Translations under genes and position numbers: made by a program
Assembly (NCBI RefSeq): GCF_900115955.1
Contig: NZ_FOYL01000019.1
Location: 1 to 64,000, forward strand
Reading direction: 5' to 3'
DNA from: Lentzea waywayandensis
Lineage (GTDB): Bacteria; Actinomycetota; Actinomycetes; Mycobacteriales; Pseudonocardiaceae
DNA length: 64,000 nucleotides
The notes under the pieces: model-generated
Told to the model about the DNA's origin: nothing
Databases searched by the model: none
The model's input: only the letters and a program-made list of their open reading frames with translations
Shown here: one piece after another, positions 1-64,000 of the stretch
How positions within the stretch are numbered: position 1 is the stretch's first letter
Layout of the letters: the number at the start of each line of letters is the position of its first letter

Positions 1-42
1 TGGGGCTGCCCCGTTTTGACGGACAGGGTCGATGAGGTGTGG

Positions 43-933
43 TCACGCTACCTGATCGGCAGGCTGGTATCGGGTGGCTTCGTAGGTGGCGGGGCTGAGG
101 TAGCCGAGGCTGGAATGCCGTCGGCGGGTGTTGTACCAACCTTCGATGTATTCGAAGATTGCCTTGTGTGCCTTGGCTTTCGTGGGCCAGGGCTGCCGGT
201 CGAGCAGCTCGGTCTTGATGGTGGCGAAGAACGATTCGGCGACCGCGTTGTCCCAGCATTGGCCCTTGCGGCCGACGGATAGCCGCACTCCGGCGTCGGT
301 GGCCGCGCGGGCGTACTGACTGGAGGTGTATTGACAGCCCCTGTCGGAGTGGAAGATCACTCCTGGCTCGGGTCGGCGCTGGGTGACGGCGTTGTGCAGG
401 GCCTGCTCGACCAGGTCGGTGCGCAGGTGATCGGCGGTGGCCCAGCCGACGACGCGCCGGGAGCCGAGGTCGATCACGGTCGCGAGGTAGAGCCAGCCTT
501 CCCAGGTGTTGATGTAGGTGATGTCGCCGCACCACCTGCTGTTGATTTCTCTTGCGCTGCAAGAGAAATCCCGCTTGATCAGGTCGGCCGGGGTGGTCGC
601 GGCCGGGTCGGGGATCGTGGTGGTGCGCCAGCGTTTCGGCGCCCGCCCGGCTCGGCCGGCTTCGCGCAGGAGCCGGGCGACGCGCTTGCGGGAGTGCCGA
701 TGCCCCTGGTCGGCGAGCTCGGCGTGGATCCGCGGCGTCCCGTAGGTGCCGTTCGACTCGTCGTGCACCGCGATGATCTTCTCGGTCAGCGCGGCGTCGA
801 CGCGGTCACGGGCGGACGGGCCGTTGGCACGGCGGGTGTAGTAGGCGGCACGGGAGACCTTGAGCAACTCGCAGGCACGCTTGACGTTGCCGCTGCCGGC
901 GTTCTCCGCCTCGATGAACGGATACACGTTCAC
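43..933 (-). CDS. IS3-family transposase OrfB (DDE integrase core, rve domain)
   Basis: Protein contains the YINTWEGWLYLATVIDLGSRRVVGW...HSDRGCQYTS...CWDNAVAESFF motif set of IS3 OrfB/rve integrase core. Confidence 0.85.
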   Translation of the reverse strand: MNVYPFIEAENAGSGNVKRACELLKVSRAAYYTRRANGPSARDRVDAALTEKIIAVHDESNGTYGTPRIHAELADQGHRHSRKRVARLLREAGRAGRAPKRWRTTTIPDPAATTPADLIKRDFSCSAREINSRWCGDITYINTWEGWLYLATVIDLGSRRVVGWATADHLRTDLVEQALHNAVTQRRPEPGVIFHSDRGCQYTSSQYARAATDAGVRLSVGRKGQCWDNAVAESFFATIKTELLDRQPWPTKAKAHKAIFEYIEGWYNTRRRHSSLGYLSPATYEATRYQPADQVA

Positions 934-1247
934 CGGGTCTCCTTCGCGAAGAAAGCCGTGGCCCGCTTGAGGATCTCCACGTCCTCACGCAGCCGCCGGT
1001 TCTCCCGCCGCAACGCGGCCAGCTCGGCCTTCTCATCGCTGCTCAGCCCGCCGTCCTCGCGGGTCCCGGCGTCACGTTCGGCCTGGCGGACCCACTCGCG
1101 CACGGCGGTCTCGGTCAGGTCGAAGTCCTTCGCGACCTGGGCGATCGAGCGGTCACCACGCTGGCACTGCTCGACGATCTCCGCCTTGAACTCCGGGGTG
1201 AACGCACGACGAGGACGCCGGGGCTTGTTCGAGCCCGTGGTCTTCAT
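930..1247 (-). CDS. IS3-family transposase OrfA (HTH)
   Basis: 105-aa protein with HTH and leucine-zipper-like region (FTPEFKAEIVEQCQRGDRSIAQVAKDFDLTETAVREWV...LRRENRRLREDVEILKRATAFFAKE). Overlaps orfB by 4 bp as in programmed -1 frameshift arrangement. Confidence 0.85.
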   Translation of the reverse strand: MKTTGSNKPRRPRRAFTPEFKAEIVEQCQRGDRSIAQVAKDFDLTETAVREWVRQAERDAGTREDGGLSSDEKAELAALRRENRRLREDVEILKRATAFFAKETR

Positions 1248-1311
1248 AAGGACATCCTTCCAGGGGCAGAACCCCTGATCTCAGATGTCCGTCAAAACGG
1301 GTCAGGCCCAG

Positions 1312-1551
1312 GGCAATGCACTTGCGCGACTCGGAGCGCCCGAGGCGATCGATGTTCTCTCCGACGTCCTACGACGGCTTGACTCCAGTTTCGCGCGTGC
1401 AGAGACCACGCTTCGAGTTGACCTCGCTCAAGTGCTTCAGGCCGCGGGGCGAAATGACGAAGCAGCCGCGCACGCAGAACGCGCGCGGCTGCTGGCAGCG
1501 CAGATAGGTTCTGTCCGTCAACGCAGGCGTCTTGACCACCTGATCACCTAA
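1312..1551 (+). pseudogene. C-terminal fragment of a TPR/SARP-like regulator gene interrupted by the IS3 element
   Basis: ORF begins inside the IS terminal repeat and encodes only ~80 aa resembling a C-terminal helical repeat region (LAQVLQAAGRNDEAAAHAERARLLAAQIG). No start codon outside the IS. Confidence 0.4.
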
Positions 1552-2147
1552 ATCATGTTAAGCAGATCTTGAATGGCCTTCTTGGTGGAGTCAATATTAT
1601 CGGCTAGTTGCCGAAGGTCATGCGCGGCCCCGTTCAGATTGCGTGGAATCGGAGCGGCGCTTACTGGCGCCTCTGCGCCACACACGATGACTGCGATGCG
1701 ACTCAGGGTCTCAAGGGTTTCTTCGGTCTTCGATACTTGGTGCGCGGCAACCGTGGTCAGGTGCGTCATTGCACGCAGATAATGCTTTGCTCCGGCGATC
1801 CCTCCTGATGGAGTACCAGGTCCAAATGGAGGAATATTGGCCTCGATCCTCTTCCATTCAGTAACCCAGCGATCCTCTTCTTCCGTTGAAACGCCACATG
1901 CTCGCGCGAAGAATCGCACCTGGTTGGCGCTGGGCTTACCATCACCCTTGCCAAAGTTCTTGTATATCGTAGACCTGCGTAGTTGGAAGTTGGACCTGTT
2001 AGCGATGCTCTGGACTGAGACACCTTTTTCGCTTCGCAAGAGAAGCGTGGCTCTCTTGAAATCCGAGGAATCCCAGGACAGCTCTGCGTCGAGCAGGGCT
2101 TCGGACATCTGTCGTCGACCGTCGTCTTCTTCGCTCAGTCCGATCAT
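1548..2147 (-). CDS. XRE-like HTH domain protein with uncharacterised C-terminal domain (low-GC island cargo)
   Basis: Region 1550-2660 is visibly AT-richer than flanks. Protein has an HTH-like segment (VSVQSIANRSNFQLRRSTIYKNF...ANQVRFFARACGVS). Stop/start overlap ATGA with upstream ORF 2144-2593. Confidence 0.45.
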   Translation of the reverse strand: MIGLSEEDDGRRQMSEALLDAELSWDSSDFKRATLLLRSEKGVSVQSIANRSNFQLRRSTIYKNFGKGDGKPSANQVRFFARACGVSTEEEDRWVTEWKRIEANIPPFGPGTPSGGIAGAKHYLRAMTHLTTVAAHQVSKTEETLETLSRIAVIVCGAEAPVSAAPIPRNLNGAAHDLRQLADNIDSTKKAIQDLLNMI

Positions 2148-2593
2148 TTTGACGCCCGTCCATGTGGGAATAACTGAACGCCAACCTGGATCGCCGTTGT
2201 GGACACCAGGAACGCTGCCGTTCCGACCAGTTCAATCGAGTATCCCTCGCGCAGGAGATACCCTATGAAAAGTAGCGAGCAGACCAACGTTCCGAACCTG
2301 GCGACATATGCGGCGCGTTCGGGAGCGATAGACACATCGGGGCGACGGCTTGGTGATGTCACGAATAACCCCCTTTGAGGGTGGCAGGTAGGTGGCGCAA
2401 CCTCGTCTCGTGTCCGTCGAGGAATCGATACCAGTCTGCATGTCGTGTGCATCAAGTCCAGGCGTTGAGGCGTCCAGACTTCGTCCATGCTCAAAGCAAG
2501 ATCGACCGCACGGTCTCCGGAGACGATCTTCTGTACCCACTCAAGATCGAAATGCTTGCCGGATCGGCCGTTGGGTGCACTACGTCCAATCAC
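2144..2593 (-). CDS. small hypothetical protein with two C-terminal transmembrane helices (island cargo, translationally coupled to HTH protein)
   Basis: Hydrophobic C-terminus (FGTLVCSLLFIGYLL...LVGTAAFLVSTTAIQVGVQLF). 4-bp overlap with downstream HTH gene. Start codon uncertain; low-GC region. Confidence 0.35.
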   Translation of the reverse strand: MIGRSAPNGRSGKHFDLEWVQKIVSGDRAVDLALSMDEVWTPQRLDLMHTTCRLVSIPRRTRDEVAPPTCHPQRGLFVTSPSRRPDVSIAPERAAYVARFGTLVCSLLFIGYLLREGYSIELVGTAAFLVSTTAIQVGVQLFPHGRASK

Positions 2594-2661
2594 AGTTCAG
2601 GCGATGTTTCCACGCGTGTAGACACGTGGTGGACACAAGAGCTTGGGCGCAGCCGGACTTA

Positions 2662-3972
2662 TCAGTCTGACCCGCGTTCCCTCGGAGGGCGGCTTGGCAT
2701 GCGCGAGGCCAACAGGTCCGCGGCCTGCTTATCTGCGCTTGGAACCCATGCCGCGTAGACGCGCAGGGTTGTTGCACCGCCGCCACCGTGGCCGAGGCGA
2801 CCGGCGACGGTTCGGAGGTCCACGCCGGCCGTGAGCAACTCTGTTGCGCTGTAATGCCGCAGTTCGTGCAGATGGGTCTTAAGGCCCAGGCTTGCAGCCA
2901 TGCGCGAATACCGATGTGTGACGCCGTCAGGGTCGGCGTGCCGGTCGTGCCCGGCAGCGTAGGAGAAAAGGAAGGTCTCGCTCGTGACGGGGACGTCCGC
3001 TGCTTCGCAGCGAGCGTGCACACGCTCAATCCATGCGGCAAGTAGGTCGGTTGTGGTCGGATCAACACTGATCCGCCGAATCTGGTGTGACTTGGTTTCC
3101 TTCTCGATCAGTTTTCCGTCGCGAATCACGATGTTGGTGCGTGCTTCGACAACGGCGCGGCAGCCTTCAGTCTCGCAACTGTGAGGATCGGTCTCGGCAT
3201 GGTCGAAGACGATCCGTGGCAAGCGGAGTGCAAGCAGTTCGCCACGACGCAGGCCGGTGACCATCGTCAGCCAAACCAGAGTTCCCCACTGTTCGTCTTC
3301 TTCCCACGCCTTGTTGACGAGGAGTGCAGCCTGCTCCGGAGTCGGAGGATCGGGATTCGGTCGAGGTGCCCTTGGCTTCTTTGCGGCGTCCACAGGGTTG
3401 AAGGCGATCCAGTTCCAGCGGACAGCCGCGTTCAGCGCGCCGGACATCACAGCGTGAATCTGACGGATAGATGAAGGGCCGAGCGGCTTGCAGGCGTGTG
3501 GCTTACACCGGTCATCGCACTTGTGGTCCCTCTCGGTGCGGTGATCGATCAGCTTTACTCGTGGCTTGCAGCGACGGCGGCACCGCTTCACATCGGTGGC
3601 GAAGTCCTCGAAGGCTTTCGGTCCGAGCTGGAGAAGGCGAGTTAGGGTGACTTCGCCGAATGCCGGGCGCAGATACCTGCGGACGTACATCTTGTACCCG
3701 CTGAGGGTTGTCTCTTCGATGTCATGGCCGGATAGCCATTCGTCCAGGACTTCACCGAATTTGGCATTGCTGCGGCTGGTCTTCTTCGTGGCGATCTGCG
3801 CGCGGAACGAGTCGCGCAACTTGATCGCCTCGTCCTCGGTGGGAGCCTGTCCGGACAGGACGATGTCCTTGCCCGTGACCTTGTCCTGCCCGAGGCCGTA
3901 CACGCGCACCTGGTAGGTGTTGCCGCGCTTGCGGATGCCGGTGAGGTCCTTGACCAGCTTCTTCCTGCCCAT
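2662..3972 (-). CDS. int: tyrosine-type site-specific integrase (phage integrase family)
   Basis: C-terminal catalytic motifs LHELRHYSATELLTAGVDLRTVAGRLGH...TLRVYAAW (R-H-R-Y). N-terminal arm-binding-like segment MGRKKLVKDLTGIRKRGNTYQVRVYG. I place the start at the internal ATG (complement at 3970-3972); the long ORF 2662-4101 extends further 5'. Confidence 0.85.
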   Translation of the reverse strand: MGRKKLVKDLTGIRKRGNTYQVRVYGLGQDKVTGKDIVLSGQAPTEDEAIKLRDSFRAQIATKKTSRSNAKFGEVLDEWLSGHDIEETTLSGYKMYVRRYLRPAFGEVTLTRLLQLGPKAFEDFATDVKRCRRRCKPRVKLIDHRTERDHKCDDRCKPHACKPLGPSSIRQIHAVMSGALNAAVRWNWIAFNPVDAAKKPRAPRPNPDPPTPEQAALLVNKAWEEDEQWGTLVWLTMVTGLRRGELLALRLPRIVFDHAETDPHSCETEGCRAVVEARTNIVIRDGKLIEKETKSHQIRRISVDPTTTDLLAAWIERVHARCEAADVPVTSETFLFSYAAGHDRHADPDGVTHRYSRMAASLGLKTHLHELRHYSATELLTAGVDLRTVAGRLGHGGGGATTLRVYAAWVPSADKQAADLLASRMPSRPPRERGSD

Positions 3973-4002
3973 GAACAAGCACGGTACGCCGGATTTACAG
4001 GA

Positions 4003-4024
4003 CAAACGGCAGGACAAGATCCAT
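4003..4024. repeat. direct repeat copy 1 (ACAAACGGCAGGACAAGATCCA), partner at 4238-4259
   Basis: About 20-bp near-identical direct repeat flanking the tRNA-like fragment and lying in the integrase 5' region. Candidate att core or arm-type site. Confidence 0.4.
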
Positions 4025-4117
4025 TCGAACACTAGAACGAGTGAGTCCGGAAAGGGGTGTCTGTGCAGGTGGGAGCAATTTTGATCTATCTGACTATCCA
4101 CTTTGGAGTGGCAAAAG

Positions 4118-4165
4118 CCTGTGGATTAGAAGTCTCCTGCTCTGCCAATTGAGCTAGCAGCCCTC
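4118..4165 (-). other. tRNA-like fragment: 5' half of a tRNA (acceptor + D arm + anticodon loop CTTCTAA, Arg-TCT-like), not a complete tRNA
   Basis: Minus-strand reading GGGCTGC-TA-GCTCAATTGGCAGAGC-A-GGAGA-CTTCTAA-TCCAC... gives a perfect D-arm and acceptor 5' strand, but the anticodon stem does not pair and there is no T-arm or acceptor 3' strand. Lies just upstream of the integrase. Confidence 0.4.
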
Positions 4166-4237
4166 GCCGGGACAGCCTACCGATCTCCACCTCCGCATGT
4201 CCTCCGGGTTGCCAACCTCACGGTTGACGCACCACCA

Positions 4238-4259
4238 CAACGGCAGGACAAGACCCAAG
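4238..4259. repeat. direct repeat copy 2 (ACAACGGCAGGACAAGACCCA)
   Basis: Matches 4003-4024 with 1-2 mismatches. Confidence 0.4.
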
Positions 4260-4317
4260 AACCCAGGCCAAAGAGGATCAGGCAAGAAAGCAGCCAGAAG
4301 GGGAATCATTCGCAGGC

Positions 4318-5048
4318 AGCTAGGCGAGCCTCTAAGGCGCCTGAACACCGACCACCTCGACCTCTACTGGATGCACAACTGGGATCGGAACACCCCGATC
4401 GAGGAGACCATGCGGACCCTCGACGATCTGGTGGGATCGGGCAAGGTGGGGTACATCGGGTTCTCCAACGTGCCTGGGGTGACGGCTCAGGCGCAGACCA
4501 TGGCCCTGCTCAACGGGTGGACGCCGTTGATCGCGTTGCAGGTCGAGTGCTCGTTGCTGGCGTGGACGGTAGAGGGCGAGATTGCGCCCATGGCCCGGAC
4601 CTGGACATGGCGCTGGTGCCGTGGAGTCCGCTCAAGAACGGGTTCCTGTCGGGCAAGCACCAAAGGAACGTGCAAGTCAGTGACTCCGAGCGGGCCAAGT
4701 TCGTGGGTGGGCCCAGCGAGGAGGAGTTCAAGGTCATCGACGTCGTCGCCGAGATCGCGGAGGAGACCAACGCAACTGCGGCGGCGATGTCGCTGGCCTG
4801 GCTGCCGGGCACAGGCTGGAACGGTTGTGCCGATCATCGGGGCGCCGAAGCTGGAGAGCAACCTCGATGAGGTCGCGTTGACGCGGGAACACATCGCCAG
4901 GCTCAGCCACGTGTCGCGGCCCGAGCTCGACTACCCCGCCGGGCTCCACGGGGAGTTGCGGGCGATGGTGCAGTTCGCCGGTACGACGGTTGATGGCGAG
5001 GCGTCGAGAATCTATCCGCCGCTGCTGCAGAGCGACGTCCGCTACTGA
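4318..5048 (+). pseudogene. aldo/keto reductase pseudogene: 5'-truncated and carrying two frameshifts
   Basis: AKR C-terminal two-thirds is recognisable (RRLNTDHLDLYWMHNWDRNTPIEETMRTLDDLVGSGKVGYIGFSNVPG...) but is split across frames 3, 2 and 3 (ORFs 4197-5048 and 4517-4870). The N-terminal ~100 aa of a normal AKR is absent upstream. Confidence 0.7.
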
Positions 5049-5147
5049 GGTAGAGCCTGCTCCACCCCGAGAACGGAAGCGTGCGTGACTGCGGCAGCGG
5101 GCACGTGATTGGGAATCTGTCCTCACCACGGCAAGGGGAGGAACAGG

Positions 5148-6266
5148 ATGAAGAAGACGCTGGTAGGAGTGCTGGCAGCGGCCATGTTGTTCAGCGGAAC
5201 GGCGATGGCCGCGCCGGCGAGCGACGTGCAGAAGCAGCTTGACGGGCTCACGAAGCAGCACGAGTTTCCGGCGGCGCTGGCGACGATCACCGAGGGCAAC
5301 GGCAGGACCAGCGCTTACACCTCGGGGACGTCCGAGCTGAACAAGCGCACGCCCGTCCCCAGGAACGGGCAGGTGCGGGCGGGCTCCAACACCAAGGCGT
5401 TCGTTGCCACGGTGGTCATGCAGCTCGTCGGTGAGGGCAAGGTCGAGCTCGACAAGCCGATCAACCACTACCTTCCCCAGGCAGTCAAGGACGACCGGAT
5501 CACGGTCCGGCAGTTGCTCAACCACACCAGCGGGCTCGCGAACTACACGAACTACATGGGGCTGGACAAGTTCGAGGAGGTGCGGCACCGCTACCTGGAG
5601 CCGCGCGAGCTGCTCGACATCGGGAACGCGCACCCCGTCACCAACGAGCCTGGCGCGAAGTTCAAGTACAGCAACACGAACTACGTGCTGCTCGGTCTGT
5701 TGATCCAGAAGATCACCGGTCGGCCGGTCGCGGAGAACGTCGACCAGCGCATCGTGCGGAAGCTGAACCTCACCGACACCTACTGGCCCGGCGTGGGCGA
5801 GCAGGGCATCCGCGGTAAGCACCCGCACGGGTATGCCTTGACCGGCAACGGGATTGAGGACGTCACGGAGATCGACCCGAGCTGGGGCTGGGCGGCCGGG
5901 CAGATCATCTCCACCACCAAGGACCTCAACGCCTTCTACCGCGGCCTGCTCAAGGGTAATCTGCTCAAGAAGGCCCAGCTGGACGAGATGAAGAAGACCG
6001 TCGACACCGCCGGTGAGATGTGGCCTGGCGTCGAGTACGGGCTGGGCATCGCCACTGCGCCGCTGTCCTGTGGTGGGCGGTCGTGGGGTCACGGTGGCGA
6101 CATCCACGGTTACGAGACGCGGGGCGGGGTCACCGACAGCGGCAGGGCGTTCTCCGTTGCTGTCACGGCGTTGCCGGGCACTTTCCAGGACACGCCCGAG
6201 GAAGCCGGGAAGGCGCACGAAGCGGTTCTGGCCACTGTGGACGCTGCTCTGTGTGGTGCCAAGTGA
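5148..6266 (+). CDS. secreted beta-lactamase-fold serine hydrolase (class C beta-lactamase / D-Ala-D-Ala carboxypeptidase family)
   Basis: Signal peptide MKKTLVGVLAAAMLFSGTAMAAPA. SxxK motif GSNTKAF, YSNTNY motif. GGGAGG RBS 8 nt upstream of ATG 5148. Confidence 0.8.
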   Translation: MKKTLVGVLAAAMLFSGTAMAAPASDVQKQLDGLTKQHEFPAALATITEGNGRTSAYTSGTSELNKRTPVPRNGQVRAGSNTKAFVATVVMQLVGEGKVELDKPINHYLPQAVKDDRITVRQLLNHTSGLANYTNYMGLDKFEEVRHRYLEPRELLDIGNAHPVTNEPGAKFKYSNTNYVLLGLLIQKITGRPVAENVDQRIVRKLNLTDTYWPGVGEQGIRGKHPHGYALTGNGIEDVTEIDPSWGWAAGQIISTTKDLNAFYRGLLKGNLLKKAQLDEMKKTVDTAGEMWPGVEYGLGIATAPLSCGGRSWGHGGDIHGYETRGGVTDSGRAFSVAVTALPGTFQDTPEEAGKAHEAVLATVDAALCGAK

Positions 6267-7285
6267 TCGCGGTCGCGGCGCTCACGGCGCTGACTCTCCT
6301 TGTCCCCCAGCAACTCGACCAGATCGTCAAGGAAGGCACGCCCGGTGTCGAGGCGCACGTGAACGGGCGCGACCTCGCGAGGGGCAACGCTCCGGTCAAC
6401 GGGCAGGTGCGCATCGGGAGCATCACCAAGTCGTTCGTGGCGGTCGCGACGCTCCAGCTGGTCGCCGACAACAAGGTCGAGCTGGACGGGCCCGCGAACA
6501 AGTACGTGCCGCACATCAAGGACGGCCGCATCACCGTGCGCCAGGTCCTTCAGCACACCAGCGGGCTGCCGGACTACGTGCTCGACGTCGGGGTCCCGAA
6601 GATCGCCGACATCCGGGACCGGTACTTCGCGCCGCACGACCTGCTGGACGTCGCGCTGGCCAAGCCGCCGAGTTTCCAGCCGGGCGAGAAGTACGAGTAC
6701 AGCAACACGAACTACGTCGTCGCCGGGCTGCTCATCCAGAAGGTCACCGGACGCCCGGTCGGCGAGGCGATCCAGAGCGTCATCACGAAGGCGGGCCTCA
6801 AGGACACGTACTGGCCGAGCCAGGGCGAGCAACGCATCCGCGGCCGCCACGCCCAGGCCTACTCGCTGAGCGACCTGTTCGACCCCAAGTCAGAGGTGGT
6901 CGACGCGACGGAGATCGAGACGTCCGCCGCGTGGGCGTCCGGCGCGATGGTCTCCACGCCCGCCGACGTCGCCAAGTTCTTCAGGACGCTCCTGCAGGGC
7001 GGTCTGCTCAAGAAGGCGCAACTCGACGAGATGCGCAAGGCCGTCACCGTCGACGAGAAGAGCGCCTACGGCCTCGGGCTGGAGAGCACCAAGCTCAGTT
7101 GCGGCGGGGTCTGGTGGGGCCACGGCGGGTCGATCCACGGCTGGGCGTCACTGGGCGGTGCGACCGACGGCGGCAAGAGCGCGGCGGTCACGCTCACCGC
7201 GCTGCCCGGCACGTTCGGCGACGACCCGATGAAGAAGTTCCAGCAGGTGTTCGACGTGATCGACACCGCGCTCTGCAAGAAGTGA
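6263..7285 (+). CDS. beta-lactamase-fold serine hydrolase paralog (tandem duplicate, translationally coupled GTGA overlap, no obvious signal peptide)
   Basis: Roughly 45-50% identical in places to the upstream gene (GSITKSF, YSNTNYVVAGLLIQKVTGRPV, LSCGG..WGHGGSIHG). Candidate GTG start overlaps upstream stop. N-terminus short and weakly hydrophobic. Confidence 0.7.
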   Translation: MIAVAALTALTLLVPQQLDQIVKEGTPGVEAHVNGRDLARGNAPVNGQVRIGSITKSFVAVATLQLVADNKVELDGPANKYVPHIKDGRITVRQVLQHTSGLPDYVLDVGVPKIADIRDRYFAPHDLLDVALAKPPSFQPGEKYEYSNTNYVVAGLLIQKVTGRPVGEAIQSVITKAGLKDTYWPSQGEQRIRGRHAQAYSLSDLFDPKSEVVDATEIETSAAWASGAMVSTPADVAKFFRTLLQGGLLKKAQLDEMRKAVTVDEKSAYGLGLESTKLSCGGVWWGHGGSIHGWASLGGATDGGKSAAVTLTALPGTFGDDPMKKFQQVFDVIDTALCKK

Positions 7286-7287
7286 CG

Positions 7288-8187
7288 TCAGCGGGCGTAC
7301 CGGAGGACCCAGAGCATGTCCTGCTCGGTCACCGGTTCGTCCGTTACGCACGCCAGCAGCCAGTCCGTCAGCGCCTCCGGATCGATGCCCGCCCCGATCA
7401 GCACCAGCTGCGTCGGGGCGTCGTCGGCCGGTGTGAACGAGACGTACGCGCCCACGGTCTGCAGCATGAACGTGCCGAGAGGGAACCGCACGAAACCCTT
7501 GGCGCGGAACAGCCCCTCCGGCCGTGCGCCCAGGAAGTCCATGAACAGCTTGGGGTGCAACGGATCGGTGGACTCGAAGGACACGCTGTCAAACGAAGCG
7601 TGCGCGTGCGTGGAATGGTCGTCCAGGTCGTCGAACGACAGCTGCCGCGGCCCCAGGTCCGGCGGCCGCACCTCGAACAGCAACGCCGGATCGATCTGCC
7701 CGTAGGAGACCGGCAGCACCGGCGCCGAACAAGGCAGCGAAGGCAACGACGAGACCCGGTCGACCTTGTTCAGCACCACCAGATCGGCCATCGCGAGATC
7801 GCGCGAAAGATGAGGCACGGCATCGAGCTCCACCGCGTCGGCCACGTAGATCAACCCGCCGTAGGACACCCCGGGCGCCTGCAACACCATCCGGACCATG
7901 GCCGCCGGCTCGGCGAGCCCGGACGCCTCGATCACGATGACGTCCAGGTCCGCCGCGGCCAGCCGGGTCAGCATCCCGTCCAGTTCGGTGCCGTCGACCG
8001 CGCAGCACAGGCACCCGTTCGACAGCGACACCATCGAGTCGACCTGGGCCGAGACGGAGAACGCGTCGATGTTGATCCGCCCGAAGTCGTTCACCACGAC
8101 GCCGATCCGCGTGCCGCCGGACGTGCGCAGCAGGTGGTTGAGCAGGGTGGTCTTGCCGGAACCGAGGAAGCCGGCGAGCACGACGAC
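7288..8187 (-). CDS. CobW/COG0523-family GTPase (putative metal chaperone)
   Basis: N-terminal IPVVVLAGFLGSGKTTLLNHLL Walker A, GCLCC metal-binding motif, CobW C-terminal domain. GTG start chosen to match the canonical MxIPVTV..GFLGSGKTT N-terminus. The long upstream extension of ORF 7288-8904 is judged spurious. Confidence 0.8.
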   Translation of the reverse strand, partial: VVVLAGFLGSGKTTLLNHLLRTSGGTRIGVVVNDFGRINIDAFSVSAQVDSMVSLSNGCLCCAVDGTELDGMLTRLAAADLDVIVIEASGLAEPAAMVRMVLQAPGVSYGGLIYVADAVELDAVPHLSRDLAMADLVVLNKVDRVSSLPSLPCSAPVLPVSYGQIDPALLFEVRPPDLGPRQLSFDDLDDHSTHAHASFDSVSFESTDPLHPKLFMDFLGARPEGLFRAKGFVRFPLGTFMLQTVGAYVSFTPADDAPTQLVLIGAGIDPEALTDWLLACVTDEPVTEQDMLWVLRYAR

Positions 8188-8207
8188 GGGGATCACGACG
8201 TCCGAGG

Positions 8208-9020
8208 CTAGCCGGTGAACTCCGCGTTCCGACGCAACACCTCGTCCACGGTGCCGTCGAACATCGGCGGGTAGATCACCAGCTCGTCGACGCCCAGGTC
8301 CTCGTACTCCCGGATCACGGCCTGAGACAGTGGCACCGGCGCGGACACGCTGATCCGGAACTCGGAGGGGCGCGAGGGGAACCGGGCCAGGTGGCCGCGG
8401 ATGTCGTCGGGCGTTCCGATGCCGAACCACCCCTGCGCACGGGTCACGGCCCGCCGGAACGCCGAACCGCTGTGCCCGCCCACGACCACGCGCACGTTGG
8501 ACGGCCGGGGATGCGCGTCCACCCCCGAGAACGAGACGAACTTGCCCGCGAACGACGGCGAGGGCGCGTGCCAGAGCTGGTCCATCGCGTCCAGGTACTC
8601 GTCGGTCCGTGCGCCGCGATCGTCGAACGACACCCCGACCGCGGTCATCTCCGGTTCGAGGTAGCCCGCTCCGACGCCGAGCGTGAACCGGCCGCCGCTG
8701 AGCAGGTCCAGTGACGCCACCTGCTTCGCGAGCACCAGCGGGTTGCGCTGGGGCAGGATCACGATGCCGGTCGCGAGCTCCAGCGTGGACGTGACCGCCG
8801 CCACATAAGCCAGATGGGTCAGCGGATCCACGATCACGGCGTCCGGTTCGGACGGTGACGGGTCGACCCGCGGCGACGGCAGCACCACGTGATCGGACGC
8901 CCACCAGGATCGATAGCCGAGCGATTCGGCCAGTTGGGCGAGCCGCCGCGTCTCGTCCGGTCCCGCGTGGTCGCCGATGTTGAGTCCCTGCACCCCGATG
9001 TCCATGATCGGGCCAACCAT
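8208..9020 (-). CDS. LLM-class F420-dependent oxidoreductase (luciferase-like monooxygenase family)
   Basis: Luciferase-like fold motifs (GIVILPQRNPLVLAKQVASLDLLSGGRFTLGVGAGYLEPE). Immediately upstream of cobW-like gene on the same strand. Confidence 0.75.
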   Translation of the reverse strand: MVGPIMDIGVQGLNIGDHAGPDETRRLAQLAESLGYRSWWASDHVVLPSPRVDPSPSEPDAVIVDPLTHLAYVAAVTSTLELATGIVILPQRNPLVLAKQVASLDLLSGGRFTLGVGAGYLEPEMTAVGVSFDDRGARTDEYLDAMDQLWHAPSPSFAGKFVSFSGVDAHPRPSNVRVVVGGHSGSAFRRAVTRAQGWFGIGTPDDIRGHLARFPSRPSEFRISVSAPVPLSQAVIREYEDLGVDELVIYPPMFDGTVDEVLRRNAEFTG

Positions 9021-9076
9021 CGATTTGTATCGATCATTCCCGAAAGTGCAACGGAACAGGCACTTCGCGCATCAGA

Positions 9077-9625
9077 ATGACGAGAAGGGGGGCGATGATG
9101 ACCGAGTTCCTGGCTGCCGCGCTGGCGTTTCCGACCGTGGTGTTCAGCTTTCTGTTGCTGATAGTGCTGGCCTACTGGCTCACGGTGGCGTTGGTGGGCC
9201 TGGACTTCGACGCCCCGGTGATGCCGATCTCCATCTCGATGTTCGTCGTGGTCACGTGGTTCGCCGCGCTGGTCGGCACGGTGCTCACACCCGAAGGCTC
9301 GCTCCGGTACGCCATCCTCGCCGGATCGCTGCTCGTGGGTGCGCTCGTCACGAAGATCCTTCTCATCCCGGTCAAGAAATGGACGAAACCGGAGAAACCG
9401 GCGTCCCGCAACGACTTCGTGGGTCGCACCGCGATCGTCAGGACGACCAGGGTCACCGAACGGTACGGGCAGGCCGAGGTGACCGCCGACGACGGCGGTA
9501 CGGCGGTCGTTCAGGTGCGAGCGGCGCAGAGCACCGATCTCAAAGCGGGACAGACCGCGTTGATCTTCGACTACGACGCAGAGGGCGAGTTCTTCTGGGT
9601 CGTGGACATCACCACAGGGGGCTGA
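9077..9625 (+). CDS. NfeD-like membrane protein (OB-fold, flotillin-associated)
   Basis: N-terminal TM helices followed by a C-terminal OB-fold-like beta domain (GRTAIVRTTRVTERYGQAEVTADDGGTAVVQVRAAQ...ALIFDYDAEGEFFWVVD). Stop TGA 9623-9625 is 2 bp before the flotillin ATG. Confidence 0.75.
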   Translation: MTRRGAMMTEFLAAALAFPTVVFSFLLLIVLAYWLTVALVGLDFDAPVMPISISMFVVVTWFAALVGTVLTPEGSLRYAILAGSLLVGALVTKILLIPVKKWTKPEKPASRNDFVGRTAIVRTTRVTERYGQAEVTADDGGTAVVQVRAAQSTDLKAGQTALIFDYDAEGEFFWVVDITTGG

Positions 9626-9627
9626 AC

Positions 9628-11553
9628 ATGGGTGCGATCTCTACGGGGCTGATCGTGCTGATCGCCGTGAGCGCGTTCGTGCTGATCTTGGCACTGATCA
9701 CGCTGAGCAGACTTTTCAAGAAGTGCGAGCAGGGCAAGGCGCTGATCGTCTCGAAGATGCGCAAGGTCGACGTGACCTTCACGGGAACCGTTGTGCTGCC
9801 GGTGCTGCACAGGTGCGAGACGATGGACATCTCGGTGAAGACCATCGAGATCCGCAGGGCCGGCAACGAGGGCCTGATCTGCCGCGACAACATCCGCGCG
9901 GACATCCGCATCACGTTCTTCGTGCGGGTCAACAAGACCGTCGAGGACGTCATCAAGGTCGCGCAGGCGATCGGCACCGAGCGCGCGAGCCACGAGGCCA
10001 CGCTGCAGGAGCTGTTCAACGCCAAGTTCTCCGAGGCGCTCAAGACCGTCGGCAAGCAGCTCGACTTCGTCGATCTGTACACCCACCGCGACGAGTTCCG
10101 CGACCGGATCGTGCAGGTCATCGGCACCGACCTCAACGGCTACAGCCTCGAGGACGCGGCCATCGACTACCTGGAGCAGACGCCGCTCAAGCAGCTCGAC
10201 CCGGCGAACATCCTGGACGCGCAGGGCATCCGCAAGATCACCGAGCTGACCGCGATCGAGCACGTCAAGACGAACGAGTTCACTCGCAACGAGGAGAAGG
10301 AGATCACGCGCCAGAACGTCAGCGCGCGTGAGGCGATCCTGGAACTCGAACGGCGCCAGGCCGACGCGGAGATCAAGCAGAAGCGCGAGATCGAGACCGC
10401 CCGCGCGCAGCAGGAGGCGGAGACGCAGAAGGTGCAGGCCGAGGAACGCCTCAAGGCCAACACCGCCTTCATCCGCACCGAGGAACAGCTCGGCATCCAG
10501 ACCGAGAACAAGGCCCGCGAGATCGCCGTCGCCGAGAAGAACCGCGAGCGCGTGATCGCCGTCGAGACCGAGCGCATCGAGAAGGACCGCATGCTGGAGG
10601 TCATCGCCCGCGAACGCGAGACGTCGCTGCGCATGATCGAGAAGGACAAGGAGCTCGAGCACGAGCGCCGCGCGATCGCCGACCTGGTGCGCGAGCGCGT
10701 CGCCGTCGAGAAGACGGTGGCCGAGCAGGAGGAGAACATCAAGCGCCTGCGTGCGGTCGAGGAGGCCGAGCGCGACCGTCAGCAGATCATCATCCGCGCC
10801 GAGGCCGAGGCGCAGGAGTCGCTGGTCAAGGACATCAAGGCAGCCGAGGCCGCGGAACAGTCCGCGCAGCACAAGGCACGCGAGGAGGTCGTGCTCGCCG
10901 AGGCGCGCAACAAGGCCGCCGAGCTGGACACCCGCTCCAAGATCCGTCTCGCCGAGGGCACGCAGGCCGAGGCCGCGGCGAAGGGCCTCGCGGACGCGCT
11001 GGTCAAGGAACGCGACGCCGCCGCGTCCGAGGCGCTCGGTCGCGCCGAGGCCGTGGTCGACCGCGAGAAGGCCCTGGCCGACGCCGAGGGCATCAAGGAA
11101 CGCCTCAAGGGCGAGGCGGAAGGCCTGTCGCACAAGGCAGAGGCGATGGCCGCGCTCGACACGGCCACTCGCGAGCACGAGGAGTACCGGCTCCGTCTCG
11201 AAGCCGAGAAGGAGATCCGCCTCAAGGGCATCGACGTGCAGCGCGAGATCGCCGAGGCCCAGGCCATGGTGCTCGCGGCCGGCCTGGAGAAGGCCGACAT
11301 CGACATCATCGGTGGCGACACGATGTTCTTCGACAGGATCGCCAGCTCGATCACCGCGGGCAAGCAGGTCGACGGCTTCGTCGGCGGCTCGGACGTGGTG
11401 CAGGCGCTGGGCTCCAAGTGGATGGACGGGTCGGCGAACTTCCCGGAGGACCTGACCAAGATCCTCAGCTCGTTCACCACGGGTGACGCGCAGAACATCG
11501 CCGCGGCGATCGCGCTGACCCAGATGGCCAAGAACAACGGCCAGACCGCATGA
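9628..11553 (+). CDS. flotillin-like SPFH/band-7 domain protein with long C-terminal E/A/R/K coiled coil
   Basis: N-terminal TM helix, SPFH domain (ALIVSKMRKVDVTFTGTVVLP...IRADIRITFFVRVNKTVEDVIKVAQ), extended coiled-coil tail. ORF 8977-11553 is in the same frame, but the upstream 217 codons are GC-rich read-through and overlap nfeD, so the ATG at 9628 is taken as the start. Confidence 0.85.
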   Translation: MGAISTGLIVLIAVSAFVLILALITLSRLFKKCEQGKALIVSKMRKVDVTFTGTVVLPVLHRCETMDISVKTIEIRRAGNEGLICRDNIRADIRITFFVRVNKTVEDVIKVAQAIGTERASHEATLQELFNAKFSEALKTVGKQLDFVDLYTHRDEFRDRIVQVIGTDLNGYSLEDAAIDYLEQTPLKQLDPANILDAQGIRKITELTAIEHVKTNEFTRNEEKEITRQNVSAREAILELERRQADAEIKQKREIETARAQQEAETQKVQAEERLKANTAFIRTEEQLGIQTENKAREIAVAEKNRERVIAVETERIEKDRMLEVIARERETSLRMIEKDKELEHERRAIADLVRERVAVEKTVAEQEENIKRLRAVEEAERDRQQIIIRAEAEAQESLVKDIKAAEAAEQSAQHKAREEVVLAEARNKAAELDTRSKIRLAEGTQAEAAAKGLADALVKERDAAASEALGRAEAVVDREKALADAEGIKERLKGEAEGLSHKAEAMAALDTATREHEEYRLRLEAEKEIRLKGIDVQREIAEAQAMVLAAGLEKADIDIIGGDTMFFDRIASSITAGKQVDGFVGGSDVVQALGSKWMDGSANFPEDLTKILSSFTTGDAQNIAAAIALTQMAKNNGQTA

Positions 11554-14500
11554 CACAACTCGACGCGGGCACTTATGAGGTGCTGCGGGCCAGGCTGGCT
11601 GATCAGGCCACCGAACTCGCCCGCAGCACCGAGGCGCTGAACGACCGGCGCGTCGAGACGTTCGGCAGCACGGCCCTCGAACTCGTCGCCACCGAACGCA
11701 TCCGGACCGAGAACAACTGCGTGCCGCGCGACATCGTCGCGCTCGGCGACGTGATGCTGTTCGGCTACAACGTCTTCATGGGCCTCAAGCCCGAGACGAC
11801 GGTCAACGACGTCTTCGCGGCGCACGGCAGGGACTTCGCCACGGTCGAGGCGGAGTTCCTGCGGGACCCGAGGTTCCGCAACGACTTCGCCGAGCTGTAC
11901 CGGTACTACCGGGAAACGCGGCTGCTCCAGCTGCGCACGGTCGAGTCGCGGCTGCTCGCGGTGTTCCAGACGGGCGCGCGGATCGAGGACATCCGCGTGC
12001 TGCGCTGGGACATCAAGGTCGACGGCACGGTCACGTACGTCGACAACCGCGGCGACCGGGACCACGTCTTCCCGCCCTCGCACGACTTCACGTGGGTCGA
12101 GACGACCCGCGAGCAGCACGTGCTCGGCCGGCACCCACACATCGCGATCGACAACGAGGTCTTCGTCGAGACGGTCGGCGGCACGCTGACGGTCAAGATC
12201 GAGGACAACACCGAGTCCGGTGAGGGCGTCTACGAGGAGCCCGTCGACGAACCGTTGCAGAGCCTCGCGGACGCCGAGATCCACTACGCCCGCGTCGGCC
12301 CGTTGATCCTCCTCAAGATCCTGCCGTACAAGGAAACGGCGTGGCGGCACCTTGTGTTCAACACCCGCACCAAGGTCGTCACCAGGCTCGACGGCATCGG
12401 CCAGGCCTGTCAGCGTCTGCCGGAGGACCAGGGGATCATCTTCCCCGGCGGCTACTACCTGGTCACGGGCGCGGACAAGACGTTCGACGTCGACACGGAC
12501 GAGCTGGAGTTCGAGCGGGTCGTCCGGTCCGCGAACGGCGAGGACGTGCTGTACGTCTTCCACGCCCGCCGCGAGGGCCGCAGCCTGTTGTTGCCCTACA
12601 ACGTGATCCGCAAGGAAGTCGCGACACCCATCACCTGCCACGGCTACTCGCTCTTCGCCGACGGCACGCTGGTCGTCTTCCGCGAGACCGGCTCAGAGGC
12701 CGTGCGCGTGCACCCGATGCAGGTGTGGCGCACGCCGTTCGTCCACGACGAGGTGCTGCCGGACCAGGCGGGCCCGCTCGCCCGCATCGGCAACGCCGAC
12801 CTGGTCCGCGGCATCTCGGACTGCCTGTCCATCACCAGGATGAGCGCCGAGATGACGCCGAGCGCACCGGTGTTCGAGGGCCTGATCGCCCTGTGCACCA
12901 GGGTGATCGACGGCGTGCACTGGCTCGACGAGCTGGGGCTCAAGCAGGACGTCCAGGCCGTGCGTGCCACGGCCGAGCAGGTGCTGGACGAGTTCGAGGC
13001 CGTCCGCACGCTCACCGAGCACGCCGCCCAGCAGCTCCACACCGCCGGCGAGAAGCTCGCCTCACTGGTCAGGCTCGCCAGGTCGGCTGCGCCGAGAAGT
13101 GCCGACGAGTGGGTGCGGCTGCTGGCCGATCTGCGGTCCGCCCAGGGCCGGCTGATCACCCTCAAGGACCTCAAGTACGTCGATCTCGAAGAGATCGACA
13201 GGCGCGAGGCCGAACTGGTCGAGGAACTCGGCGCGTCCGCCCGCAGAGCCGTCGCGTTCCTCAGCGGCGAGGGCGCGTTCTCCCAGTACCACGAGGAAAT
13301 CGACCAGATCGCGGCCGCGGAGCTGAAGATCGCGGCTGAGGCGACGCCGTTGCGTGAACGCCTCGCGCAGCAGCAGACCGGCCTGGAGGTGCTGACCGAG
13401 GTCGTCAGCACGCTCGACGCCGCGGACACGACGACCCGCACGCAGATCCTGGCGAGCATCGGCGAGGTGCTGGCCGCGGTCAACCGGGCACGGGCCACTG
13501 TGGACGGTCGGCGCGCCCAGCTCGCGAACGCCGAGGGCCGCGCCGAGTTCGCCGCGGAGTTCGCGCTGCTCGGCCAGGCCATCACCGGCGCGTTGTCGGT
13601 CGCGGACACCCCGCAGCGCTGCGACGACCAGCTCGGCAGGCTGTTGCTCCAGCTGGAGAACCTGGAGTCGCGGTTCGGCGAGTTCGACGACTTCCTCGCC
13701 CAGGTCGGCGCCAAGCGCACGGACGTCTACGAGGCCTTCTCCGCCCGCAAGCAGACGCTGCTCGACGAACGTGCGAGAAAAGCCGATCGGCTCGTGCAGT
13801 CCGCGGAACGGGTGCTCGGTACGATCCGCCGTCGCGTCGGGAAGCTGACCTCGACCGACGAGATCAACACGTACTTCGCCGGCGACCCGATGGTCGCCAA
13901 GGTCCGCACGGTCGCCGAGCAGCTCAGGGAGCTCGGCGACGTCCGGGCCGACGAGCTCGACGCGAGTCTGCGCGATGCCCGGCAAGAGGGAGGCCGGGCA
14001 CTGCGTGACCGGGCCGATCTGTACGACGGCGCGTCGATCGTGCTCGGTCGTCATCGCTTCCCGGTGACGACCGAGCCGATGAACCTCACTCTCGTGCCGC
14101 GCGACGGCCGTCTCTACTACGCGGTCACCGGAACCGACTACCGCAGCGAGGTCACCGACCCGGAGTTCGGCAGGACCAGGCCGTTCTGGGACCAGCTGCT
14201 GGTCTCCGAGACGCAGGACGTCTACCGGTCCGAGCATCTCGCCGGATGCCTGCTCGCCGAAGGCCGCACCGACGTCACGAACGCCGCGGCGGAACGCTAC
14301 GACGAGGGCTACGAGAAGGGCGTCCACGACCACGACGCCGAGAAGATCCTCGCTGTCCTGCAACGGCTTCACGCCGGTGCCGGTCTGCTCAGATACCCGC
14401 CTTCGACCCGTGCCCAGGCGCAGATCTTCTGGTCCGAACAGCCGGAAGACCGACGAGCGGTGTGGACGCGCAAGGCCGAGTCACTGGCCCGCGCCCGCAC

Positions 14501-15968
14501 AATCTTCGGTGGCACGCACGGAATTCCGGAGCTGACAAAGCAGTTCGGGCTCGAAGCACTCTCCGCCGAGTACCTGTTCGAGGAACTCGCCTGCGAGCCC
14601 AGGGGATTCGTCACCAGCAAGGCCGCCCGCGCGGTGATCGACAGGTTCCGCGCGGTCGTCACCGAGGAACTCCACGACCGCGACCTGATCGAGGCGTGGC
14701 TGCACGCGTTCCTGAAGGACGAGGACTGCCCGGAGTTCCCCGAGGTCGTCGCGATCCTGCTCACCGACCTGCCGCGCTACGACTCCAGCGCGTCGCTGAG
14801 CGAGACCGTCACCGGCCTGCTCGGCACGCACCCCCGTGTGCACGACCAGTCGATGGACCTGCGCCTGGACGAGACCCTGACCAGGCTCAGAGCCTTCAAC
14901 ACCGAACAGGTGCCCGCCTTCCGCGCCTACCAGCGCAAACGTGACGAGTTGCTGACCGAGGAACGCCGCAGGCTCCGGCTCGACGACTACCAGCCCGCGG
15001 TGCTGAACACGTTCGTGCGCAACAGGTTGCTGAACGAGGTCTACCTGCCGTTGATCGGCGACAACCTCTCCAAGCAACTCAACGACGGCACCGGCCTGCT
15101 GATGCTGATCTCCCCGCCCGGCTACGGCAAGACGACGCTGATGGAGTACGTCGCGAACCGCCTGGGCATGGTGTTCGTCAAGGTCAACGGCCCGGCGCTG
15201 GGCACCGGCGTCACCTCGCTCGACCCGGCGGAGGCACCGAACGCCACCGCGCGCCAGGAGGTCGAGCGGATCAACTTCGCGTTCGCCCTGGGCAGCAACG
15301 TTCTGCTGCACCTCGACGACATCCAGCACACCTCACCCGAGCTGCTGCAGAAGTTCATCTCGCTCTGCGACGCCCAACGACGGATCGACGGCGTCTGGGA
15401 CGGCGAGGCACGCACGTTCGACCTGCGGGGCAAGCGCTTCGCGGTGTCGATGGCAGGTAACCCGTACACCGAGACCGGCCGCGCTTTCCGGGTCCCCGAC
15501 ATGCTCGCGAACCGCGCGGACGTGTGGAACCTCGGTGACGTGCTGTCCGGCCGCGACGCGCTGTTCGCGTTGAGCTATCTGGAGAACGCGTCCGGCTCGA
15601 ACCCGACCCTGGGCGGGGTCGACGTGGAACCGTTGGTGCGCTTGGCGAACGGCGAGACCGTCCGGCACGACCACGAGACCGTCGAGCTCGAACGGATGCT
15701 GTCGGTGGTCCGGAAGCTGCAACGGATCCAGCAGGTCGTGCTCAAGGTCAACCAGGCCTACATCGCGTCCGCGGCGGACCCGTCCGAGCAGCCGTTCCTG
15801 TTGCAGGGCAGCTACCGCAACATGATCAGGATGGCGGCGAGGATCGTGCCGGCGATGAACGACGACGAGGTCGAGGCGTTGATCGACGACCACTACCTCG
15901 GCGAGGCCCAGCTGCTCGGCTCATTGGCGGAAGCGAACCTCGCGAAGCTCAGGGAGCTCAAGGCTTAG
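11550..15968 (+). CDS. 1472-aa multidomain protein with C-terminal AAA+ ATPase domain, translationally coupled to flotillin
   Basis: ATGA overlap with the flotillin stop (11550-11553). N-terminal ~450-aa unknown domain, central ~400-aa predicted coiled-coil region, C-terminal Walker A (LISPPGYGKTTLMEY) and Walker B (VLLHLDDIQH) followed by a GNPYTETGRAFRVPDMLANR segment. Confidence 0.8.
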   Translation: MTQLDAGTYEVLRARLADQATELARSTEALNDRRVETFGSTALELVATERIRTENNCVPRDIVALGDVMLFGYNVFMGLKPETTVNDVFAAHGRDFATVEAEFLRDPRFRNDFAELYRYYRETRLLQLRTVESRLLAVFQTGARIEDIRVLRWDIKVDGTVTYVDNRGDRDHVFPPSHDFTWVETTREQHVLGRHPHIAIDNEVFVETVGGTLTVKIEDNTESGEGVYEEPVDEPLQSLADAEIHYARVGPLILLKILPYKETAWRHLVFNTRTKVVTRLDGIGQACQRLPEDQGIIFPGGYYLVTGADKTFDVDTDELEFERVVRSANGEDVLYVFHARREGRSLLLPYNVIRKEVATPITCHGYSLFADGTLVVFRETGSEAVRVHPMQVWRTPFVHDEVLPDQAGPLARIGNADLVRGISDCLSITRMSAEMTPSAPVFEGLIALCTRVIDGVHWLDELGLKQDVQAVRATAEQVLDEFEAVRTLTEHAAQQLHTAGEKLASLVRLARSAAPRSADEWVRLLADLRSAQGRLITLKDLKYVDLEEIDRREAELVEELGASARRAVAFLSGEGAFSQYHEEIDQIAAAELKIAAEATPLRERLAQQQTGLEVLTEVVSTLDAADTTTRTQILASIGEVLAAVNRARATVDGRRAQLANAEGRAEFAAEFALLGQAITGALSVADTPQRCDDQLGRLLLQLENLESRFGEFDDFLAQVGAKRTDVYEAFSARKQTLLDERARKADRLVQSAERVLGTIRRRVGKLTSTDEINTYFAGDPMVAKVRTVAEQLRELGDVRADELDASLRDARQEGGRALRDRADLYDGASIVLGRHRFPVTTEPMNLTLVPRDGRLYYAVTGTDYRSEVTDPEFGRTRPFWDQLLVSETQDVYRSEHLAGCLLAEGRTDVTNAAAERYDEGYEKGVHDHDAEKILAVLQRLHAGAGLLRYPPSTRAQAQIFWSEQPEDRRAVWTRKAESLARARTIFGGTHGIPELTKQFGLEALSAEYLFEELACEPRGFVTSKAARAVIDRFRAVVTEELHDRDLIEAWLHAFLKDEDCPEFPEVVAILLTDLPRYDSSASLSETVTGLLGTHPRVHDQSMDLRLDETLTRLRAFNTEQVPAFRAYQRKRDELLTEERRRLRLDDYQPAVLNTFVRNRLLNEVYLPLIGDNLSKQLNDGTGLLMLISPPGYGKTTLMEYVANRLGMVFVKVNGPALGTGVTSLDPAEAPNATARQEVERINFAFALGSNVLLHLDDIQHTSPELLQKFISLCDAQRRIDGVWDGEARTFDLRGKRFAVSMAGNPYTETGRAFRVPDMLANRADVWNLGDVLSGRDALFALSYLENASGSNPTLGGVDVEPLVRLANGETVRHDHETVELERMLSVVRKLQRIQQVVLKVNQAYIASAADPSEQPFLLQGSYRNMIRMAARIVPAMNDDEVEALIDDHYLGEAQLLGSLAEANLAKLRELKA

Positions 15969-16440
15969 CTTTGTCGCACTTCAGGTCGATCGGCTTGCCG
16001 TCCGGGCCGCGCAGGTCGACCGGCTGAAGGTGGTACTTCTTCAGGAGGTCGCAGAACTCGTCGCTCATCGGCCACTCCAGGCAGCGCTTCAACTCTTCGC
16101 CGAAGAGCGTCGAGTCACAGCGCAGCAGGTCGAACAGGCCGGCACCGGGGGTTCCCGGAGCCGGCCGCGGCGGAGGTGGCGGCCGATGATCGGGCCGGTG
16201 CCGGGGCGGCGGGTGGGCGCCAGGGGGTGGCGGCGGAGGTGGCGGCGGCCGTTCGGCACCGATGGCGGACATGGTGGTCGTGGCGGTCGCGGTGATGACC
16301 TCGGGCGGCGGGGGCGGCGGCGCGACCAGGCGGATGTCGACGGGCTTGTCCGGGGGTGCCGCGAACAGGGCCGCGACGAGGGCAGCGCCCATCACCGCGA
16401 CCGCGGCTGTGAAGTAGCCGCGGCGTCTGACACCAGTCAT
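15958..16440 (-). CDS. proline-rich membrane-anchored hypothetical protein with C-terminal 4-Cys domain
   Basis: N-terminal TM helix (YFTAAVAVMGAALVAALFAA), PPPPPP runs, C-terminal CDS..C..C..C domain. 3' end overlaps the ATPase gene by 11 bp convergently. Confidence 0.5.
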   Translation of the reverse strand: MTGVRRRGYFTAAVAVMGAALVAALFAAPPDKPVDIRLVAPPPPPPEVITATATTTMSAIGAERPPPPPPPPPGAHPPPRHRPDHRPPPPPRPAPGTPGAGLFDLLRCDSTLFGEELKRCLEWPMSDEFCDLLKKYHLQPVDLRGPDGKPIDLKCDKAKP

Positions 16441-16528
16441 CGCTCTCGCTCCCCAGGATCCGCCTGCCCGGTAGCCGCCGTCCCCGTGGAATCGTTGTGC
16501 CCGCTAACGGTGTTACGGGATCGCGAAA

Positions 16529-16948
16529 TCATCCAGTCTTGTCAGGCCCCGCACTGGTCAACGAGATCCGCAGGATCACGCGCTGCTCACGTTCCATCGC
16601 CGCCCGGTAGTCGTTCCAGTCGGAGTGCTCACCGGAGATCGTCCGGTAGTACTGGACCAGCAGGTCCATCGCCTCGGGCAACGGCACGACCGTCGCGGTG
16701 CCGTTGATCTGGATCCAGCGCCCGAAGAAGCTGTCCGGCAGCACGCACAACGAGACGTGCGGATCGCGCCGGACCTGTTTCGTCTTGTAGGCGGCGGCTC
16801 GCGTGGAAACGAGCACGTCACCGTTGTCGTCCAGCGCGACGAGCACCGGCGACATGGCCGGCGTGCCGTCGGATTTCACCGCGCAGAACACCGCGCGGTG
16901 CTGGCTGCGGAGCACGTCCCGTGCCTGGTCCAGTTCCATGGTCTTCAT
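16529..16948 (-). CDS. PPOX-class F420-dependent oxidoreductase (pyridoxamine 5'-phosphate oxidase-like)
   Basis: Small split-barrel protein (RAVFCAVKSDGTPAMSPVLVALDDNGDVLVSTRAAAYKTKQVRRDPHVSLCVL). Start assigned to the internal Met. Confidence 0.65.
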   Translation of the reverse strand: MKTMELDQARDVLRSQHRAVFCAVKSDGTPAMSPVLVALDDNGDVLVSTRAAAYKTKQVRRDPHVSLCVLPDSFFGRWIQINGTATVVPLPEAMDLLVQYYRTISGEHSDWNDYRAAMEREQRVILRISLTSAGPDKTG

Positions 16949-16973
16949 CCTGGCGAGGCGGGACGATGTCCGC

Positions 16974-17786
16974 ATGCCCGATCCGAACTCCGTCAGCTGG
17001 CAGCTGCACGCGGACCCGACGATGTGGATCGCCGGAATCTCGAGCCTCTACCTCCAGGCACTGCATCCCAAGGCGGTCGCGGGTGTCGTGCAGAACTCGA
17101 ACTTCCAGGCAGATCCGCTCGGCAGGCTCAAGCGCACGGCGGATTTCGTCGGCCTCGGCGTCTACGGCACCGACGAGGAGATCGCCACCGCTGCGGCACG
17201 GGTGCGGGCCACGCATCGCGGCCTGCGCGGCGTCGTCGACGGCCGGACGTTCCGCGTCGACGAGCCCGAACTGCTGCTCTGGGTTCATTGCTCGGAGGTT
17301 TCGTGCTTCGAAACAGTGCTCGACCGCGCGGGGTACGGACTGTCCGAGAGGCAGAAGGACCTCTACTACTCCGAGCAGCGATCCGCAGCTGCTTTGGTCG
17401 GATTGCACCCGGATGAAGTACCGGGATCCAGGCGTGAAATGGCCGAATACTTCGACCGGATGCGTCCTGTTCTGCGGCGAACGCCCGATTCCGATGTGAT
17501 CTACGACTTCTTGCACGGTCCGCCCGTGCAAGGGTGGGTCCGCCACGGACTGCCCGTGTACCGGGTTCTTGTGGGCCACCTGGCGTATTCGCTACTACCC
17601 GAGTGGGCGCTCGAACTACACGGCCGCGAGCCCTACGCCCACGCTGACCGATGGCTGCGAATGATGCGCCGAGCTGCGCTTTTGGTGCCGGGCAAGATCA
17701 GAAGACTGGCTCCGCCCGACCATCTCAGGCGTGCGATCGAGCGACACGGGAAGCATGTGACACCTGGCAAAGCGAGGCTTCCGTAG
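16974..17786 (+). CDS. MpaB/DUF2236-family oxygenase-like protein
   Basis: Conserved DUF2236 segments (WQLHADPTMWIAGISSLYLQALHPKAVAGV...RVRATHRGLRG...ELLLWVH). Start at MPDPNSV; divergent from the PPOX gene. Confidence 0.6.
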   Translation: MPDPNSVSWQLHADPTMWIAGISSLYLQALHPKAVAGVVQNSNFQADPLGRLKRTADFVGLGVYGTDEEIATAAARVRATHRGLRGVVDGRTFRVDEPELLLWVHCSEVSCFETVLDRAGYGLSERQKDLYYSEQRSAAALVGLHPDEVPGSRREMAEYFDRMRPVLRRTPDSDVIYDFLHGPPVQGWVRHGLPVYRVLVGHLAYSLLPEWALELHGREPYAHADRWLRMMRRAALLVPGKIRRLAPPDHLRRAIERHGKHVTPGKARLP

Positions 17787-17865
17787 TTGTCATACATCAC
17801 AGTCGATCATCGCCGCAGGTCCGTAGCATTGCGCACGAATCCACAACACCCCCGGAAGGCCTGTC

Positions 17866-18684
17866 GTGATCCGTCGTGCCGCGCTCCTGACCGCTGTTGC
17901 GGTGCTCGCCACCGCTTGTGGGAGCGGTGACAGCAGCACAGTCATCGGACGTGCTGACTCCGGGAAGCTGACCATCGGCATCCGCTACGACCAGCCGGGC
18001 CTGAGCGAGCGGCGGCTCGACGGCCGGTACGTCGGCTTCGACGTCGACGTCGCCAGGTACGTGGCGAGCGAGCTCGGGGTGAAGGACACCGGCATCACCT
18101 TCAAGGAGGCCCGTGGCGCCGCCCGCGAGTCGATGCTGGAGAACGGCGAGGCGGACCTGATCATCGCCTCGTACTCGATCACCGACGCCCGCAAGGAGAA
18201 GGTCGCCTTCGCCGGCCCGTACTTCGAGACGGGCCAGGGCATGCTGGTGCGCTTCGGCGAGGAGTCCGTCCAGGGCCCGGAGACCCTGAACGGCCGCAAG
18301 CTATGCTCGGTCAAGGGTTCCACCTCCGCGCAGAAGGTGAAGTCGGACTACTCCAAGAACGTGCAGCTCGTCGAGTACGGCCAGTACTCCGACTGCGTGA
18401 TCGCTCTCATGGCGGGCAACGTCGACGCCGTCTCGACCGACGAGGTCATCCTCGCGGGGTTCGCCGCGGAGAACCCCGAACTGCTCAAGCTCGTCGGCAA
18501 GACGTTCTCCAAGGAGCGCTACGGCATCGGCGTGCCGAAGGGTGACGCCGAATCCCGCGACGCCGTCAACAAGGCCATCGAGAAGATGATTTCGAGCGGC
18601 GAGTGGAAGCGGGCTCTCGAACGCAACGTGGGTCCGTCGGGGTACGAGATCCCGCAGCCACCGCAGATCACGGAGAAGTCCTAG
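17866..18684 (+). CDS. amino-acid (glutamate/glutamine-type) ABC transporter substrate-binding lipoprotein, orphan
   Basis: Lipobox LATACGS; type-2 periplasmic binding fold motifs (IASYSITDARKEKVAFAGPYFETGQGMLV). No adjacent permease or ATPase genes. Confidence 0.75.
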   Translation: MIRRAALLTAVAVLATACGSGDSSTVIGRADSGKLTIGIRYDQPGLSERRLDGRYVGFDVDVARYVASELGVKDTGITFKEARGAARESMLENGEADLIIASYSITDARKEKVAFAGPYFETGQGMLVRFGEESVQGPETLNGRKLCSVKGSTSAQKVKSDYSKNVQLVEYGQYSDCVIALMAGNVDAVSTDEVILAGFAAENPELLKLVGKTFSKERYGIGVPKGDAESRDAVNKAIEKMISSGEWKRALERNVGPSGYEIPQPPQITEKS

Positions 18685-19853
18685 GGCGTGGCAGCGGACT
18701 TGGCGGTCCAGGCCGCCCAGTCCAGCGTCCAGTCCCAGTAGTCGCCGGCGGCCGGTCCCATCGGGTCAGCCAGTCCGAGCTGCACCGAGGAGCCCACGAC
18801 CTCCACCGGGTCACCGACCATCGTCAGGTCGAAGAAGATCTTCGCGTTGGCTTCCGACAGGTTCGCGCACCCGTGCGAGACGTTCTCCACGCCCTGACTG
18901 GGGATCGTGTCGTTGTTCTCGTGCACGAACTCGCCGTTCTGCGAGATCAGCACCGCCCACTTGACGGGGATGTTCTGGTAGTTGAACACCGTGCTCGACA
19001 TCGTCCGCCGGGCTTCCTTCTGCTGCACCACGTGGGTGCCGGACCGGGTCACCCGGCGCTGGTCGGTCTCCTTGCCGTACGACGCAGGCAAGTCGTGCAG
19101 CAGCGTGCCGTCGCGGTAGATCTCGAACCGCTTGGTCTGCGTGTTCGCCTTGGCCACCAGCGCCCGGTCCGCGATCTTGAACTGGGCGTGCATGTCCGTC
19201 TTGCCGTAGGCGCCGCCCCCGAACTGCACGCCGTACACGTTGACGTCGAGGAAGACCTCGGTGTTCGGCTTCCAGTACTCGCGCGGCCGCCAGTGCGCCT
19301 CGGTCTCGGAGAGCCACGCCCACGCGCCCTCGGTCGGCACGGAGGTCTTGACCGTCATGGCCTTCTGCACCGACGCCTTGTCCTGCACCGGCGCGCTGAA
19401 GGTCACCTTCAACGGCATCGCGATGCCGTACGTCTGGTTGTCGTCGACGTTCAGCTTCGCGCTGATGAGCCGCTGCGGCTTGACCGTGCGGAACGAACCG
19501 GAGACCGGCACCTCCGCGCCGTCCTGGCCCTTCGCCGAACCGGACCACGTGTAAGCCTTGTCGTAGCCCAAATCCTCGGTGGCGACCCACCGGTCGGCGG
19601 TCAACTCCCCCTTGACCGCGGCCCCGTTCGCGTCCGTCAGTGCGACGGCGGTCAGCGAACCTCCAGTCACCCCAACCTGAAACGGGCCCGCCGGGCTGAT
19701 CCCCTCGCCCGACGCGGGCGTCACGCTCAGCGCGGCCCGCGCCGCCTCCTGCGCGACCGGAGTGGCCGTCGAACCGGATTCAGCCGTGCCCCCAGGCACG
19801 GAGCTGCAAGCGGACATCCCCAGCAGCAGAGCCAACATCAGTGGCCGGAACAT
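18681..19853 (-). CDS. L,D-transpeptidase lipoprotein (YkuD domain, LdtMt2-like with Ig-like domains)
   Basis: Lipobox LGMSACSS. Catalytic motif SHGCANLS within a YkuD domain. Paralog begins at 63237. Confidence 0.8.
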   Translation of the reverse strand: MFRPLMLALLLGMSACSSVPGGTAESGSTATPVAQEAARAALSVTPASGEGISPAGPFQVGVTGGSLTAVALTDANGAAVKGELTADRWVATEDLGYDKAYTWSGSAKGQDGAEVPVSGSFRTVKPQRLISAKLNVDDNQTYGIAMPLKVTFSAPVQDKASVQKAMTVKTSVPTEGAWAWLSETEAHWRPREYWKPNTEVFLDVNVYGVQFGGGAYGKTDMHAQFKIADRALVAKANTQTKRFEIYRDGTLLHDLPASYGKETDQRRVTRSGTHVVQQKEARRTMSSTVFNYQNIPVKWAVLISQNGEFVHENNDTIPSQGVENVSHGCANLSEANAKIFFDLTMVGDPVEVVGSSVQLGLADPMGPAAGDYWDWTLDWAAWTAKSAATP

Positions 19854-20176
19854 GCGTTCTCCCCAAGATCCCCTGGCGTAACGCTATGAAGACGCACAGA
19901 GCTGAATCACGTTGCATGTGGGATCGCGATCACCCACCCGGACCAGCGGCTTTCCTCCTATTGAGGCACCCGACTGGCCGGTAATGACCTGTAGTGCTAT
20001 GACCAATCACACGTTAGGCTGACCCGCGCAGGCCGTGGTTTCTGTGTTCGTGCTTCACACGCTCGCGGAACGACACGCGGGCGTGCGGTGCGCTCTCAGC
20101 GAGTTTGCCTAACGCCCCCGGGACGGCCGGGGTTGCACGGTGCAGCCCCAAGCTTTCCTGCGATGGAGGCAGGTAC

Positions 20177-20380
20177 ATGGCACAGGGCACTGTCAAGTGG
20201 TTCAACTCCGAGAAGGGCTTTGGTTTCATCGCCCAGGACAACGGCGGCGCTGACGTCTTCGTCCACTACTCGGAGATCCAGGGTCAGGGCTTCCGCACCC
20301 TGGAGGAGAACCAGCGAGTGGAGTTCGAGGTCGGCCAGGGCACCAAGGGTCCGCAGGCCCAGAACGTCCGCGCGGTCTGA
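20177..20380 (+). CDS. cspA: cold-shock protein CspA family
   Basis: [52 protein letters not shown]... canonical CSD. Long 5' UTR upstream. Confidence 0.95.
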
Positions 20381-20416
20381 TCTGTAGTACGCCGCATTTG
20401 AGCCGTACGTGAGAAG

Positions 20417-20452
20417 GACCCTCGACCGGGCTCGGTCGAGGGTCCTTCTTCG
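20417..20452. terminator. bidirectional stem-loop terminator between cspA and convergent gene
   Basis: Perfect inverted repeat GAAGGACCCTCGACCG-GGCT-CGGTCGAGGGTCCTTC. Confidence 0.7.
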
Positions 20453-20466
20453 TTCTGTCGCTGGGT

Positions 20467-20772
20467 CTAGTGGCCGCGCTGCCGCGCTTCCCACTCCAGG
20501 CGCTGCATGACCCACTCCGTGGCGAGAGCCTGCGGGGAGGTCTGGCGTTCGGCGGCGAGCTCCTTGAGCTGCTCGTTCGCCATGAGTTGCAGCCTCAGCT
20601 GGTACACCTGCGCGCTGCCGAAGCCCGACGCGGTGGTCTCGTTGTCCGCGTCCGGGGCCAGGGCGGCCAGGTAAGAGGTCAGCTCTTCGTCGTGCGACGT
20701 CTCCGGTTGCTGCGGTTCGTCCGCAGGGCGGTGACGGCCGGACTTGGAGCGTCCGAGGGATCCAATGGGCAC
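20467..20772 (-). CDS. hypothetical small acidic protein
   Basis: ORF only; no recognisable domain. Confidence 0.35.
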   Translation of the reverse strand: MPIGSLGRSKSGRHRPADEPQQPETSHDEELTSYLAALAPDADNETTASGFGSAQVYQLRLQLMANEQLKELAAERQTSPQALATEWVMQRLEWEARQRGH

Positions 20773-21116
20773 CGGGACACGATAACGGCTCGGTCACGGA
20801 AGCCAAACCCCTGTGAGCCGGGTCACCCCAAGGTGTAAATGGCTCTACTCAGAGTGGATCTACCGGGGCGGCCCGCTGGGGGTCCGGGGGCATGCCCGCC
20901 GGCAGGGGTCTGGGGGCTTGGCCCTCAGAGAGCACCCGCGGCGTCAGTCGGCGAGGCGCAAGCCGAGCAGACTGATGGAGAGCTGCGGAGGCCCCCGCGC
21001 CAGGGGGAGGAACGCGGGGGCCGGAGGGGATCTCCACAGGCGCTGACCGGGGGTGTGTCAGCTTTTGGATTGTTGCACGCGCACCTTGCCGTTGGGGAGT
21101 GTTCCCCACGAGATTC

Positions 21117-23300
21117 TTATGCCGCCGATGGACGGAAACCCCGTAGTCGCAAGCTGTTGGTAACAACGAACACGCTGCTGAAGGCCATCGCCGCCCCCGC
21201 GATCATGGGGTTCAGCAGCCCCAGCGCCGCGAGCGGAAGTCCAGCGACGTTGTAGGCGAACGCCCAGAAGAGATTCCCCTTGATGGTGCCCAAGGTCTTG
21301 CGGGACAACCGAATCGCGTCCGCCGCCACGCGCAGGTCGCCGCGCACCAGCGTCAGGTCGCTCGCCTCGATCGCGACGTCTGTCCCGGTTCCCATGGCCA
21401 GCCCCAGATCCGCGGCCGCGAGTGCCGGCGCGTCGTTCACGCCGTCACCGACCATGGCCACAACTCGGCCCTGTGCCTGGAGATTCCGGACCGCTTCGAC
21501 TTTGCCGGAGGGCAGGACGTCTGCGATGACCTCGTCGATGCCCACCTCGGCCGCGACCTCGGCGGCCACGGCGGCGTTGTCGCCGGTCAGCAACACCGGA
21601 CGCAGGCCGAGTCCCTTGAGTTCCGCAATCGCTTGTGCGGACGTGGGTTTCACGACGTCCGACACGACGATGGCGCCGACAACCTTGTCATCAAAGGAAA
21701 CCGCGACAACAGTCCGAGTTGTGTGTGCAACCAGGGCCTCGGTCATTTCCTGTGAAAGGACAACATTCCGCACCCGGCCGACGACGACGTGTCGGCCTTC
21801 GACCACTCCGCTGACGCCCACGCCGTCCGTGGACACGAAGTCCGACACCGGCGGAACGTCGTCGACCTCGCGGACGATCGCCGCGCCGATCGGATGCTCG
21901 GACGCGTTCTCGACGGCCGCCGCGAACCGCAGCACCTCGTCGCGCGACGTGCCGGCCGCGGGGATCACGTCGACCAGCGTCAGGCGTCCGGTCGTGACCG
22001 TGCCGGTCTTGTCCAGCACGACGGTGTCCACGCGCCGCGTCGACTCGAGGACCTCGGGACCCTTCACCAGGATTCCGAGCTGAGCGCCGCGCCCGGTGCC
22101 CACGAGCAACGCCGTCGGCGTCGCCAGTCCCAACGCGCACGGGCACGCGATCACGAGCACGGCCACCGCGGTCGTCACCGCGAACTCCAGCGGCCGACCG
22201 GCGAGCAGCCACGCGCCGAACGACACCAGGGCGATCAGCACGACGACCGGGACGAACACGGCGGACACCCGGTCCGCCAGTCGTTGCACCTGCGCCTTGC
22301 CCGCCTGGGCCTGCTCGACCAGCTTGGCCATCCGCGCCAGCTGCGTGTCCGCGCCGACGCTCAGGGCCTCGACGACCAGCCGGCCACCGGCGTTGACCGT
22401 CCCGCCGACCACCGAATCGCCCGCGCCGACCTCGACCGGCACCGATTCCCCGGTGACCATCGAACGGTCGACAGCCGAACTGCCCTCGATCACTAGGCCA
22501 TCAGTGGCGATGCGCTCACCCGGACGGACCACGAACCGTTCGCCGGCCCGGAGCTGACCGATCGGCACGCGGGTCTCCACACCGTCGCGCAGCACCGCCA
22601 CGTCCTTGGCGCCGAGCGCGAGCAACGACCGCAGGGCCGCCCCCGCGCTGCGCTTCGACCGGGCCTCCAGCCAGCGCCCGAGCAGCAGGAACACGGTCAC
22701 GCCGACCGCGACCTCCAGGTAGATGTCACCGGAGGTGGTCGGCCGCAGCAGCAGGCTGAACTCGTGCCGCATGCCGATCGTCCCGGCCTCGCCGAACACC
22801 AGCGCGTAGAGCGACCACAGGTACGAGACCGTGACGCCCATGGAGACGAGGGTGTCCATGGTGCTGGCGCCGTGCCGTGCGTTGACGGCGGCCGCACGGT
22901 GGAACGGCCAGCCGCACACCCACACGACCACGCTCGCCAACGCCAGCGACACCCACTGCCAGGTGGGGAACTGCCATGCCGGGACCATCGAGAACGCGAT
23001 CACCGGCACGCCGAGCACCGCGGCGAGGGTGACCCTCAGCCGCAGCTCACCGGCCTCGTCCACCTCGGGAGCCTCCGGCTGGGGCTCCTCGGCGTCGTAG
23101 CCCGCCGCACGCACGGTCGACACCAGGTCGTCCACGCGCAGGCCGTCCGGGAACTGAACGCTGGCCTTCTCGGTCGCGTAGTTCACAGTGGCGGAGACGC
23201 CGTCGAGCTTGTTCAGCTTGCGTTCGATGCGGTTCGCACAGGAAGCGCACGTCATGCCGCTGATGACGAGCTCGACGTGACGAGGCTCGGTCGTGGTCAT
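21117..23300 (-). CDS. copA: copper-translocating P1B-type ATPase
   Basis: N-terminal HMA domain [15 protein letters not shown] motif [19 protein letters not shown] phosphorylation site, [10 protein letters not shown] hinge. Confidence 0.95.
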
Positions 23301-23506
23301 CAGGAGACCTCGTACCCGGCCTCGGTCACGGCGGCGACGACCTCGTCACGGCCGAGTTCGCGGTCGCTGGTGACGGTCACGGCGCCGGTCTCGAGGACGA
23401 CGTCGACGCCCGTGACACCGGAGACCTCGGTCAGCTCCTCGGTGACGGAGCTGACGCAGTGGCCGCAGGTCATGCCGGTGACGGTGTAGGTGGCAGTGAC
23501 GGACAT
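23300..23506 (-). CDS. copZ: copper chaperone CopZ (heavy-metal-associated domain)
   Basis: 68 aa, [11 protein letters not shown] motif. 1-bp overlap with copA start. Confidence 0.9.
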
Positions 23507-23537
23507 GAGAGCCCTTTCTCTGTACGGGGCTCCGAGT

Positions 23538-23554
23538 CTATACCCCCCTGGGGT
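23538..23554. promoter_or_regulatory. CsoR-type operator-like GC-rich pseudo-palindrome upstream of copZ (TATACCCCCCTGGGGTA)
   Basis: Arms TACCCC/GGGGTA resemble the actinobacterial CsoR box (ATACCCC-N-GGGGTAT type). Sits 32 bp upstream of the copZ start. Confidence 0.5.
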
Positions 23555-23561
23555 AAGGGAT

Positions 23562-23867
23562 CTACTGAGGACTCTCGGGTTTGGGCTGGTCCAGGTTGTG
23601 GAGATCGCTCTCGATCTTGTTGACCAGGTCGTCGAGGCCTTCGAGCATCTTGTCGAGCTCGGCCATCCTCGAGCCGAACGCGGACTCGATGTCGGCGTCG
23701 ATCGTGTTCAGGTCGATGCCGCTGAGCGCCTTGAAGATCTCTTCCTGGTCGACGGCGGGCGGTGGCTGAGACGCGTTTTGGCCCTCTGCATCGGGGGAAG
23801 GCTCCGGCGTGGGGTCGGTCATCGGTCCATCATCCACTGGCGCTTCCCCGCGCGGCACACAACGCAC
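23562..23867 (-). CDS. hypothetical acidic protein (start uncertain; probably Met at 23822)
   Basis: ORF only. Lacks the Cys/His residues expected of CsoR. Confidence 0.3.
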   Translation of the reverse strand: MRCVPRGEAPVDDGPMTDPTPEPSPDAEGQNASQPPPAVDQEEIFKALSGIDLNTIDADIESAFGSRMAELDKMLEGLDDLVNKIESDLHNLDQPKPESPQ

Positions 23868-24346
23868 CAGTACGGAAAGTAACGCTGGGTGGCGGTGGAA
23901 TCACTCTGCGGGGGGCTGCGGCCGTTGTCCCAGGTCGCTTAGCCTCGCGCCACACCTCAAGTCGGGGAGGGTGCAATGAGCGGGTCACTGGAAGTGCGGA
24001 AGTTCCTGTTCACACAGGACGACAGCATGTCGCGACAGGGCGGGCCGAACGTGCCGGCCCAGCGGAGCGGAGAACCCTCGCGGATCTCCGACGATCAGGT
24101 TCACCGGGCCAGGCTCGCGGTCGCGCGAAGCGCACTGGGCGCCGAGGACTGCCGGATGCTGCTGGACATGCTGGGCCTGTCACCGGGCGAGGACGGCGGG
24201 TTGCCACCGGCGCAACGGTGACGTCATGAGTACGCGAAAGCGGCCCTGACTCCAGGCGCGCACCCCCCGGGACGCGTCTGCGGAGCAGGGCCGCGTCTCG
24301 AAACATACCCACGGGTCTCTTTAGCGGCAACGGCTAACCTTCACCC

Positions 24347-24976
24347 ATGCCCCAGCAGGACCGGGCGTACGCGACACGTGAGGCGATACTCCACGCCGCG
24401 GCGGAGGAGTTCGACCGGCTCGGCTACGAGCGCACGTCGCTGACCGCCGTGCTCGCGCGCGCCGGGCTGACCAAAGGCGCGTTCTACTTCCACTTCCCCT
24501 CCAAGGCCGCGGTCGCGGACGCCCTGATCGAACGGCAGAGCGAGCTGTGGGCCCAGCTGAGGGAGTCGTGGCGGACACGTGGCCTCGATCCGCTCAGCAC
24601 CCTGCACGGGATGTTCGCCGAGTCGGCCGACCGGATGGCCGCCGACGTCGTGCTGCGCGCCGGCGTGCGGCTCAACGCCGATCGCGAGGTCGGGTATCCG
24701 GGCGTCCCCAGCACGCACGTCATGTGGGAGAAGCTGATCGCCGCCTACGTGATCGAGGCGGCCGAACGCGGAGACCTGCGTCCCGGTGTCGATCCGGAGG
24801 CCGTCGCGCGGACGTTGTGCGGCGCGGCGCTCGGTTCGCGGTTGATCTCCTCCGCGACGACGGCGTGCGCCGACTTCCCCTCGCGGATCCGTGAGGTTCT
24901 GGGGCACGTGCTGCCCTGCGTGGCGTCTGCCGGCTGGAAGTTGTCTGGATCACAAACTGCGTCTGAACCCTCGTGA
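24347..24976 (+). CDS. TetR-family transcriptional regulator
   Basis: N-terminal TetR HTH (REAILHAAAEEFDRLGYERTSLTAVLARAGLTKGAFYFHFPSKAAV). Confidence 0.9.
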   Translation: MPQQDRAYATREAILHAAAEEFDRLGYERTSLTAVLARAGLTKGAFYFHFPSKAAVADALIERQSELWAQLRESWRTRGLDPLSTLHGMFAESADRMAADVVLRAGVRLNADREVGYPGVPSTHVMWEKLIAAYVIEAAERGDLRPGVDPEAVARTLCGAALGSRLISSATTACADFPSRIREVLGHVLPCVASAGWKLSGSQTASEPS

Positions 24977-25125
24977 AGGGCCCTGAAGGCCCTGAACAGG
25001 CATTTGTTGATCTGGTCGATCTCGGTCCGGAGGGGGTTTCGGCAGGTCAGCGCATAAGTGGGACCCCCGTTTTGGAGGTGCGCGGACCTATGGCATATGC
25101 TTACGATGCTTCCAGAGACCAGCTA

Positions 25126-25198
25126 GTCCCCATCATCTAGCGGCCTAGGATCCCGCCCTTTCAAGGCGGTCGCGCGGGTTCGAATCCCGTTGGGGGCA
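25126..25198 (+). tRNA. tRNA-Glu (anticodon TTC)
   Basis: GTCCCCATCATCTAGCGGCCTAGGATCCCGCCCTTTCAAGGCGG...GGTTCGAATCCCGTTGGGGGCA; anticodon loop CTTTCAA; GTTCGAATCC T-loop. Confidence 0.9.
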
Positions 25199-25236
25199 CG
25201 CAGTAAAGTACGGTACGGTAAGACCAGCAAGAGCAA

Positions 25237-25310
25237 GGCCCAGTGGCGCAGTTGGTTAGCGCGTCGCCCTGTCACGGCGAAGGTCGCGGGTTCGAGTCCC
25301 GTCTGGGTCG
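25237..25310 (+). tRNA. tRNA-Asp (anticodon GTC)
   Basis: GGCCCAGTGGCGCAGTTGGTTAGCGCGTCGCCCTGTCACGGCGAAGGTCGCGGGTTCGAGTCCCGTCTGGGTCG. Confidence 0.9.
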
Positions 25311-25341
25311 CTTTTCCTGTGGTTGAGATATCACAGTTCAT

Positions 25342-25415
25342 GGCCAGGTAGCTCAGTTGGTACGAGCGACCGCCTGAAAAGCGGTAGGTCGGCGGTTCGA
25401 CCCCGCCCCTGGCCA
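25342..25415 (+). tRNA. tRNA-Phe (anticodon GAA)
   Basis: GGCCAGGTAGCTCAGTTGGTACGAGCGACCGCCTGAAAAGCGGTAGGTCGGCGGTTCGACCCCGCCCCTGGCCA. Confidence 0.9.
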
Positions 25416-25424
25416 TCCTTCTTC

Positions 25425-25460
25425 GAAAGAAGCCCCGCAGAACGCTGCGGGGCTTCTTTC
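25425..25460. terminator. bidirectional stem-loop terminator after the tRNA cluster
   Basis: GAAAGAAGCCCCGCAG-AACG-CTGCGGGGCTTCTTTC perfect 16-bp stem. Confidence 0.75.
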
Positions 25461-25461
25461 G

Positions 25462-26166
25462 TTATGTCGTGATCCTGGCGATTGCCTGGTCGTCGTGCGT
25501 TTTGTAGCGGGGCCAACGCTTGTGCTCCGAATCACCGCGCTCGGCTTCACGGATTCGGTCGAGCACTTCGCCCAACGGCAATTGCCTCAAGTCTTCCCAG
25601 CCGAAGAGTCCGTACTCGGACACTCCACAGGAGACACCGTCTGTGAGAGCGATCACACTCGTGACTTCCTCGCGGGGCCAGGTCGCGGTCAGGGCCTGGT
25701 GTCCCGCAACGGGATCGGCCTCCGCGACCCAGTAGCCGCCCGGCTTGTTCTTCCACCTGAGGATGTCCGGGTCCGGCCGGAGATCTTCGAGTCTGGTGTC
25801 CTCGAGCACTCGGGTGGACTGTCCGAACGCGACTATCGGGGTGTCGCACAGGACGAGCGCGTCGATCGTGTCGTCGTTCCAGCGGACGATCGCCGCGGTG
25901 GACGACGGGGAGTCGCCGGGGATCAGGTCGTGTTCCTCGACGAGATTCGCGATGGCCCGGGCGAGAAGGTCGGTCAACGGATCGGTGTCGTTGATCAGCC
26001 GGGCCAGTTCGTCGGCGAGTTTCGTGGCGTACCAACCGCCGTTGCGGTCTGGCGGCCTGGTTCGCGAGGTCACGCCGTCGAGCACGACGACGGCGTTCGG
26101 CAGAACCCTGATCCGATCCTCGATGACTCGGCCCGGAGCCCCCTGCTCAGCGGTCTCGATCTTCAC
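25462..26166 (-). CDS. hypothetical protein (possible PP2C-like fold), divergent from HTH/ClpN pair
   Basis: ORF only. Weak DGV.S/GG signature. Start placed at GTG 26164-26166 so that it lies downstream of the operator palindromes; an ATG at 26227-26229 is the alternative. Confidence 0.4.
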   Translation of the reverse strand: MKIETAEQGAPGRVIEDRIRVLPNAVVVLDGVTSRTRPPDRNGGWYATKLADELARLINDTDPLTDLLARAIANLVEEHDLIPGDSPSSTAAIVRWNDDTIDALVLCDTPIVAFGQSTRVLEDTRLEDLRPDPDILRWKNKPGGYWVAEADPVAGHQALTATWPREEVTSVIALTDGVSCGVSEYGLFGWEDLRQLPLGEVLDRIREAERGDSEHKRWPRYKTHDDQAIARITT

Positions 26167-26181
26167 GGCTCCACCGTACGT

Positions 26182-26197
26182 GTCAACATTGGTTGAC
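26182..26197. promoter_or_regulatory. operator-like inverted repeat GTCAAC-ATTG-GTTGAC
   Basis: Perfect 6-bp arms. First of two tandem copies in the 60-bp divergent region. Confidence 0.55.
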
Positions 26198-26207
26198 GGA
26201 TCCGAGT

Positions 26208-26225
26208 TGTCAACGTACGTTGACA
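26208..26225. promoter_or_regulatory. operator-like perfect 18-bp palindrome TGTCAACGTACGTTGACA
   Basis: Perfect palindrome ending 2 bp before the HTH gene ATG (26228). Shares its GTCAAC/GTTGAC arms with 26182-26197. Confidence 0.6.
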
Positions 26226-26227
26226 TC

Positions 26228-26437
26228 ATGACGGAAGCGACGGATCTCGCCACAGCGGCTGGGGATCGCGACCCGAAGATCGGGTTGCGGGCCGTCAGCG
26301 CGTTGCGGCGACTGCTGGAACATCTGGAGGCCGCCCAGGTCCGCAGTGCGCGGGCACAGGGCTGGTCGTGGCAGGACATCGCGGCGGAGCTCGGGGTCTC
26401 CCGCCAGGCGGTCCACAAGAAGCACGGGGGGCGATGA
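26228..26437 (+). CDS. small helix-turn-helix DNA-binding protein (partner of Clp-N-domain protein)
   Basis: 69 aa, C-terminal HTH (WSWQDIAAELGVSRQAVHKKH). ATGATGA overlap with the downstream gene. Confidence 0.65.
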   Translation: MTEATDLATAAGDRDPKIGLRAVSALRRLLEHLEAAQVRSARAQGWSWQDIAAELGVSRQAVHKKHGGR

Positions 26438-26961
26438 TGATCGCGGAGAGGTTCACGAAGGAAGCCCGTGAGGCGGTCAAGGCCGCGGTGCGGGACGCGG
26501 AACAGGTGCACGCCGGCGAGGTCGGTGTCGAGTTCCTGCTGCTGGCGTTGCTCGACGCGCCGGTGCTGGCGGGGTTCGACCTGCCGCGCGACGAGTTGGA
26601 GGCGGCGTTCCGGGACTACCGGCGCAAGGGCGGGCTGACCAAGGCCGACGCGGAAGCGTTGCGGGGATTGGGAATCGACGTCGACGCGGTGATCGACTCG
26701 GTGGAGCAGTCACTCGGGACCGGGGTGTTGCGGCCGGGTCCTGGCCGGCGGTGGTTCGGGATGCCGCTGGAACCGGCCTTCAAGAAGGCGCTCGAGACCT
26801 CGTTGCGCGAGTCGCGCGACCTCGGCCACAACTACCTGGGTGCGGAGCACATCGTGCTGGCTCTGTTGCAGGGCAAGGGAATCGTGGCCGAGGTGCTGAC
26901 CGAGCGAGGCGTCACGTACGAGGAGATTCGCAAACGGGCCGCGAGCGCTCGCGCCAGGTGA
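26434..26961 (+). CDS. Clp R (ClpA/ClpB N-terminal) domain protein, no ATPase domain
   Basis: Two Clp_N repeats (MIAERFTKEAREAVKAAVRDAEQVHAGEVGVEFLLLALL and LRESRDLGHNYLGAEHIVLALLQ). Confidence 0.75.
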   Translation: MMIAERFTKEAREAVKAAVRDAEQVHAGEVGVEFLLLALLDAPVLAGFDLPRDELEAAFRDYRRKGGLTKADAEALRGLGIDVDAVIDSVEQSLGTGVLRPGPGRRWFGMPLEPAFKKALETSLRESRDLGHNYLGAEHIVLALLQGKGIVAEVLTERGVTYEEIRKRAASARAR

Positions 26962-27565
26962 GCGCGGGCAGGAACAGCTGCGCGAGCGGCCCGATGCCGA
27001 GCGCGTAGAGGACCGTGCCGATGCCGACCGTGCCGCCGAGCAGCCAGCCGGTGCCGAGCACGATCAGTTCGAGCACGGTCCGCGTGACCCGCAGGGAAAT
27101 CCCCGTGCGGCGGCAGAATCCGGTCACCAGGCCGTCGCGGGGACCGGGTCCGAGCCGGGAGCCGACGTACGCGGCGAACGCGACGGCGTTCAGGACGATG
27201 CCCAGTGTCAGGAACACGATCCTGGGCAGCAGTCCTTCCGGTGCGGGCAGGATCGCGAGCGTCACGTCGACGCTGACGGCGATGAGGACGACGTTCGCGA
27301 TCGTGCCGATGCCTGGTCGCTGCTTCAGCGGGATCCACGCCAGCAGCACCAGGACGCCGGTGATGGCGGTGATCAGGCCGAAGCTCAGGCCGGTGCGTTC
27401 CGCGAGGCCCTCGTGCAGCACGTCCCACGGGTTCAGGCCGAGCGTCGCGCGGATCTGCATCGCCATGCTCGCGCCGTAGAGCCACAGCCCTGCGAAGAGC
27501 TGCGGGAGGCGACGGGCGGGTGAGATCCGGACGGAGACCTGGTGGAGTGCGGTCATGGAGGCCAT
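26912..27565 (-). CDS. YczE/YitT-like multi-TM membrane protein
   Basis: About 6 predicted TM helices. Divergent from a MocR-type regulator, the usual pairing for this family. Confidence 0.6.
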   Translation of the reverse strand: MASMTALHQVSVRISPARRLPQLFAGLWLYGASMAMQIRATLGLNPWDVLHEGLAERTGLSFGLITAITGVLVLLAWIPLKQRPGIGTIANVVLIAVSVDVTLAILPAPEGLLPRIVFLTLGIVLNAVAFAAYVGSRLGPGPRDGLVTGFCRRTGISLRVTRTVLELIVLGTGWLLGGTVGIGTVLYALGIGPLAQLFLPALTWRERSRPVCESPRT

Positions 27566-27626
27566 GTGGCCATGTTGCGCCTCGATTGGCCTGGTGATCC
27601 ATAGCCAATTCGGCATAATTGGCCTC

Positions 27627-29063
27627 ATGCTCCCACCAGGTGGACGTATATCCGGTGCTCGACTGGCCCGACTGCTCGGTGAGTGGCGTCGTGGCGGGGC
27701 CCGGCAGTGTGTCGTCGATCTCGTCGCGGCGATGAAACTGCTGGTCGCGGACGGCCGGCTGCCGGTGGGGACCCGGCTGCCGTCCGAGCGCGAGCTCACC
27801 GAGGCGCTGCCCGTGAGCCGCACCACCATCACCGCCGCGCTGGACCAGCTGCGGGCCGAGGGGGTGGTGGAGTCGCGGCGCGGGGCAGGGTCGTGGATCA
27901 ACGGGCCCGTCGGTGCCGGGGGTGGCATCACGGGGGGCGACGACACGTTGATCGACCTGTCCCGCGCCGCGCCTCGCGCCTTGCCGTCCGTGCGGATCGC
28001 GATGGACGTCGCGCTGGGCCAGATGCCGGAGCACCTCGCGTCGCACGGGTACGACGAACGGGGGCTTCCGGTGCTGCGGCAACGGATCGCGGACCGGTAC
28101 ACGGCTCGCGGGCTGCCGACGTCGCCCGACCAGATCGTGGTGACGTCCGGGGCGCAGCACGCGTGGGCGTTGGTGCTGCGGCTCTTCGTCGGGCCCGGCG
28201 ACCGGGTGCTGGTCGAGCAGCCGAGCTATCCCAACGCGCTGGAGGCGGTGCGGGCGTCGTTCGGCATCCCGGTGCCCGTGCCGATGCTGAGTGATGGCTG
28301 GGATCTGGACGGGTTCGAGGCCGCGTTGCGTCAGGCGGGCCCCCGTTTGGCCTATCTGATCCCGGACTTCCAGAACCCGACCGGGCTGCGGATGTCGTCC
28401 GAGGCGCGGGAAACGCTGTCCGCGGTGCTGCGCAAGGCGCGCACTCCGTTGGTGGTCGACGAGACCTTGGTGGAGCTCGCGCTGGACTCGGCGGAGCCGC
28501 CGTTGCCGATGGCCGCGTTCGGCGGGGATTCGGTGGTGACACTGGGATCCGCGAGCAAGTCGCACTGGGGTGGACTGCGGATCGGGTGGATCAGGGCCTC
28601 CGCGGACATCGTGCACCGGCTGGTGTCGACGCGGGCGGCGATCGACCTGGGCACGCCGGTGTTCGAGCAGCTCGTGCTGGCCGCGTTGCTGGAGTCGCCG
28701 GAAACCGTGCTGGGGCAACGACGTGCGGAAGCCCTCGCGCAACGGGACGTGGCGGTCGCGGCGTTGCGGGAACATTGTCCACAGTGGAGTTTCGACGTGC
28801 CGGCCGGTGGGCTCGGGGTGTGGTGCACGCTCGACGGCCCGGTGAGCACGCGCATCGCGGTGGTGGCGCAGAACCACGGCCTGCGACTTGTCCCCGGCCC
28901 CCGGTTCGCGGTGCACGGCGGATGTGAGCAGATGCTCCGAGTGCCGTACACGCAGTCGCCCGAAGTGCTGCGCGAAGCGATCGGCCGTTTGGGTGTGGTG
29001 GCTGCATCCGTTGTGAGTACAGGGTTTCCTGCGGATGCCGACCTGTCGGTACCGGTCGCGTGA
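27627..29063 (+). CDS. MocR/GntR-family transcriptional regulator with PLP-dependent aminotransferase-like domain
   Basis: N-terminal GntR wHTH (LPSERELTEALPVSRTTITAALDQLRAEGVVESRRGAGSWI) plus a ~350-aa fold-type-I aminotransferase-like domain (SASKSHWGGLRIGW). Confidence 0.85.
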   Translation: MLPPGGRISGARLARLLGEWRRGGARQCVVDLVAAMKLLVADGRLPVGTRLPSERELTEALPVSRTTITAALDQLRAEGVVESRRGAGSWINGPVGAGGGITGGDDTLIDLSRAAPRALPSVRIAMDVALGQMPEHLASHGYDERGLPVLRQRIADRYTARGLPTSPDQIVVTSGAQHAWALVLRLFVGPGDRVLVEQPSYPNALEAVRASFGIPVPVPMLSDGWDLDGFEAALRQAGPRLAYLIPDFQNPTGLRMSSEARETLSAVLRKARTPLVVDETLVELALDSAEPPLPMAAFGGDSVVTLGSASKSHWGGLRIGWIRASADIVHRLVSTRAAIDLGTPVFEQLVLAALLESPETVLGQRRAEALAQRDVAVAALREHCPQWSFDVPAGGLGVWCTLDGPVSTRIAVVAQNHGLRLVPGPRFAVHGGCEQMLRVPYTQSPEVLREAIGRLGVVAASVVSTGFPADADLSVPVA

Positions 29064-29070
29064 GACACGT

Positions 29071-29105
29071 CGGCCCGGTCTCCCGCAGCGGGGGAGACCG
29101 GGCCG
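29071..29105. terminator. stem-loop terminator after MocR gene (first of three hairpins in 29063-29300)
   Basis: CGGCCCGGTCTCCC-GCAGC-GGGGGAGACCGGGCCG. Confidence 0.65.
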
Positions 29106-29360
29106 ACGAACTTGCCAACGAGAGGCCTGCGGCGGGGAACGTCCCAGGGATTGACGTTCCCCGTCCGCAGGTTTCCCGTGCGGTCCGAGACTGCGGGGGC
29201 AGCGCGGCACTCGGACCAGACCCGACCTGCCAGGGCGCGGTTGGCAGGTCAGGAAGACTGGGGGTTCCTTGCGTACAACGGGAAATAAGAGGAGGAGTTA
29301 CTGGCGCGACGGAACGAGACGGTCACAAATCGCGCAGAGGGCAGACTGGTCCTGTCGGAC

Positions 29361-30152
29361 TCAGTCGGGTGACGTGCTGGGCAGGCCCGGAATACTGCCG
29401 GGCTCAGTGCCGTCGCGACGCTCCTCGACCGACCACGTGGCGGGCGGGAAGAGCGAGTTGTGCGACGTCAGAACGGCGAGCACGCCACGCGTGCCGCCGG
29501 AGTTGTCGGTGTGGCCGGACGACGCGGAGGCCGTGGCGACCACAGGTGCCTGCTGGGGAGCGGGCAGCGGAGCGTCCGGTCCGGGAGTCGACCAGGTGAG
29601 GTCGCTCACCGGAGTGGGCTCGGTCTTCACAGGAGCGGACACCGGAAGGTCGGGCAGAAGAGGCACGGACTGCTTGACCGCCGCGACAGGTGCCGCGGGC
29701 GGAGGAGGTGGCGGCGGGAGTTCGGCCACGAGCTTCGCGGCGATCTTGGCGGCGCGGACCTGAGCCTTCGCCGCGAGGACCTCGGGCGGCGCCTCGTTCG
29801 AGACGGAGCCGGAGCGGCTGTTGCCCTGCGAGCCGCCGGTGAAGTCGAGGACCGGACCCTCGTCCTCTTCCTCCTGGGGCTCTTCTTCCGCGGGCCTCGT
29901 CGCGACGGGCGGCGGCACGATCCTGGCCGGCTGGTGCTTCTCGATCACCGACGCGGTGAAGGCCTCGGCCCAGCCGGCGGGATCCTCGGTCAGCTTCGGG
30001 GCCTCGGCGGCGGTGTCGGTGGTGATCTCGACGGCCGGGGGTTCCTCGGGGCTGGCGGACGCGGTCGTCCCGCTCAGCAACCAGGCGGCGGCGGTCAGCC
30101 CGCCGAGCGCAGCGGTCCGCAGCAGCAGTGCACCAGCTCCACCACTCGCCAC
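29361..30152 (-). CDS. secreted Pro/Ala-rich hypothetical protein
   Basis: N-terminal signal-like region, low-complexity P/A/E-rich sequence. Confidence 0.45.
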   Translation of the reverse strand: MASGGAGALLLRTAALGGLTAAAWLLSGTTASASPEEPPAVEITTDTAAEAPKLTEDPAGWAEAFTASVIEKHQPARIVPPPVATRPAEEEPQEEEDEGPVLDFTGGSQGNSRSGSVSNEAPPEVLAAKAQVRAAKIAAKLVAELPPPPPPPAAPVAAVKQSVPLLPDLPVSAPVKTEPTPVSDLTWSTPGPDAPLPAPQQAPVVATASASSGHTDNSGGTRGVLAVLTSHNSLFPPATWSVEERRDGTEPGSIPGLPSTSPD

Positions 30153-30332
30153 AGGATCACCACCCGTCCACCATTTCAGGTCACCCTCAACGCACAGCGC
30201 GCCGTCGGAGGTCGACGTAGAGCTATGTCTAGCACCGGTGAGTGACTTTGCGAACCAACTCGGCGCGAAACACCCGGAAGGGCGGTCTCGTGCGGCTGTC
30301 CGTGTTGCCCTGATCAGGCATGAACACCGTCA

Positions 30333-31247
30333 GTGTCGTCATCGGATCGAGTGACTTTGCGCCTCGGTCCCCTGTGGACCGTGTCGCGGCGGGGGATGGT
30401 GTCCGATGTGGACGCGCCAAAGCAGGTCAGCAGCCTCTCTGAGCTGGTCGATCACGCCTCCAGTGCGCTCGGCCCGGTGGTCGTGCACGATCCGGCGGGG
30501 CCAAACGAGTGCTTGCTCCGTTCGGGGGAACTGATCGTCCCGCCGGCGGACGCACCCACTGTGCGCAAGCGCTTGCGGGGCGTCTACTCCCACGAGGAGA
30601 TCGCCTCGGGTGTCATCCGCATGCACCTGAAAGCGTCCGAACGAGCGCGCGTCGTCGCCATCGCGCTTGAAGTGGGTGCAACCCCGAACCACGTCCACCT
30701 GGCCTGCCCGATCATGATCGGCACCTCCCGCCCGGTGGTGGGCGAGCGCCTCCCTGACCTGCTGGGCGAGGGCACGGTCGCGTTGCTCGACACCCCGCTC
30801 GACGCCCGGCACGGCGCGTTGGTCGCCGGTGTTCTCCGCCACCACGGCGCCTTGGTGCGCCCGTTCCCCGTCCTGGGTGCCTCGGGCTTCGGCGACGACC
30901 TGACCCTGGCCGCGGCGTTGAAGGCCACTCGCGACCTGCCGGTGGTCCTGGTCGCGTCCGGCACCTACACGTTCAACGACGAGTGCCCGCCCGTGCTGTC
31001 GGGCTGCGGCCGCAACGTCGTGGCCGCGGCGGGCAACGGTGGGTCCGCGCGTCCCTGGTGGCCCGCCGCCCTGCCCGAAGTCACAGCGGTGGGTGCAGCG
31101 GAAGCCTTCTCGGGGCACGGGCCGTGGGTGGACGTGGTCGTGTCCGGGGCCGACGTGCCCGCCACGGTCGGCTCCTCGCAGCTGCTGTGCACCGGCACCT
31201 CGTTCGCGGCCGCTCTTCACGCCGCGACCCTGGTCCCGGTGCCGTAG
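30333..31247 (+). CDS. subtilisin-like (S8) serine peptidase homolog, cytoplasmic (no signal peptide)
   Basis: Catalytic-triad contexts present (VALLDTPLD, RHGALVAG, GTSFAAALHAA) and oxyanion Asn (VVAAAGNGG). 3' end overlaps the CHAT gene convergently by 31 bp. Confidence 0.6.
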   Translation: MSSSDRVTLRLGPLWTVSRRGMVSDVDAPKQVSSLSELVDHASSALGPVVVHDPAGPNECLLRSGELIVPPADAPTVRKRLRGVYSHEEIASGVIRMHLKASERARVVAIALEVGATPNHVHLACPIMIGTSRPVVGERLPDLLGEGTVALLDTPLDARHGALVAGVLRHHGALVRPFPVLGASGFGDDLTLAAALKATRDLPVVLVASGTYTFNDECPPVLSGCGRNVVAAAGNGGSARPWWPAALPEVTAVGAAEAFSGHGPWVDVVVSGADVPATVGSSQLLCTGTSFAAALHAATLVPVP

Positions 31248-33262
31248 CAGCTGAACCCGAGGTGCGCGACGGCTCGCGCTGCCTCCGCCGGGTGGCCGAT
31301 CAGGCGGTGAACCTCGGCCATGGCCTCGCTGACCTGCGCGTCCGGCACGGGGAGGGTGGTCGCGACGACCGCTCTGGTGCCGGCGTCGAGGAACGCGCGG
31401 GCCAGGCCTGACTCGCAGGCGGACAGGACGACGATCTCGGGCGGGTTCTCGATCCTGGCGATGTCGTAGCCGTAGAGCGGGCCGTCCCCGAGTTCGAGGT
31501 AGGAGAACAGCGGGTTGTCCGGGTTGACGTGCCCGTGCGCCGCGATGTGCGCGATCCCGGCACCTTCGAGCGCGTGCAGAGTTGACTCCACAGTGGACCT
31601 GCTGATCGTTCCGCCGTGCTCTTCCTGGAGAGCGGGGACCTCGTTGCCGGCCAGGTGCGGCCCGGTGACCCACGTTCGGTGGCCGCCGCGGCTGGCCGGT
31701 CGCCACTGCCGCAGCGACGGGATGACGTGGACTCGGCGGCCGAGTGCAGCCCACGGCATCTCGTGGAGCACGCCGTCCGGGATCACGATGACCTCCTCTG
31801 CTTCCGGCAGGAGATCCGTGGTGACGGCGCGTCCGGCCCGCAGGGCGAGCCGGGCGGTGCGGACGAGTTCGGCGGGGTCGGGAACCACGCTCAGGTGAGC
31901 ACGCCCGTTGATCAGCGTGACCGCTCTCGTCTGTCCTTCGTGGACGATGAAGCTGATCAACGGCAGGTTTGCCGGGGCCGTCGCGCTCGGCTTCGCGCGT
32001 GACCTGGAAGCCAGGGTCAGCCTCCGGACGTCCCGCTCCAGCGCCTCCAACGGCAGCCCGAACGCCCTCGCCCGCCGCAGGTTCGTGAGTGCCCGTGCGA
32101 GCTCAGGCTCGTTGGTAGGCAAGGAAACCGAAGCGCGATGCTGCTCTGACCAGTGCAACACCTCGCGAGCGGTCCTGGCCAGTCCGAGCGCGTGCCCGGT
32201 CAGCTCACGGCGAGGCCAATCGCCGTGGTGCTCATCGAGCAACTTGAGCCCCGCACGACACGCAGCCAACGCACCTCGCCTGTTCGAGCGTCGTGCCTGC
32301 GCGAGCCACCCGAGCGCCCGCGTCTGCACGGGCCCGCGAAACCGATGCGCCGCAACGGCATCAAGCTTCCCCGCAGCCAGCATGAACTCGACATCCGCAC
32401 CACCTTGCCGAAGCGCGGGACCCGGATCTCCGTCGCGCAACGCACACCGCGCGTTCAGCACCGCCAGCTCGGGAACGTGCCGATCGCACCGGCGCAACAA
32501 CTCCATCGCAGGTGCCAGCACCCGCCGCGCCTCCGCCGTGAGCCCGGCCGCGAGCAACGCCTCGGCCCTGTCGACGAGCGCCTCGGGCCGGCTGGCCGAG
32601 TCGAGACCGGCCTTCGCCGCCTCCTCGTACCTGCGCAGCGCGAGCGGCAGATCGCCGGCGAGCATCGCCACGAATCCCCTGTTGTGCAAACACATCGCCG
32701 CCCTCCCCGGCTCGCCCATCGCCAGCAACGACGTCTGCGCGGCACTGAAATCGGCCTCGGCCGACACCAGCTTGGACGCGTTGCACCGGGCGATCCCACG
32801 CCCGACCAGCGCGTTGGCCAGCCACCGCTCGTCGCCGTGTCTGCGCAACTCCCTGATGACCGCGGTGAGCTCGGCGATCGCCAGCCGCGGCTCGGCCACC
32901 TGACAGAGGTGCAGCCCGCGCAGGCACCTCGCCCTCGCCAACTCCCGGCCGCGCAGATGGGGCGTGGCGAGGTCGAGGTGCTGAAGGCTCTGCCTGCGCC
33001 GTCCCCGATCCAGGTCGATCCACGCCAGCGTGAGGTGGAACCGCGCCTCGCCGGTCAGCCTCAGTCCGCGCCGGGCGAACCGCGCGGCGACGTCGAGGTG
33101 GCCGAGCTCGACGTGGGCGACGCTCAGGTCGTGCAGGGCATCGGCGCGCTGTGTCTTCGTGCCGCGGACCTCGGTCGTCGCGATGGTGGCCTGCGGGTCG
33201 GCGCTGGCGCTCACGCGACGAACCAGCCCGTGGTGAGGCCCAGTTCGGGCACGGTCACGCAC
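31217..33262 (-). CDS. TPR-repeat + CHAT (caspase-like) domain protein
   Basis: N-terminal/central TPR-like helical repeats. C-terminal CHAT domain with His (IAHIAAHGHVNPDNPLFSYLEL) and Cys (IVVLSACESGL) dyad contexts. Precise start uncertain. Confidence 0.8.
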   Translation of the reverse strand: MRDRARTGPHHGLVRRVSASADPQATIATTEVRGTKTQRADALHDLSVAHVELGHLDVAARFARRGLRLTGEARFHLTLAWIDLDRGRRRQSLQHLDLATPHLRGRELARARCLRGLHLCQVAEPRLAIAELTAVIRELRRHGDERWLANALVGRGIARCNASKLVSAEADFSAAQTSLLAMGEPGRAAMCLHNRGFVAMLAGDLPLALRRYEEAAKAGLDSASRPEALVDRAEALLAAGLTAEARRVLAPAMELLRRCDRHVPELAVLNARCALRDGDPGPALRQGGADVEFMLAAGKLDAVAAHRFRGPVQTRALGWLAQARRSNRRGALAACRAGLKLLDEHHGDWPRRELTGHALGLARTAREVLHWSEQHRASVSLPTNEPELARALTNLRRARAFGLPLEALERDVRRLTLASRSRAKPSATAPANLPLISFIVHEGQTRAVTLINGRAHLSVVPDPAELVRTARLALRAGRAVTTDLLPEAEEVIVIPDGVLHEMPWAALGRRVHVIPSLRQWRPASRGGHRTWVTGPHLAGNEVPALQEEHGGTISRSTVESTLHALEGAGIAHIAAHGHVNPDNPLFSYLELGDGPLYGYDIARIENPPEIVVLSACESGLARAFLDAGTRAVVATTLPVPDAQVSEAMAEVHRLIGHPAEAARAVAHLGFSCYGTGTRVAA

Positions 33263-33580
33263 AGCGGTCCAGGGGTGATGTGGGCGCGGAACCAGCCTTC
33301 GGCGTCCGGGCGGAGGGCTTGGACGGACTGCGGCGAGCGGACCTCGACGGAGACGTCCTCGTGGTCCAGGACGCCGGTCAGGTGCAGGCCTGCCGGGTCG
33401 GAGTCCAGTTGGAGGTGCAGGCGGCCGGAGCCGGCCTCGAACACCAGCAGGTGTGAGGGGCCGCGGACAGGTTCCTCGACGGCCTGCATGGGTTCGAGGC
33501 CGGTCGGGTGCGGGGTGAGGGCGGCCGGTGGGGGGTCCGAGTGGAAGAGGCCGGCGATCTCGTCGAGCAGTGAGTCCCTC
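33211..33580 (-). CDS. small hypothetical protein (123 aa) between ECF sigma and TPR-CHAT genes; candidate anti-sigma/substrate
   Basis: Strong SD GGGAGG 6 nt upstream of the ATG at 33578-33580. An 18-codon mini-ORF with GGAGGA SD ends by ATGA overlap at this start. No TM or zinc-anti-sigma motif. Confidence 0.45.
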
Positions 33581-33631
33581 ATCGCGAACCTCCCGAGGTG
33601 AGCGGGCTGTGGATACCGAGGAGGTCGTTCG

Positions 33632-34162
33632 TCATCGCAGGTCCTCCAGCTTCCGCCGCAGCTCAGCGAGGCAACGGCTGCGCGTGGAGCCAACGCTCCC
33701 CACCTTCATCCCCAGGGCGTCGGCAACCTGTGCATAACTCAGTTCGGGGCTGTGGGCAGCGATCCGCAGGAGCCGCTGGCACCGTTCGTTCAAGGTCGTC
33801 AGCGCGGACCACAGCCGGCGCTGCCGATCGTTGGTGATCGCGACCTCGTCGGGTGCGGGAAGGGCCGACATCGGCTCCCACAGGTCGTAGGACACCTCGC
33901 GGCCGCGAGTGCGCAGGACCGTGATCGACTGGCGGGTGGCGGTACGGACCAGCCACGTGCCGACGCGTTCCGGTTCTCGCAGGCGGGTGAGGTGTTCGGC
34001 CAGGCAGAGCCAGGTGCACTGGTAGACGTCGGCGGCGTCGGCGTAGCTCAGGCGGAACGATCTGGGCACCGACCAGACCAGGCGTGAGTAGCGGTCGACG
34101 AGGGCGTCCCAGCCGCAGAGGCCGGAACGCCAAGCCACGAGAACCTCAGTGTTCGAGTCCAT
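33632..34162 (-). CDS. ECF-type RNA polymerase sigma-70 factor
   Basis: Region 2 (DALVDRYSRLVWSVPRSF..DAADVYQCTWLCL) and region 4 HTH (LSYAQVADALGMKVGSVGSTRSRCLAELRRKL). Confidence 0.9.
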   Translation of the reverse strand: MDSNTEVLVAWRSGLCGWDALVDRYSRLVWSVPRSFRLSYADAADVYQCTWLCLAEHLTRLREPERVGTWLVRTATRQSITVLRTRGREVSYDLWEPMSALPAPDEVAITNDRQRRLWSALTTLNERCQRLLRIAAHSPELSYAQVADALGMKVGSVGSTRSRCLAELRRKLEDLR

Positions 34163-34215
34163 GCCATTTGGAGTCGAACCCCGGGCCTAAGGCTCCCGGG
34201 CTCACCCGAAAGTGG

Positions 34216-34259
34216 GTTGTCCACAGTTGTGGAGAAACTCATCCACAGCTGTGGACAAC
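34216..34259. promoter_or_regulatory. perfect 11-bp inverted repeat GTTGTCCACAG...CTGTGGACAAC (22-bp spacer) containing the palindrome CCACAGCTGTGG, upstream of the ECF sigma gene
   Basis: Seen directly at 34216-34226 and 34249-34259, in the promoter region of the sigma operon. Confidence 0.45.
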
Positions 34260-35422
34260 TACAGCTTGTGGAGGCGTTCCACGGCTTCGTCGATCACGGC
34301 GTCCTGCTTGCAGAACGCGAAACGGATCAGGTGCTGCCAGTCCGCCGGCCGGTCCGTGAACACCTGGACGGGCACGGCCGCGACGCCGATTCGGGCGGGC
34401 AGTTCGCGGCACAGGGCCAGGCCGTCCGTGTGGCCCAGAGGGCGCACGTCGGCGCAGATGAAGTACGTGCCTTCAGACGAACGCACCTCGAAACCGGCCG
34501 CACGCAGTCCCTCGGCCAGACGCGCGCGCTTTGACGAGAGGGAGTCGCGCAACCCGGTGACCCAGTCCAGTTCGGCGGTCAGTGCGTGCGCGACGGCGGG
34601 CTGGAACGGCGCGCCGCCCACGAACGTCATGAACTGCTTGGCCGCGCGGACCGCGGACACCAGCTCGGCGGGCCCGCAGACCCAGCCGATCTTCCAGCCG
34701 GTGCAGTTGAACGTCTTGCCGGCGCCGGAGATCGACAGCGTCCGCGGCGCCATTCCCGGCAGCGAGGCCAGCGGGATGTGGACAAGTCCGTCGAACACGA
34801 GGTGCTCGTAGACCTCGTCGGTGATCGCCAGCAGGTCGTGCTCGACGCACAAAGAGGCGATTGCTTGGAGCTCCTCCAAGCGGAACACGGTGCCGGTCGG
34901 GTTGTGCGGCGAGTTGACCAGGATGGCCCGCGTCCTAGGCGTCACGGCGGCGCGCAGAGCGTCCACGTCCAACGCCAGGCGACCCGACTCGTCCTCGCGC
35001 AGGCCCACGGCCACCCGCGTCGCGCCGGCCATGGCCACGGAGGCGGCGTACGAGTCGTAGTACGGCTCGATCAGGATCACTTCGTCGCCGGCCTCGACCA
35101 ACGCCAGCAGCGACGCCGCGATCGCCTCGGTCGCGCCGACGGTCACCAGGACCTCGGTGTCCGGGTCGTAGGAGAGCCCGTACCGCGAGCGGTGGGCGGC
35201 GACGGCGCGGCGCAGCACCGGCATGCCGGGACCGGGCGGGTACTGGTTCACACCCGACGCGATCGCCGACTGGGCCGCCGCGAGCATCGACGCGGGGCCA
35301 TCGGTGTCGGGGAAGCCCTGACCGAGGTTGACGGCGTCGTGCTGCACGGCCAGCGCCGTCATCTCCGCGAAGATGGTCGACGTGAACGGCTGCAAACGAG
35401 GAACTAGCGCTGGTACCCGCAC
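34259..35422 (-). CDS. PLP-dependent class I/II aminotransferase (DapC/aromatic aminotransferase-like)
   Basis: NLGQGFPD, SPHNPTG and SGAGKTFNCTGWKIGW (Lys) motifs. Confidence 0.85.
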   Translation of the reverse strand: MRVPALVPRLQPFTSTIFAEMTALAVQHDAVNLGQGFPDTDGPASMLAAAQSAIASGVNQYPPGPGMPVLRRAVAAHRSRYGLSYDPDTEVLVTVGATEAIAASLLALVEAGDEVILIEPYYDSYAASVAMAGATRVAVGLREDESGRLALDVDALRAAVTPRTRAILVNSPHNPTGTVFRLEELQAIASLCVEHDLLAITDEVYEHLVFDGLVHIPLASLPGMAPRTLSISGAGKTFNCTGWKIGWVCGPAELVSAVRAAKQFMTFVGGAPFQPAVAHALTAELDWVTGLRDSLSSKRARLAEGLRAAGFEVRSSEGTYFICADVRPLGHTDGLALCRELPARIGVAAVPVQVFTDRPADWQHLIRFAFCKQDAVIDEAVERLHKL

Positions 35423-35543
35423 AACGCAGGATCTTCACCTGAATCGAGTGCTGAGGGAAGCCCAGCTCCTCTGGGTGTGAGAAATCCGCGTTGTCGCAGC
35501 ACCCAGAGATGATCCCGTCGAACGTATGTTCTAGATTTGTTGG

Positions 35544-36686
35544 ATGAAGGTCGTCGTGCAGGTTCGCTTGCTGCCTTGTGCCGCGCAGGCGGCAGCGCTG
35601 GTTGCGACTCTGCATGCGTGCAACGCTGCCGCAGACAATGCATCGAAGATGGCGTTCGAGCGCGGCGTGAGTTCTCGCAATGACCTGCAGAAGCTGGTCT
35701 ACGGGGACATGCGCGCAGCTGGGCTCGGAGCTCAAGCCGCGGTGCGGACGGTGAAGAAAGTAGTTGACGCCTACGCCAGCGTGCATGCGCGAATCCGAAT
35801 CGGCAGCCTGGCCGGTCCAGGTAAGGCCAAGGCTGAAAGCAAGGCGATCAGGTTTCGGGAGGATGCGGCGCAGCCATTCGACGACCGCATGCTTTCGTGG
35901 CGGTATGACGACCAGACGGTGTCGATCTGGACTGTCGCGGGTCGCTTGAAGGGTGTTCGGTTCGCTGGGCATCCTGCGCAGCTCGCGATGCTCGTCGCGC
36001 ACCGGCAAGGTGAGTCTGACCTGGTGTTTCGCGGCGGCAAATGGCTGCTGATCGCCACCTGTGAAGTGCCCGAACCCGAGGTTGTGCCGCCAACCGATTG
36101 GATCGGCGTGGACCGCGGAATCATCAACTTGGCCACCACGTCGGACGGCGAGAATTTTCAGGGCCGCCGATTGCGGCGTTACCGGCGATGGCACGCGCGA
36201 AAGCGCGCCGAGCTGCAGGCCAGGCGCACCAGATCGGCGACCCGTCGCCTGCGTCGGCGGGTTCGGCGGGAGCATCGCCATGTGACTCAGGTGAACCATG
36301 AGATCGCCAAGAAGTTGGTGGCTGTCGCGCAACGCACCGGTCGCGGTATCGCTCTGGAGGATCTGAGCGGAATTCGCGACCGGGTACGGCCTCGCCGCGA
36401 TCAGCGAGCCACCCACTCTTCCTGGCCTTTCCGGCAGCTCGGTGCGTTCATCGAATACAAGGCGAAGCGCGCGGGTGTCCAGGTGATCACTGTAGATGCC
36501 CGCCACACCTCGCAGATGTGTCCGCGTTGCGGTCACACGGCCCGCAACAACAGGCTCAATCGAGACTGTTTCCGCTGTCGTCAGTGCGGCCTCGCTGGGC
36601 CGTCTGATCACGTCGCCGGGATCAACGTGCGCGACCGCGCACGCTCGGTGTGGGTACTTGTCAACGTGCCCGAACCTGCCGCTTGA
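35544..36686 (+). CDS. tnpB: TnpB-like RNA-guided endonuclease (IS200/IS605-family OrfB, IS1341-type, no tnpA adjacent)
   Basis: RuvC-like segments plus C-terminal zinc finger CPRCGHTARNNRLNRDCFRCRQCG. HTH-like OrfB_IS605 N-domain. Confidence 0.85.
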   Translation: MKVVVQVRLLPCAAQAAALVATLHACNAAADNASKMAFERGVSSRNDLQKLVYGDMRAAGLGAQAAVRTVKKVVDAYASVHARIRIGSLAGPGKAKAESKAIRFREDAAQPFDDRMLSWRYDDQTVSIWTVAGRLKGVRFAGHPAQLAMLVAHRQGESDLVFRGGKWLLIATCEVPEPEVVPPTDWIGVDRGIINLATTSDGENFQGRRLRRYRRWHARKRAELQARRTRSATRRLRRRVRREHRHVTQVNHEIAKKLVAVAQRTGRGIALEDLSGIRDRVRPRRDQRATHSSWPFRQLGAFIEYKAKRAGVQVITVDARHTSQMCPRCGHTARNNRLNRDCFRCRQCGLAGPSDHVAGINVRDRARSVWVLVNVPEPAA

Positions 36687-36707
36687 GCGCGTGCGGTTGA
36701 TGCGGCT

Positions 36708-36732
36708 TCGTCCATGGCAGCCAGTGATGGAC
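36708..36732 (+). ncRNA. stem-loop immediately 3' of tnpB (candidate right-end / omega-RNA scaffold element)
   Basis: CGTCCAT-N11-ATGGACG hairpin 22 bp after the tnpB stop. TnpB guide RNAs derive from the element's 3' end (established); the assignment here is inference. Confidence 0.3.
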
Positions 36733-36789
36733 GGAGACGCGATCCGATCGGGGAGCTGAAACCGCAAGCTCAGCCCCTAGATCCGGAAG

Positions 36790-38055
36790 TTGACGGACAA
36801 TGGCGTTGTGGAGCAACTGACCGCCGCTGACCAGCAGAAGCGCACGGACCTGCGCAAGATGAAGCTCGTCGCGACGAGCTTCCTGATAGGCGCGACGATC
36901 ATCTTCTTCGGCACGCACGCCTTCGAGGGCGCCTGGGTCGGCTACGTGCGGGCCGCCGCGGAGGCCGGCATGGTCGGCGCGCTCGCGGACTGGTTCGCCG
37001 TCACCGCTCTGTTCCGGCGTCCGCTGGGGCTGCCGATCCCGCACACCGCGATCATCCCCGAGCGCAAGAACATGTTCGGGCAGACGCTCGGCGACTTCGT
37101 GGGCGTCAACTTCCTGAGCCCCGCGGTCGTGCAGGACAAGCTCCGCAGGGCAGGCATCGCGGAACGCGCCGGCGCGTGGATCAAGCAGCCCGAGAACGCC
37201 GAGCGGATCACCAACGAGCTCGCGAACGTCATCAAGGGCGCGATCACGGTCCTCAAGGACGAGGAGGTCCAGGCCGTCCTCGAACAGGCGATCGTCAAGC
37301 GGGTCACGGAGAGGCCGTGGGGTCCGCCGCTGGGCAAGCTGCTCAACCAGGTCCTGACCGACGGCGCGCACCACAAGCTCGTCGACCTCATGTGCGACCG
37401 GGCCTACGAGTGGGTGCGCGACAACTCGGACAAGGTCAGCCTCATCGTCACGGACCGCGCGCCGACGTGGTCGCCCAAGTTCGTCGACGCGCTGCTCGGC
37501 GACAAGGTCTACGCGGAGCTGGTCAACTTCGCCTGGGCGGTCAAGACCGACGTCAACCACCCGATGCGGCTCGCCGTCGACCAGTTCCTGATCGAGTTCT
37601 CCACCGACATGCAGACCGACCCGGCCACCATGCAGCGCGCCGAGCAGGTCAAGCAGCAGGTCATCACCCACCCGGACGTCCAGAAGCTGATCAGCAGCGC
37701 CTGGGGCACGGCCAAGAAGATGCTCATCGACGCCGCCGAGGACCCGTCCAGCGAGCTCCGCAAGCGCGTCACGCTGGGCCTGATCAACCTCGGCACGAAC
37801 CTCACCGACGACCTCGAACTGCGCGCCAAGGTCGACGGCTGGCTGGAGCAGGCCGCCGGGTACGTCGTCTCGAACTACCGCGCGGAGATCACCACGCTGA
37901 TCACGGACACGGTCGAGCGCTGGGACGCCGAGGAGACCTCGCGCAAGATCGAACTGCAGGTCGGCAGGGACCTGCAGTTCATCCGGATCAACGGCACCGT
38001 TGTCGGCGCGCTCGCCGGCCTGGTGATCTACACCGTGGCCAACGTGCTGTTCTGA
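36790..38055 (+). CDS. DUF445-family membrane protein
   Basis: N-terminal TM helices and conserved DUF445 segments (AVTALFRRPLGLPIPHTAIIPERK). Confidence 0.7.
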   Translation: MTDNGVVEQLTAADQQKRTDLRKMKLVATSFLIGATIIFFGTHAFEGAWVGYVRAAAEAGMVGALADWFAVTALFRRPLGLPIPHTAIIPERKNMFGQTLGDFVGVNFLSPAVVQDKLRRAGIAERAGAWIKQPENAERITNELANVIKGAITVLKDEEVQAVLEQAIVKRVTERPWGPPLGKLLNQVLTDGAHHKLVDLMCDRAYEWVRDNSDKVSLIVTDRAPTWSPKFVDALLGDKVYAELVNFAWAVKTDVNHPMRLAVDQFLIEFSTDMQTDPATMQRAEQVKQQVITHPDVQKLISSAWGTAKKMLIDAAEDPSSELRKRVTLGLINLGTNLTDDLELRAKVDGWLEQAAGYVVSNYRAEITTLITDTVERWDAEETSRKIELQVGRDLQFIRINGTVVGALAGLVIYTVANVLF

Positions 38056-38579
38056 GGCGGGTTCTGGGCGCGGGTCCGTTTTCGGAACGTGCGCGCCTTC
38101 TCGCGGTTCCCGCACACCTGCATCGAGCACCAGGTGCGCGAGCGGTTGCGGGAGCGGTCGAAGAACGCACGCAGGCAGTCGTCGGCGGGACAGATCTTGA
38201 AGCGTTCCCAGGAGCCCAGCACGGCCAGGCGGGCGGACGCGGCGAGCACCGCGCCGAGCGCGTCCGAGCTCGACAGCACGGGGACGCCGTCGGTGAGCTC
38301 GATGTGGACGACGCCCGCCGCTGTCTGAGGCCCTGACGACCCCTCGATGGACGACCGCAGTGCCGCACGAGCGGCGCGCGCCTGCGCGATTTCGCTGCTC
38401 CGCCCCAGGCCGCGCTCGGTCACCCATGCGCGCCAGGAGGCTTCACTGTCCAGTACGTGTCGAGTGTTCAGGAAGTCGAGCAGAAGCTCGACGTCGTGAT
38501 CCCAGCCGACAGTCAGACCAGTCACCCCACCACTGTAGGCGCCACGGCGGTTGCCCGTCAGGGCATCTGATGAATACAC
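38028..38579 (-). CDS. CGNR zinc-finger (ABATE-domain) protein
   Basis: C-terminal CxxC...CGNR motif (RFKICPADDCLRAFFDRSRNRSRTWCSMQVCGNREKARTFRKR). Confidence 0.8.
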   Translation of the reverse strand: MYSSDALTGNRRGAYSGGVTGLTVGWDHDVELLLDFLNTRHVLDSEASWRAWVTERGLGRSSEIAQARAARAALRSSIEGSSGPQTAAGVVHIELTDGVPVLSSSDALGAVLAASARLAVLGSWERFKICPADDCLRAFFDRSRNRSRTWCSMQVCGNREKARTFRKRTRAQNPPQNSTLATV

Positions 38580-38587
38580 CGGGTGTA
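38573..38587. promoter_or_regulatory. palindrome ATACACC-G-GGTGTAT (followed by GTGTATA direct repeats) upstream of the PadR gene; candidate PadR autoregulatory operator
   Basis: Seen directly 25 bp upstream of the PadR ATG. Confidence 0.45.
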
Positions 38588-38611
38588 TACCTCGTGTGTA
38601 TAGTGCTCCTC

Positions 38612-39136
38612 ATGTCGATCGGACACGCACTGTTGGGGCTGCTAGAGGGCGGTCCCAGGCACGGATACGACCTCAAGCGCGCCTACGACGAGCGCTTTGG
38701 TCACGACCGGCCGTTGCACTACGGGCAGGTGTACTCGACCCTGTCGAGGTTGCTGAAGAACGGCCTCGTGAGCGAGGCGGGCGTGGAGGCGGGCGACGGC
38801 CCGGAGCGCAAGCGGTACGCGATCACCGACGCCGGGGTCACTGATGTAGAACGCTGGCTCGGCACGCCGGAGAAGCCGGAGCCGTACCTCCAGAACACCC
38901 TCTACGCGAAGGTCGTGCTGGCCCTGCTGTCCGGCCGCAGCGCCACCGAGGTGCTCGACACGCAACGTTCCGCGCACCTCACCACGATGCGCGACCTGAC
39001 CAAGCGCAAGGTGGACGGCGACCTCGCCGACCAGCTCATCTGCGACTTCGCCCTGTTCCACCTCGAAGCGGACCTGCGGTGGCTCGAACTGACCGCGGCG
39101 CGCCTCGACAGACTGGCCCAGGAGGTCAGGAAATGA
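38612..39136 (+). CDS. PadR-family transcriptional regulator
   Basis: ALLGLLEGGPRHGYDLKRAYDERFG...YGQVYSTLSRLLKNGLV winged helix. Confidence 0.85.
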   Translation: MSIGHALLGLLEGGPRHGYDLKRAYDERFGHDRPLHYGQVYSTLSRLLKNGLVSEAGVEAGDGPERKRYAITDAGVTDVERWLGTPEKPEPYLQNTLYAKVVLALLSGRSATEVLDTQRSAHLTTMRDLTKRKVDGDLADQLICDFALFHLEADLRWLELTAARLDRLAQEVRK

Positions 39137-39807
39137 GCCTTTTGAGGGCCGAGGACCTGCACAAGTCGTTCGGTAAGACGCACGCGCTCGAAGGTGCGGG
39201 TCTCACCGTCCGCGCGGGTGAGATCGTCGCGGTGATGGGGCCTTCCGGCTCCGGCAAGTCCACCCTGCTGCACTGCATCGCGGGCATCCTGGCGCCGGAC
39301 TCCGGTGTGGTCCGCTACGGCGACCGCGAGCTCACCTCGATGACCGACCGGGAGCGCAGCGAGCTGCGGCGCACCGACTTCGGGTTCGTCTTCCAGTTCG
39401 GCCAGCTCGTGCCGGAGCTGACCTGCCTGGAGAACGTCGCGCTGCCGATGCGGCTCAGCGGCGTGAAGCGCAAGGACGCGGAGAACGCCGCGAAGGACTG
39501 GCTGGCCAAGCTGGAGGTCGACGGCGTCGCGGACCAGCGGCCCGGCGAGACGTCCGGTGGTCAGGGGCAACGCGTTGCGATCGCCCGCGCGCTGGTCACG
39601 GGGCCGAAGGTGATCTTCGCCGACGAACCGACCGGCGCTCTCGACTCGCTCAACGGCGAGCGGGTCATGCACCTGCTCACGACGGCAGCCAGGGAGACCG
39701 GTGCCGCGGTCGTGCTGGTGACGCACGAGGCCCGCGTCGCCGCCTACTCCGACCGCGAGGTCGTCGTGCGGGACGGCAAGGCCAGGGACGTGGAGTTCGC
39801 TCGATGA
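39133..39807 (+). CDS. ABC transporter ATP-binding protein (MacB/LolD/FtsE-like)
   Basis: Walker A GPSGSGKST, signature SGGQGQRVAIARAL, Walker B VIFADEPTGALD. ATGA overlap with PadR. Confidence 0.9.
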   Translation: MSLLRAEDLHKSFGKTHALEGAGLTVRAGEIVAVMGPSGSGKSTLLHCIAGILAPDSGVVRYGDRELTSMTDRERSELRRTDFGFVFQFGQLVPELTCLENVALPMRLSGVKRKDAENAAKDWLAKLEVDGVADQRPGETSGGQGQRVAIARALVTGPKVIFADEPTGALDSLNGERVMHLLTTAARETGAAVVLVTHEARVAAYSDREVVVRDGKARDVEFAR

Positions 39808-42038
39808 AGCACGTGTTCAACGACCTCGCCCTCGGCGTCCGGCTGGCCGTCGGGGGCAGCCGGAAGTCGTGGGGGAGGCTCGCACTTCAGGGCGTCGGCA
39901 TCGGTCTGTGTGTGGCGATGCTGTTGCTCGCCGCCGCGTTGCCGAACGCGTTGGACGCACGGGACGACCGGGGTGATGCGCGCAGTGAGATGACCGAGGG
40001 CGACGGGCCGGCGCCGGTGCTGGTCGAAGAGATGTACGTCCACTTCCGCTCGCACGACATCCCCGGCACGTATGTGAACGTGCGCGCGCAGAACGCTCCG
40101 GTGCCGCCGGGCCTCGAACGGTTGCCGCAGGACGGCGAGGTCGTCGTGTCGCCCGCGCTCGCGCAACTGCTCGCGTCGCCGGAAGGTGAGCTGCTGCGTC
40201 CCCGGTTCCCGCAGAAGGTGATCGGCACGATCGGCGCGGCGGGCCTGATCGGACCTCACGACCTGAAGTTCTACGCCGGTGACAGCAAGATCGCGGAGGA
40301 CGCCGGCACCAAGGTGTACGGCTACGGGCGTGCGTACCAGCGCATGGGGCTCGACCCGGTGCTGTGGATGCTCAGCCTCGTCGGCATCGTCGTGCTGCTG
40401 TTCCCCGTGCTGGTGTTCGTCAGCGTCGCCACCAGGCTCGCCGCCGCCCAGCGCGACCGCAGGCTCGCGGCGTTGCGGCTGGTCGGCGCGGCGGCGGGCC
40501 GGGTGCGGCTGATCGCGTCCGGCGAGACGCTGGTCGGCGCGCTGACCGGGCTCGTGTTCGGCATCGGGATCTTCCTCGCGGTGCGGCCGCTGGCCGACGA
40601 CGTTCCCGTTCCCGAGCTCGCGTTCTACCCCGGCGACCTGCTGCCCACCCCGTCTCTCACGGCGGTGGTGCTCGTGGCCGTGCCGGTGCTCGCGGTTCTC
40701 ACGTCGTTGTTCGCCATGCGCCGCACGATCATCGAACCGCTCGGCGTGGTCCGGCACCAGAAGCCGGTCCGGCGCAGGCTGTGGTGGCGTCTGGTGCCCG
40801 CGCTCGGCGGAATCGCCCTGCTGGCCAGCCAGTTCGGCGACAGCGGCGAGAAGGGCACGACGTTCCAGGTCGTCGTCATCGCCGGCGTGGTGCTGCTGAT
40901 GCTGGGCATCCCGGTGCTGCTGCCGTGGCTGGTGGAGCGGGTCGTGAACTGGATGCGCGGTGCCACCCCGGCCTTGCAGCTGGCGGTGCGCCGGTTGCAG
41001 CTCGACGCGGGTACGGCGGCGCGGGTCGTCGGTGGCGTGGCCGTGGTGCTCGCCGGCACGGTCACGTTGCAGGTCATCCTCGCGAGCGTCGAGAAGGACG
41101 TCGTCTCGGAGGAGAAACGGGACGCGACCCACAACTTCATCGCCCTGACACCCAAAGAGGACATCGACGCCGCCGGACTGCGGAAGGCTGTGGAGGCCGC
41201 CGAGGGCGTGCGGGCCGTGCACGTGCTCGACCGCACCTACGTGACCCAGCCGGACGACCGCACCACGTCCGTCTCCGTCGGCACCTGCGCGGCGTTGAAG
41301 GCACAGGCGGACGTCACGGACTGCGTGGACGGCAAGGCCTACCTGGTGCGGTTCGCGCGGGACATGTCCGAGGTCAGGGCGGGCGACGCGGTGAAGACGC
41401 AGGGCGAGAGCGCCTGGACCCTGCCCGCGCTGCGGGAGGTCCCCGGCACCAGTCCCGGCATCTACCTCACCCCTGCCGCGGCCAAGGGCCTCGACCTCAC
41501 CGACAGCCGGCCCCAGTTGCAGGCCGAGCTCGACCTCGCGGTGCCGGACGCCGCCGAGCACATGCGCAACTCCGTCGCCGCGTACAGCTGGCGGGTCCAC
41601 GCGTACTTCGTCGGCCAGGACGACTCGGCCGAGGTCGAGTTGATCTTCGCCTCGATCCGCAGGGCGTTGCTCGCGGGCGCGGTGCTGACGTTGCTGCTGG
41701 CCGGAGCGTCGTTGCTGGTAATGGCGCTGGAACAGGTCCGGGAACGCCGCCGTCCTCTCGCCGTGCTGGCGGCGACCGGAGTACCGCGCGGCACGCTCGC
41801 CAGGTCGTTGCTGTGGCAGAACGGCGTGCCGCTGGTGCTGTCCACGGTCATCGCGGTCGGCACCGGCGTCGGGCTCGGCGTGATGGTCACGCGGGTGTTC
41901 GGCGCCGAGGTCGCCTACGACTGGCCGGGCATCGCCGCACTCACCGGCGCCTCGGTGGCGCTGGTGCTCGCGGTCACTGCTCTGACGTTGCCCTCGCTGA
42001 GAAAGGCGACCGGAGCACTGGGGTTGCAGAGCGAGTAG
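39804..42038 (+). CDS. FtsX-like ABC transporter permease with duplicated extracytoplasmic/permease modules
   Basis: 744 aa, two FtsX-type 4-TM blocks. Overlaps the ATPase stop. Confidence 0.8.
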   Translation: MKHVFNDLALGVRLAVGGSRKSWGRLALQGVGIGLCVAMLLLAAALPNALDARDDRGDARSEMTEGDGPAPVLVEEMYVHFRSHDIPGTYVNVRAQNAPVPPGLERLPQDGEVVVSPALAQLLASPEGELLRPRFPQKVIGTIGAAGLIGPHDLKFYAGDSKIAEDAGTKVYGYGRAYQRMGLDPVLWMLSLVGIVVLLFPVLVFVSVATRLAAAQRDRRLAALRLVGAAAGRVRLIASGETLVGALTGLVFGIGIFLAVRPLADDVPVPELAFYPGDLLPTPSLTAVVLVAVPVLAVLTSLFAMRRTIIEPLGVVRHQKPVRRRLWWRLVPALGGIALLASQFGDSGEKGTTFQVVVIAGVVLLMLGIPVLLPWLVERVVNWMRGATPALQLAVRRLQLDAGTAARVVGGVAVVLAGTVTLQVILASVEKDVVSEEKRDATHNFIALTPKEDIDAAGLRKAVEAAEGVRAVHVLDRTYVTQPDDRTTSVSVGTCAALKAQADVTDCVDGKAYLVRFARDMSEVRAGDAVKTQGESAWTLPALREVPGTSPGIYLTPAAAKGLDLTDSRPQLQAELDLAVPDAAEHMRNSVAAYSWRVHAYFVGQDDSAEVELIFASIRRALLAGAVLTLLLAGASLLVMALEQVRERRRPLAVLAATGVPRGTLARSLLWQNGVPLVLSTVIAVGTGVGLGVMVTRVFGAEVAYDWPGIAALTGASVALVLAVTALTLPSLRKATGALGLQSE

Positions 42039-44016
42039 TCGACTCGTGCTCTGCCAGGCGGTCCTGCACCAGTCCGTGCCGGAACTGGTAGCAGGCTCCC
42101 GCCCGGCAGAGCACGCCGAGCTTGCGTGAATCCTCCAGGAACACCATCAGCTCCCAGGGCAGCTTTCCGCGCAGTGCCAGCCAGATCCGGGCGACGGTGA
42201 ACCACCACCAGCGCAGGTGCAGCACGGCCAGTGCGAACCCGAGCATCAGCCCGGACGCGAGCCCCAGCCCGACCATGCCGGTCTGGCCGGGGCCGAACAC
42301 CAGCGCCGCCGCCGAACCGAACACCACGGCCAGCACGAGAGACCCAGTCCACACCGCGATCCGGTCGCGCGACATCGTCCACTGAGGACTGGAAGCCTGC
42401 GACAGCTCGGCCGCGCTCGACAACGCGAACCGCAGCGCGATCGCCACGGCGAGCCCCAGGCCGACGACGAGTCCGGCGGAAAGTCCGTACAGTGCCCCGA
42501 AAACGAGTCCGGCGGCAAGTCCCAGCACGCCGGGCACGAGCAGCAGACTGCGCCAGATTCCCAAGCGCGGCTTGGCTTTGCGCTCGTGTGACGCGGTCAG
42601 CGCGGCCGCGCCGACACCGATGCCCGCCACCAGGCCGGTGATCGGGGCGAGCGACGGCGTAATCGAGTACGCCATCAGCCAGCCGACGCCGAACCCGCCG
42701 ATCGCGCCCAGCACCAGCGCGCCGAGCACCGCGAGCCACGTGCTGCCGACCGAGCGGCGCAGCTCCCACCAGGCCAGTTCGCGGATGCCGCGCTCACGCA
42801 TCTCGTGAGCCAGGAACTCGAGCCACTTGCGGGCCCTGTCGCGCGGCCAGACCTGCGTGGCCCTGGCGTGGTGCGCGAACGCCCTGTTGCCGAACGCCCG
42901 CGACACCAGTTCGTCGCAGAGGTGGTCGGAGATCGCCCGCGCGTCCGGGAAACGGCCGCGGTCGAGCAGTTCGGTCGGCTCGGCCTCGCTGTCCGCGTAG
43001 ACGATGCTGGCGAGCCACATCGTGAGCGGCGTGGACAACGCGTCCGCGAGCCTGCCGTCCGGTTCCTCGCGCAGCTGGATGAACACCGGCTCCCAGCGCG
43101 CCGCGCCCCAGCTGTCGGCGCTCGCCCGCAGATAGGCGGCGACCTCGTCCAGGTCCAGCGGGGCCAGTTCGACGACGTCCGCGCCGGGCAGCGGACCGGC
43201 GAGGTGGACGGCCTGCGCGAACTCGGCCGTGCGGCAGGTCAGCACCAGCGGCCGGTTCGCGCCGAACGCCTTCGAGATCCGCGCGAGAGCGTCCGCGCGC
43301 TGGTGGGCGGGGATGTCGTCCAGGCCGTCGAGCACGGGCAGCACCAGGTGCTGCTCGACCAGCAGATCACCGGCGTAGCTGCCGTACAGCTCGGTGTTGC
43401 GCAACGCCGGATGGTCCTCGTAGAGCCTGCGCGTGAGCCACGTGCGGACGTCCTCGACCGCCGGGTTCCACGTCGACAGCGGCAGCAGCACCGGCACCAT
43501 GCCGCCGTCGTAGCGGTCCAGCAGGCCGCACGTCAGCAGCATCGCGACCGTCGACTTGCCGGTGCCGGCCTCGCCGATGATCACCATCCGGCGGTTGATC
43601 TGCCGTTCGAACGCGCCCACCACGGCGTCGCTGCGTCCGGGCGGCGCGTCCGGCTCGTCGCTCACGTCCAGTTCGGGGGCGATCCAGTGCAGGTCGAGCA
43701 CGTCCGGGTCGGTGAGGCCGCGCGAACGCACCTCCTCGTTCCACTGCGACTGAAGGCCGACGGCGAGCGCGCGGCACGCGGCGTCGAGGTGCTCGTCAGT
43801 GCTGAGCGCGGCGTTGTGCCTGCGCCGGACCCACGGGTCGAGCAAAGCCAGAAAGCCCAGGAACGCCAGCGCGAGCACGATCAGCCACAGGTGCGGGTGG
43901 ATGCCGAGGTCGGTCACGATCAGCCCGGCCGCGGTGAGCAACGCGGTCAGCACGCACCCGGCCAGCAGCGCTCGCTGACGGAATCTGGACATGCGAGGCA
44001 TCATGACGCACCGCAT
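41974..44016 (-). CDS. NACHT-family STAND NTPase embedded in the membrane (2 N-terminal and ~5-6 C-terminal TM helices)
   Basis: Walker A VIIGEAGTGKSTVAMLL, Walker B LVLPVLDGLDDI, NACHT-like helical region. Hydrophobic N-terminus (LLAGCVLTALLTAAGLIV...LWLIVLALAFLGFLAL) and a C-terminal cluster of glycine-rich TM helices. Confidence 0.75.
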   Translation of the reverse strand: MRCVMMPRMSRFRQRALLAGCVLTALLTAAGLIVTDLGIHPHLWLIVLALAFLGFLALLDPWVRRRHNAALSTDEHLDAACRALAVGLQSQWNEEVRSRGLTDPDVLDLHWIAPELDVSDEPDAPPGRSDAVVGAFERQINRRMVIIGEAGTGKSTVAMLLTCGLLDRYDGGMVPVLLPLSTWNPAVEDVRTWLTRRLYEDHPALRNTELYGSYAGDLLVEQHLVLPVLDGLDDIPAHQRADALARISKAFGANRPLVLTCRTAEFAQAVHLAGPLPGADVVELAPLDLDEVAAYLRASADSWGAARWEPVFIQLREEPDGRLADALSTPLTMWLASIVYADSEAEPTELLDRGRFPDARAISDHLCDELVSRAFGNRAFAHHARATQVWPRDRARKWLEFLAHEMRERGIRELAWWELRRSVGSTWLAVLGALVLGAIGGFGVGWLMAYSITPSLAPITGLVAGIGVGAAALTASHERKAKPRLGIWRSLLLVPGVLGLAAGLVFGALYGLSAGLVVGLGLAVAIALRFALSSAAELSQASSPQWTMSRDRIAVWTGSLVLAVVFGSAAALVFGPGQTGMVGLGLASGLMLGFALAVLHLRWWWFTVARIWLALRGKLPWELMVFLEDSRKLGVLCRAGACYQFRHGLVQDRLAEHESTTRSATPVLRSPFSARATSEQ

Positions 44017-44064
44017 CCGCCTGGGGTCGATTCAGTGACCCGTGTCGTGACGTTTGGTTGTTGA

Positions 44065-45165
44065 TCACAGATGCCAGCGGAGATCGCCCAGCGTCAGGTG
44101 CTGGCCGTCGGCGCCGATCGTGATCCCGAACTGGTCGCGGCGCGGTTTGCCCAGGTCGTTCCAGTCGACGAGGGCCTGCTCCACGACGTCCCACAGCTTG
44201 CGCGGGCCGCCCTGGTCGACGTGCGAACCGTGGTGGTGCACCCAGGATCCGTCCGAATGGGCCAGCCAGTCGCGGCCGGCTGCCACGTCCGGCAACGCGA
44301 TGCCCGCGAAGAACTCGAACGGGCTGGCCGGATCGATGACGGAGTTCAGCCGCAACGTGGTGGCGCGGCGTTCGAACGTGCCTTCTCCCGCTAGCGCCCG
44401 TGGGTGGGCGTGCGCGCGCAACGGCATGAAGCGCCCGTCCTCGGTGAGCACGCGTCCTTCGCCGGTGCCGTCGCCGTTGGACGCGATCAGCACCAGCCCG
44501 GCGCCGATGGGGCGGTGCAACGTCGTCACCACCAGGCCGCCCTGCCTCGTCTGCTCCAGCCAGGCGGCCGGAATGGTCGAGACGGAGCAGGTGGCCAGCA
44601 AGCGGTCGTACGGCGCGCGATCCGGATGGCCGAGCGCGCCGTCGCCCGTCACACAGGTGGGGAAGAAACCGTTGCGGTGCAGTCGTTTGCGTGCTCGCCG
44701 CGAGATGTGCGGGTCGACGTCGATCGTGGTGACGTTGCCGGAACCCACGGCGTGGCACAGAAGAGCCGCGTTGTAGCCCGTGCCCGTCCCCACCTCGAGG
44801 ACCGACTGTCCGTTGTGGACGTCCAGGGCCTCCAGCATGATCGCCATGATCGTGGGCATGCTCGACGAACAGGTCGGTGTGCCGCCGCTCACGGTGTCGT
44901 CGCCGTCGAACTGGGTAACCCACACCCGGTCGGCGTAGACCAGTTCGAGCCACTCGGGGTGCCGCGCGGTGACCTGTTCCCAGTCGCCGGTGTGCAGCTG
45001 ACGGTAGAAGCGCGGCAGGAACTCGTGCCGCGGAACGGCGCGAAAAGCCTTGAGCCACTTGGAATCGTGCAGCACACCGTCACCGAGCAGGTGATCCGCC
45101 AGCTCGGCTCGTAACGCCCCGGCGCCGTCCATGTCACCTCCCACGGTATCCCTGTGGCGTAGCAC
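44065..45165 (-). CDS. protein-L-isoaspartate O-methyltransferase-like methyltransferase with C-terminal extension (FxLD-system-type)
   Basis: SAM-binding motif VLEVGTGTGYNAALL in a PIMT-like fold. ~120-aa C-terminal extension. Only 48 bp upstream of the NACHT gene on the same strand. Confidence 0.7.
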   Translation of the reverse strand: MLRHRDTVGGDMDGAGALRAELADHLLGDGVLHDSKWLKAFRAVPRHEFLPRFYRQLHTGDWEQVTARHPEWLELVYADRVWVTQFDGDDTVSGGTPTCSSSMPTIMAIMLEALDVHNGQSVLEVGTGTGYNAALLCHAVGSGNVTTIDVDPHISRRARKRLHRNGFFPTCVTGDGALGHPDRAPYDRLLATCSVSTIPAAWLEQTRQGGLVVTTLHRPIGAGLVLIASNGDGTGEGRVLTEDGRFMPLRAHAHPRALAGEGTFERRATTLRLNSVIDPASPFEFFAGIALPDVAAGRDWLAHSDGSWVHHHGSHVDQGGPRKLWDVVEQALVDWNDLGKPRRDQFGITIGADGQHLTLGDLRWHL

Positions 45166-45220
45166 ACGCAGCGATTGCTAGCAGGGTGCTTGCAATAGCT
45201 AGCACTCGTCGCTAACGTAG

Positions 45221-45628
45221 TTGGTGGCACGAGGAACGGGAGCGGGAACAGTGGACAAGTCCATCGACAAAGCAGTCGCGGACCTCGGCCGCAACATCGG
45301 TGAGTACATCCGCGAGCAACGCAACACGGCCAAGATCTCCTTGCGGGAACTGGCGAAGCAGGCGGGTGTCTCCAACCCATACCTCAGCCAGATCGAGCGA
45401 GGACTGCGCAAGCCGTCCGCGGAGATCCTTCAACAGATCGCCAAGGGCCTGCGCATCTCGGCCGAAGTGCTCTACGTCGAGGCCGGGATCCTCCAGCAGC
45501 GCGAAGGCGGTGCGTTGGCGGACGCCATCGTCGCCGCGACCGATCTGACCGAGCGGCAGAAGCAGGTGCTGCTCGACGTCTACGAATCTTTCCGGCGGGA
45601 GAACACCGCCACCAACAAGGAGGACTGA
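45221..45628 (+). CDS. XRE-family HTH transcriptional regulator (Rv0474-like)
   Basis: ISLRELAKQAGVSNPYLSQIERGLRKPSAEILQQIAKGL HTH_3 motif. Confidence 0.85.
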   Translation: MVARGTGAGTVDKSIDKAVADLGRNIGEYIREQRNTAKISLRELAKQAGVSNPYLSQIERGLRKPSAEILQQIAKGLRISAEVLYVEAGILQQREGGALADAIVAATDLTERQKQVLLDVYESFRRENTATNKED

Positions 45629-45633
45629 TCTCC

Positions 45634-46299
45634 ATGCCGAAGCTCACCCAGGACGACGTTCGCAAGGCCGCCGAGCAGGGCGCGCACGCCGCTCGTCAGG
45701 CACTGCTCGCCGCTCTCGGCGCCGGTGACCTCGCCGCGAAGGCCGTCGTCGAGGCCCTGAACAAGGCCAAGGAGCGTGCCGAAGAGGCCCGCACCCAGGC
45801 CAAGGACCTCCCGACCGAGCTGGGCGACCTGCGCGACAAGCTGCAGCCGGCCGAGCTCAAGAAGCTGGTCGACGCCTACACCGCCTCCGCGGTGAACCTG
45901 TACACCTACCTCGCCGACCAGGGCGAGCAGACGCTGGAGCAGATCAAGGCCCAGCCGCAGGTCAAGCAGGCCGTGGAGCAGGTCGAGCAGGCCGTCGAGG
46001 CCGCGCAGAAGCGCGCCGAGTCCGCTGCCGCCGACGCCCGTGAGCTCGCGGACGACGTCCTCGGCAAGGTGACCCGTCGCACCCGTTCGGTCGGCGAGAA
46101 GGTCGCCATCGCGGTCGACAAGGGCAGCGAGAAGCTGGCCGAGGAGATCGCCGAGGCCGGTGACGAGGTCGCGCACGAGGTCCGCAGCACCGCCCGCAAG
46201 ACCGCGAACCGCACGGCGCCGCGCAAGCCGGCGACGACGACCCGCACCACGACCACGACGACCGCGGCGAAGAAGACCACCCCGAACACCGCCAAGTGA
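45634..46299 (+). CDS. hbhA: heparin-binding-hemagglutinin-like coiled-coil protein with Lys/Thr/Ala/Pro-rich C-terminal tail
   Basis: Coiled-coil body and C-terminal low-complexity basic tail (KPATTTRTTTTTTAAKKTTPNTAK). Gene order XRE-hbhA-DUF2516 mirrors M. tuberculosis Rv0474-Rv0476. Confidence 0.6.
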   Translation: MPKLTQDDVRKAAEQGAHAARQALLAALGAGDLAAKAVVEALNKAKERAEEARTQAKDLPTELGDLRDKLQPAELKKLVDAYTASAVNLYTYLADQGEQTLEQIKAQPQVKQAVEQVEQAVEAAQKRAESAAADARELADDVLGKVTRRTRSVGEKVAIAVDKGSEKLAEEIAEAGDEVAHEVRSTARKTANRTAPRKPATTTRTTTTTTAAKKTTPNTAK

Positions 46300-46377
46300 G
46301 TCTGTGAATTTCTCCGGGAGGGGAGCAGTCCGACAGGGCTGCTCCCCTCCCGTCGTACGTCCACGTAGTCTGGTTGC

Positions 46378-46695
46378 GTGTTCTACGTGCCGATCTTCAG
46401 CATCTGGAACCTCGACGGCATCGTGTACTTCTTCGCCGACCTGGGGTTCAGCATCTTCGGCCTGTTCGCGTTCTTCCACGCACTGAGTCAGCGCCCCGAC
46501 GCGTACACCGCGATCGAGCGCATGACCAAGCCCGCCTGGATGGGTATCACCGGCGGCGGGACGGCGGCGTTGCTGCTGTTCGGGCCAGGTGGGGTCGGGT
46601 CGATCTTCTGGCTGGCCGGTCTCATCGCGGTGCTCGTGTACATGGTGGACGTGCGCCCGAAGCTGATCGAGGTCCAGCGCGGCCCTCGTTGGTGA
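46378..46695 (+). CDS. DUF2516-family small membrane protein (Rv0476-like)
   Basis: 105 aa, three TM helices, conserved FFHALSQRPDAYTAIERMTKPAW segment. Confidence 0.65.
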   Translation: MFYVPIFSIWNLDGIVYFFADLGFSIFGLFAFFHALSQRPDAYTAIERMTKPAWMGITGGGTAALLLFGPGGVGSIFWLAGLIAVLVYMVDVRPKLIEVQRGPRW

Positions 46696-47348
46696 TCACC
46701 CACTCGTACGGCTCCGGCTCACCGGTGACCCTGGTCGCCCACGGGCTCGGCGCCACGCCCGGTGAGGCGCGCATCCCCGCCTCCGGGCTGCCCGGCACCC
46801 GTGTCGTGGTGACGCTGCCGTCCCACGGCGACGCCCCCGACGCTCCGGCCGGGTACTGGGACTACGGCCGGATCGCGGCCGATCTGGGCACCGTTGCAGC
46901 CGAACACGCCGTCGGTGTCTCGCTGGGCGCCGGCGCGCTGGTGCGGTTGATGTCCCTCGAACCTGATCGTTTTCAGCGGGTGGCCCTGCTGCTGCCCGCC
47001 GTGCTGGACCAGCCTCGGCCGCCGATCACGTTGCAGCAGCTGTCCGACCTGACCGTCGGACCGCCCATCTACGTCGCCGAGCGGCGGGCCGCGTTGAAAC
47101 GCCTGGAGGCCGCCGCCGAGCAGCTGCCGGGTCAGGTGGCTGTGTCCGACGCCTCGGCTTTGGCCGCCGTGCCGACTCCGGTACTGGTGATCGGAGCGGT
47201 CGGAGACCCGTTGCACCCCGAGGACGTGGCCAAGGCGACGGCCGCGGCGTTTCCCCAGGGTGAGCTGTGGCTGATCGACTCGCCCTCGCCGATGATCACC
47301 CATCGCGCCGAGATCCGGCACCGGTTGGTCTCCTTCTTCGCCGGGTAG
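46692..47348 (+). CDS. alpha/beta-hydrolase-fold protein (Rv0477-like position)
   Basis: GVSLGAG nucleophile-elbow-like motif. GTG start overlapping the upstream stop (GTGA). Confidence 0.55.
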   Translation: MITHSYGSGSPVTLVAHGLGATPGEARIPASGLPGTRVVVTLPSHGDAPDAPAGYWDYGRIAADLGTVAAEHAVGVSLGAGALVRLMSLEPDRFQRVALLLPAVLDQPRPPITLQQLSDLTVGPPIYVAERRAALKRLEAAAEQLPGQVAVSDASALAAVPTPVLVIGAVGDPLHPEDVAKATAAAFPQGELWLIDSPSPMITHRAEIRHRLVSFFAG

Positions 47349-47357
47349 CCGAAGTGC

Positions 47358-47903
47358 ATGGCTGAACAGAAGAAGATCGCGTTCCTCGTCGCCGAAGAGG
47401 GCATCGAGCAGATCGAGCTCACCGATCCGTGGGCGCACGTCGAGAAGGCCGGCGCAGTGCCGCGCCTGATCGCGCCGAAGCTCGGTGAAGTGCGCGGGTT
47501 CAACCACCTCACGCCCGCCGACTCGTTCTCCGTAGACACGACCTTCGCCGACGCGTCCGCCGACGACTACGACGGCGCCGTGATTCCCGGCGGTGTGGCC
47601 AACAGCGACTTCCTGCGCATGGACGACGACGCCGTCGAGCTGGTCCACGCGTTGGTCGCCGCCGGCAAGCCGATCGCGGCGATCTGCCACGGCCCGTGGC
47701 TGCTGGTCGAGGCGAACGTGGTGCGCGGCAAGATGCTGACCTCGTTCCCGAGCCTGCAGACCGACATCCGCAACGCGGGCGGCGACTGGGCCGACGAAGA
47801 GGTCCGGGTGTGCGACATGAACGGGTGGACGCTCGTGACGTCCCGCAATCCCGACGACCTGCCGGCGTTCAACCGGGAAGCCTTGAAAGCTTTCGGCCTG
47901 TAA
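47358..47903 (+). CDS. DJ-1/PfpI-family protein
   Basis: AICHGPWLL nucleophile-elbow Cys motif. Typical 181-aa size. Confidence 0.85.
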   Translation: MAEQKKIAFLVAEEGIEQIELTDPWAHVEKAGAVPRLIAPKLGEVRGFNHLTPADSFSVDTTFADASADDYDGAVIPGGVANSDFLRMDDDAVELVHALVAAGKPIAAICHGPWLLVEANVVRGKMLTSFPSLQTDIRNAGGDWADEEVRVCDMNGWTLVTSRNPDDLPAFNREALKAFGL

Positions 47904-47962
47904 AGGGAGGGCGGGATCTGCAGCTCCCGCTGTGCCTTTCTCCCAGAAAAGCAAATCAGGTA

Positions 47963-48721
47963 TTACAACCGCGTCTCGGCGTAGTGCTTCATGGCGTCAC
48001 GAGTCCACTCGGCCATGTTGCCGCCGCCGTCGACCTCGAAGTTGACCCGGAACTCGTCCGAGTCGACGTAGAGGTCGCCGAGTCCCTGGTAGGACTCCCG
48101 GTTGGGCGTCCAGCTCAGGCAGATCCAGCGGTAGTGGCGGTCGATCAGCTCCTGCGTCTCCGGAGCGTCGATCGCCGTGCCCGCCGTGTACAGGACACCG
48201 AGCTTCTGCGCGATCTCCTGCCACTGGGCCATGAACTGGTCCGCGTCGGCACGCGTCCAGCCCTTCATCTTCTTGCGGCTCTCGGCGATGTGCTCACGGG
48301 CACCCTCGCCGTAGCGCTCGACGAGCTCGGCCTCGTGCCGTTCCTGCTTCTTCGCGTCGAAGCCGTCGAACAGCTCTTCCATCTTCACTTCGTCCCCTCC
48401 TTCCAGTTCTTCGATCGTTCGCGCGACGGTGTGGGCGAGCCGGTCCAGCCGTTGTTGCTCGTCCCGCAGCCACCGGTGGTGGTTGCGCAGGACCGTCAGC
48501 TGGTTCGTGCCGTCCAGCACCTTCGCCACCACGTCGAGGCCCAGACCCAGGTCGCGCAGCAGCAGGATCTGCTGAAGGCGGTGCACCTGTTCCTTCTCGT
48601 AGTAGCGGTAACCGTTGTCGCCGATCCAGGCCGGCGGCAGCAGCCCGATCGAGTCGTAGTGCCGCAGCGTCCTGGACGTCACCTTCGACATCCGGGCCAC
48701 CTGGGCGATCGACCAGGCCAT
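47963..48721 (-). CDS. MerR-family regulator, TipAL-like (MerR HTH + TipAS-type C-terminal domain)
   Basis: MAWSIAQVARMSKVTSRTLRHYDSIGLL MerR HTH, followed by a TipAS-like domain. Confidence 0.8.
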   Translation of the reverse strand: MAWSIAQVARMSKVTSRTLRHYDSIGLLPPAWIGDNGYRYYEKEQVHRLQQILLLRDLGLGLDVVAKVLDGTNQLTVLRNHHRWLRDEQQRLDRLAHTVARTIEELEGGDEVKMEELFDGFDAKKQERHEAELVERYGEGAREHIAESRKKMKGWTRADADQFMAQWQEIAQKLGVLYTAGTAIDAPETQELIDRHYRWICLSWTPNRESYQGLGDLYVDSDEFRVNFEVDGGGNMAEWTRDAMKHYAETRL

Positions 48722-48841
48722 TTCGGTTCCCCCTTCGCGCTCTCCCAAGACGTTAAAGGTTGACGCAACGTCAAAGTCAACGCGACTTTTCATTGCACGC
48801 GGGGACCTTTCGTACTCTCAGGCAGTACGCGGGGGCCCTGC

Positions 48842-49423
48842 GTGCGAAAGAAGCCAGGGGGACGGGCTGGCAGGATGGGCGGCGTGTGGACCATCGCCGG
48901 GTCTCTCGAACCCGTACCTGTGCTGTCTCGCCTCGACCTCGTTCCGGAACCGGTCGCGCTCGCGCTGAAGACCCTGGACGGCGCTGACCGTGTCGCCGTG
49001 GCCGAGATCGACCCGACCCTCGCCGACACCGCCGAGTTCTGCGCGCACTACGGCTCGCCGCTGGAAGCCTCGGCGAACTGCGTGGTCGTCGCGGGCAAAC
49101 GCGGCGAGGTCGTCCGTTATGCGGCCTGCATGGTGCTGGCGACCATGCGCGCGGACGTGAACGGCGTCATCCGCAAGCGGCTCGACGCGCGCAAGGCGTC
49201 GTTCGCGCCGATGGACGAGGCCGTGGCGTTGACCGGCATGGAGTACGGCGGCATCACGCCCGTCGGCGTGCCCGCGGACTGGCCGATCCTCGTCTCGCCG
49301 GAGGTGGCCGCCGCCCCCGAACTGATCGTGGGCAGCGGCATCCGGGGCAGCAAGATCCTCATCCCCGGCGACGTGCTGATGAAGCTCACCGGGGCCGAGA
49401 TCCTTCCCGATCTGGCGCGCTAG
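48842..49423 (+). CDS. YbaK/ProX-type aminoacyl-tRNA deacylase domain protein
   Basis: YbaK-like segments (ANCVVVAGKRGEVVRYAACMVLATMRADVNGVIRKRL...MEYGGITPVG). Start uncertain. Confidence 0.6.
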   Translation: MRKKPGGRAGRMGGVWTIAGSLEPVPVLSRLDLVPEPVALALKTLDGADRVAVAEIDPTLADTAEFCAHYGSPLEASANCVVVAGKRGEVVRYAACMVLATMRADVNGVIRKRLDARKASFAPMDEAVALTGMEYGGITPVGVPADWPILVSPEVAAAPELIVGSGIRGSKILIPGDVLMKLTGAEILPDLAR

Positions 49424-52400
49424 CAACCGGAGGCGCACAGCCGGGTGATCACCTGGTCCGGGTCGAGGTTCCACCTGATCACCCGCGGGTCCGGGCCGGA
49501 CGACGTGAGGTCGCCGTCGGAGTCGAACAGCACGGCGTTGACGGGGCCGGTGTGCCCGGTCAGCGTCGCGACCTGCGCGCCGTCGGCGACCTGCCACAAC
49601 GTGATCAGGCTGTCGTTCGCGGCCGCCGCCACGGTCGTGCCGTCCGGGCTGGCGGTGACCGCTCCGATGGCACCTCGGCCGGTGACGAGTGTGCGCGCCC
49701 TGCCGTCGCGGCCCCACAACGCGACCTCCCCGCCCGCGTCGCCCACCACCAGCAGGTCCGAGCCCGGTACGGCGGCGATCGACTTCACCGCGGGGCCGGT
49801 CTCCCGGACGACCTCGACCTGGTCGCCCGCCCACCGCAGCACCCGGCCGTCGGCTCCGCCCGAGATCACGAGGTCGCCGAGCAACGCCACGGTGTTCACC
49901 GGACCCGAGTGGGCCGCGGGCAGCGGCCGGCCGGGTTCCGCGGAGTTCAGGTCCCACACCACGATCGTCGCGTCCACGCCGCTGGTCACCGCGCGTTCGC
50001 CGGACAGGACCAAGCTCTTGATCGCGCCGCGATGCCCCTGCCAGGTGTGCAGGAGCCGGCCGTCGGTCTGCCACGACGAGAGCGCGCCGCGCGTGTCGGC
50101 GACCACGATCTCGGCCGCGGTCCGGAACGCCAGCGCCGTCACGTGCGCGGGCACGTCGATGCGTCCGATCTGCTTGCCCTCGCGGTTCCACAGCAGGACC
50201 ATCCGGTCGCGCCCGCCGGTGGCCAGCACCGCGCCGTCCGGGGAGAGCGCGATGCCGTCCGGCGGACTCGTGTGGCCGGTCAGAGGGGGCAGCGGCAGGC
50301 TCCAGAGGCTCACGCTCTCGTCGCCGCCCGCCGCGAACCAGTTGCCGTCCGGGCTGAGCGCCGCCACGTAGAACGGATGCGTGCGGGTGATCAACCCGGT
50401 CAGCCACCCGCCGTCGGGCACCGTCCACCAGCGGATGCTGCCGTCGTCGCTGGTCGACACGACCTTGGTGCCGGTCGCGTCGAACTGCACCGAGTGCACG
50501 CCGCCGACGTGCCTGCGCAGCCCGGACGTCTTGCCGGTCGCCAGCACCCGCAGCACCACCTGGTGGTCGTCTCCGCCGGATGCGAGCACACGGCCGTCTG
50601 GACTCAACGCAACCGTGCGGACAGCTCCGACGTGATCGGTGAACGTGCGCGCGACGCCGTTCTCCACCACCAACGTGCCCTTCTCGCCACCTGCGGCGAG
50701 CACGGACCCGTTCAACGACAACGCGTGGACCTCACCCAGCTCGTGCAGGATCGTGCCCGTCCGTGTCCACTCATCCGTGCGCCACAAGGAGATCAGGCCG
50801 TCGGCTGTCGCGACTGCGGCGGTCGATCCGTCCGCTGAGAGCACAAGAGCTCGTACTGCGGCGTCGAGAGAGGTGGTCCGCAACGGCAGGTGCGTTCTGG
50901 TGTCCCACAAGGTGATTCGCCGGTCGTCACCCGCGGACACCAGGGTCGTGCCGCCCGGCATGAACGCGAGAGCACGCACGGCGCCGTTGTGCTGCGTCAA
51001 AATCGCCGGTGCGGCAGCGGAAGAGGGCGCCCGCAGCAGCACCGAGTGGTCATCGCCCGCAGTGGCGAACAATGAGCTGTCCGCGCTGAACGCGACCGCG
51101 CGAACCGGCCCGCGATGATCCTTCAACACCGTCCGCGCGGGCTTGTAGGCCGCAGTGCTCAGCAGTGCTCCACGCGCTTCGGCGGTCGCCGACGTGCGAT
51201 AGGCGTCCACGGCGAGTTGCGCGGCCGCGTCCGGCCACGACGCGCTGAGGTCCTGTGCCTGCACCGCGATCTGGCGTGATTCGGCGACCTGCTGTTCTCT
51301 CAGCGCGGCGTTGCCCTGCACGACGGCCACGGACGTCACCACCAGGCACGCCACGGTCAGCACGGCCAGTGACTTCACCAGCGTGCGCAACCGGCGGGAC
51401 TGCCGGTCCGCCGCCTGTCTGGAAGCGCTCTCCTCGTCCACCGCCGCCTGCAGGAACTCGCGTTCCAGGTCGTTGGACGACACCGGCCACTCGATCCGGC
51501 CTGCCAGTTCGCGCATCGCGGCGAGCCGGGCACCCCGGTAGAGCTCGCCGGGATCGCGGCCGGCCGACTGCCACGCGGCGGCGGCGGTGGTGAAGTCGCG
51601 GTGCAGCCGCAACGCCTCCCGGTCGTCGTCGATCCACTGCCGCAATCGGGGCCACGCGCGTACCAGTGCTTCGTGTGCGAGCTCCACAACGCCGTCCGCG
51701 ACGACGATCAGCCGTGCGTTCGCGAGGACGTTCACGACGTGCGCGGTGTCGGTCGGCCGGCCCGCCGCCATCACCTCATCGAGCGGAGCCCGGCGGCGCA
51801 GGTCGTTCACGTCGTCGTGCGTCTGCACGAGCCTGAGCAGCACTGCGCGCGCGACGGCTTGCCCGCGCACGGACAGCTCGGCGTAGGTGCTCTCGGCCGT
51901 GGCGGCGACGGCGCCGGTGACCCCGCCGCTCGCCCGGTAACCGTCGAGGGTCAGCCGGCCGCGTTCGCGTCTTCGCCACGTTTCCAGCAACGCGTGCGAC
52001 AGCAACGGCAGCGCGCCCGACTGCCCGCGCACGTCGGCCATCGCGGCCGCGAGCATGTCCGGCTGCACCTTCAGCCCGGCGCGCATCGCCGGTAGTTCGA
52101 CGGCGGCCCGCAGTTCGTCGTCGGTCATCGGCCCGACCAGCACCTGGGCATCGCGCAACGCGTCCACCAGGGCGGGCACCGTGGCGCAGTGACCGAGGAA
52201 GTCCGCCCGCACGGCGAGCAACACCCGATTGCCGCCGTCGAACAGCGACGCGACGAACGCCTCCCGGTCGACCGCGCTGTCGAAGTGGGTGAACAGCTCC
52301 TCGAACTGGTCGACCACCACGAGATCGGCCTGGCCGCCGCGCCAGGTCGTCGGTGTCGCGGTGAGCACCGTCCAGTCGGTCAGAGCCGGCAGCACCCCGG

Positions 52401-52875
52401 CGTGGATCAACGAGGACTTGCCCGATCCGGACGGCCCGAACACGCCGACGACGCGTTGTCTCCGGATGCGGCCGGCGATGTCGGCGGCGAGGTCGTCCCG
52501 TCCGAAGAACCGGTCCGCGTCCTCGATCCCGAACGCCGTGAGCCCGAGGTACGGCGTCGAGTCGTTCTCGCCCGCGGCGGCTTGACGCCAGCGCTGCTCC
52601 CATTGGGTCACATCGCCTTCGCATGCCTGGACGTACGCGAGCGCCACCGCGAGCGACGGCAGCTGTTCTCCCGCGGCGGCCTGCGAGAGCGCCGTGGCGG
52701 AGTAATGCGCGCGCAGGGCGAGTGTCCGGTAGTTCGGCGAGCCTGCCTTCTCTCTCAGTTGCCGCAGCTCCCAGGCGAATCGCTGGACCGGGCCTTCCTC
52801 GGGATCGATCGGCCGCTCTCGTCTACCCACTCGAACTCCAGTTGATCTGAGTTGATTGAAAAGCGCCTGCGCCAC
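49420..52875 (-). CDS. large STAND protein: N-terminal XRE-type HTH + NB-ARC/NACHT-like NTPase + C-terminal WD40 beta-propeller repeats
   Basis: HTH (LRQLREKAGSPNYRTLALRAHYSATALSQAAAG), Walker A GVFGPSGSGKSSLIHAG, Walker B LVVVDQFEELF, then multiple WD40-like repeats (GHxGxV...D..L...G.D..V.LW). Confidence 0.8.
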   Translation of the reverse strand: MAQALFNQLRSTGVRVGRRERPIDPEEGPVQRFAWELRQLREKAGSPNYRTLALRAHYSATALSQAAAGEQLPSLAVALAYVQACEGDVTQWEQRWRQAAAGENDSTPYLGLTAFGIEDADRFFGRDDLAADIAGRIRRQRVVGVFGPSGSGKSSLIHAGVLPALTDWTVLTATPTTWRGGQADLVVVDQFEELFTHFDSAVDREAFVASLFDGGNRVLLAVRADFLGHCATVPALVDALRDAQVLVGPMTDDELRAAVELPAMRAGLKVQPDMLAAAMADVRGQSGALPLLSHALLETWRRRERGRLTLDGYRASGGVTGAVAATAESTYAELSVRGQAVARAVLLRLVQTHDDVNDLRRRAPLDEVMAAGRPTDTAHVVNVLANARLIVVADGVVELAHEALVRAWPRLRQWIDDDREALRLHRDFTTAAAAWQSAGRDPGELYRGARLAAMRELAGRIEWPVSSNDLEREFLQAAVDEESASRQAADRQSRRLRTLVKSLAVLTVACLVVTSVAVVQGNAALREQQVAESRQIAVQAQDLSASWPDAAAQLAVDAYRTSATAEARGALLSTAAYKPARTVLKDHRGPVRAVAFSADSSLFATAGDDHSVLLRAPSSAAAPAILTQHNGAVRALAFMPGGTTLVSAGDDRRITLWDTRTHLPLRTTSLDAAVRALVLSADGSTAAVATADGLISLWRTDEWTRTGTILHELGEVHALSLNGSVLAAGGEKGTLVVENGVARTFTDHVGAVRTVALSPDGRVLASGGDDHQVVLRVLATGKTSGLRRHVGGVHSVQFDATGTKVVSTSDDGSIRWWTVPDGGWLTGLITRTHPFYVAALSPDGNWFAAGGDESVSLWSLPLPPLTGHTSPPDGIALSPDGAVLATGGRDRMVLLWNREGKQIGRIDVPAHVTALAFRTAAEIVVADTRGALSSWQTDGRLLHTWQGHRGAIKSLVLSGERAVTSGVDATIVVWDLNSAEPGRPLPAAHSGPVNTVALLGDLVISGGADGRVLRWAGDQVEVVRETGPAVKSIAAVPGSDLLVVGDAGGEVALWGRDGRARTLVTGRGAIGAVTASPDGTTVAAAANDSLITLWQVADGAQVATLTGHTGPVNAVLFDSDGDLTSSGPDPRVIRWNLDPDQVITRLCASGC

Positions 52876-52938
52876 TGCCTGATCAACTCAACCCGCTCTA
52901 AACCTGGTGCCGCAACGACTTCGGGCTGAGCAGGAGCG

Positions 52939-54213
52939 ATGATGACCAGACGCTGGCGCACAGCACTTCTAGTGGCGTTGACGGGTGCGCTGAGCGCGGC
53001 GTTGCCCGTGCAGGCACAAGAGGCGGCAGACGACCTAATCCACAGCCGCCCAACGGGTGCGTTCGCATTGACGCCCGATTGGAGTCTCGAGTCCTCGGCG
53101 GCGCAGCTGCAGTCCGCGGTCGGCACCACGACGTCGGTCGCCGCCCTGCTGCGTGACGCGAACCGGGACATCGCGTCCTGCAACAACGCGCAGCAGCAGG
53201 CACTCCCGGAGAACTACGGCCGAACGGACTACCCGCTGACGTCCGGGCAGATCCTGCACAGCAGCGAGAAGTTCTGCTGGGACCCCGGTGACAGCAAGGT
53301 CGACTACTGGATCCCGCAGGGCGTCACCGGTTCGTCGGACGCGGACGACGACGGCCTGTGGGGCGAGAACCGCATTCTGCTGGTCAGCTGGCACTACGAC
53401 GACTCCGCGCCGGACAAGGGCGTGCGCGTCTCGTTCGTCGACATGAAGAACCGCAAGTACCGGCACGTGCTGCTGGTCGAGCCGACCGCGAACGCGAACT
53501 ACAAGGCCGTGCCGATCCACGCCGGCGGGCTCGCCTGGCTCGGCCACTACCTCTACGTGGCCGACACCGACGGCGGCCTGCGCGTGTTCGACGTCGAACG
53601 CCTTCTGGAGGTGTCCGACGCGCAGGACAGCATCGGCAAGAGCGGCAGCAACTACTACGCCTACAACTACAAGTACGTGTTGCCGCAGGTCGGCTGGTAC
53701 CGGCAGTCCGTGCGGACGGACTGCGTGCCGAGCGCTTCCCAGCTGTGCTTCTCGTCGTTGTCGCTGGACCGCAGCACCACGCCGGACACGCTCGTCGTCG
53801 GCGAGTACCGCAACGAGCGCAGCACCGACGCCGCCGTCGACGGTGGCCGCGTGGCCCGCTACCGCGTGGACGCCTCGTCCCGGCAACTCGTGCTCACCAA
53901 CGGCAAAGCCGTGCCGCAGGACGTGGTGACCGTGCCGCGCAGCAACCTCCAGGGCGTGCAGACCTGGGAGGGCCGCTACTACCTCGGTCGCAGCTCGAAC
54001 CGCAACCACAGCTGGATGCACTCGGGCGTCGTGAACGGCGCCACGGACACCCACAGCTGGGCCATCGGTGGCGAGGACCTCTATCACGAGCACGGCCCGG
54101 GAATCACCGCCGGAAAGCTCTGGACGGTCACCGAGCACGCCTGGACCGAGGACGGCAGCACGTTCATCGACCGGCGAGCGATCTTCGCCGTTCCGCTCAG
54201 CGAGATCGGCTGA
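52939..54213 (+). CDS. secreted hypothetical protein (signal peptide, no recognisable domain)
   Basis: MMTRRWRTALLVALTGALSAALPVQAQEA signal peptide. Confidence 0.5.
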   Translation: MMTRRWRTALLVALTGALSAALPVQAQEAADDLIHSRPTGAFALTPDWSLESSAAQLQSAVGTTTSVAALLRDANRDIASCNNAQQQALPENYGRTDYPLTSGQILHSSEKFCWDPGDSKVDYWIPQGVTGSSDADDDGLWGENRILLVSWHYDDSAPDKGVRVSFVDMKNRKYRHVLLVEPTANANYKAVPIHAGGLAWLGHYLYVADTDGGLRVFDVERLLEVSDAQDSIGKSGSNYYAYNYKYVLPQVGWYRQSVRTDCVPSASQLCFSSLSLDRSTTPDTLVVGEYRNERSTDAAVDGGRVARYRVDASSRQLVLTNGKAVPQDVVTVPRSNLQGVQTWEGRYYLGRSSNRNHSWMHSGVVNGATDTHSWAIGGEDLYHEHGPGITAGKLWTVTEHAWTEDGSTFIDRRAIFAVPLSEIG

Positions 54214-54273
54214 GCCCACTCGACTTCCGCCTCGCTTCGAGGCGGGAAACCCTGACGAACTGGAGGAATCTCT

Positions 54274-54738
54274 ATGCGCAAGCTCGTGCTCGCAGTCTCC
54301 ATGGCCTTCCTGGCCGTGATGGGCTCCCTGATGCCCGCGACCGCCTCGGCGGAGGCCACGTCGGTGCAGGCGGTGTCCGAGATCGGCGTGGCGGCCGACG
54401 GCGTCGAGTTCGCCGTCGCCGGCACGCTGCCGCCCCGCTCGCAGCTGACGTGCCACTCCTACACGGCCGTCGAGATCTGCTACGAGAAGGGCGGCGACCA
54501 CTGGTGGGTGCAGGACCAGGACTCCGACGGCGCGTCCGCCGGTGTGTACTGGGAGAACATCCGCAACGGCTCGCTGTACCGCAACGGCACCTGCATCACC
54601 AGCCTCGGCACGGGCAACTGGGGCCAGTGCAACAAGGACTACTACGAGGACAGCGTGCTGAACGGCTTCCCCTGCACCTGGAACCGCAGCACCGGTGGCG
54701 ACATCGTCTGCTCGTCGTCGGGCTACCGCTACCAGTGA
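54274..54738 (+). CDS. small secreted Cys-rich protein (8 Cys)
   Basis: Signal peptide MRKLVLAVSMAFLAVMGSLMPATASA. Eight cysteines in a 128-aa mature region. Confidence 0.5.
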   Translation: MRKLVLAVSMAFLAVMGSLMPATASAEATSVQAVSEIGVAADGVEFAVAGTLPPRSQLTCHSYTAVEICYEKGGDHWWVQDQDSDGASAGVYWENIRNGSLYRNGTCITSLGTGNWGQCNKDYYEDSVLNGFPCTWNRSTGGDIVCSSSGYRYQ

Positions 54739-55806
54739 CTAGGACTGGTACTTCTGCAGTAGTGCGATCGCCTCGTCCACGTCGTCCGTGACGAGGATCC
54801 ACTGCTCGGCCTCCCGGCCCGCCGCGAGCTTCATCACCAGCGGCGCGGCCGGGATCTCGTCCGTCCAGAAGGCCTTGCCCAGGAAGATCATGGGCGCGGC
54901 GGGGCCGACGCTGCCGTAGTAGTTCTGCGTGAAGTCCTGGAAGACCTCCTGGACCGTGCCCGCCTTGCCCGGTGTGTAGACGATGCCGCCGGTCGCGACG
55001 GTCAGCAGGCCCTCCTCGCGCACCGAGTTCGCGAAGTACTTCGCGTGCAGCTCGCAGGCCGGGTTGGGCGGCTCGTGGCCGTAGAACCAGGTCGGGATGC
55101 CGATCGTGCGCGGGGTGTCGAAGCTGCGGATCTCCGGGAACGCCGCGAGCCACCGGCCGATCGACTCGTCGTCGTGGCCGAACGACGGGGCCTGCGCGAT
55201 GGCGTCGAGGACGTCCTGGTCAACCTCGCCGAGCCGCACGCCCAGCGGCACGGCCTCCATAGCGCCCGGTCCGCCGCCGGTCAGCACGGTGAAGCCCGCG
55301 TGGCCCAGTGCGGCGCCCAGTGCTACCGCGTTGCGGTAGCCGTCCGTGCCGCGGGCCAGCGCGTGGCCGCCCATGACCGCGACCGGCGAGCCCGTCAGCG
55401 TCTCGTCGAGGGCCTCGGTGATCGAGTGGTCGTGCAGGCGTTCGGCCAGCGCGTGCAACGGGTCCGGGTGGTGGCCCTGCTGCTTGCTGTGCCGGTAGAT
55501 CTCGGCGTCCGGGGTGTCGGCGTACGACTTGGGGTTCGCCGGGTCGAAGCCCGCGAACAGCTCCTTCGGCGTGTACAGGGACGACCGGTACACCTCGTAG
55601 GGCAGGTCGGGGATGACCGGGAAGATCAACGATCCCGCGGCCTCCGCCCGGCGCTGCATACTCTCGCTGAGGGTGCAGCCGAGCAGCAGCGCGCCGTCCA
55701 ACGGCACCCGCACGTCCTCGCGAGTGAGGTCCAGCCCGATGATGACGGCTTTGCGCAGGTCAGGGGCTGCCCGCAGCTGGTCGAGGTTGGTGATTTCGAT
55801 CCGCAC
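54739..55806 (-). CDS. LOG-family protein (large variant; PGGxGTxxE nucleotide-binding motif)
   Basis: TGGGPGAMEA and VYTPGKAGTVQEVFQ motifs. GTG start chosen (VRIEITNL); the long ORF 54739-56151 extends further upstream. Confidence 0.6.
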   Translation of the reverse strand: MRIEITNLDQLRAAPDLRKAVIIGLDLTREDVRVPLDGALLLGCTLSESMQRRAEAAGSLIFPVIPDLPYEVYRSSLYTPKELFAGFDPANPKSYADTPDAEIYRHSKQQGHHPDPLHALAERLHDHSITEALDETLTGSPVAVMGGHALARGTDGYRNAVALGAALGHAGFTVLTGGGPGAMEAVPLGVRLGEVDQDVLDAIAQAPSFGHDDESIGRWLAAFPEIRSFDTPRTIGIPTWFYGHEPPNPACELHAKYFANSVREEGLLTVATGGIVYTPGKAGTVQEVFQDFTQNYYGSVGPAAPMIFLGKAFWTDEIPAAPLVMKLAAGREAEQWILVTDDVDEAIALLQKYQS

Positions 55807-55932
55807 GAGAAAAAGCCTATGCCCAGGGCGAACCAACGTGGCCTGGAATCCGAATGAGTTATGGGAACTGAGGTCCGCTCGCCATCCCGACGAGCGGCCA
55901 CGGGCCGCGCTGCCCTGGAAAGGTTCCCCGCA

Positions 55933-56907
55933 ATGGCCACCGAACTGCTGACAGGATGCGCCGCTCGTGGCGCACGAGTGGTAGATCCCCACCGCGTCGA
56001 GTACCTCGACTGCGGCGGGTACGGAGTCCCTCTTCTCGGCCACGCCCACCCGGCCGTGGTGCAGGCCGTGGTCGGCCAGGTGCGCCGGCCGTCCCTGCTG
56101 GACCGTCTGATGCTCGACCTGGTCACCCCCAACGGGCTCGACCACATCCACACCTTCGCCTCGGCCTCCGAGGCCGCCCAGTTCGCCGTTGCCCTCGCAC
56201 AGGCGAACGGCCGCCCACGCGTGCTGACCACAGGTGACGTCCCGTACGGCGGCATCGACTCGTTGCGCGCCAATCTGGCCTCCGGCCCACCGGCGTGCGT
56301 GCTCGTGGAACCGGTCCGCGGCGCCTCACTCCCGCCGACCGGCTACCTGAGCGCCGTGGCCGAGGTGTGCCGCGAGTCCGGCGCCCTGCTCGTCGTGGAC
56401 GAGACGCGTTCCGGCCTCGGCCGCCTCGGCGTGTGGTGGGGCGTCGACCTGGACGGCGTGACGCCGGACATCATGCTGGTCGGCGAGGGCCTGTCCGGTG
56501 GCGTGCTGCCGATCGCCGCCGTGGTCGCCACGGCCGAGGTCGAGGTGCCGTTGCTGCGCGGCTCGGAAGCCGTGTCACCGCTGGCTTCGGCCGCCGTGAA
56601 CGCCTGCCTGCGCGTCACGGCCTCCGAAGGCCTGGTGGAACGCGCCAAGCTGCTCGGTGACGAACTGCTGTACGGGTTGCGGGCCGTCGTCGCGGGCAAG
56701 GCGCACGCGACCGGGCGTGGGCTGCTGCTCGGCGTCGAGCTGCCGGACAAGCACGCCGCCGACGTGTTCACCGGTGAGTTGCTGAGGTCGCGCGTGCTCG
56801 CGGACTTCCGCGGCCGGACGGTCTGCTTCACCCCGCCCGCCGTCATGTCGGCGGAGGACGCGGGGTGGCTGGTCGAGGCGGTGAGCAAGGCGGCCAACAA
56901 GATCTGA
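55933..56907 (+). CDS. class-III aminotransferase-fold homolog lacking the Schiff-base lysine (K to E) - probable pseudoenzyme or divergent enzyme
   Basis: LLVVDETRSGLGRLG aligns with the DEVQTGFGRTG motif. The following ...PDIMLVGEGLSGGVLPIAA aligns with ...PDLLTTAKALGGGFPVGA, placing Glu where the catalytic Lys belongs. Protein is also ~80-100 aa shorter than typical. Confidence 0.55.
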   Translation: MATELLTGCAARGARVVDPHRVEYLDCGGYGVPLLGHAHPAVVQAVVGQVRRPSLLDRLMLDLVTPNGLDHIHTFASASEAAQFAVALAQANGRPRVLTTGDVPYGGIDSLRANLASGPPACVLVEPVRGASLPPTGYLSAVAEVCRESGALLVVDETRSGLGRLGVWWGVDLDGVTPDIMLVGEGLSGGVLPIAAVVATAEVEVPLLRGSEAVSPLASAAVNACLRVTASEGLVERAKLLGDELLYGLRAVVAGKAHATGRGLLLGVELPDKHAADVFTGELLRSRVLADFRGRTVCFTPPAVMSAEDAGWLVEAVSKAANKI

Positions 56908-56938
56908 AAACCGCTCCCGCGCACCGCGCACCCCTGCC

Positions 56939-57373
56939 ATGATCACGGCCTGGGGGTGTGCGGTGCGTTTGCCTGTGGTGCTGATGTTGTTGCTGTTGAC
57001 CGGTTGTGTGCCCGAGAGCAAGACCTCGCGGGAGCTCGAAGGCCTGGGTGAGCAGATCGTCGACCACTGGGAGGCACGCCAGGAGGTCGCCGACGCGGAC
57101 TACGAGTACTCGCAGGGCCTCGCGCCCGACGACTACCACCTGCGCCTCGAGGTCACGCTGAAGGCCGAGGCCGTCACCGACCAGGTCGTGGACGAGATCG
57201 TCGAGATCGGTGAGCGAGACTGCTGGCTCGGCCCGTGGGACACCTACTACCCGACCTACGTGGTCCGCCGCACCGACGGCACGGAGATCCGTTCGGGCAC
57301 CTTCCACCTCCGCCCCGAAATGGAGCAGAAGTGGGGACCTCGCACGCCCCAGGTGATCCCCACCAGCCGCTAG
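56939..57373 (+). CDS. lipoprotein, hypothetical
   Basis: Lipobox LLLTGCVP. Confidence 0.5.
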   Translation: MITAWGCAVRLPVVLMLLLLTGCVPESKTSRELEGLGEQIVDHWEARQEVADADYEYSQGLAPDDYHLRLEVTLKAEAVTDQVVDEIVEIGERDCWLGPWDTYYPTYVVRRTDGTEIRSGTFHLRPEMEQKWGPRTPQVIPTSR

Positions 57374-58245
57374 AAGATCACCGTCTGGTTGCCGTGCACC
57401 AGCACGCGGTCCTCCAGGTGCCACCGCAACCCGCGCGCCAGCACGACCTTCTCGATGTCGCGCCCCTTGCGCACCATGTCGGCCACCGAGTCGCCGTGGT
57501 GCACGCGCATCACGTCCTGCTCGATGATCGGCCCGGCGTCCAGGTCGGCCGTGACGTAGTGGCAGGTCGCGCCGACCAGCTTCACGCCGCGGCGGTGGGC
57601 CTGGTGGTACGGGCGCGCGCCGATGAACGACGGCAGGAAGCTGTGGTGGATGTTGATCGTGCGGCCGGTCCAGGCGGCGCAGATCTCCGGCGGCAGGATC
57701 TGCATGAAGCGTGCGAGCACCACGGCGTGTGGGTCGTGCTTCTCCACCAGTTCGCGTAGCTGGGCGAACGCGGCCTGCTTGCCCATGGGGTCGTTCGAAG
57801 GGAACGGCACGTGGTGGAACGGGATGCCGTGCGCGCGCGTGATGTCGCCGAGCTCCGGGTGGTTGCCGATGACGGCGGACACCTCGACGTCGAGCTCGCC
57901 GGTCGCGACGCGGGCCAGCAGGTCGTACAGGCAGTGGCCCTCACGAGACACGAGGATGACCACGCGCTTGCGGGAGCCCGTGTCGGTCACCGTCCACGTC
58001 GACTGCGCGCCCAGCGCCGCGGCCACCTCGGCGAACCGGGTGCGCAGCTCGTCCACGCCGAACGGCAGGGAGTCCGCGCGGACCTCCTGGCGCGTGAAGA
58101 ACCAGCCCGTCTCCGGGTCGGTGTGGTAGGCGGCCTCGACGATCCAGCCGCCGTTGTCCGCGAGGAACGACGAGATCCTCGCGATGATGCCGGTGCGGTC
58201 CGGGCAGCCGAAGGTGATCACATAGCGACGCTCAGGCGATGACAC
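57370..58245 (-). CDS. purU: formyltetrahydrofolate deformylase
   Basis: N-terminal ACT domain (YVITFGCPDRTGIIARISSFLADNGGWIVEAAY) and formyl-transferase core (INIHHSFLPSFIGARPYHQA). Confidence 0.9.
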   Translation of the reverse strand: MSSPERRYVITFGCPDRTGIIARISSFLADNGGWIVEAAYHTDPETGWFFTRQEVRADSLPFGVDELRTRFAEVAAALGAQSTWTVTDTGSRKRVVILVSREGHCLYDLLARVATGELDVEVSAVIGNHPELGDITRAHGIPFHHVPFPSNDPMGKQAAFAQLRELVEKHDPHAVVLARFMQILPPEICAAWTGRTINIHHSFLPSFIGARPYHQAHRRGVKLVGATCHYVTADLDAGPIIEQDVMRVHHGDSVADMVRKGRDIEKVVLARGLRWHLEDRVLVHGNQTVIF

Positions 58246-58258
58246 GCCGCAGAAGTAT

Positions 58259-58984
58259 TCACGCCCTGGGCAGAGCCGCCAACAGGGACTCGTCTCCGGT
58301 CACGATCGCGTGGCTCGGGCGGCCCCACAGCGCGCGGTAGATCGCGTCGGCGGTGCCGGCGAGGGTGGCGTCCGCGTCGACGGCCGAGTCGTGCACTCCC
58401 GTCACGACCGGTGCCTCGCCAGGCGCGAGCCAGACCTCCCACGTGCGGCCCGCGTCGGCGGCGTGCACGAGGATCCGGCCGGTCGCCTCGATGACGCGCC
58501 CGAGCACCAGCTGCCGGGGAACCATGATGGTGAGGAACTCGTCGATGCCGTCCGCGGCGAACTCCGGGTCGAACAGCAGCGTCGGCGGCTCGTGGCCGGT
58601 CGCCAGCTCCGCGTCCAACCGGTGGATCGACGTCTCGTGCGCCTGCCTGCGCGCCCAGAAGTCAGCGCGTGAGGGGCCCTGGAAAGTCCATGCCGGCCGG
58701 TCGGGCGGCGTGGAGCGCAACCGTTCGAGGAGCAGGGAGGTTCCGCTGTCCCACCAGGAAAGCGCCTCGTCCCACTCCCGCGGCGCCTTCGGCCACTTCG
58801 GCCGGCCGTCGTCCGGCGCGGTCGCGACGGCCTGCGCGGCCCACGTGTGCACCTCGGCCTGATGCCGCACGAGATCGAGAACCGTCCACTCAGGACACGA
58901 GGAAACGGAGGCGTCCGGCCCTGCCTTCACGGCGGCCGAACGCATCAGCGAAGCCTGGGTCTCGACCTGCGCGACGAAGTCCAC
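58259..58984 (-). CDS. maleylpyruvate-isomerase-family mycothiol-dependent enzyme (DinB/MDMPI-like)
   Basis: CPEWTVLDLVRHQAEVHTWAAQAV N-terminal MDMPI motif. Confidence 0.7.
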   Translation of the reverse strand: MDFVAQVETQASLMRSAAVKAGPDASVSSCPEWTVLDLVRHQAEVHTWAAQAVATAPDDGRPKWPKAPREWDEALSWWDSGTSLLLERLRSTPPDRPAWTFQGPSRADFWARRQAHETSIHRLDAELATGHEPPTLLFDPEFAADGIDEFLTIMVPRQLVLGRVIEATGRILVHAADAGRTWEVWLAPGEAPVVTGVHDSAVDADATLAGTADAIYRALWGRPSHAIVTGDESLLAALPRA

Positions 58985-58993
58985 AAACCCACC

Positions 58994-59800
58994 CTAGGGC
59001 GCGACGGCCGCCCATTCGAGCGTGATTTCGCCGAGCCGCCACCGCCGCCGGTCGTCCAGCACCGGCCAGCCGCGCTCGCGCAGCAGCCGCGCCGACTCCA
59101 CCCACCGCGCCCGAGGCCCGAACGGCGCGAACGGCGCCGCGGTGGCCCAGCAGGCGTCCAGTTCGGCCAGCAGCGCGTGCACGCGCTCGCCCGGCACGTT
59201 CTTGTGGATCAACGCCTTGGGCAGCCGCTCGGCCAGGTCGGACGGCACGTCGATGCCGGACGGCTTGCACGCCAGCGTGAACCGCAACGGCCCGTCCGCG
59301 GACAACGTCACCCACGTGCACCGGCGCCCGATCTCGTCGCACGTGCCCTCGACGATCAACCCGCCGGGAGCCATGCGACCGAGCATCGTGTCCCACGCCT
59401 CGAACGCCTGCTCCTCGGTGTACTGGCGCAGCACGTTGAAGGCGCGCAACAACACCGGCCGCGCACCTGCCAGTTCGAAGCCACCGCGCCGGAAGTCCAG
59501 GAAGGGCGGATCCGCGACGGCCTTGCCCGCCTCGACCCGGTCGGCGTCGATCTCCAGCCCGAGCACGCGCACGTCCGGCCGCACGACCCGCAGCCGGGAG
59601 GCCAGCTCGACGGTGGTGATCGGCGTCGCGCCGTACCCGAGGTCGACCACGAGCGGATCGGCCGCGTCGGCCAGGAAGCCGCCGAGCGTGCCGGTCATCC
59701 ACCGGTCGACCCGGCGCAGGCGGTTCGGGTTGGTCGTGCCGCGGGTCGCAACGCCGAGCGCGCGGGCCCGGCCGGCCGCTAGCCGCGGTTTGCGAGCCAT
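58994..59800 (-). CDS. class I SAM-dependent methyltransferase
   Basis: VVDLGYGATPITTVELA ... GLEID SAM-binding motifs. Confidence 0.65.
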   Translation of the reverse strand: MARKPRLAAGRARALGVATRGTTNPNRLRRVDRWMTGTLGGFLADAADPLVVDLGYGATPITTVELASRLRVVRPDVRVLGLEIDADRVEAGKAVADPPFLDFRRGGFELAGARPVLLRAFNVLRQYTEEQAFEAWDTMLGRMAPGGLIVEGTCDEIGRRCTWVTLSADGPLRFTLACKPSGIDVPSDLAERLPKALIHKNVPGERVHALLAELDACWATAAPFAPFGPRARWVESARLLRERGWPVLDDRRRWRLGEITLEWAAVAP

Positions 59801-60267
59801 TGAGAGGTGAACTCGCTCTCCTTGTCGAGCAGCACGACGACCTGCTCGGCGATCAGCTTCTCGATCTTGCCGCCCACGAACGGGATGCTGACCTTGACCT
59901 CCCCCGTGAGGGTGAGCTTCGAGCCGGATCCGTTGTCCAGGACCGTGAACGAGCCTTCGAGCCGGCTGGGCACACCGTTGACCGCCACCTCGACCGTGCC
60001 GGCACCGGCAGCCCAGGTCTCCGTGCGCTGGATCACCAGGTCGCCGCCGAGCACGGCCTTGACCGCCGACGGCACGTGCTCCGCGGGCACACCCTGCTTG
60101 AGCTGGTACGACGTCTGCTCGTCGGTGCTGGAGAACGTCACGAGCGCGGCGCCGGGGCCACCGATCGACGCCAGCCGGTCGCGCAGATAGGTCTCGTCGA
60201 CCATCGCGCCGTAGACCTTCTCCGCCGAATGGGGTGACGTGGTGTGGTGCTCGATGCGGCGTGCCAT
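59779..60267 (-). CDS. DUF2505-family protein
   Basis: 162-aa ORF with a conserved-looking small-molecule-binding-like fold. Upstream part of the track ORF 59779-60771 overlaps murB and is rejected. Confidence 0.5.
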   Translation of the reverse strand: MARRIEHHTTSPHSAEKVYGAMVDETYLRDRLASIGGPGAALVTFSSTDEQTSYQLKQGVPAEHVPSAVKAVLGGDLVIQRTETWAAGAGTVEVAVNGVPSRLEGSFTVLDNGSGSKLTLTGEVKVSIPFVGGKIEKLIAEQVVVLLDKESEFTSQWLANRG

Positions 60268-61366
60268 GTCGCGGAGGCTACCGTTGACGTCTGTGACCAC
60301 CACGCAGTCCGTACCTCTGGCCGAGCGCACCACGCTCCGACTCGGTGGCCCGGCCGCGCGGTTCGTCCACGCCACGACCGCCGCTGAGCTGGTCGAAGCC
60401 GTGCGAACAGCCGACGCGGCCGCCGACGAGAAGGTCCTCGTGCTCGGTGGCGGCTCCAACCTCGTGATCTCCGACGGCGGCTTCGACGGCACGGTCGTGC
60501 ACGTCGCCACCAAGGGTTTCCGCCTCGACCCGCTGGGCGGAGGCATCGTCCAGTTCACCGTCGAGGCGGGCGAGGAGTGGGACGCGGTCGTCGCCGAGGC
60601 GGTCGCGCAGGGCCTCGGCGGCCTCGAGTGCCTGTCGGGCATCCCGGGCCTCAACGGCGCCACGCCCGTGCAGAACGTCGGCGCGTACGGCGTCGAGATC
60701 TCCCAGGTGCTGCAGTCGGTGGACCTGCTGGACCGCCGCAGCGGCAAGGTGCACCAGGTGCCCGCCGCCAAGCTGGGCCTCGACTACCGCACCAGCGTCC
60801 TCAAGGGCACGGACAACGCGGTCGTCCTGCGCACCAGGTTCTCGCTGACCTCCGGGGGCATGTCCGCGCCGATCCGCTACGGCGAGCTGGCGCGCGTTCT
60901 CGGTGTGGCGCAAGGTGATCGCGTTCCGGCGGACGCCGCCCGCAAGGCCGTGCTGGAACTGCGACGCGGCAAGGGCATGGTGCTCGACGCCACCGACCAC
61001 GACACGTGGAGCGCGGGCTCGTTCTTCACCAACCCGATCATCGACGACTCGACGTTCAGCGGCGTGCTGATCCGCATCGCCGAACGCCTCGGCGCCGACG
61101 TCGACGTGCCGAGCTACCCGGCGGGCCACGGCCAGAAGAAGCTCTCCGCCGCGTGGCTGATCGAACGGGCCGGGTTCCGCAAGGGTCACCAGGGCCCCGG
61201 CGGCCGGGTGTCGTTGTCCGGCAAGCACACGCTGGCCCTGACGAACCGCGGCGGAGCCTCGACCGAGGACCTGCTCGACCTCGCGCGCGAGGTGCGCGAC
61301 GGCGTGCGGGCCGCGTTCGGCGTGGAGCTGCACCCGGAACCGGTCTTCGTAGGCGTTCAGCTGTAA
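60266..61366 (+). CDS. murB: UDP-N-acetylenolpyruvoylglucosamine reductase
   Basis: FAD-binding domain (LAERTTLRLGGPARFVHATTAAEL...VLVLGGGSNLVISD) and MurB C-terminal domain. Start could be ATG 60266 or GTG 60293. Confidence 0.9.
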   Translation: MSRRLPLTSVTTTQSVPLAERTTLRLGGPAARFVHATTAAELVEAVRTADAAADEKVLVLGGGSNLVISDGGFDGTVVHVATKGFRLDPLGGGIVQFTVEAGEEWDAVVAEAVAQGLGGLECLSGIPGLNGATPVQNVGAYGVEISQVLQSVDLLDRRSGKVHQVPAAKLGLDYRTSVLKGTDNAVVLRTRFSLTSGGMSAPIRYGELARVLGVAQGDRVPADAARKAVLELRRGKGMVLDATDHDTWSAGSFFTNPIIDDSTFSGVLIRIAERLGADVDVPSYPAGHGQKKLSAAWLIERAGFRKGHQGPGGRVSLSGKHTLALTNRGGASTEDLLDLAREVRDGVRAAFGVELHPEPVFVGVQL

Positions 61367-61445
61367 GTCCGTCCGGGTGACTCCGTGTGACGAACCGCTA
61401 CTTCCCGTGTTTCATTGAGGTAGGGCTTGTTGAACGGGGGTTGCC

Positions 61446-62459
61446 ATGAGCTACCTCGACGAGAACGCGCGAGAGGTCATCAGGCCGGTCAAGCGCATGG
61501 TCGAAGACGAGTTCCTGTCGCGGCCCGGAGTGATCGGCGTCGACATCGGCGAGAAGGTCACCGGCGGACGCCCGACGGGCAAGGCCGCGATCGTGGTCTA
61601 CGTGTGCGCCAAGGGACCTGACCATCCGCAGCAGATCCCGGTGGAGGTCGGCGGCGTGCCGACGGACGTCGTCGCCGAGTCGATCGTGCTGCACCGCGCC
61701 AGGATCACGCGCGCCGAAGACGAGCAACCCGTTGCGGCGGAACGGCATCCGGTGCTGCGCGGGGGCATCGGCATCGGCCCGGCCAGGTCGTTCAGGGTCG
61801 TGCCGCCCGAGGTCGAGCGTGCCGGCGAGTACGTGATCGCGGGCACGCTCGGCGCGTTCGTCCTCACCCGTGACGAGTCTCGCAAGGTGTTGGGGCTCAC
61901 CACTTTCCACGTCGGGTGTGTCGACGACTCGTGGTCGGTGGGCGACGAGTTCGTGCATCCGTCCCGAGTGGACGGTGGCGTGCCCGGTGCCGACCAGATC
62001 GCCGTGCTGGACCGGGCGGCGCTCGCGGGGTCCGTGTCCGCGGCGGGCCTGCGGATGGGCGCCCGGCCGTTCCGCGCGGAGGTGCTCGACGTCGGCGCGA
62101 TCATGGGCAGCGCTCGGGCGAAGATCGGCTCGACCGTGCGCAAACGCGGTCGCACCACCGAACTCACGTACGGCGTGATCGAGTCGACGGACTCGACGCT
62201 CAGACTCGACTTCGGCGACGGGATCGGCGTCCGGACGTTGCGCGACCAGATCCGCGTCCACTCGTCCGAACGCTTCGGCGACCACGGAGACAGTGGTGCC
62301 GTGCTGGTCGACGCCGACAACTTCGTGGTGGGCCTGTACGTCGCCGGATCAGGCTCGACGGGGTTCGCGAATCCCATCGAGCCCGTCCTGCGTCAGCTGG
62401 ACGTGGAGTTGCTCACTCCCGGTGTGCCCGAGTCGCGGAGGCCTGGGCCCGCGGCTTGA
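61446..62459 (+). CDS. putative trypsin-like (S1-type) serine peptidase, cytoplasmic
   Basis: HGDSGAVLV resembles the GDSGG serine motif. An upstream TFHVGCVDD His context is weak. No signal peptide. Confidence 0.35.
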   Translation: MSYLDENAREVIRPVKRMVEDEFLSRPGVIGVDIGEKVTGGRPTGKAAIVVYVCAKGPDHPQQIPVEVGGVPTDVVAESIVLHRARITRAEDEQPVAAERHPVLRGGIGIGPARSFRVVPPEVERAGEYVIAGTLGAFVLTRDESRKVLGLTTFHVGCVDDSWSVGDEFVHPSRVDGGVPGADQIAVLDRAALAGSVSAAGLRMGARPFRAEVLDVGAIMGSARAKIGSTVRKRGRTTELTYGVIESTDSTLRLDFGDGIGVRTLRDQIRVHSSERFGDHGDSGAVLVDADNFVVGLYVAGSGSTGFANPIEPVLRQLDVELLTPGVPESRRPGPAA

Positions 62460-63186
62460 GCACGATGGTGTCCAGGTTCACGTGCGAGGGCCGGGTGACG
62501 GCGAACGCGATCACGTCCGCCACGTCGTCCGCGACCAGCGGCGTGATGCCCTGGTAGACCTTGGCCGCGCGCTCGGTGTCGCCGCCGAACCGGTTCGCCG
62601 AGAAGTCCGTCTCGACCATGCCCGGCTGGATCTCGGTGATCCGCACCGGCTGGCCGAGCAGCTCGCCGCGCAACGTGCGGTGCAGCGCCGACTGGGCGTG
62701 CTTGGCGCTCGTGTAGCCCGAGCCGTTGTCATAGGCCTCGTACGCCGCGATGGACGTCACGGACACGATGTGCCCGTCCCCGGACGCGATCAGCTTCGGG
62801 ATGAACGCCTTGGTCACCAGCAGGGTGCCGAGGACGTTCGCCTCCCACATCCAGCGCCACTCGTCCGCGTTCCCCTCGGCGACGGTCGAGAGCCCGCGCG
62901 CACCGCCCGCGTTGTTCACGAGGACGTTCGCCTGGGGTACCCGGTCCGCGAAGGCGGCGACGGAGGCTTCGTCGGTGACGTCCAGCTCGATGGCCGTCCC
63001 GTCGATCTCCTTCGCGATAACGTGGAGAAGGTCCAGACGACGTGCGCCGAGCACGACGTGGAAGCCCTCGGCGGCCAACCGGCGCGCGGTGGCCTCGCCG
63101 ATGCCCGCGCTAGCTCCGGTCACAACTGCGACAGGTCGATTCACGACTTCGATCGTAGGTGCCGAACAGGGTGTGACTGACATCAC
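62413..63186 (-). CDS. SDR-family short-chain dehydrogenase/reductase
   Basis: TGASAGIGEATARRLA cofactor motif, NNAG, and catalytic YTSAKHA (YxxxK). Confidence 0.9.
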   Translation of the reverse strand: MMSVTPCSAPTIEVVNRPVAVVTGASAGIGEATARRLAAEGFHVVLGARRLDLLHVIAKEIDGTAIELDVTDEASVAAFADRVPQANVLVNNAGGARGLSTVAEGNADEWRWMWEANVLGTLLVTKAFIPKLIASGDGHIVSVTSIAAYEAYDNGSGYTSAKHAQSALHRTLRGELLGQPVRITEIQPGMVETDFSANRFGGDTERAAKVYQGITPLVADDVADVIAFAVTRPSHVNLDTIVLKPRAQASATRAHRE

Positions 63187-63236
63187 TCACACCTCGATGG
63201 GGTTCTGGACGTCCACCATGGTGGGAGGTCGAAACC

Positions 63237-64000
63237 GTGAAGAGAACACTTGTCGCGCTGGTCGCCGGACTGACGCTGCTGACCGGCTGCTCGAGTGTCG
63301 AGGCGGGTACACCCAAGGCGGACAGCTCGCTGCCGTCCGCGAAGGTGACCCTGTCCCCGGTCGACGGAACCAAGGACGTGCAGGTCACGACCCCGGTCCA
63401 GGTCACCGTGGTGGACGGCAAGATCGAGTCCGTCGCACTGAAGTCACCTGAGGGCGCCGAGGTCAAGGGCACCCTCACCGAGGACAAGTCCGGCTGGACG
63501 ACGGCCGAGCCCCTCGGCTACGGCAAGACGTACAGCTACAACGGCAAGGCCGTCGGCTCCGACGGCAAGCCGGTCGAGCTCAAGGGCTCGTTCACCACCG
63601 TCGCGCCCGGTTCGCAGACCCGCGCGACGCTCTGGCCCTCCGACAACCAGACCGTCGGCGTCGCGGCGCCGATCATGGTCAAGTTCGAGGCGCCGGTGCA
63701 GGACAAGGCGACCGTCGAGAAGGCCCTCAAGGTCACGAACTCGGCGAACGTCCAGGGCTCGTGGGCCTGGCTCAGCGCCCAGGAGGTGCACTACCGGCCG
63801 GAGAAGTACTGGCCCGCCAACACCACGGTCAAGGTCGAGGCCAAGCTCTACGGCGTGAACTACGGCGGCGGCGCGTTCGGCAAGGCCGACGTGACCAGCG
63901 ACTTCACCGTCGGCCGCAACCAGGTCGTGAAGATCGACAACCCTACGCACCGGCTCAAGGTGTTCCGGGACGGCGCGCAGGTCGCGGACTACCCGGCGTC
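63237..64000 (+). CDS. L,D-transpeptidase lipoprotein paralog (partial, runs off window end)
   Basis: Lipobox LLTGCSS. Sequence is ~50% identical in blocks to the Ldt at 18681-19853 (KVTNSANVQGSWAWLSAQEVHYRPEKYWPANTTVKVEAKLYGVNYGGGAFGKAD). Not in the ORF track because there is no stop within the window. Confidence 0.75.
   Translation, partial: MKRTLVALVAGLTLLTGCSSVEAGTPKADSSLPSAKVTLSPVDGTKDVQVTTPVQVTVVDGKIESVALKSPEGAEVKGTLTEDKSGWTTAEPLGYGKTYSYNGKAVGSDGKPVELKGSFTTVAPGSQTRATLWPSDNQTVGVAAPIMVKFEAPVQDKATVEKALKVTNSANVQGSWAWLSAQEVHYRPEKYWPANTTVKVEAKLYGVNYGGGAFGKADVTSDFTVGRNQVVKIDNPTHRLKVFRDGAQVADYPA

Follow-up and report, generated by a model that had tools for sequence, protein, structure and literature searches.

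A YqiK-type flotillin operon of Lentzea waywayandensis carrying a giant AAA+ ATPase gene that is linked to flotillin across bacterial phyla

Introduction

What might a 1472-residue ATPase be doing immediately behind a flotillin gene, and is this neighborhood more than an accident of one genome? The question is raised by a locus in the window analyzed here, a 64,000-nucleotide stretch of the L. waywayandensis genome (contig NZ_FOYL01000019.1), in which three tightly packed genes of the + strand encode a small multi-pass membrane protein, a 641-aa YqiK-type flotillin and the ATPase. SPFH proteins are described, in the accounts on which we draw, as forming large ring- or cage-like oligomers, and both SPFH cages and SPFH-NfeD complexes that face the cytoplasm are on record. 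The same body of work describes SPFH cages functionally paired with a membrane AAA+ ATPase, namely HflK/C with FtsH and prohibitin with the m-AAA protease.

The association of flotillin, YqiJ and ATPase genes is itself already known from comparative genomics. Ravi et al. 2024 (mSystems 9:e00847-23; PMC11237479) published the operon together with the domain architecture of its ATPase, which their supplement gives as Betapropeller + Coiled-coil + AAA-ATPase. They found the operon either alone or with CesT/Tir-PspA, and proposed that, with PspA, it takes part in sub-membrane assembly and dynamics. The SPFH2/NfeD survey of Hinderhofer et al. 2009 (PMC2636767) mentions no ATPase partner. A sequence-only reading of the Lentzea locus had called the function of the system undescribed; this is true as far as experiments are concerned, our literature search having found none, and does not extend to the gene association.

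Results

The features of the locus are collected in Table 1. The three open reading frames, the TGA-ac-ATG junction and the ATGA overlap that the sequence-only reading had reported are all present, and the 2-nt spacer and the overlap bear out its view that the three genes are tightly coupled. An AGGGGG motif lies 8 nt upstream of the flotillin ATG, within the first gene; no Shine-Dalgarno-like sequence was seen upstream of the ATPase start at 11550. The 4-nt ATGA overlap recurs in about 20 further actinomycete loci outside Streptomyces, and the flotillin-ATPase gap amounts to 40-260 nt in Streptomyces and in other phyla. The small gene had been taken to begin at 9077, which marks the longest open reading frame only. 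Its true start is probably the ATG at 9095, 18 nt further on, because the L. waywayandensis annotation starts there and AGAAGGGGGG is found just upstream; the protein read from this ATG matches L. waywayandensis SFR29370.1 exactly. Within Lentzea, dN/dS ranged from 0.15 to 0.24 across all three genes (0.15-0.22 for the small gene and 0.17-0.24 for the ATPase gene), indicative of purifying selection. The genes adjoining the triad in the window are housekeeping genes, its upstream neighbor being a divergent luciferase-like monooxygenase. An integrase and an IS element are located ~5 kb upstream. Scanning for promoters and terminators was uninformative (no promoter and a single terminator-like site on the wrong strand), and Rfam and tRNA scans returned nothing near the locus.

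Table 1 Features of the flotillin-ATPase locus in the window.
Feature	Coordinates	Strand	Basis or remark
Shine-Dalgarno-like AGAAGGGGGG	9082..9091	+	Just 5' of ATG 9095; read directly from the sequence
yqiJ-like gene (DUF1449 / NfeD-like)	9095..9625	+	176 aa from ATG 9095; longest ORF from 9077
Junction of first and second genes	9623..9630	+	TGA (9623-9625), 2-nt spacer 'ac', ATG 9628
yqiK-type flotillin gene (SPFH2 family), 641 aa	9628..11553	+	YqiK homology
Junction of flotillin and ATPase genes	11550..11553	+	ATGA, flotillin stop overlapping ATPase start
ATPase gene, 1472 aa, predicted beta-propeller / helical / AAA+	11550..15968	+	NCBI name 'DNA repair ATPase'
DUF3686 domain, residues 22-457	11613..12920	+	Pfam, E 1.7e-208
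Helix-favoring middle region, residues ~450-800	12900..13949	+	Composition
DUF7902, residues 576-656	13275-13517	+	Pfam, E 7.5e-23
Single AAA+ module, residues ~1150-1440	14997..15869	+	Pfam AAA, 25.7 bits (cut-off 21.2)
Walker A GYGKT, K1194	15114-15137	+	Within SPPGYGKTT, residues 1188-1196
Walker B LLHLDD, residues 1252-1257, D1256-D1257	15303-15320	+	Sequence

The small protein, which UniRef names 'DUF1449 family', displays a hydrophobic N-terminal half with 3-4 segments and a beta-rich C-terminal stretch of ~60 aa by hydropathy, in line with the 3TM YqiJ/YuaF type that Ravi et al. 2024 describe. Comparison of its family profile with E. coli YqiJ (hhalign 90.9%, E 1e-6) lends moderate, not strong, support to a YqiJ/YuaF-type identity. 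The match of the same profile to YuaF (2k14), which bears on whether the C-terminal part is an NfeD OB-fold, was weak (E 0.53) though over the right region. Pfam matches to NfeD and YqiJ_N were sub-threshold in the window protein and eight orthologues, NfeD reaching E 0.002-0.008, still below threshold, in two Deinococcus orthologues.

The flotillin is 100% identical to a L. waywayandensis protein annotated YqiK/Band7, and was aligned with E. coli YqiK, as taken from the K-12 genome, by BLASTP (1e-35, 27% identity over 464 aa) and by hhalign (99.9%). [quoted passage not shown] 2024. Pfam yielded no match for the window protein, which fell below reporting; Band_7 passed the threshold in P0169, which is 78% identical, and in a Pseudomonas orthologue. 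The AlphaFold2 model, built with 29 close homologues, was poor (pLDDT 55, with the SPFH region below 50); it predicts long helices at residues 192-555. Neither the flotillin family profile nor the one made for the SPFH region matched any PDB sequence, even at E 10. That an NfeD-like/flotillin pair is here extended by a large AAA+ protein is thus upheld through the comparison with E. coli YqiK and YqiJ, the window proteins themselves lying below Pfam thresholds. As in E. coli yqiJ-yqiK and B. subtilis yuaF-floT, a homologous flotillin is encoded with a small membrane protein whose gene comes first. E. coli K-12, in contrast, carries no ATPase gene behind yqiK but sibD/ibsD; since yqiJK works there without such an ATPase, the latter is an accessory and not a general flotillin requirement.

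Hydropathy revealed no transmembrane-like segment in the ATPase, suggesting a cytosolic, soluble protein. Its N-terminal ~450 residues, called unknown in the sequence-only reading, are the Pfam domain DUF3686, which occurs almost solely at the N-terminus of ~1600-1900-aa proteins of this ATPase type (752 cluster representatives). AlphaFold2 modeled DUF3686 as a helix (6-38), a beta-rich, propeller-like core (44-394) and C-terminal helices (409-476), and on the strength of this pLDDT-90 model the domain is confidently predicted to be a divergent beta-propeller. A coiled coil of ~400 aa had been proposed to follow. What the sequence suggests is a helix-favoring stretch, made up of 54-64% A/E/L/R/K/Q with few P/G, and a weak SMC_prok_B match over residues 465-767 (E 0.037); the coiled coil as such was not upheld. 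The protein accordingly presents the propeller, coiled-coil-like and AAA+ order of the fusion reported by Ravi et al. 2024, from which it differs in size (1472 versus ~1600-1800 aa), in the missing C-terminal tail and in the ATGA overlap of its gene. A linked loss of the flotillin and ATPase C-terminal tails was considered and set aside as evidence because it traces to a single event in Lentzea.

The Walker A (PPGYGKTT) and Walker B (LLHLDD) motifs of the C-terminal AAA+ module are real; both are invariant in an alignment of 46 homologues. Their misassignment, a weakness the sequence-only reading had allowed for, is not borne out. Candidate sensor-1 (N1304), arginine finger (R1322) and sensor-2 (R1423) residues are likewise invariant. 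Two features nevertheless set the module apart from a substrate-threading unfoldase. The Walker B motif ends in DD rather than DE, with an aspartate at the catalytic-glutamate position in 46/46 aligned homologues, and the pore-loop-1 segment after 'KVNGPAL' reads G-T/H-x-V-T-S-L-D-P, no homologue presenting an aromatic residue. Measured against a classical AAA unfoldase, Walker A (GYGKT) is thus present, while the hhhhDE Walker B and the aromatic pore loop 1 are not. PDB matches of the module (Rix7, NVL, Cdc48/p97 and RuvB) covered only ~35-70 residues, from before Walker A to beta2, the alignments ending at the pore-loop-1 position. Judged by its sequence the module is atypical for an unfoldase of that kind, and with a DD Walker B and no pore-loop aromatic, a switch-like or oligomerization role is as plausible as mechanical remodeling.

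The product name 'DNA repair ATPase', echoed in the Pfam text for DUF3686 ('ATPase involved in DNA repair'), would imply that the protein sits beside membrane genes by accident. In favor of the name one could cite the weak SMC-like match over the helical stretch, weak hits to RuvB around the P-loop (17-18 bits) and a LexA-family regulator near the triad in one Hymenobacter plasmid. The RuvB and SMC matches, however, are generic P-loop and helical similarity, Pfam detected neither a DNA-binding nor a nuclease domain in the ATPase, and the sole invariant neighbor is a membrane flotillin. Moreover, our literature search found no paper mentioning DUF3686 or PF12458, leaving the name without a traceable experiment. 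The name finds no support here, and we regard a DNA repair function as highly improbable.

Linkage to flotillin was counted in informative loci, defined as those having upstream DNA. A flotillin gene was found directly upstream of the ATPase gene, on the same strand, in 86/86 such loci from at least six phyla, the 80 genome loci among them being those closest to the query, so that unlinked copies could exist further away. The loci belonged to Actinomycetota, Pseudomonadota, Bacteroidota, Deinococcota, Myxococcota, Acidobacteriota and one Clostridia MAG. Accidental linkage, which had been named as a way in which the sequence-only reading could fail, does not survive such deep conservation, and chance adjacency of the two genes is ruled out. 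The identities of flotillin and ATPase vary together (Spearman 0.77). The YqiJ-like gene was present at no fewer than 75 of the 86 loci, and the flotillin-ATPase pair was kept where it was undetectable (about 10 Streptomyces loci); PspA adjoined the triad in just 2 examined loci (Hymenobacter and a TARA Oceanospirillaceae contig). Thus, flotillin is the constant partner of the ATPase, and the Lentzea locus is a real three-gene operon kept across many bacterial phyla. In components, gene order and ATPase architecture it matches the operon of Ravi et al. 2024, with nothing essential different; the CesT/Tir-PspA dyad that precedes the triad in the full-length operon is absent, making this the 'abbreviated' form.

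The loci in which PspA does occur raise the alternative that the ATPase is a Vps4-like remodeler of PspA/IM30 (bacterial ESCRT-III) polymers, for which flotillin and YqiJ would merely provide a membrane platform and which, in Lentzea, would act on PspA encoded elsewhere. CesT/Tir (or DUF2170/YjfI) and PspA do lie immediately upstream of the triad in Hymenobacter, in the TARA contig and, as listed by Ravi et al. 2024 (PMC11237479) in their supplement, in the extended operon of Dokdonia. Against these stand the constancy of flotillin compared to the two examined PspA-bearing loci, and the failure of Pfam to detect a MIT-like or other known ESCRT-III-binding domain in the ATPase. In the window, none of the ten nearest genes belongs to the PspA family, and tblastn with the Hymenobacter PspA and Tir proteins, a search of low sensitivity, gave no match. 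We consider a PspA-directed remodeler unlikely.

Some copies of the triad reside on megaplasmids and secondary replicons, such as pQBR103, and in Vibrio a PLD/HKD gene begins 1 nt past the stop of the ATPase gene, with TelA coming next. Such settings, together with the integrase and IS element of the window and weak PADLOC matches to the IetA ATPase (E 2.7e-4 and 4.9e-3), would suit an anti-phage or conflict system in which a flotillin/ATPase complex senses phage perturbation of the envelope and triggers a membrane-directed or abortive response. The IetA matches from PADLOC-DB v2, however, are confined to the generic AAA region, the other two proteins were without match, and no homologue was found in 50,697 phage records. 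The immediate neighbors in the window are housekeeping genes, and the protein identities between genera of actinomycetes seem to fit a largely vertical inheritance, which, with the purifying selection, is unlike the turnover of defense islands. The 'defense machine' of the sequence-only reading thus gained no support, and we hold a defense role to be quite improbable.

Discussion

Our preferred reading, which we advance tentatively and at slightly less than even odds, is that the ATPase acts as an ATP-driven remodeler or regulator of a cytoplasmic flotillin assembly in envelope stress. The three genes would share one transcript, with translational coupling in Lentzea. The YqiK-type flotillin would be anchored by its one N-terminal transmembrane helix, the SPFH domain and the long helical region being placed in the cytoplasm, a topology suggested by the positive-inside rule. 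The ATPase would then use its propeller or its helical region to dock on the flotillin/YqiJ assembly in the cytoplasm, and ATP binding and hydrolysis would drive the assembly, disassembly or other remodeling of the scaffold or of the clients that it holds. Such remodeling would serve the maintenance of the membrane and envelope under stress, in some lineages together with PspA. That the ATPase contacts the assembly physically, what it acts on and what it does for the cell are all inferred in this proposal.

Known systems provide partial parallels. An SPFH scaffold and a AAA+ ATPase are common to HflK/C-FtsH, prohibitin-m-AAA and the Lentzea operon, in which the pairing is one of gene linkage only; FtsH has a membrane anchor and an M41 protease, whereas the Lentzea ATPase appears soluble, lacks a protease domain and is predicted to bear a propeller. 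Vps4-ESCRT-III and the classical AAA proteins Cdc48/p97 and Rix7/NVL, the clade that the AAA module matches best among PDB sequences, offer the analogy of a AAA+ protein recycling a membrane-bound polymer. The Lentzea ATPase departs from the Vps4/Cdc48 class in its DD Walker B, its non-aromatic pore loop, the absence of a MIT domain and its single, C-terminal AAA module.

A more specific proposal, possible but in our estimation doubtful, is that the propeller-AAA+ protein is a dedicated nucleotide-driven assembly or disassembly factor of YqiK-type flotillin cages, much as Vps4 is for ESCRT-III and NSF for SNAREs. Flotillin rather than PspA would be its obligate partner, since flotillin and ATPase form the only invariant pair. 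If this were true, the DD Walker B and the non-aromatic pore loop would imply a non-threading mechanism.

The value of the Lentzea finding is limited because the association was already published and the Lentzea genes were already annotated. The present analysis adds a count that establishes flotillin and ATPase as the one invariant pair, and a structural model in support of the predicted propeller. It also records that Walker B is invariably DD, that pore loop 1 lacks an aromatic residue, and that the 'DNA repair ATPase' name of the databases is unsupported. The role of bacterial flotillins and the build-up and turnover of their large assemblies are still unsettled, and single and multiple SPFH deletions are often described as being without phenotype, as in a P. 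aeruginosa study among the reports drawn on here. A conserved ATPase that is always found behind one flotillin subfamily offers an enzymatic handle on these questions, through point mutants, ATP dependence and substrate trapping.

A compact three-gene operon in Lentzea waywayandensis

The small membrane protein, the flotillin and the ATPase each matched a Lentzea waywayandensis protein exactly, and dN/dS values of 0.15-0.24 within Lentzea indicate purifying selection on all of their genes (genes 1, 2 and 3, respectively). As the sequence-only reading had recognized, they form three tightly packed ORFs on the + strand, the TGA stop codon of gene 1 (9623-9625) lying just ahead of the ATG of gene 2 (9628), and the stop codon of gene 2 overlapping the ATG of gene 3 (1472 codons) in the sequence ATGA (11550-11553). 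The start at 9077 originally given to gene 1 stands as that of the longest ORF, but is probably 18 nt too far 5′, the annotated ATG at 9095 (176 aa) being immediately preceded by AGAAGGGGGG. The window is rich in GC, with a content of ~0.66-0.69 around the locus. The flanking genes are unrelated and of housekeeping type, so the unit consists of exactly three genes [Table]; the convergent ORF at its 3′ end yielded no Pfam match.

About 5 kb upstream of the operon, the stretch carrying a transposase pair and an integrase ORF (43-4101) has a GC content of 0.605-0.637 versus ~0.68 elsewhere and looks like a mobile-element remnant. The aldo/keto-reductase ORF beside the integrase covers just positions 78-180 of the 291 in its Pfam profile, and is probably truncated or disrupted.

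Table. Features of the locus, of the gene 3 protein and of the Streptomyces loci
Feature	Position	Strand or orientation	Remark
IS3-type transposase pair	43-1247	-
Tyrosine-recombinase/integrase ORF	2662-4101	-
Aldo/keto-reductase ORF	4197-5048
CobW-type GTPase gene and two beta-lactamase-family genes	Upstream side of triad		Beyond luciferase-like monooxygenase gene
Luciferase-like monooxygenase gene	Upstream of triad	Divergent
Gene 1, YqiJ-like protein	9095-9625	+
Gene 2, flotillin	9628-11553	+
Gene 3, ATPase	11550-15968	+
Convergent 160-aa ORF	15958-16440	-	GC3 0.84; 11-nt overlap with ATPase stop
PNPOx-like gene, then others	Downstream of triad and convergent ORF
tRNA-Glu(ttc), tRNA-Asp(gtc), tRNA-Phe(gaa) cluster	25126-25418	+
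DUF3686	Gene 3 residues 22-457		Pfam, E 1.7e-208
DUF7902	Gene 3 residues 576-656		Pfam
AAA	Gene 3 residues 1185-1229		Above Pfam cut-off
PucR-type regulator, Streptomyces	~3.5-5.2 kb (locus coordinates)	Divergent

Genes 1 and 2 encode a YqiJ/YqiK pair

The gene 2 protein (641 aa) had no Pfam match of its own and only a weak FloT match in NCBIfam. Its alignment with Escherichia coli YqiK spanned 464 residues and took in the transmembrane helix and SPFH domain (BLASTP 1e-35), its family profile matched YqiK at 99.9% in hhalign, and Band_7 exceeded the Pfam threshold in a 78% identical orthologue (P0169) and in the Pseudomonas orthologue. The gene 1 protein, named DUF1449 in UniRef, combines 3-4 hydrophobic segments with a beta-rich C-terminal stretch of ~60 residues; its family profile matched E. 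coli YqiJ (hhalign 90.9%, E 1e-6) and, weakly but over the correct region, the solved YuaF domain (E 0.53). Genes 1 and 2 thus represent the kind of pair (YqiJ/YqiK; NfeD-like/SPFH2) meant by Hinderhofer et al. 2009 (PMC2636767). A single N-terminal hydrophobic helix in the gene 2 protein is followed by basic residues (SRLFKKCEQGK), and residues ~200-555 are very rich in helix; by the positive-inside rule, its SPFH and helical parts would lie on the cytoplasmic side.

The ATPase combines a putative beta-propeller with an unusual AAA+ module

The N-terminal domain of the gene 3 protein is a DUF3686 domain, and to call it unknown was an overstatement. Residues 1-477 were modeled confidently by AlphaFold2 on an alignment of 45 homologues from Actinomycetota and Gammaproteobacteria (pLDDT 90, pTM 0.88); after a long N-terminal helix, the model runs through four-stranded beta units over ~350 residues and ends in C-terminal helices. 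Almost all listed Foldseek matches in the PDB were beta-propellers (WD40, Kelch, paraoxonase, prolyl oligopeptidase and clathrin terminal domain), with probabilities of ~1 and E-values of 1e-6 to 1e-4 at low TM-scores (0.2-0.33). These matches mark the modeled DUF3686 domain as a divergent beta-propeller, without a close relative among solved structures. Residues ~450-800 favor helix, and no hydrophobic segment was found in the protein. For both membrane proteins, the soluble parts are predicted to lie in the cytoplasm; the ATPase itself is soluble. That gene 3 encodes a true DNA repair ATPase, as its NCBI name implies, is very improbable, since no evidence can be traced for the name and none of the protein's domains is DNA-related.

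Invariant among 46 homologues were the Walker A motif GYGKT (K1194), LLHLDD (D1256, D1257), N1304, R1322 and R1423. Similarity to AAA+ structures in the PDB (Rix7, NVL, Cdc48/p97, RuvB) was confined to a stretch that starts ahead of Walker A and stops at strand beta2. Whereas canonical threading AAA unfoldases carry a DE Walker B, every homologue has DD and lacks their aromatic residue at the pore-loop-1 position; these sequence features point to a mode of action that is slow, switch-like or non-threading.

The flotillin gene precedes the ATPase gene at all 86 informative loci

Homologues of the ATPase exceed 6,800 in a 90%-clustered database. At 50% clustering, DUF3686 matched 752 representatives; in the 150 best of those listed, the domain was nearly always N-terminal, and full-length proteins measured ~1600-1900 aa. 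From the at least 590 ATPase loci in a one-genome-per-species scan, the best 80 were taken, to which were added eight plasmid or secondary-replicon records and three contigs of distant homologues (Pseudomonas pQBR103, Hymenobacter, two Deinococcus, Streptomyces, Proteus, Vibrio, Halomonas, Saccharobesus, Ignatzschineria and a TARA Oceanospirillaceae contig), for a total of 91. In all 86 loci with enough upstream DNA, Proteus included, a flotillin gene lay directly 5′ of the ATPase gene on the same strand; because the 80 genome loci are the query's nearest ones, unlinked copies may exist at great distance. An ATPase gene separate from flotillin in most relatives, which would have marked the linkage as accidental, is therefore not what these loci show. 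Both the coupling proposed from the tight junctions and its conservation are real. The 4-nt overlap recurred in ~20 other actinomycete loci, none of them from Streptomyces; gaps of 40-260 nt occurred elsewhere.

Flotillin is the sole invariant partner of the ATPase. The YqiJ-like gene preceded flotillin in at least 75 loci and was undetectable in ~10 Streptomyces loci, and the other neighbors vary. PspA adjoins the triad in just two loci, making it unlikely that the ATPase is a Vps4-like remodeller of PspA polymers. Less likely still is a defence or conflict system: the defence machine suggested by the sequence-only reading found no support, given the lack of PADLOC membership, the failure to find phage homologues and the housekeeping context in the window.

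Among the variable neighbors, a divergent PucR-type regulator (GGDEF_2 + HTH_30) upstream of the operon in Streptomyces (L038, L058 and ~27-30 Streptomyces loci) could be a local regulator or mere synteny. In Vibrio campbellii, a PLD/HKD-family gene (12834-14612 of locus L086) starts 1 nt past the end of the ATPase gene, with TelA (toxic anion resistance) next in line. Ignatzschineria (L091) has a 300-aa coiled-coil-like ORF that overlaps the stop codon of the ATPase gene, and NhaA is found in some loci.

The Lentzea proteins are shortened. The ATPase lacks the C-terminal tail of 52-276 aa present in all 73 other loci compared, as well as the 'GDxKRTDQ' loop directly preceding Walker A; the flotillin lacks the 23-54-aa tail carried by most flotillins (comparison with L005-L092). 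In four loci (L018, L021, L023 and L091), the flotillin tail is short or shorter and the ATPase tail is retained; the co-loss in Lentzea is therefore a single event.

The locus belongs to a published operon family

Ravi et al. 2024 (mSystems; preprint 2020; PMC11237479) described an operon joining CesT/Tir-PspA with three further genes, and noted that some Proteobacteria also have a PLD/HKD gene. The locus on the Hymenobacter plasmid (Tir chaperone, PspA, DUF1449, SPFH, 'DNA repair ATPase') and the TARA contig locus (DUF2170, PspA, small gene, flotillin, DUF3686 ATPase) identify the ATPase of that operon as a DUF3686 protein. On pQBR103 of Pseudomonas fluorescens SBW25, a four-gene set (56-3110 of locus L001; DUF2491, DUF350, DUF1190 and a glutathionylspermidine-synthase-family gene) directly precedes the triad; this is the polyamine-linked, PspA-associated set of the same study, so that two of its operon types are juxtaposed. 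To call the system undescribed was thus an overstatement. The gene association is already known; no experimental study of the ATPase was found in the literature searched. Within this published, experimentally untouched operon family the locus is a typical case, in a shortened Lentzea variant.

According to the SPFH literature, SPFH proteins form large cages facing the cytoplasm or periplasm, some with NfeD partners, that sometimes enclose AAA+ machines such as FtsH. The best-supported reading of the triad, albeit a tentative one, is that the propeller or helical region of the ATPase would dock onto the flotillin/YqiJ assembly, and that the ATPase, by binding and hydrolyzing nucleotide, would then control assembly, disassembly or client handling under envelope stress.

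Follow-up and report, generated by a model that had tools for sequence, protein, structure and literature searches.

In Lentzea waywayandensis, an ECF sigma factor gene sits together with genes for a small partner protein and a pair of cytoplasmic proteases, in a real four-gene module that is widespread in actinobacteria. We propose, tentatively and at a likelihood somewhat short of even, that the Lentzea locus is a version of a conserved signalling module in which the small protein acts as a cleavable anti-sigma factor. The gene association itself is not new, as it has already been catalogued as ECF54, a group that reportedly goes back to Huang et al. in 2015 and then to Casas-Pastor et al. 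in 2021.

Organisation and distribution of the module

The features of the locus are listed below, with coordinates referring to the window, the whole 64,000-nucleotide stretch of DNA that was analysed.

33632..34162, minus strand: ECF-type sigma factor, 176 aa (Pfam Sigma70_r2 and r4)
33579..33635, minus strand: mini-ORF of 18 codons, MTNDLLGIHSPLTSGGSR (read from the sequence)
33211..33582, minus strand: small partner protein, 123 aa (GC3, homologues, fixed position after sigma)
31217..33214, minus strand: TPR-CHAT caspase-like protease, 665 aa (Pfam CHAT and TPR)
30333..31247, plus strand: cytoplasmic subtilase-like protein, 304 aa (family profile against PDB subtilases)
34168..34196, minus strand: putative ECF-type promoter of the sigma operon (inferred from conserved blocks)
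34216..34259, strand-neutral: inverted repeat (repeat search and conservation in Lentzea)
30153..30332, plus strand: non-coding block 5' of the S8 gene (alignments)

The initial annotation had placed the four genes at roughly these coordinates and had named the same protein classes, and both Pfam and GC3 agree with it. The GC3 of the four ORFs is 0.85-0.89, versus at most 0.66 for a competing overlapping frame on the minus strand (30339-31754). In Lentzea, the sigma, small and CHAT genes are chained by ATGA or GTGA overlaps, an arrangement that amounts to translational coupling. Two gene boundaries required adjustment. The small gene, previously bounded at 33580, is present, but its ATG lies at 33582-33580; the strong Shine-Dalgarno sequence ascribed to it is GGGAGG at 33589-33594, 6 nt ahead of this ATG. 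The CHAT gene is likewise real, although its likely start is the GTG at 33214 and not position 33262. This GTG overlaps the TGA of the small gene as GTGA, and translation from it yields a product that matches the 665-aa protein annotated in L. waywayandensis at 100% identity. No membrane segments or signal peptides were predicted in any of the four module proteins, as judged by eye.

Conservation of the neighbourhood had been put forward as a check on the association, and the module turned up in 79 loci spread over many actinobacterial families, including members of the Pseudonocardiales, Micromonosporales, Streptosporangiales, Streptomyces, Propionibacteriales, Micrococcales and Acidothermales. 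The four genes stay together in at least four gene orders across Actinomycetota, an arrangement far beyond chance. CHAT is present in all module loci and S8 in 67 of them; the CHAT and subtilase genes flip relative to sigma, and three of the four gene orders place them in transcription units of their own. The earlier description of a triad with a convergent subtilase as its neighbour must be revised, since the subtilase belongs to the conserved set as its integral fourth member, which makes the module a tetrad. Throughout Lentzea the module is chromosomal and syntenic.

The sigma factor and the ECF54 group

The sigma factor matched Pfam Sigma70_r2 (E 4e-12), as well as r4, and the NCBIfam sigma70-ECF model TIGR02937 (E 2.5e-22). 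Its identity is 77-91% across Lentzea and 34-54% for other actinobacterial loci, and it is built of the sigma2 and sigma4 domains only, with no obvious extension or degron region. We assign it to the ECF54 type by gene context only. In the published description of this group, an ECF sigma factor that lacks a recognised anti-sigma has a subtilase, a CHAT protein and a 'carboxypeptidase' protein as its neighbours (PMC8999054), and reviews have suggested that the group is "possibly regulated by proteolysis" (PMC8999054, PMC7826278). The Lentzea locus shares with it an actinobacterial host, the two-domain sigma, the proposed proteolytic regulation and the same neighbour set, the third neighbour being the small partner, which gives sub-threshold matches to CarboxypepD_reg. 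As in ECF54, no canonical anti-sigma domain was matched in any module protein or neighbour.

A 4Fe-4S cluster protein near ECF54 is reported in the 2021 re-classification. When ORFs of the non-Lentzea loci were clustered, the only widely shared families were the four module genes and Pseudonocardiaceae synteny genes, and no 4Fe-4S neighbour was seen among these widely shared families. The Lentzea clade differs from ECF54 in that its subtilase has moved to a convergent position and is shortened, as is its small protein. Nor does the ECF54 literature consider an anti-sigma role for the +1 small protein.

The small partner protein

The 123-aa product had been described as belonging to no known family, and it indeed has no match in Pfam, NCBIfam or PADLOC. 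The ORF has a GC3 of 0.89, its product is 65-76% identical across Lentzea, and searches returned 74 close homologues and a distant, unannotated family of at least 3290 clusters. Members of the small family lie directly 3' of sigma in every locus where they were found (77 ORF hits). A search begun from the small protein gave the same picture, with sigma adjacent in all four loci through 8-nt overlaps and both CHAT and S8 present in three of the four. As an obligate partner of sigma, the small gene lies directly downstream of it, the usual place of an anti-sigma gene.

The protein is predicted to comprise an amphipathic helix (residues 4-14), a disordered linker (21-41) and a seven-strand Ig-like beta-sandwich (45-121); in the AF2 model the fold of the beta-domain is confident and the linker is of low confidence. 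Arg40, at the end of the linker just before the beta-sandwich, is kept in 195 of 198 sequences, and could be structural instead of a cleavage site. Family members outside Lentzea carry two N-terminal helices, the second of which the Lentzea protein has lost. A kinship with Csx30 had been considered, but the protein bears no sequence or fold relation to it; comparison with known and solved anti-sigma factors, ASD and zf-HC2 included, found no likeness in fold or sequence, and no homology to CalpT was detected. The small protein is a candidate soluble anti-sigma and protease substrate, and the idea of a cleavable anti-sigma is plausible.

Two cytoplasmic proteases

The ORF at 31217-33262 on the minus strand matched the Pfam CHAT family (PF12770) at E 3e-20, with 73 bits against a cut-off of 24, together with TPR. 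Helical repeats span residues 7-402 and the CHAT domain residues 419-658, and the N-terminal TPR and C-terminal CHAT architecture first suggested holds, with an intact His/Cys dyad. The catalytic residues, His560 (31535-31537) and Cys600 (31415-31417), are invariant in 69 homologues. The fold of the protein is closest to Craspase Csx29; a PDB profile search recovered 8d9h_E only at E 0.008, and the Csx29 family model (NCBIfam NF041237) scored 17.2 bits against a cut-off of 300, over the catalytic region only. By these sequence measures, it is not a member of the Csx29 family.

The S8 gene overlaps the CHAT gene tail-to-tail, as initially noted, by 31 nt at the 3' ends, but it is no incidental convergent neighbour. 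It is present in all Lentzea, where gene callers have overlooked it, has a GC3 of 0.88, and encodes a protein whose identity across the genus (79-89%) is higher than that of the small protein. On its own, the protein from the window is sub-threshold for Pfam Peptidase_S8 (E 0.0024; 17.7 versus 21.8 bits), and the family profile matched PDB subtilases at E 3.5e-36 with the catalytic motifs aligned. D153, H160, N235 and S290 are invariant in the family and provide the Asp-His-Ser triad and oxyanion Asn in subtilase order. In the Lentzea proteins, ~35 residues are missing from the segment that joins the catalytic Asp to the His, and the enzyme may be impaired. The compact S8 domain follows an N-terminal domain of ~135 aa, for which there was no Pfam match at E up to 5, no meaningful PDB match and no recognised propeptide of the I9 or fervidolysin type.

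Directly upstream, the block at 30153..30332 is highly conserved, with invariant YATGTCTAGCAC, CCACYCGGAAGGGCGG and TGCGGCTGTCC, in alignments that took in Saccharothrix, Actinosynnema, Umezawaea and two MAGs of different gene order. This block had no Rfam match, and convincing RNA covariation was absent from it.

Upstream region of sigma and the mini-ORF

A putative promoter precedes the sigma gene. It consists of a -35 element, GGAGCC (34191-34196), a variable spacer of ~16 nt and a -10-like element, ACTCCAA (34168-34174), 5 nt 5' of the ATG. The two blocks are conserved, and the spacer variable, in Lentzea, Saccharothrix, Umezawaea, Actinosynnema and related MAG loci, and we interpret them as a putative promoter of ECF type for this operon. 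Elsewhere in the window the motif shows no enrichment, and it was not found upstream of the S8 or CHAT genes.

Further upstream, the inverted repeat reported previously is real and occupies 34216-34259; its arms are 18 nt long at 94% complementarity (34216-34233 and 34242-34259). Conserved across Lentzea, it lies right after the aminotransferase stop, ~20 bp upstream of the -35 element. The repeat resolves into two TCCACA-NN-TGTGGA palindromes whose centres lie 22 bp from each other; the outer 9-mers are TTGTCCACA, of which the window holds four exact copies. The central NN varies freely in the Lentzea alignment without compensation between the arms. The element is probably a protein operator.

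Between sigma and the small gene, the 18-codon mini-ORF has ATGA overlaps at both ends. It is lineage-variable and not a conserved leader. Most Lentzea lack it and have a single ATGA that serves as both sigma stop and small start, and in six other Lentzea it ranges from 20 to 125 codons, starting M-x-x-DDLLxxLAxxLDRxDPxP. Its coding signal is weak (GC3 0.67-0.82). It is what remains of a variable spacer ORF in which the N-terminal helix motif of the small protein recurs.

Comparison with known protease-controlled sigma factors

The absence of Cas genes noted at the outset was confirmed: a CRISPR array is lacking, and the surrounding ~10 kb hold no cas gene, the sole Cas-like match being an IS605-type TnpB. 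Craspase comprises Cas7-11/gRAMP, Csx29 (TPR-CHAT), Csx30 and CASP-sigma (PMC10028731). Common to it and the Lentzea locus are the TPR-CHAT architecture and fold, and an ECF-like sigma and a smaller protein encoded alongside. In Craspase, cleavage of the inhibitor by the protease frees sigma; the Lentzea locus has no Cas7-11, no array and no RNA-guided activation, its CHAT protein is only 14-15% identical to Csx29, and its set adds a second protease (S8) and is chromosomal and vertically inherited in Actinomycetota.

The CalpL-CalpT-CalpS system of type III CRISPR consists of a SAVED-Lon protease, an anti-sigma and an ECF-like sigma. It likewise encodes a soluble protease, a soluble anti-sigma-like substrate and an ECF-like sigma together, and relies on cytoplasmic proteolytic release. 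Its protease is of the Lon-SAVED type and activated by cyclic oligoadenylate, whereas the Lentzea module has TPR-CHAT and S8 proteases and no link to CRISPR. In Myxococcus xanthus, a TPR-CHAT protein, DdvA, controls the ECF sigma DdvS, with CHAT-type proteolysis proposed as the trigger (PMC11506125). DdvA is a single transmembrane anti-sigma with a zinc-binding N-terminal anti-sigma domain and a periplasmic CHAT whose active site is incomplete, whereas in Lentzea CHAT and the candidate anti-sigma are separate proteins, and the cytoplasmic CHAT protein has a complete His/Cys dyad. Systems of the RseA/DegS/RseP type offer an analogy for the two-protease content, in which two proteases would work one after the other on an anti-sigma and release an ECF sigma. 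The classical system is membrane-embedded, with site-1 and site-2 proteases, and its protease families are unrelated to those in Lentzea.

Alternative explanations

With the active sites of both proteases intact and no canonical anti-sigma domain present, the proteases might act on sigma itself, as has been suggested in print for ECF54; CHAT and/or the subtilase would degrade sigma and keep it low, the small protein serving as adaptor, stabiliser or decoy. This is unlikely in our view: it offers no explanation for the universal +1 small gene with its translational coupling, a 176-aa sigma without obvious extension or degron offers little to recommend it as the target, and in the two experimentally studied CRISPR-linked protease/ECF-like sigma systems the inhibitor is cut and not sigma.

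The authors of the ECF classification themselves warn that conserved neighbours may be targets of sigma and not its regulators. Read in this way, the proteases and small protein would be regulon output, a proteolytic effector induced at the level of transcription that might serve in developmental proteolysis, stress clean-up or programmed cell death. This fits the variable orientation and separate transcription units of the CHAT and subtilase genes, as well as the strongly conserved upstream block that S8 has of its own. Yet neither protease gene in the window is preceded by the putative sigma promoter motif, the Lentzea CHAT gene is coupled to sigma and the small gene in one operon, and four genes kept so tightly together while their order changes resemble interacting partners more, leaving this explanation only a minor chance of being correct.

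We regard as improbable an anti-phage defence or abortive infection system around the CHAT protease, Borvo-like or Craspase-like without CRISPR, in which sigma would drive the defence response. The Csx29-like fold, a NACHT NTPase gene 9 kb away and the role of DdvA/DdvS in Myxococcus, a CHAT-type anti-sigma over a defence island, speak for it, as does a match of PADLOC BovA to the CHAT region (E 1.7e-7). However, this match pairs residues 576-661 with positions 513-602 of the 720-position profile, a generic catalytic region, and identity with Borvo BovA was rejected because a full-length match fails; other adjacent defence genes are lacking. Moreover, in all Lentzea genomes and several other Pseudonocardiaceae genera the module occupies a constant chromosomal slot, flanked by an aminotransferase and a MocR regulator, which indicates vertical inheritance and not a variable defence island. 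A phage search with a family member gave no match, and its sole match in a plasmid collection is a chromosome-like record of 11.85 Mb.

Finally, although DNA of 70% GC yields many spurious ORFs and the small protein is without family annotation, chance juxtaposition with a small ORF that is not a gene is refuted by the conservation data. Its GC3, its homologues, its fixed position after sigma in 77 loci and the confident fold of its beta-domain all speak against this reading.

Proposed mechanism

Several observations weigh against the cleavable anti-sigma mechanism: the small protein is without similarity to known anti-sigma factors, Csx30 or CalpT, and in Lentzea has lost its second N-terminal helix; the Asp-His gap of the subtilase is shortened; the promoter motif is not upstream of S8 or CHAT; and neighbourhood cannot separate regulators of sigma from its targets. 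Under this mechanism, the small protein would be a new kind of soluble anti-sigma whose N-terminal amphipathic helix holds sigma inactive. The TPR domain of the CHAT protease would sense a cytoplasmic signal, and the activated protease would then cut the disordered linker of the small protein, perhaps at the invariant Arg before the beta-sandwich. The subtilase would complete the degradation or belong to a protease cascade, in either order. Sigma, once freed, would transcribe a regulon that includes its own operon, from promoters of the form GGAGCC-N16-xxTCxxA.

Four module genes at a locus without CRISPR components

The region has a GC content of ~70%, and spurious ORFs are abundant. Four ORFs stand out from these spurious frames by their third-position GC content (GC3), which is 0.85-0.89 versus at most 0.66 in the competing overlapping frame at 30339-31754 (-). 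GC3, together with Pfam and NCBIfam searches, bears out the presence of the four genes described in the initial annotation, which form the module considered here:

33632-34162, minus strand: ECF-type sigma factor; Pfam Sigma70_r2 (E 4e-12) and r4, NCBIfam TIGR02937 (E 2.5e-22)
33211-33582, minus strand: small protein of 123 aa; no Pfam, NCBIfam or PADLOC match
31217-33262, minus strand: TPR and CHAT protein; Pfam CHAT (E 3e-20)
30333-31247, plus strand: S8 subtilase-like protein; weak Peptidase_S8 match (E 0.0024, below threshold)

Reading of the DNA places an ATGA shared by the sigma stop and the start of an 18-codon ORF, and a second ATGA shared by the stop of this ORF and the small-gene ATG, with GGGAGG located 6 nt 5' of the latter. 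The TGA of the small gene overlaps the GTG of the CHAT frame as GTGA. Translation from GTG 33214 gives a product with 100% identity to a 665-aa protein already annotated in Lentzea waywayandensis, so that this codon is most likely the CHAT start. The CHAT and S8 genes overlap tail to tail by 31 nt.

No CRISPR array is present at the locus, and a scan of the neighbours identified no cas genes within ~10 kb of the module, in keeping with the absence originally described. The neighbouring genes encode P-type ATPase, TetR, Clp_N, MocR-type regulator, aminotransferase, IS605-type TnpB, DUF445, zf-CGNR, ABC/FtsX, NACHT NTPase and PCMT proteins. The TnpB-like gene (OrfB_IS605 plus a Cas12f1-like TNB domain; 35544-36686, +) lies within a ~1.37-kb stretch of lower GC, with the aminotransferase gene on one side and the DUF445 gene on the other; the gap between these two genes is only ~30 bp in other Lentzea genomes, indicating that an IS605-family element inserted in this strain specifically and that the TnpB-like gene does not belong to a CRISPR system. 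The NACHT-domain NTPase gene (680 aa; 41974-44016, -) is ~8 kb from the module and is found at the same relative place in L. fradiae. Divergent from S8, the ORF at 29361-30152 (-) encodes a protein of 263 aa that begins like a signal peptide and contains low-complexity sequence rich in Pro, Ala and Glu, and which is kept in Lentzea at 48-84% and partly in Saccharothrix.

The small gene accompanies the sigma gene across gene orders

Close homologues of the small protein (74 matches, ~60-89% identity) are nearly all from Lentzea, and the two Lentzea genomes examined keep the window's order of aminotransferase, sigma, small, CHAT ... MocR. The S8 gene is absent from the gene calls of two Lentzea records (loci L001 and L002), where tblastn finds it at 80-83% identity. 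A scan with the CHAT alignment, taking one genome per species, yielded 79 loci. Identity to the window proteins across the Lentzea loci is 77-91% for sigma, 65-76% for the small protein, 80-87% for CHAT and 79-89% for S8, the last of which indicates constraint on the subtilase gene at least equal to that on the other three. BLAST failed to detect the small protein outside Lentzea, and an HMM iterated on six-frame ORFs converged at 77 matches, one per locus save for a frameshifted copy in L069. All 77 sit directly downstream of the sigma gene, and S8 homologues are present in 67 loci. The original observation is confirmed, and the triad first envisaged is enlarged to a tetrad.

Gene orders of the module and where they occur
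Order A: sig > small > CHAT > < S8; Lentzea, Saccharothrix, Umezawaea, Actinosynnema
Order B: S8 > sig > small > CHAT >; other Pseudonocardiaceae, some Streptosporangiales
Order C: < small < sig < S8, CHAT >; Micromonospora, Acrocarpospora, Microbispora, a Streptomyces, others
Order D: sig > small > < CHAT ... S8 >; metagenome contigs L083 and L084

ORF clustering over the non-Lentzea loci found only the four module genes to be widely shared. A search started from the small protein is free of the bias that comes from picking loci by CHAT; amongst the distant homologues examined in this way, sigma is immediately upstream in 4/4, with an 8-nt overlap, and TPR-CHAT and S8 genes lie ≤5 kb from the small gene in 3/4, the other locus holding a truncated sigma gene and the small gene only. 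Position, coupling and universality show a partnership between sigma and the small protein, and two proteases with intact catalytic residues have been retained through several rearrangements.

Lentzea-like loci (68-90% protein identity, same synteny) also occur in records named 'Streptomyces sp. ID05-26A' and 'Nocardia sp. NRRL S-836', and Pseudonocardiaceae-like loci in 'Rhodococcus rhodnii NRRL B-16535' and a 'Candidatus Melainabacteria' MAG; these records (L006, L020/L037, L062 and L045) are probably mislabelled or misbinned. As a check for mobility, the small-family member P0303 was compared with phage and plasmid collections; it had no phage match, and the sole plasmid match, a Nonomuraea record of 11.85 Mb, is by its looks a misfiled chromosome.

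The small-protein family and the sigma-small junction

The small family comprises at least 3290 clusters, and those listed are ~147-168 aa in length with no Pfam domain; all but one of the named clusters listed are called 'hypothetical protein'. A typical member of ~150 aa consists of two N-terminal helices, a variable linker and a beta domain, with the N-terminal helix motif DDxLLxxLxxAL..D.VP..F...GK.A.AW..IDAEL. The Lentzea protein is without the second helix, and the AlphaFold model of the window copy (pLDDT 77) comprises a helix at residues 4-14 and a sandwich of seven strands at 45-121, with residues 21-41 modelled at low confidence. The low-confidence linker closes with Arg40, a residue found in 195/198 family sequences. 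Sub-threshold CarboxypepD_reg matches were obtained for 4/8 members, and the family profile has 0 matches at E up to 10 amongst all PDB sequences.

The 18-codon mini-ORF had been described as a leader ending at the small-gene ATG. It does end at this ATG, but a conserved leader peptide was rejected: the mini-ORF is missing in most Lentzea, where one ATGA is common to the sigma stop and the small-gene start, and elsewhere it is variable in length with a weak coding signal. Six Lentzea species (L005, L015, L018, L019, L021 and L001) have a 59-374-bp sigma-small spacer with an extra ORF of 20-125 codons, whose GC3 is only 0.67-0.82. At the start of the spacer's ATGA-to-ATGA frame the N-terminal helix motif of the family recurs (M-S-x-DDLLxxLAxxLDRxDPxP), and its last residues are ...VVHSLLxxGGSR. 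These ORFs repeat the motif without the beta-sandwich and could be either a decaying partial duplication or a helix-only peptide. The 18 codons in the window (MTNDLL...IHSPLTSGGSR) are a deletion remnant of such a spacer, and the feature conserved at the junction is coupling, through overlaps and the SD, rather than a leader peptide.

Two proteases with conserved catalytic residues

The catalytic dyad expected of the CHAT protein is intact, with His560 and Cys600 invariant in 17 and in 69 homologues. In its AlphaFold model (pLDDT 88.7, pTM 0.77) residues 7-402 form helical repeats and residues 419-658 an alpha/beta domain, and the TPR part also resembles peptide-binding receptors of the RRNPP type, such as Rap, NprR, PlcR and AimR. 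The architecture is Csx29-like, and the original comparison with Craspase finds partial support as an analogy and none as homology. CHAT scores 17 bits against the Csx29 model NF041237 (cut-off 300) and reaches 8d9h_E at E 0.008 in a PDB profile search, a relationship to Csx29 that is only generic at the sequence level. At 8357-10472 of L001 (Lentzea guizhouensis), TPR-CHAT is called as two ORFs, 278 aa of TPR and 449 aa of CHAT with a 71-nt overlap, so that the gene is a pseudogene or else carries a frameshift from assembly; the sigma-small spacer, too, is longest in this genome. Numerous CHAT entries in databases, among them P0106 (743 aa), are ~30-85 residues longer at the C-terminus, and these extensions, apparently antisense to the S8 gene and not conserved, look like annotation artefacts.

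The S8 family profile finds subtilases, intracellular subtilisins among them, at E 3.5e-36, and the catalytic motifs align; D153, H160, N235 and S290 are invariant. All 20 of the 20 family members scanned have a Peptidase_S8 match, the window copy being the weakest because the Lentzea clade deleted ~35 residues between Asp and His. No signal peptide was apparent by eye. The N-terminal domain of ~135 aa has conserved PxWT, HDxxGxxECLxRxGE and PNHVH and matches nothing in Pfam or PDB, on which ground a known propeptide was rejected. Long S8 relatives yielded no informative domain fusion, proving to be generic secreted subtilases or KAP-NTPase fusions.

Located 5' of S8 is a ~180-bp non-coding block (30153-30332) that is more conserved than the flanking genes and can be recognised in different genera and under different gene orders; YATGTCTAGCAC, CCACYCGGAAGGGCGG and TGCGGCTGTCC are invariant in it. 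The block has no Rfam match, and a structured RNA was rejected for want of convincing covariation (RNAalifold -16 kcal, covariation term +0.17). The 13-mer GAGTGACTTTGCG occurs twice, 109 bp apart, once in the block (30240-30252) and once within the first S8 codons (30349-30361).

A candidate promoter and operator upstream of sigma

The 100 bp from the aminotransferase stop to the sigma ATG are nearly invariant across Lentzea. The inverted repeat noted here is present at 34216-34259 as two TCCACA-NN-TGTGGA palindromes with centres 22 bp apart. In the Lentzea comparison the central bases vary freely without compensation between arms, which points to a putative protein operator rather than an RNA hairpin; a terminator scan found no intrinsic terminator. 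Two conserved blocks 3' of the repeat, GGAGCC and (A/C)xTCxxA, are separated by a variable ~16-nt spacer and end 5-10 nt before the ATG, a pattern also found in Saccharothrix, Umezawaea, Actinosynnema and related loci. We infer an ECF-type -35/-10 pair that would give a near-leaderless transcript. Elsewhere in the window the motif has 0 and 4 matches, not above chance.

The 9-mer TTGTCCACA, which we take to match the Streptomyces-type DnaA-box consensus, has four exact copies in 64 kb (28775, 34217, 34250 and 34777) against an expectation of ~0.15, estimated from base composition. Three of them fall in a 600-bp interval at the sigma promoter and the 3' end of the aminotransferase gene. DnaA and the nearby MocR regulator are candidate binding proteins for the palindromes and for the block 5' of S8. 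In other Lentzea, GTCCACA-related motifs recur between sigma and the small gene, in some cases as tandem repeats of 18 bp.

Relationship to ECF54 and a proposed mechanism

Since 2015, ECF54 has stood among the catalogued ECF groups as one without a known regulator. In the review that describes it, with reference to Huang 2015 and Casas-Pastor 2021, no experimental work is reported (PMC8999054). The module context fits the published description component by component, the 'carboxypeptidase' protein of ECF54 evidently being the small partner with its CarboxypepD_reg-like sandwich, and by gene context the window sigma very likely belongs to this group. The 2021 classification places ECF54 among groups without a putative anti-sigma and reports a 4Fe-4S protein nearby (PMC7826278); no such neighbour was seen among the widely shared ORF families of the non-Lentzea loci. 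Our literature search found no experimental study of a CHAT/ECF sigma/subtilase module.

Related arrangements are known. Csx30 binds and inhibits an ECF-like sigma, and cleavage by Csx29 lifts this inhibition (Strecker et al., PMC10028731); CalpL-CalpT-CalpS is a second protease/anti-sigma/sigma triad tied to type III CRISPR; and in Myxococcus xanthus the membrane-bound anti-sigma DdvA carries a TPR-CHAT module on its periplasmic side (PMC11506125). The best-supported reading of the present module is a protease-gated sigma switch, with the small protein as sigma inhibitor and protease substrate. The small protein would bind and inhibit sigma and would be cleaved by the proteases, for which the invariant linker Arg is a candidate site; the proteases would act in a set order on a triggering signal, and sigma may autoregulate from the candidate promoter. 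We offer only tentatively the fuller proposal that the small protein founds a new soluble anti-sigma class, built of a helix, an Arg-bearing linker and an Ig-like sandwich, and is cut by a stand-alone caspase-like TPR-CHAT protease with the cytoplasmic subtilase second, in a CRISPR-independent, Craspase-like and vertically inherited system of many actinobacterial genomes.

Direct degradation of sigma by the proteases is a published idea that, set beside the coupled sigma-small pair, we regard as unlikely. We are similarly doubtful that the proteases are the output of sigma and not its regulators. In favour of this reading, the 2021 classification cautions that conserved neighbours may be regulators or targets (PMC7826278); against it, a search of the window found no promoter motif upstream of S8 or CHAT. 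An anti-phage role is improbable, being hard to square with how strictly synteny is kept in Pseudonocardiaceae and with the vertical inheritance of the module there.

The locus is a lineage-modified member of an already catalogued sigma group, and if the switch mechanism fails it would be a well-conserved, ordinary one. The analysis is of use in defining the small-protein family with its features and in correcting the reading of the mini-ORF, and the ECF54 regulator question gains concrete targets in a universal candidate sigma partner, a candidate cleavage site, two proteases with intact active sites and a candidate autoregulated promoter. If the protease-gated switch is true, caspase-like control of transcription, known so far from type III-E CRISPR systems, would be an everyday means of signalling encoded on the chromosomes of Actinomycetota, the phylum from which most antibiotic producers come.
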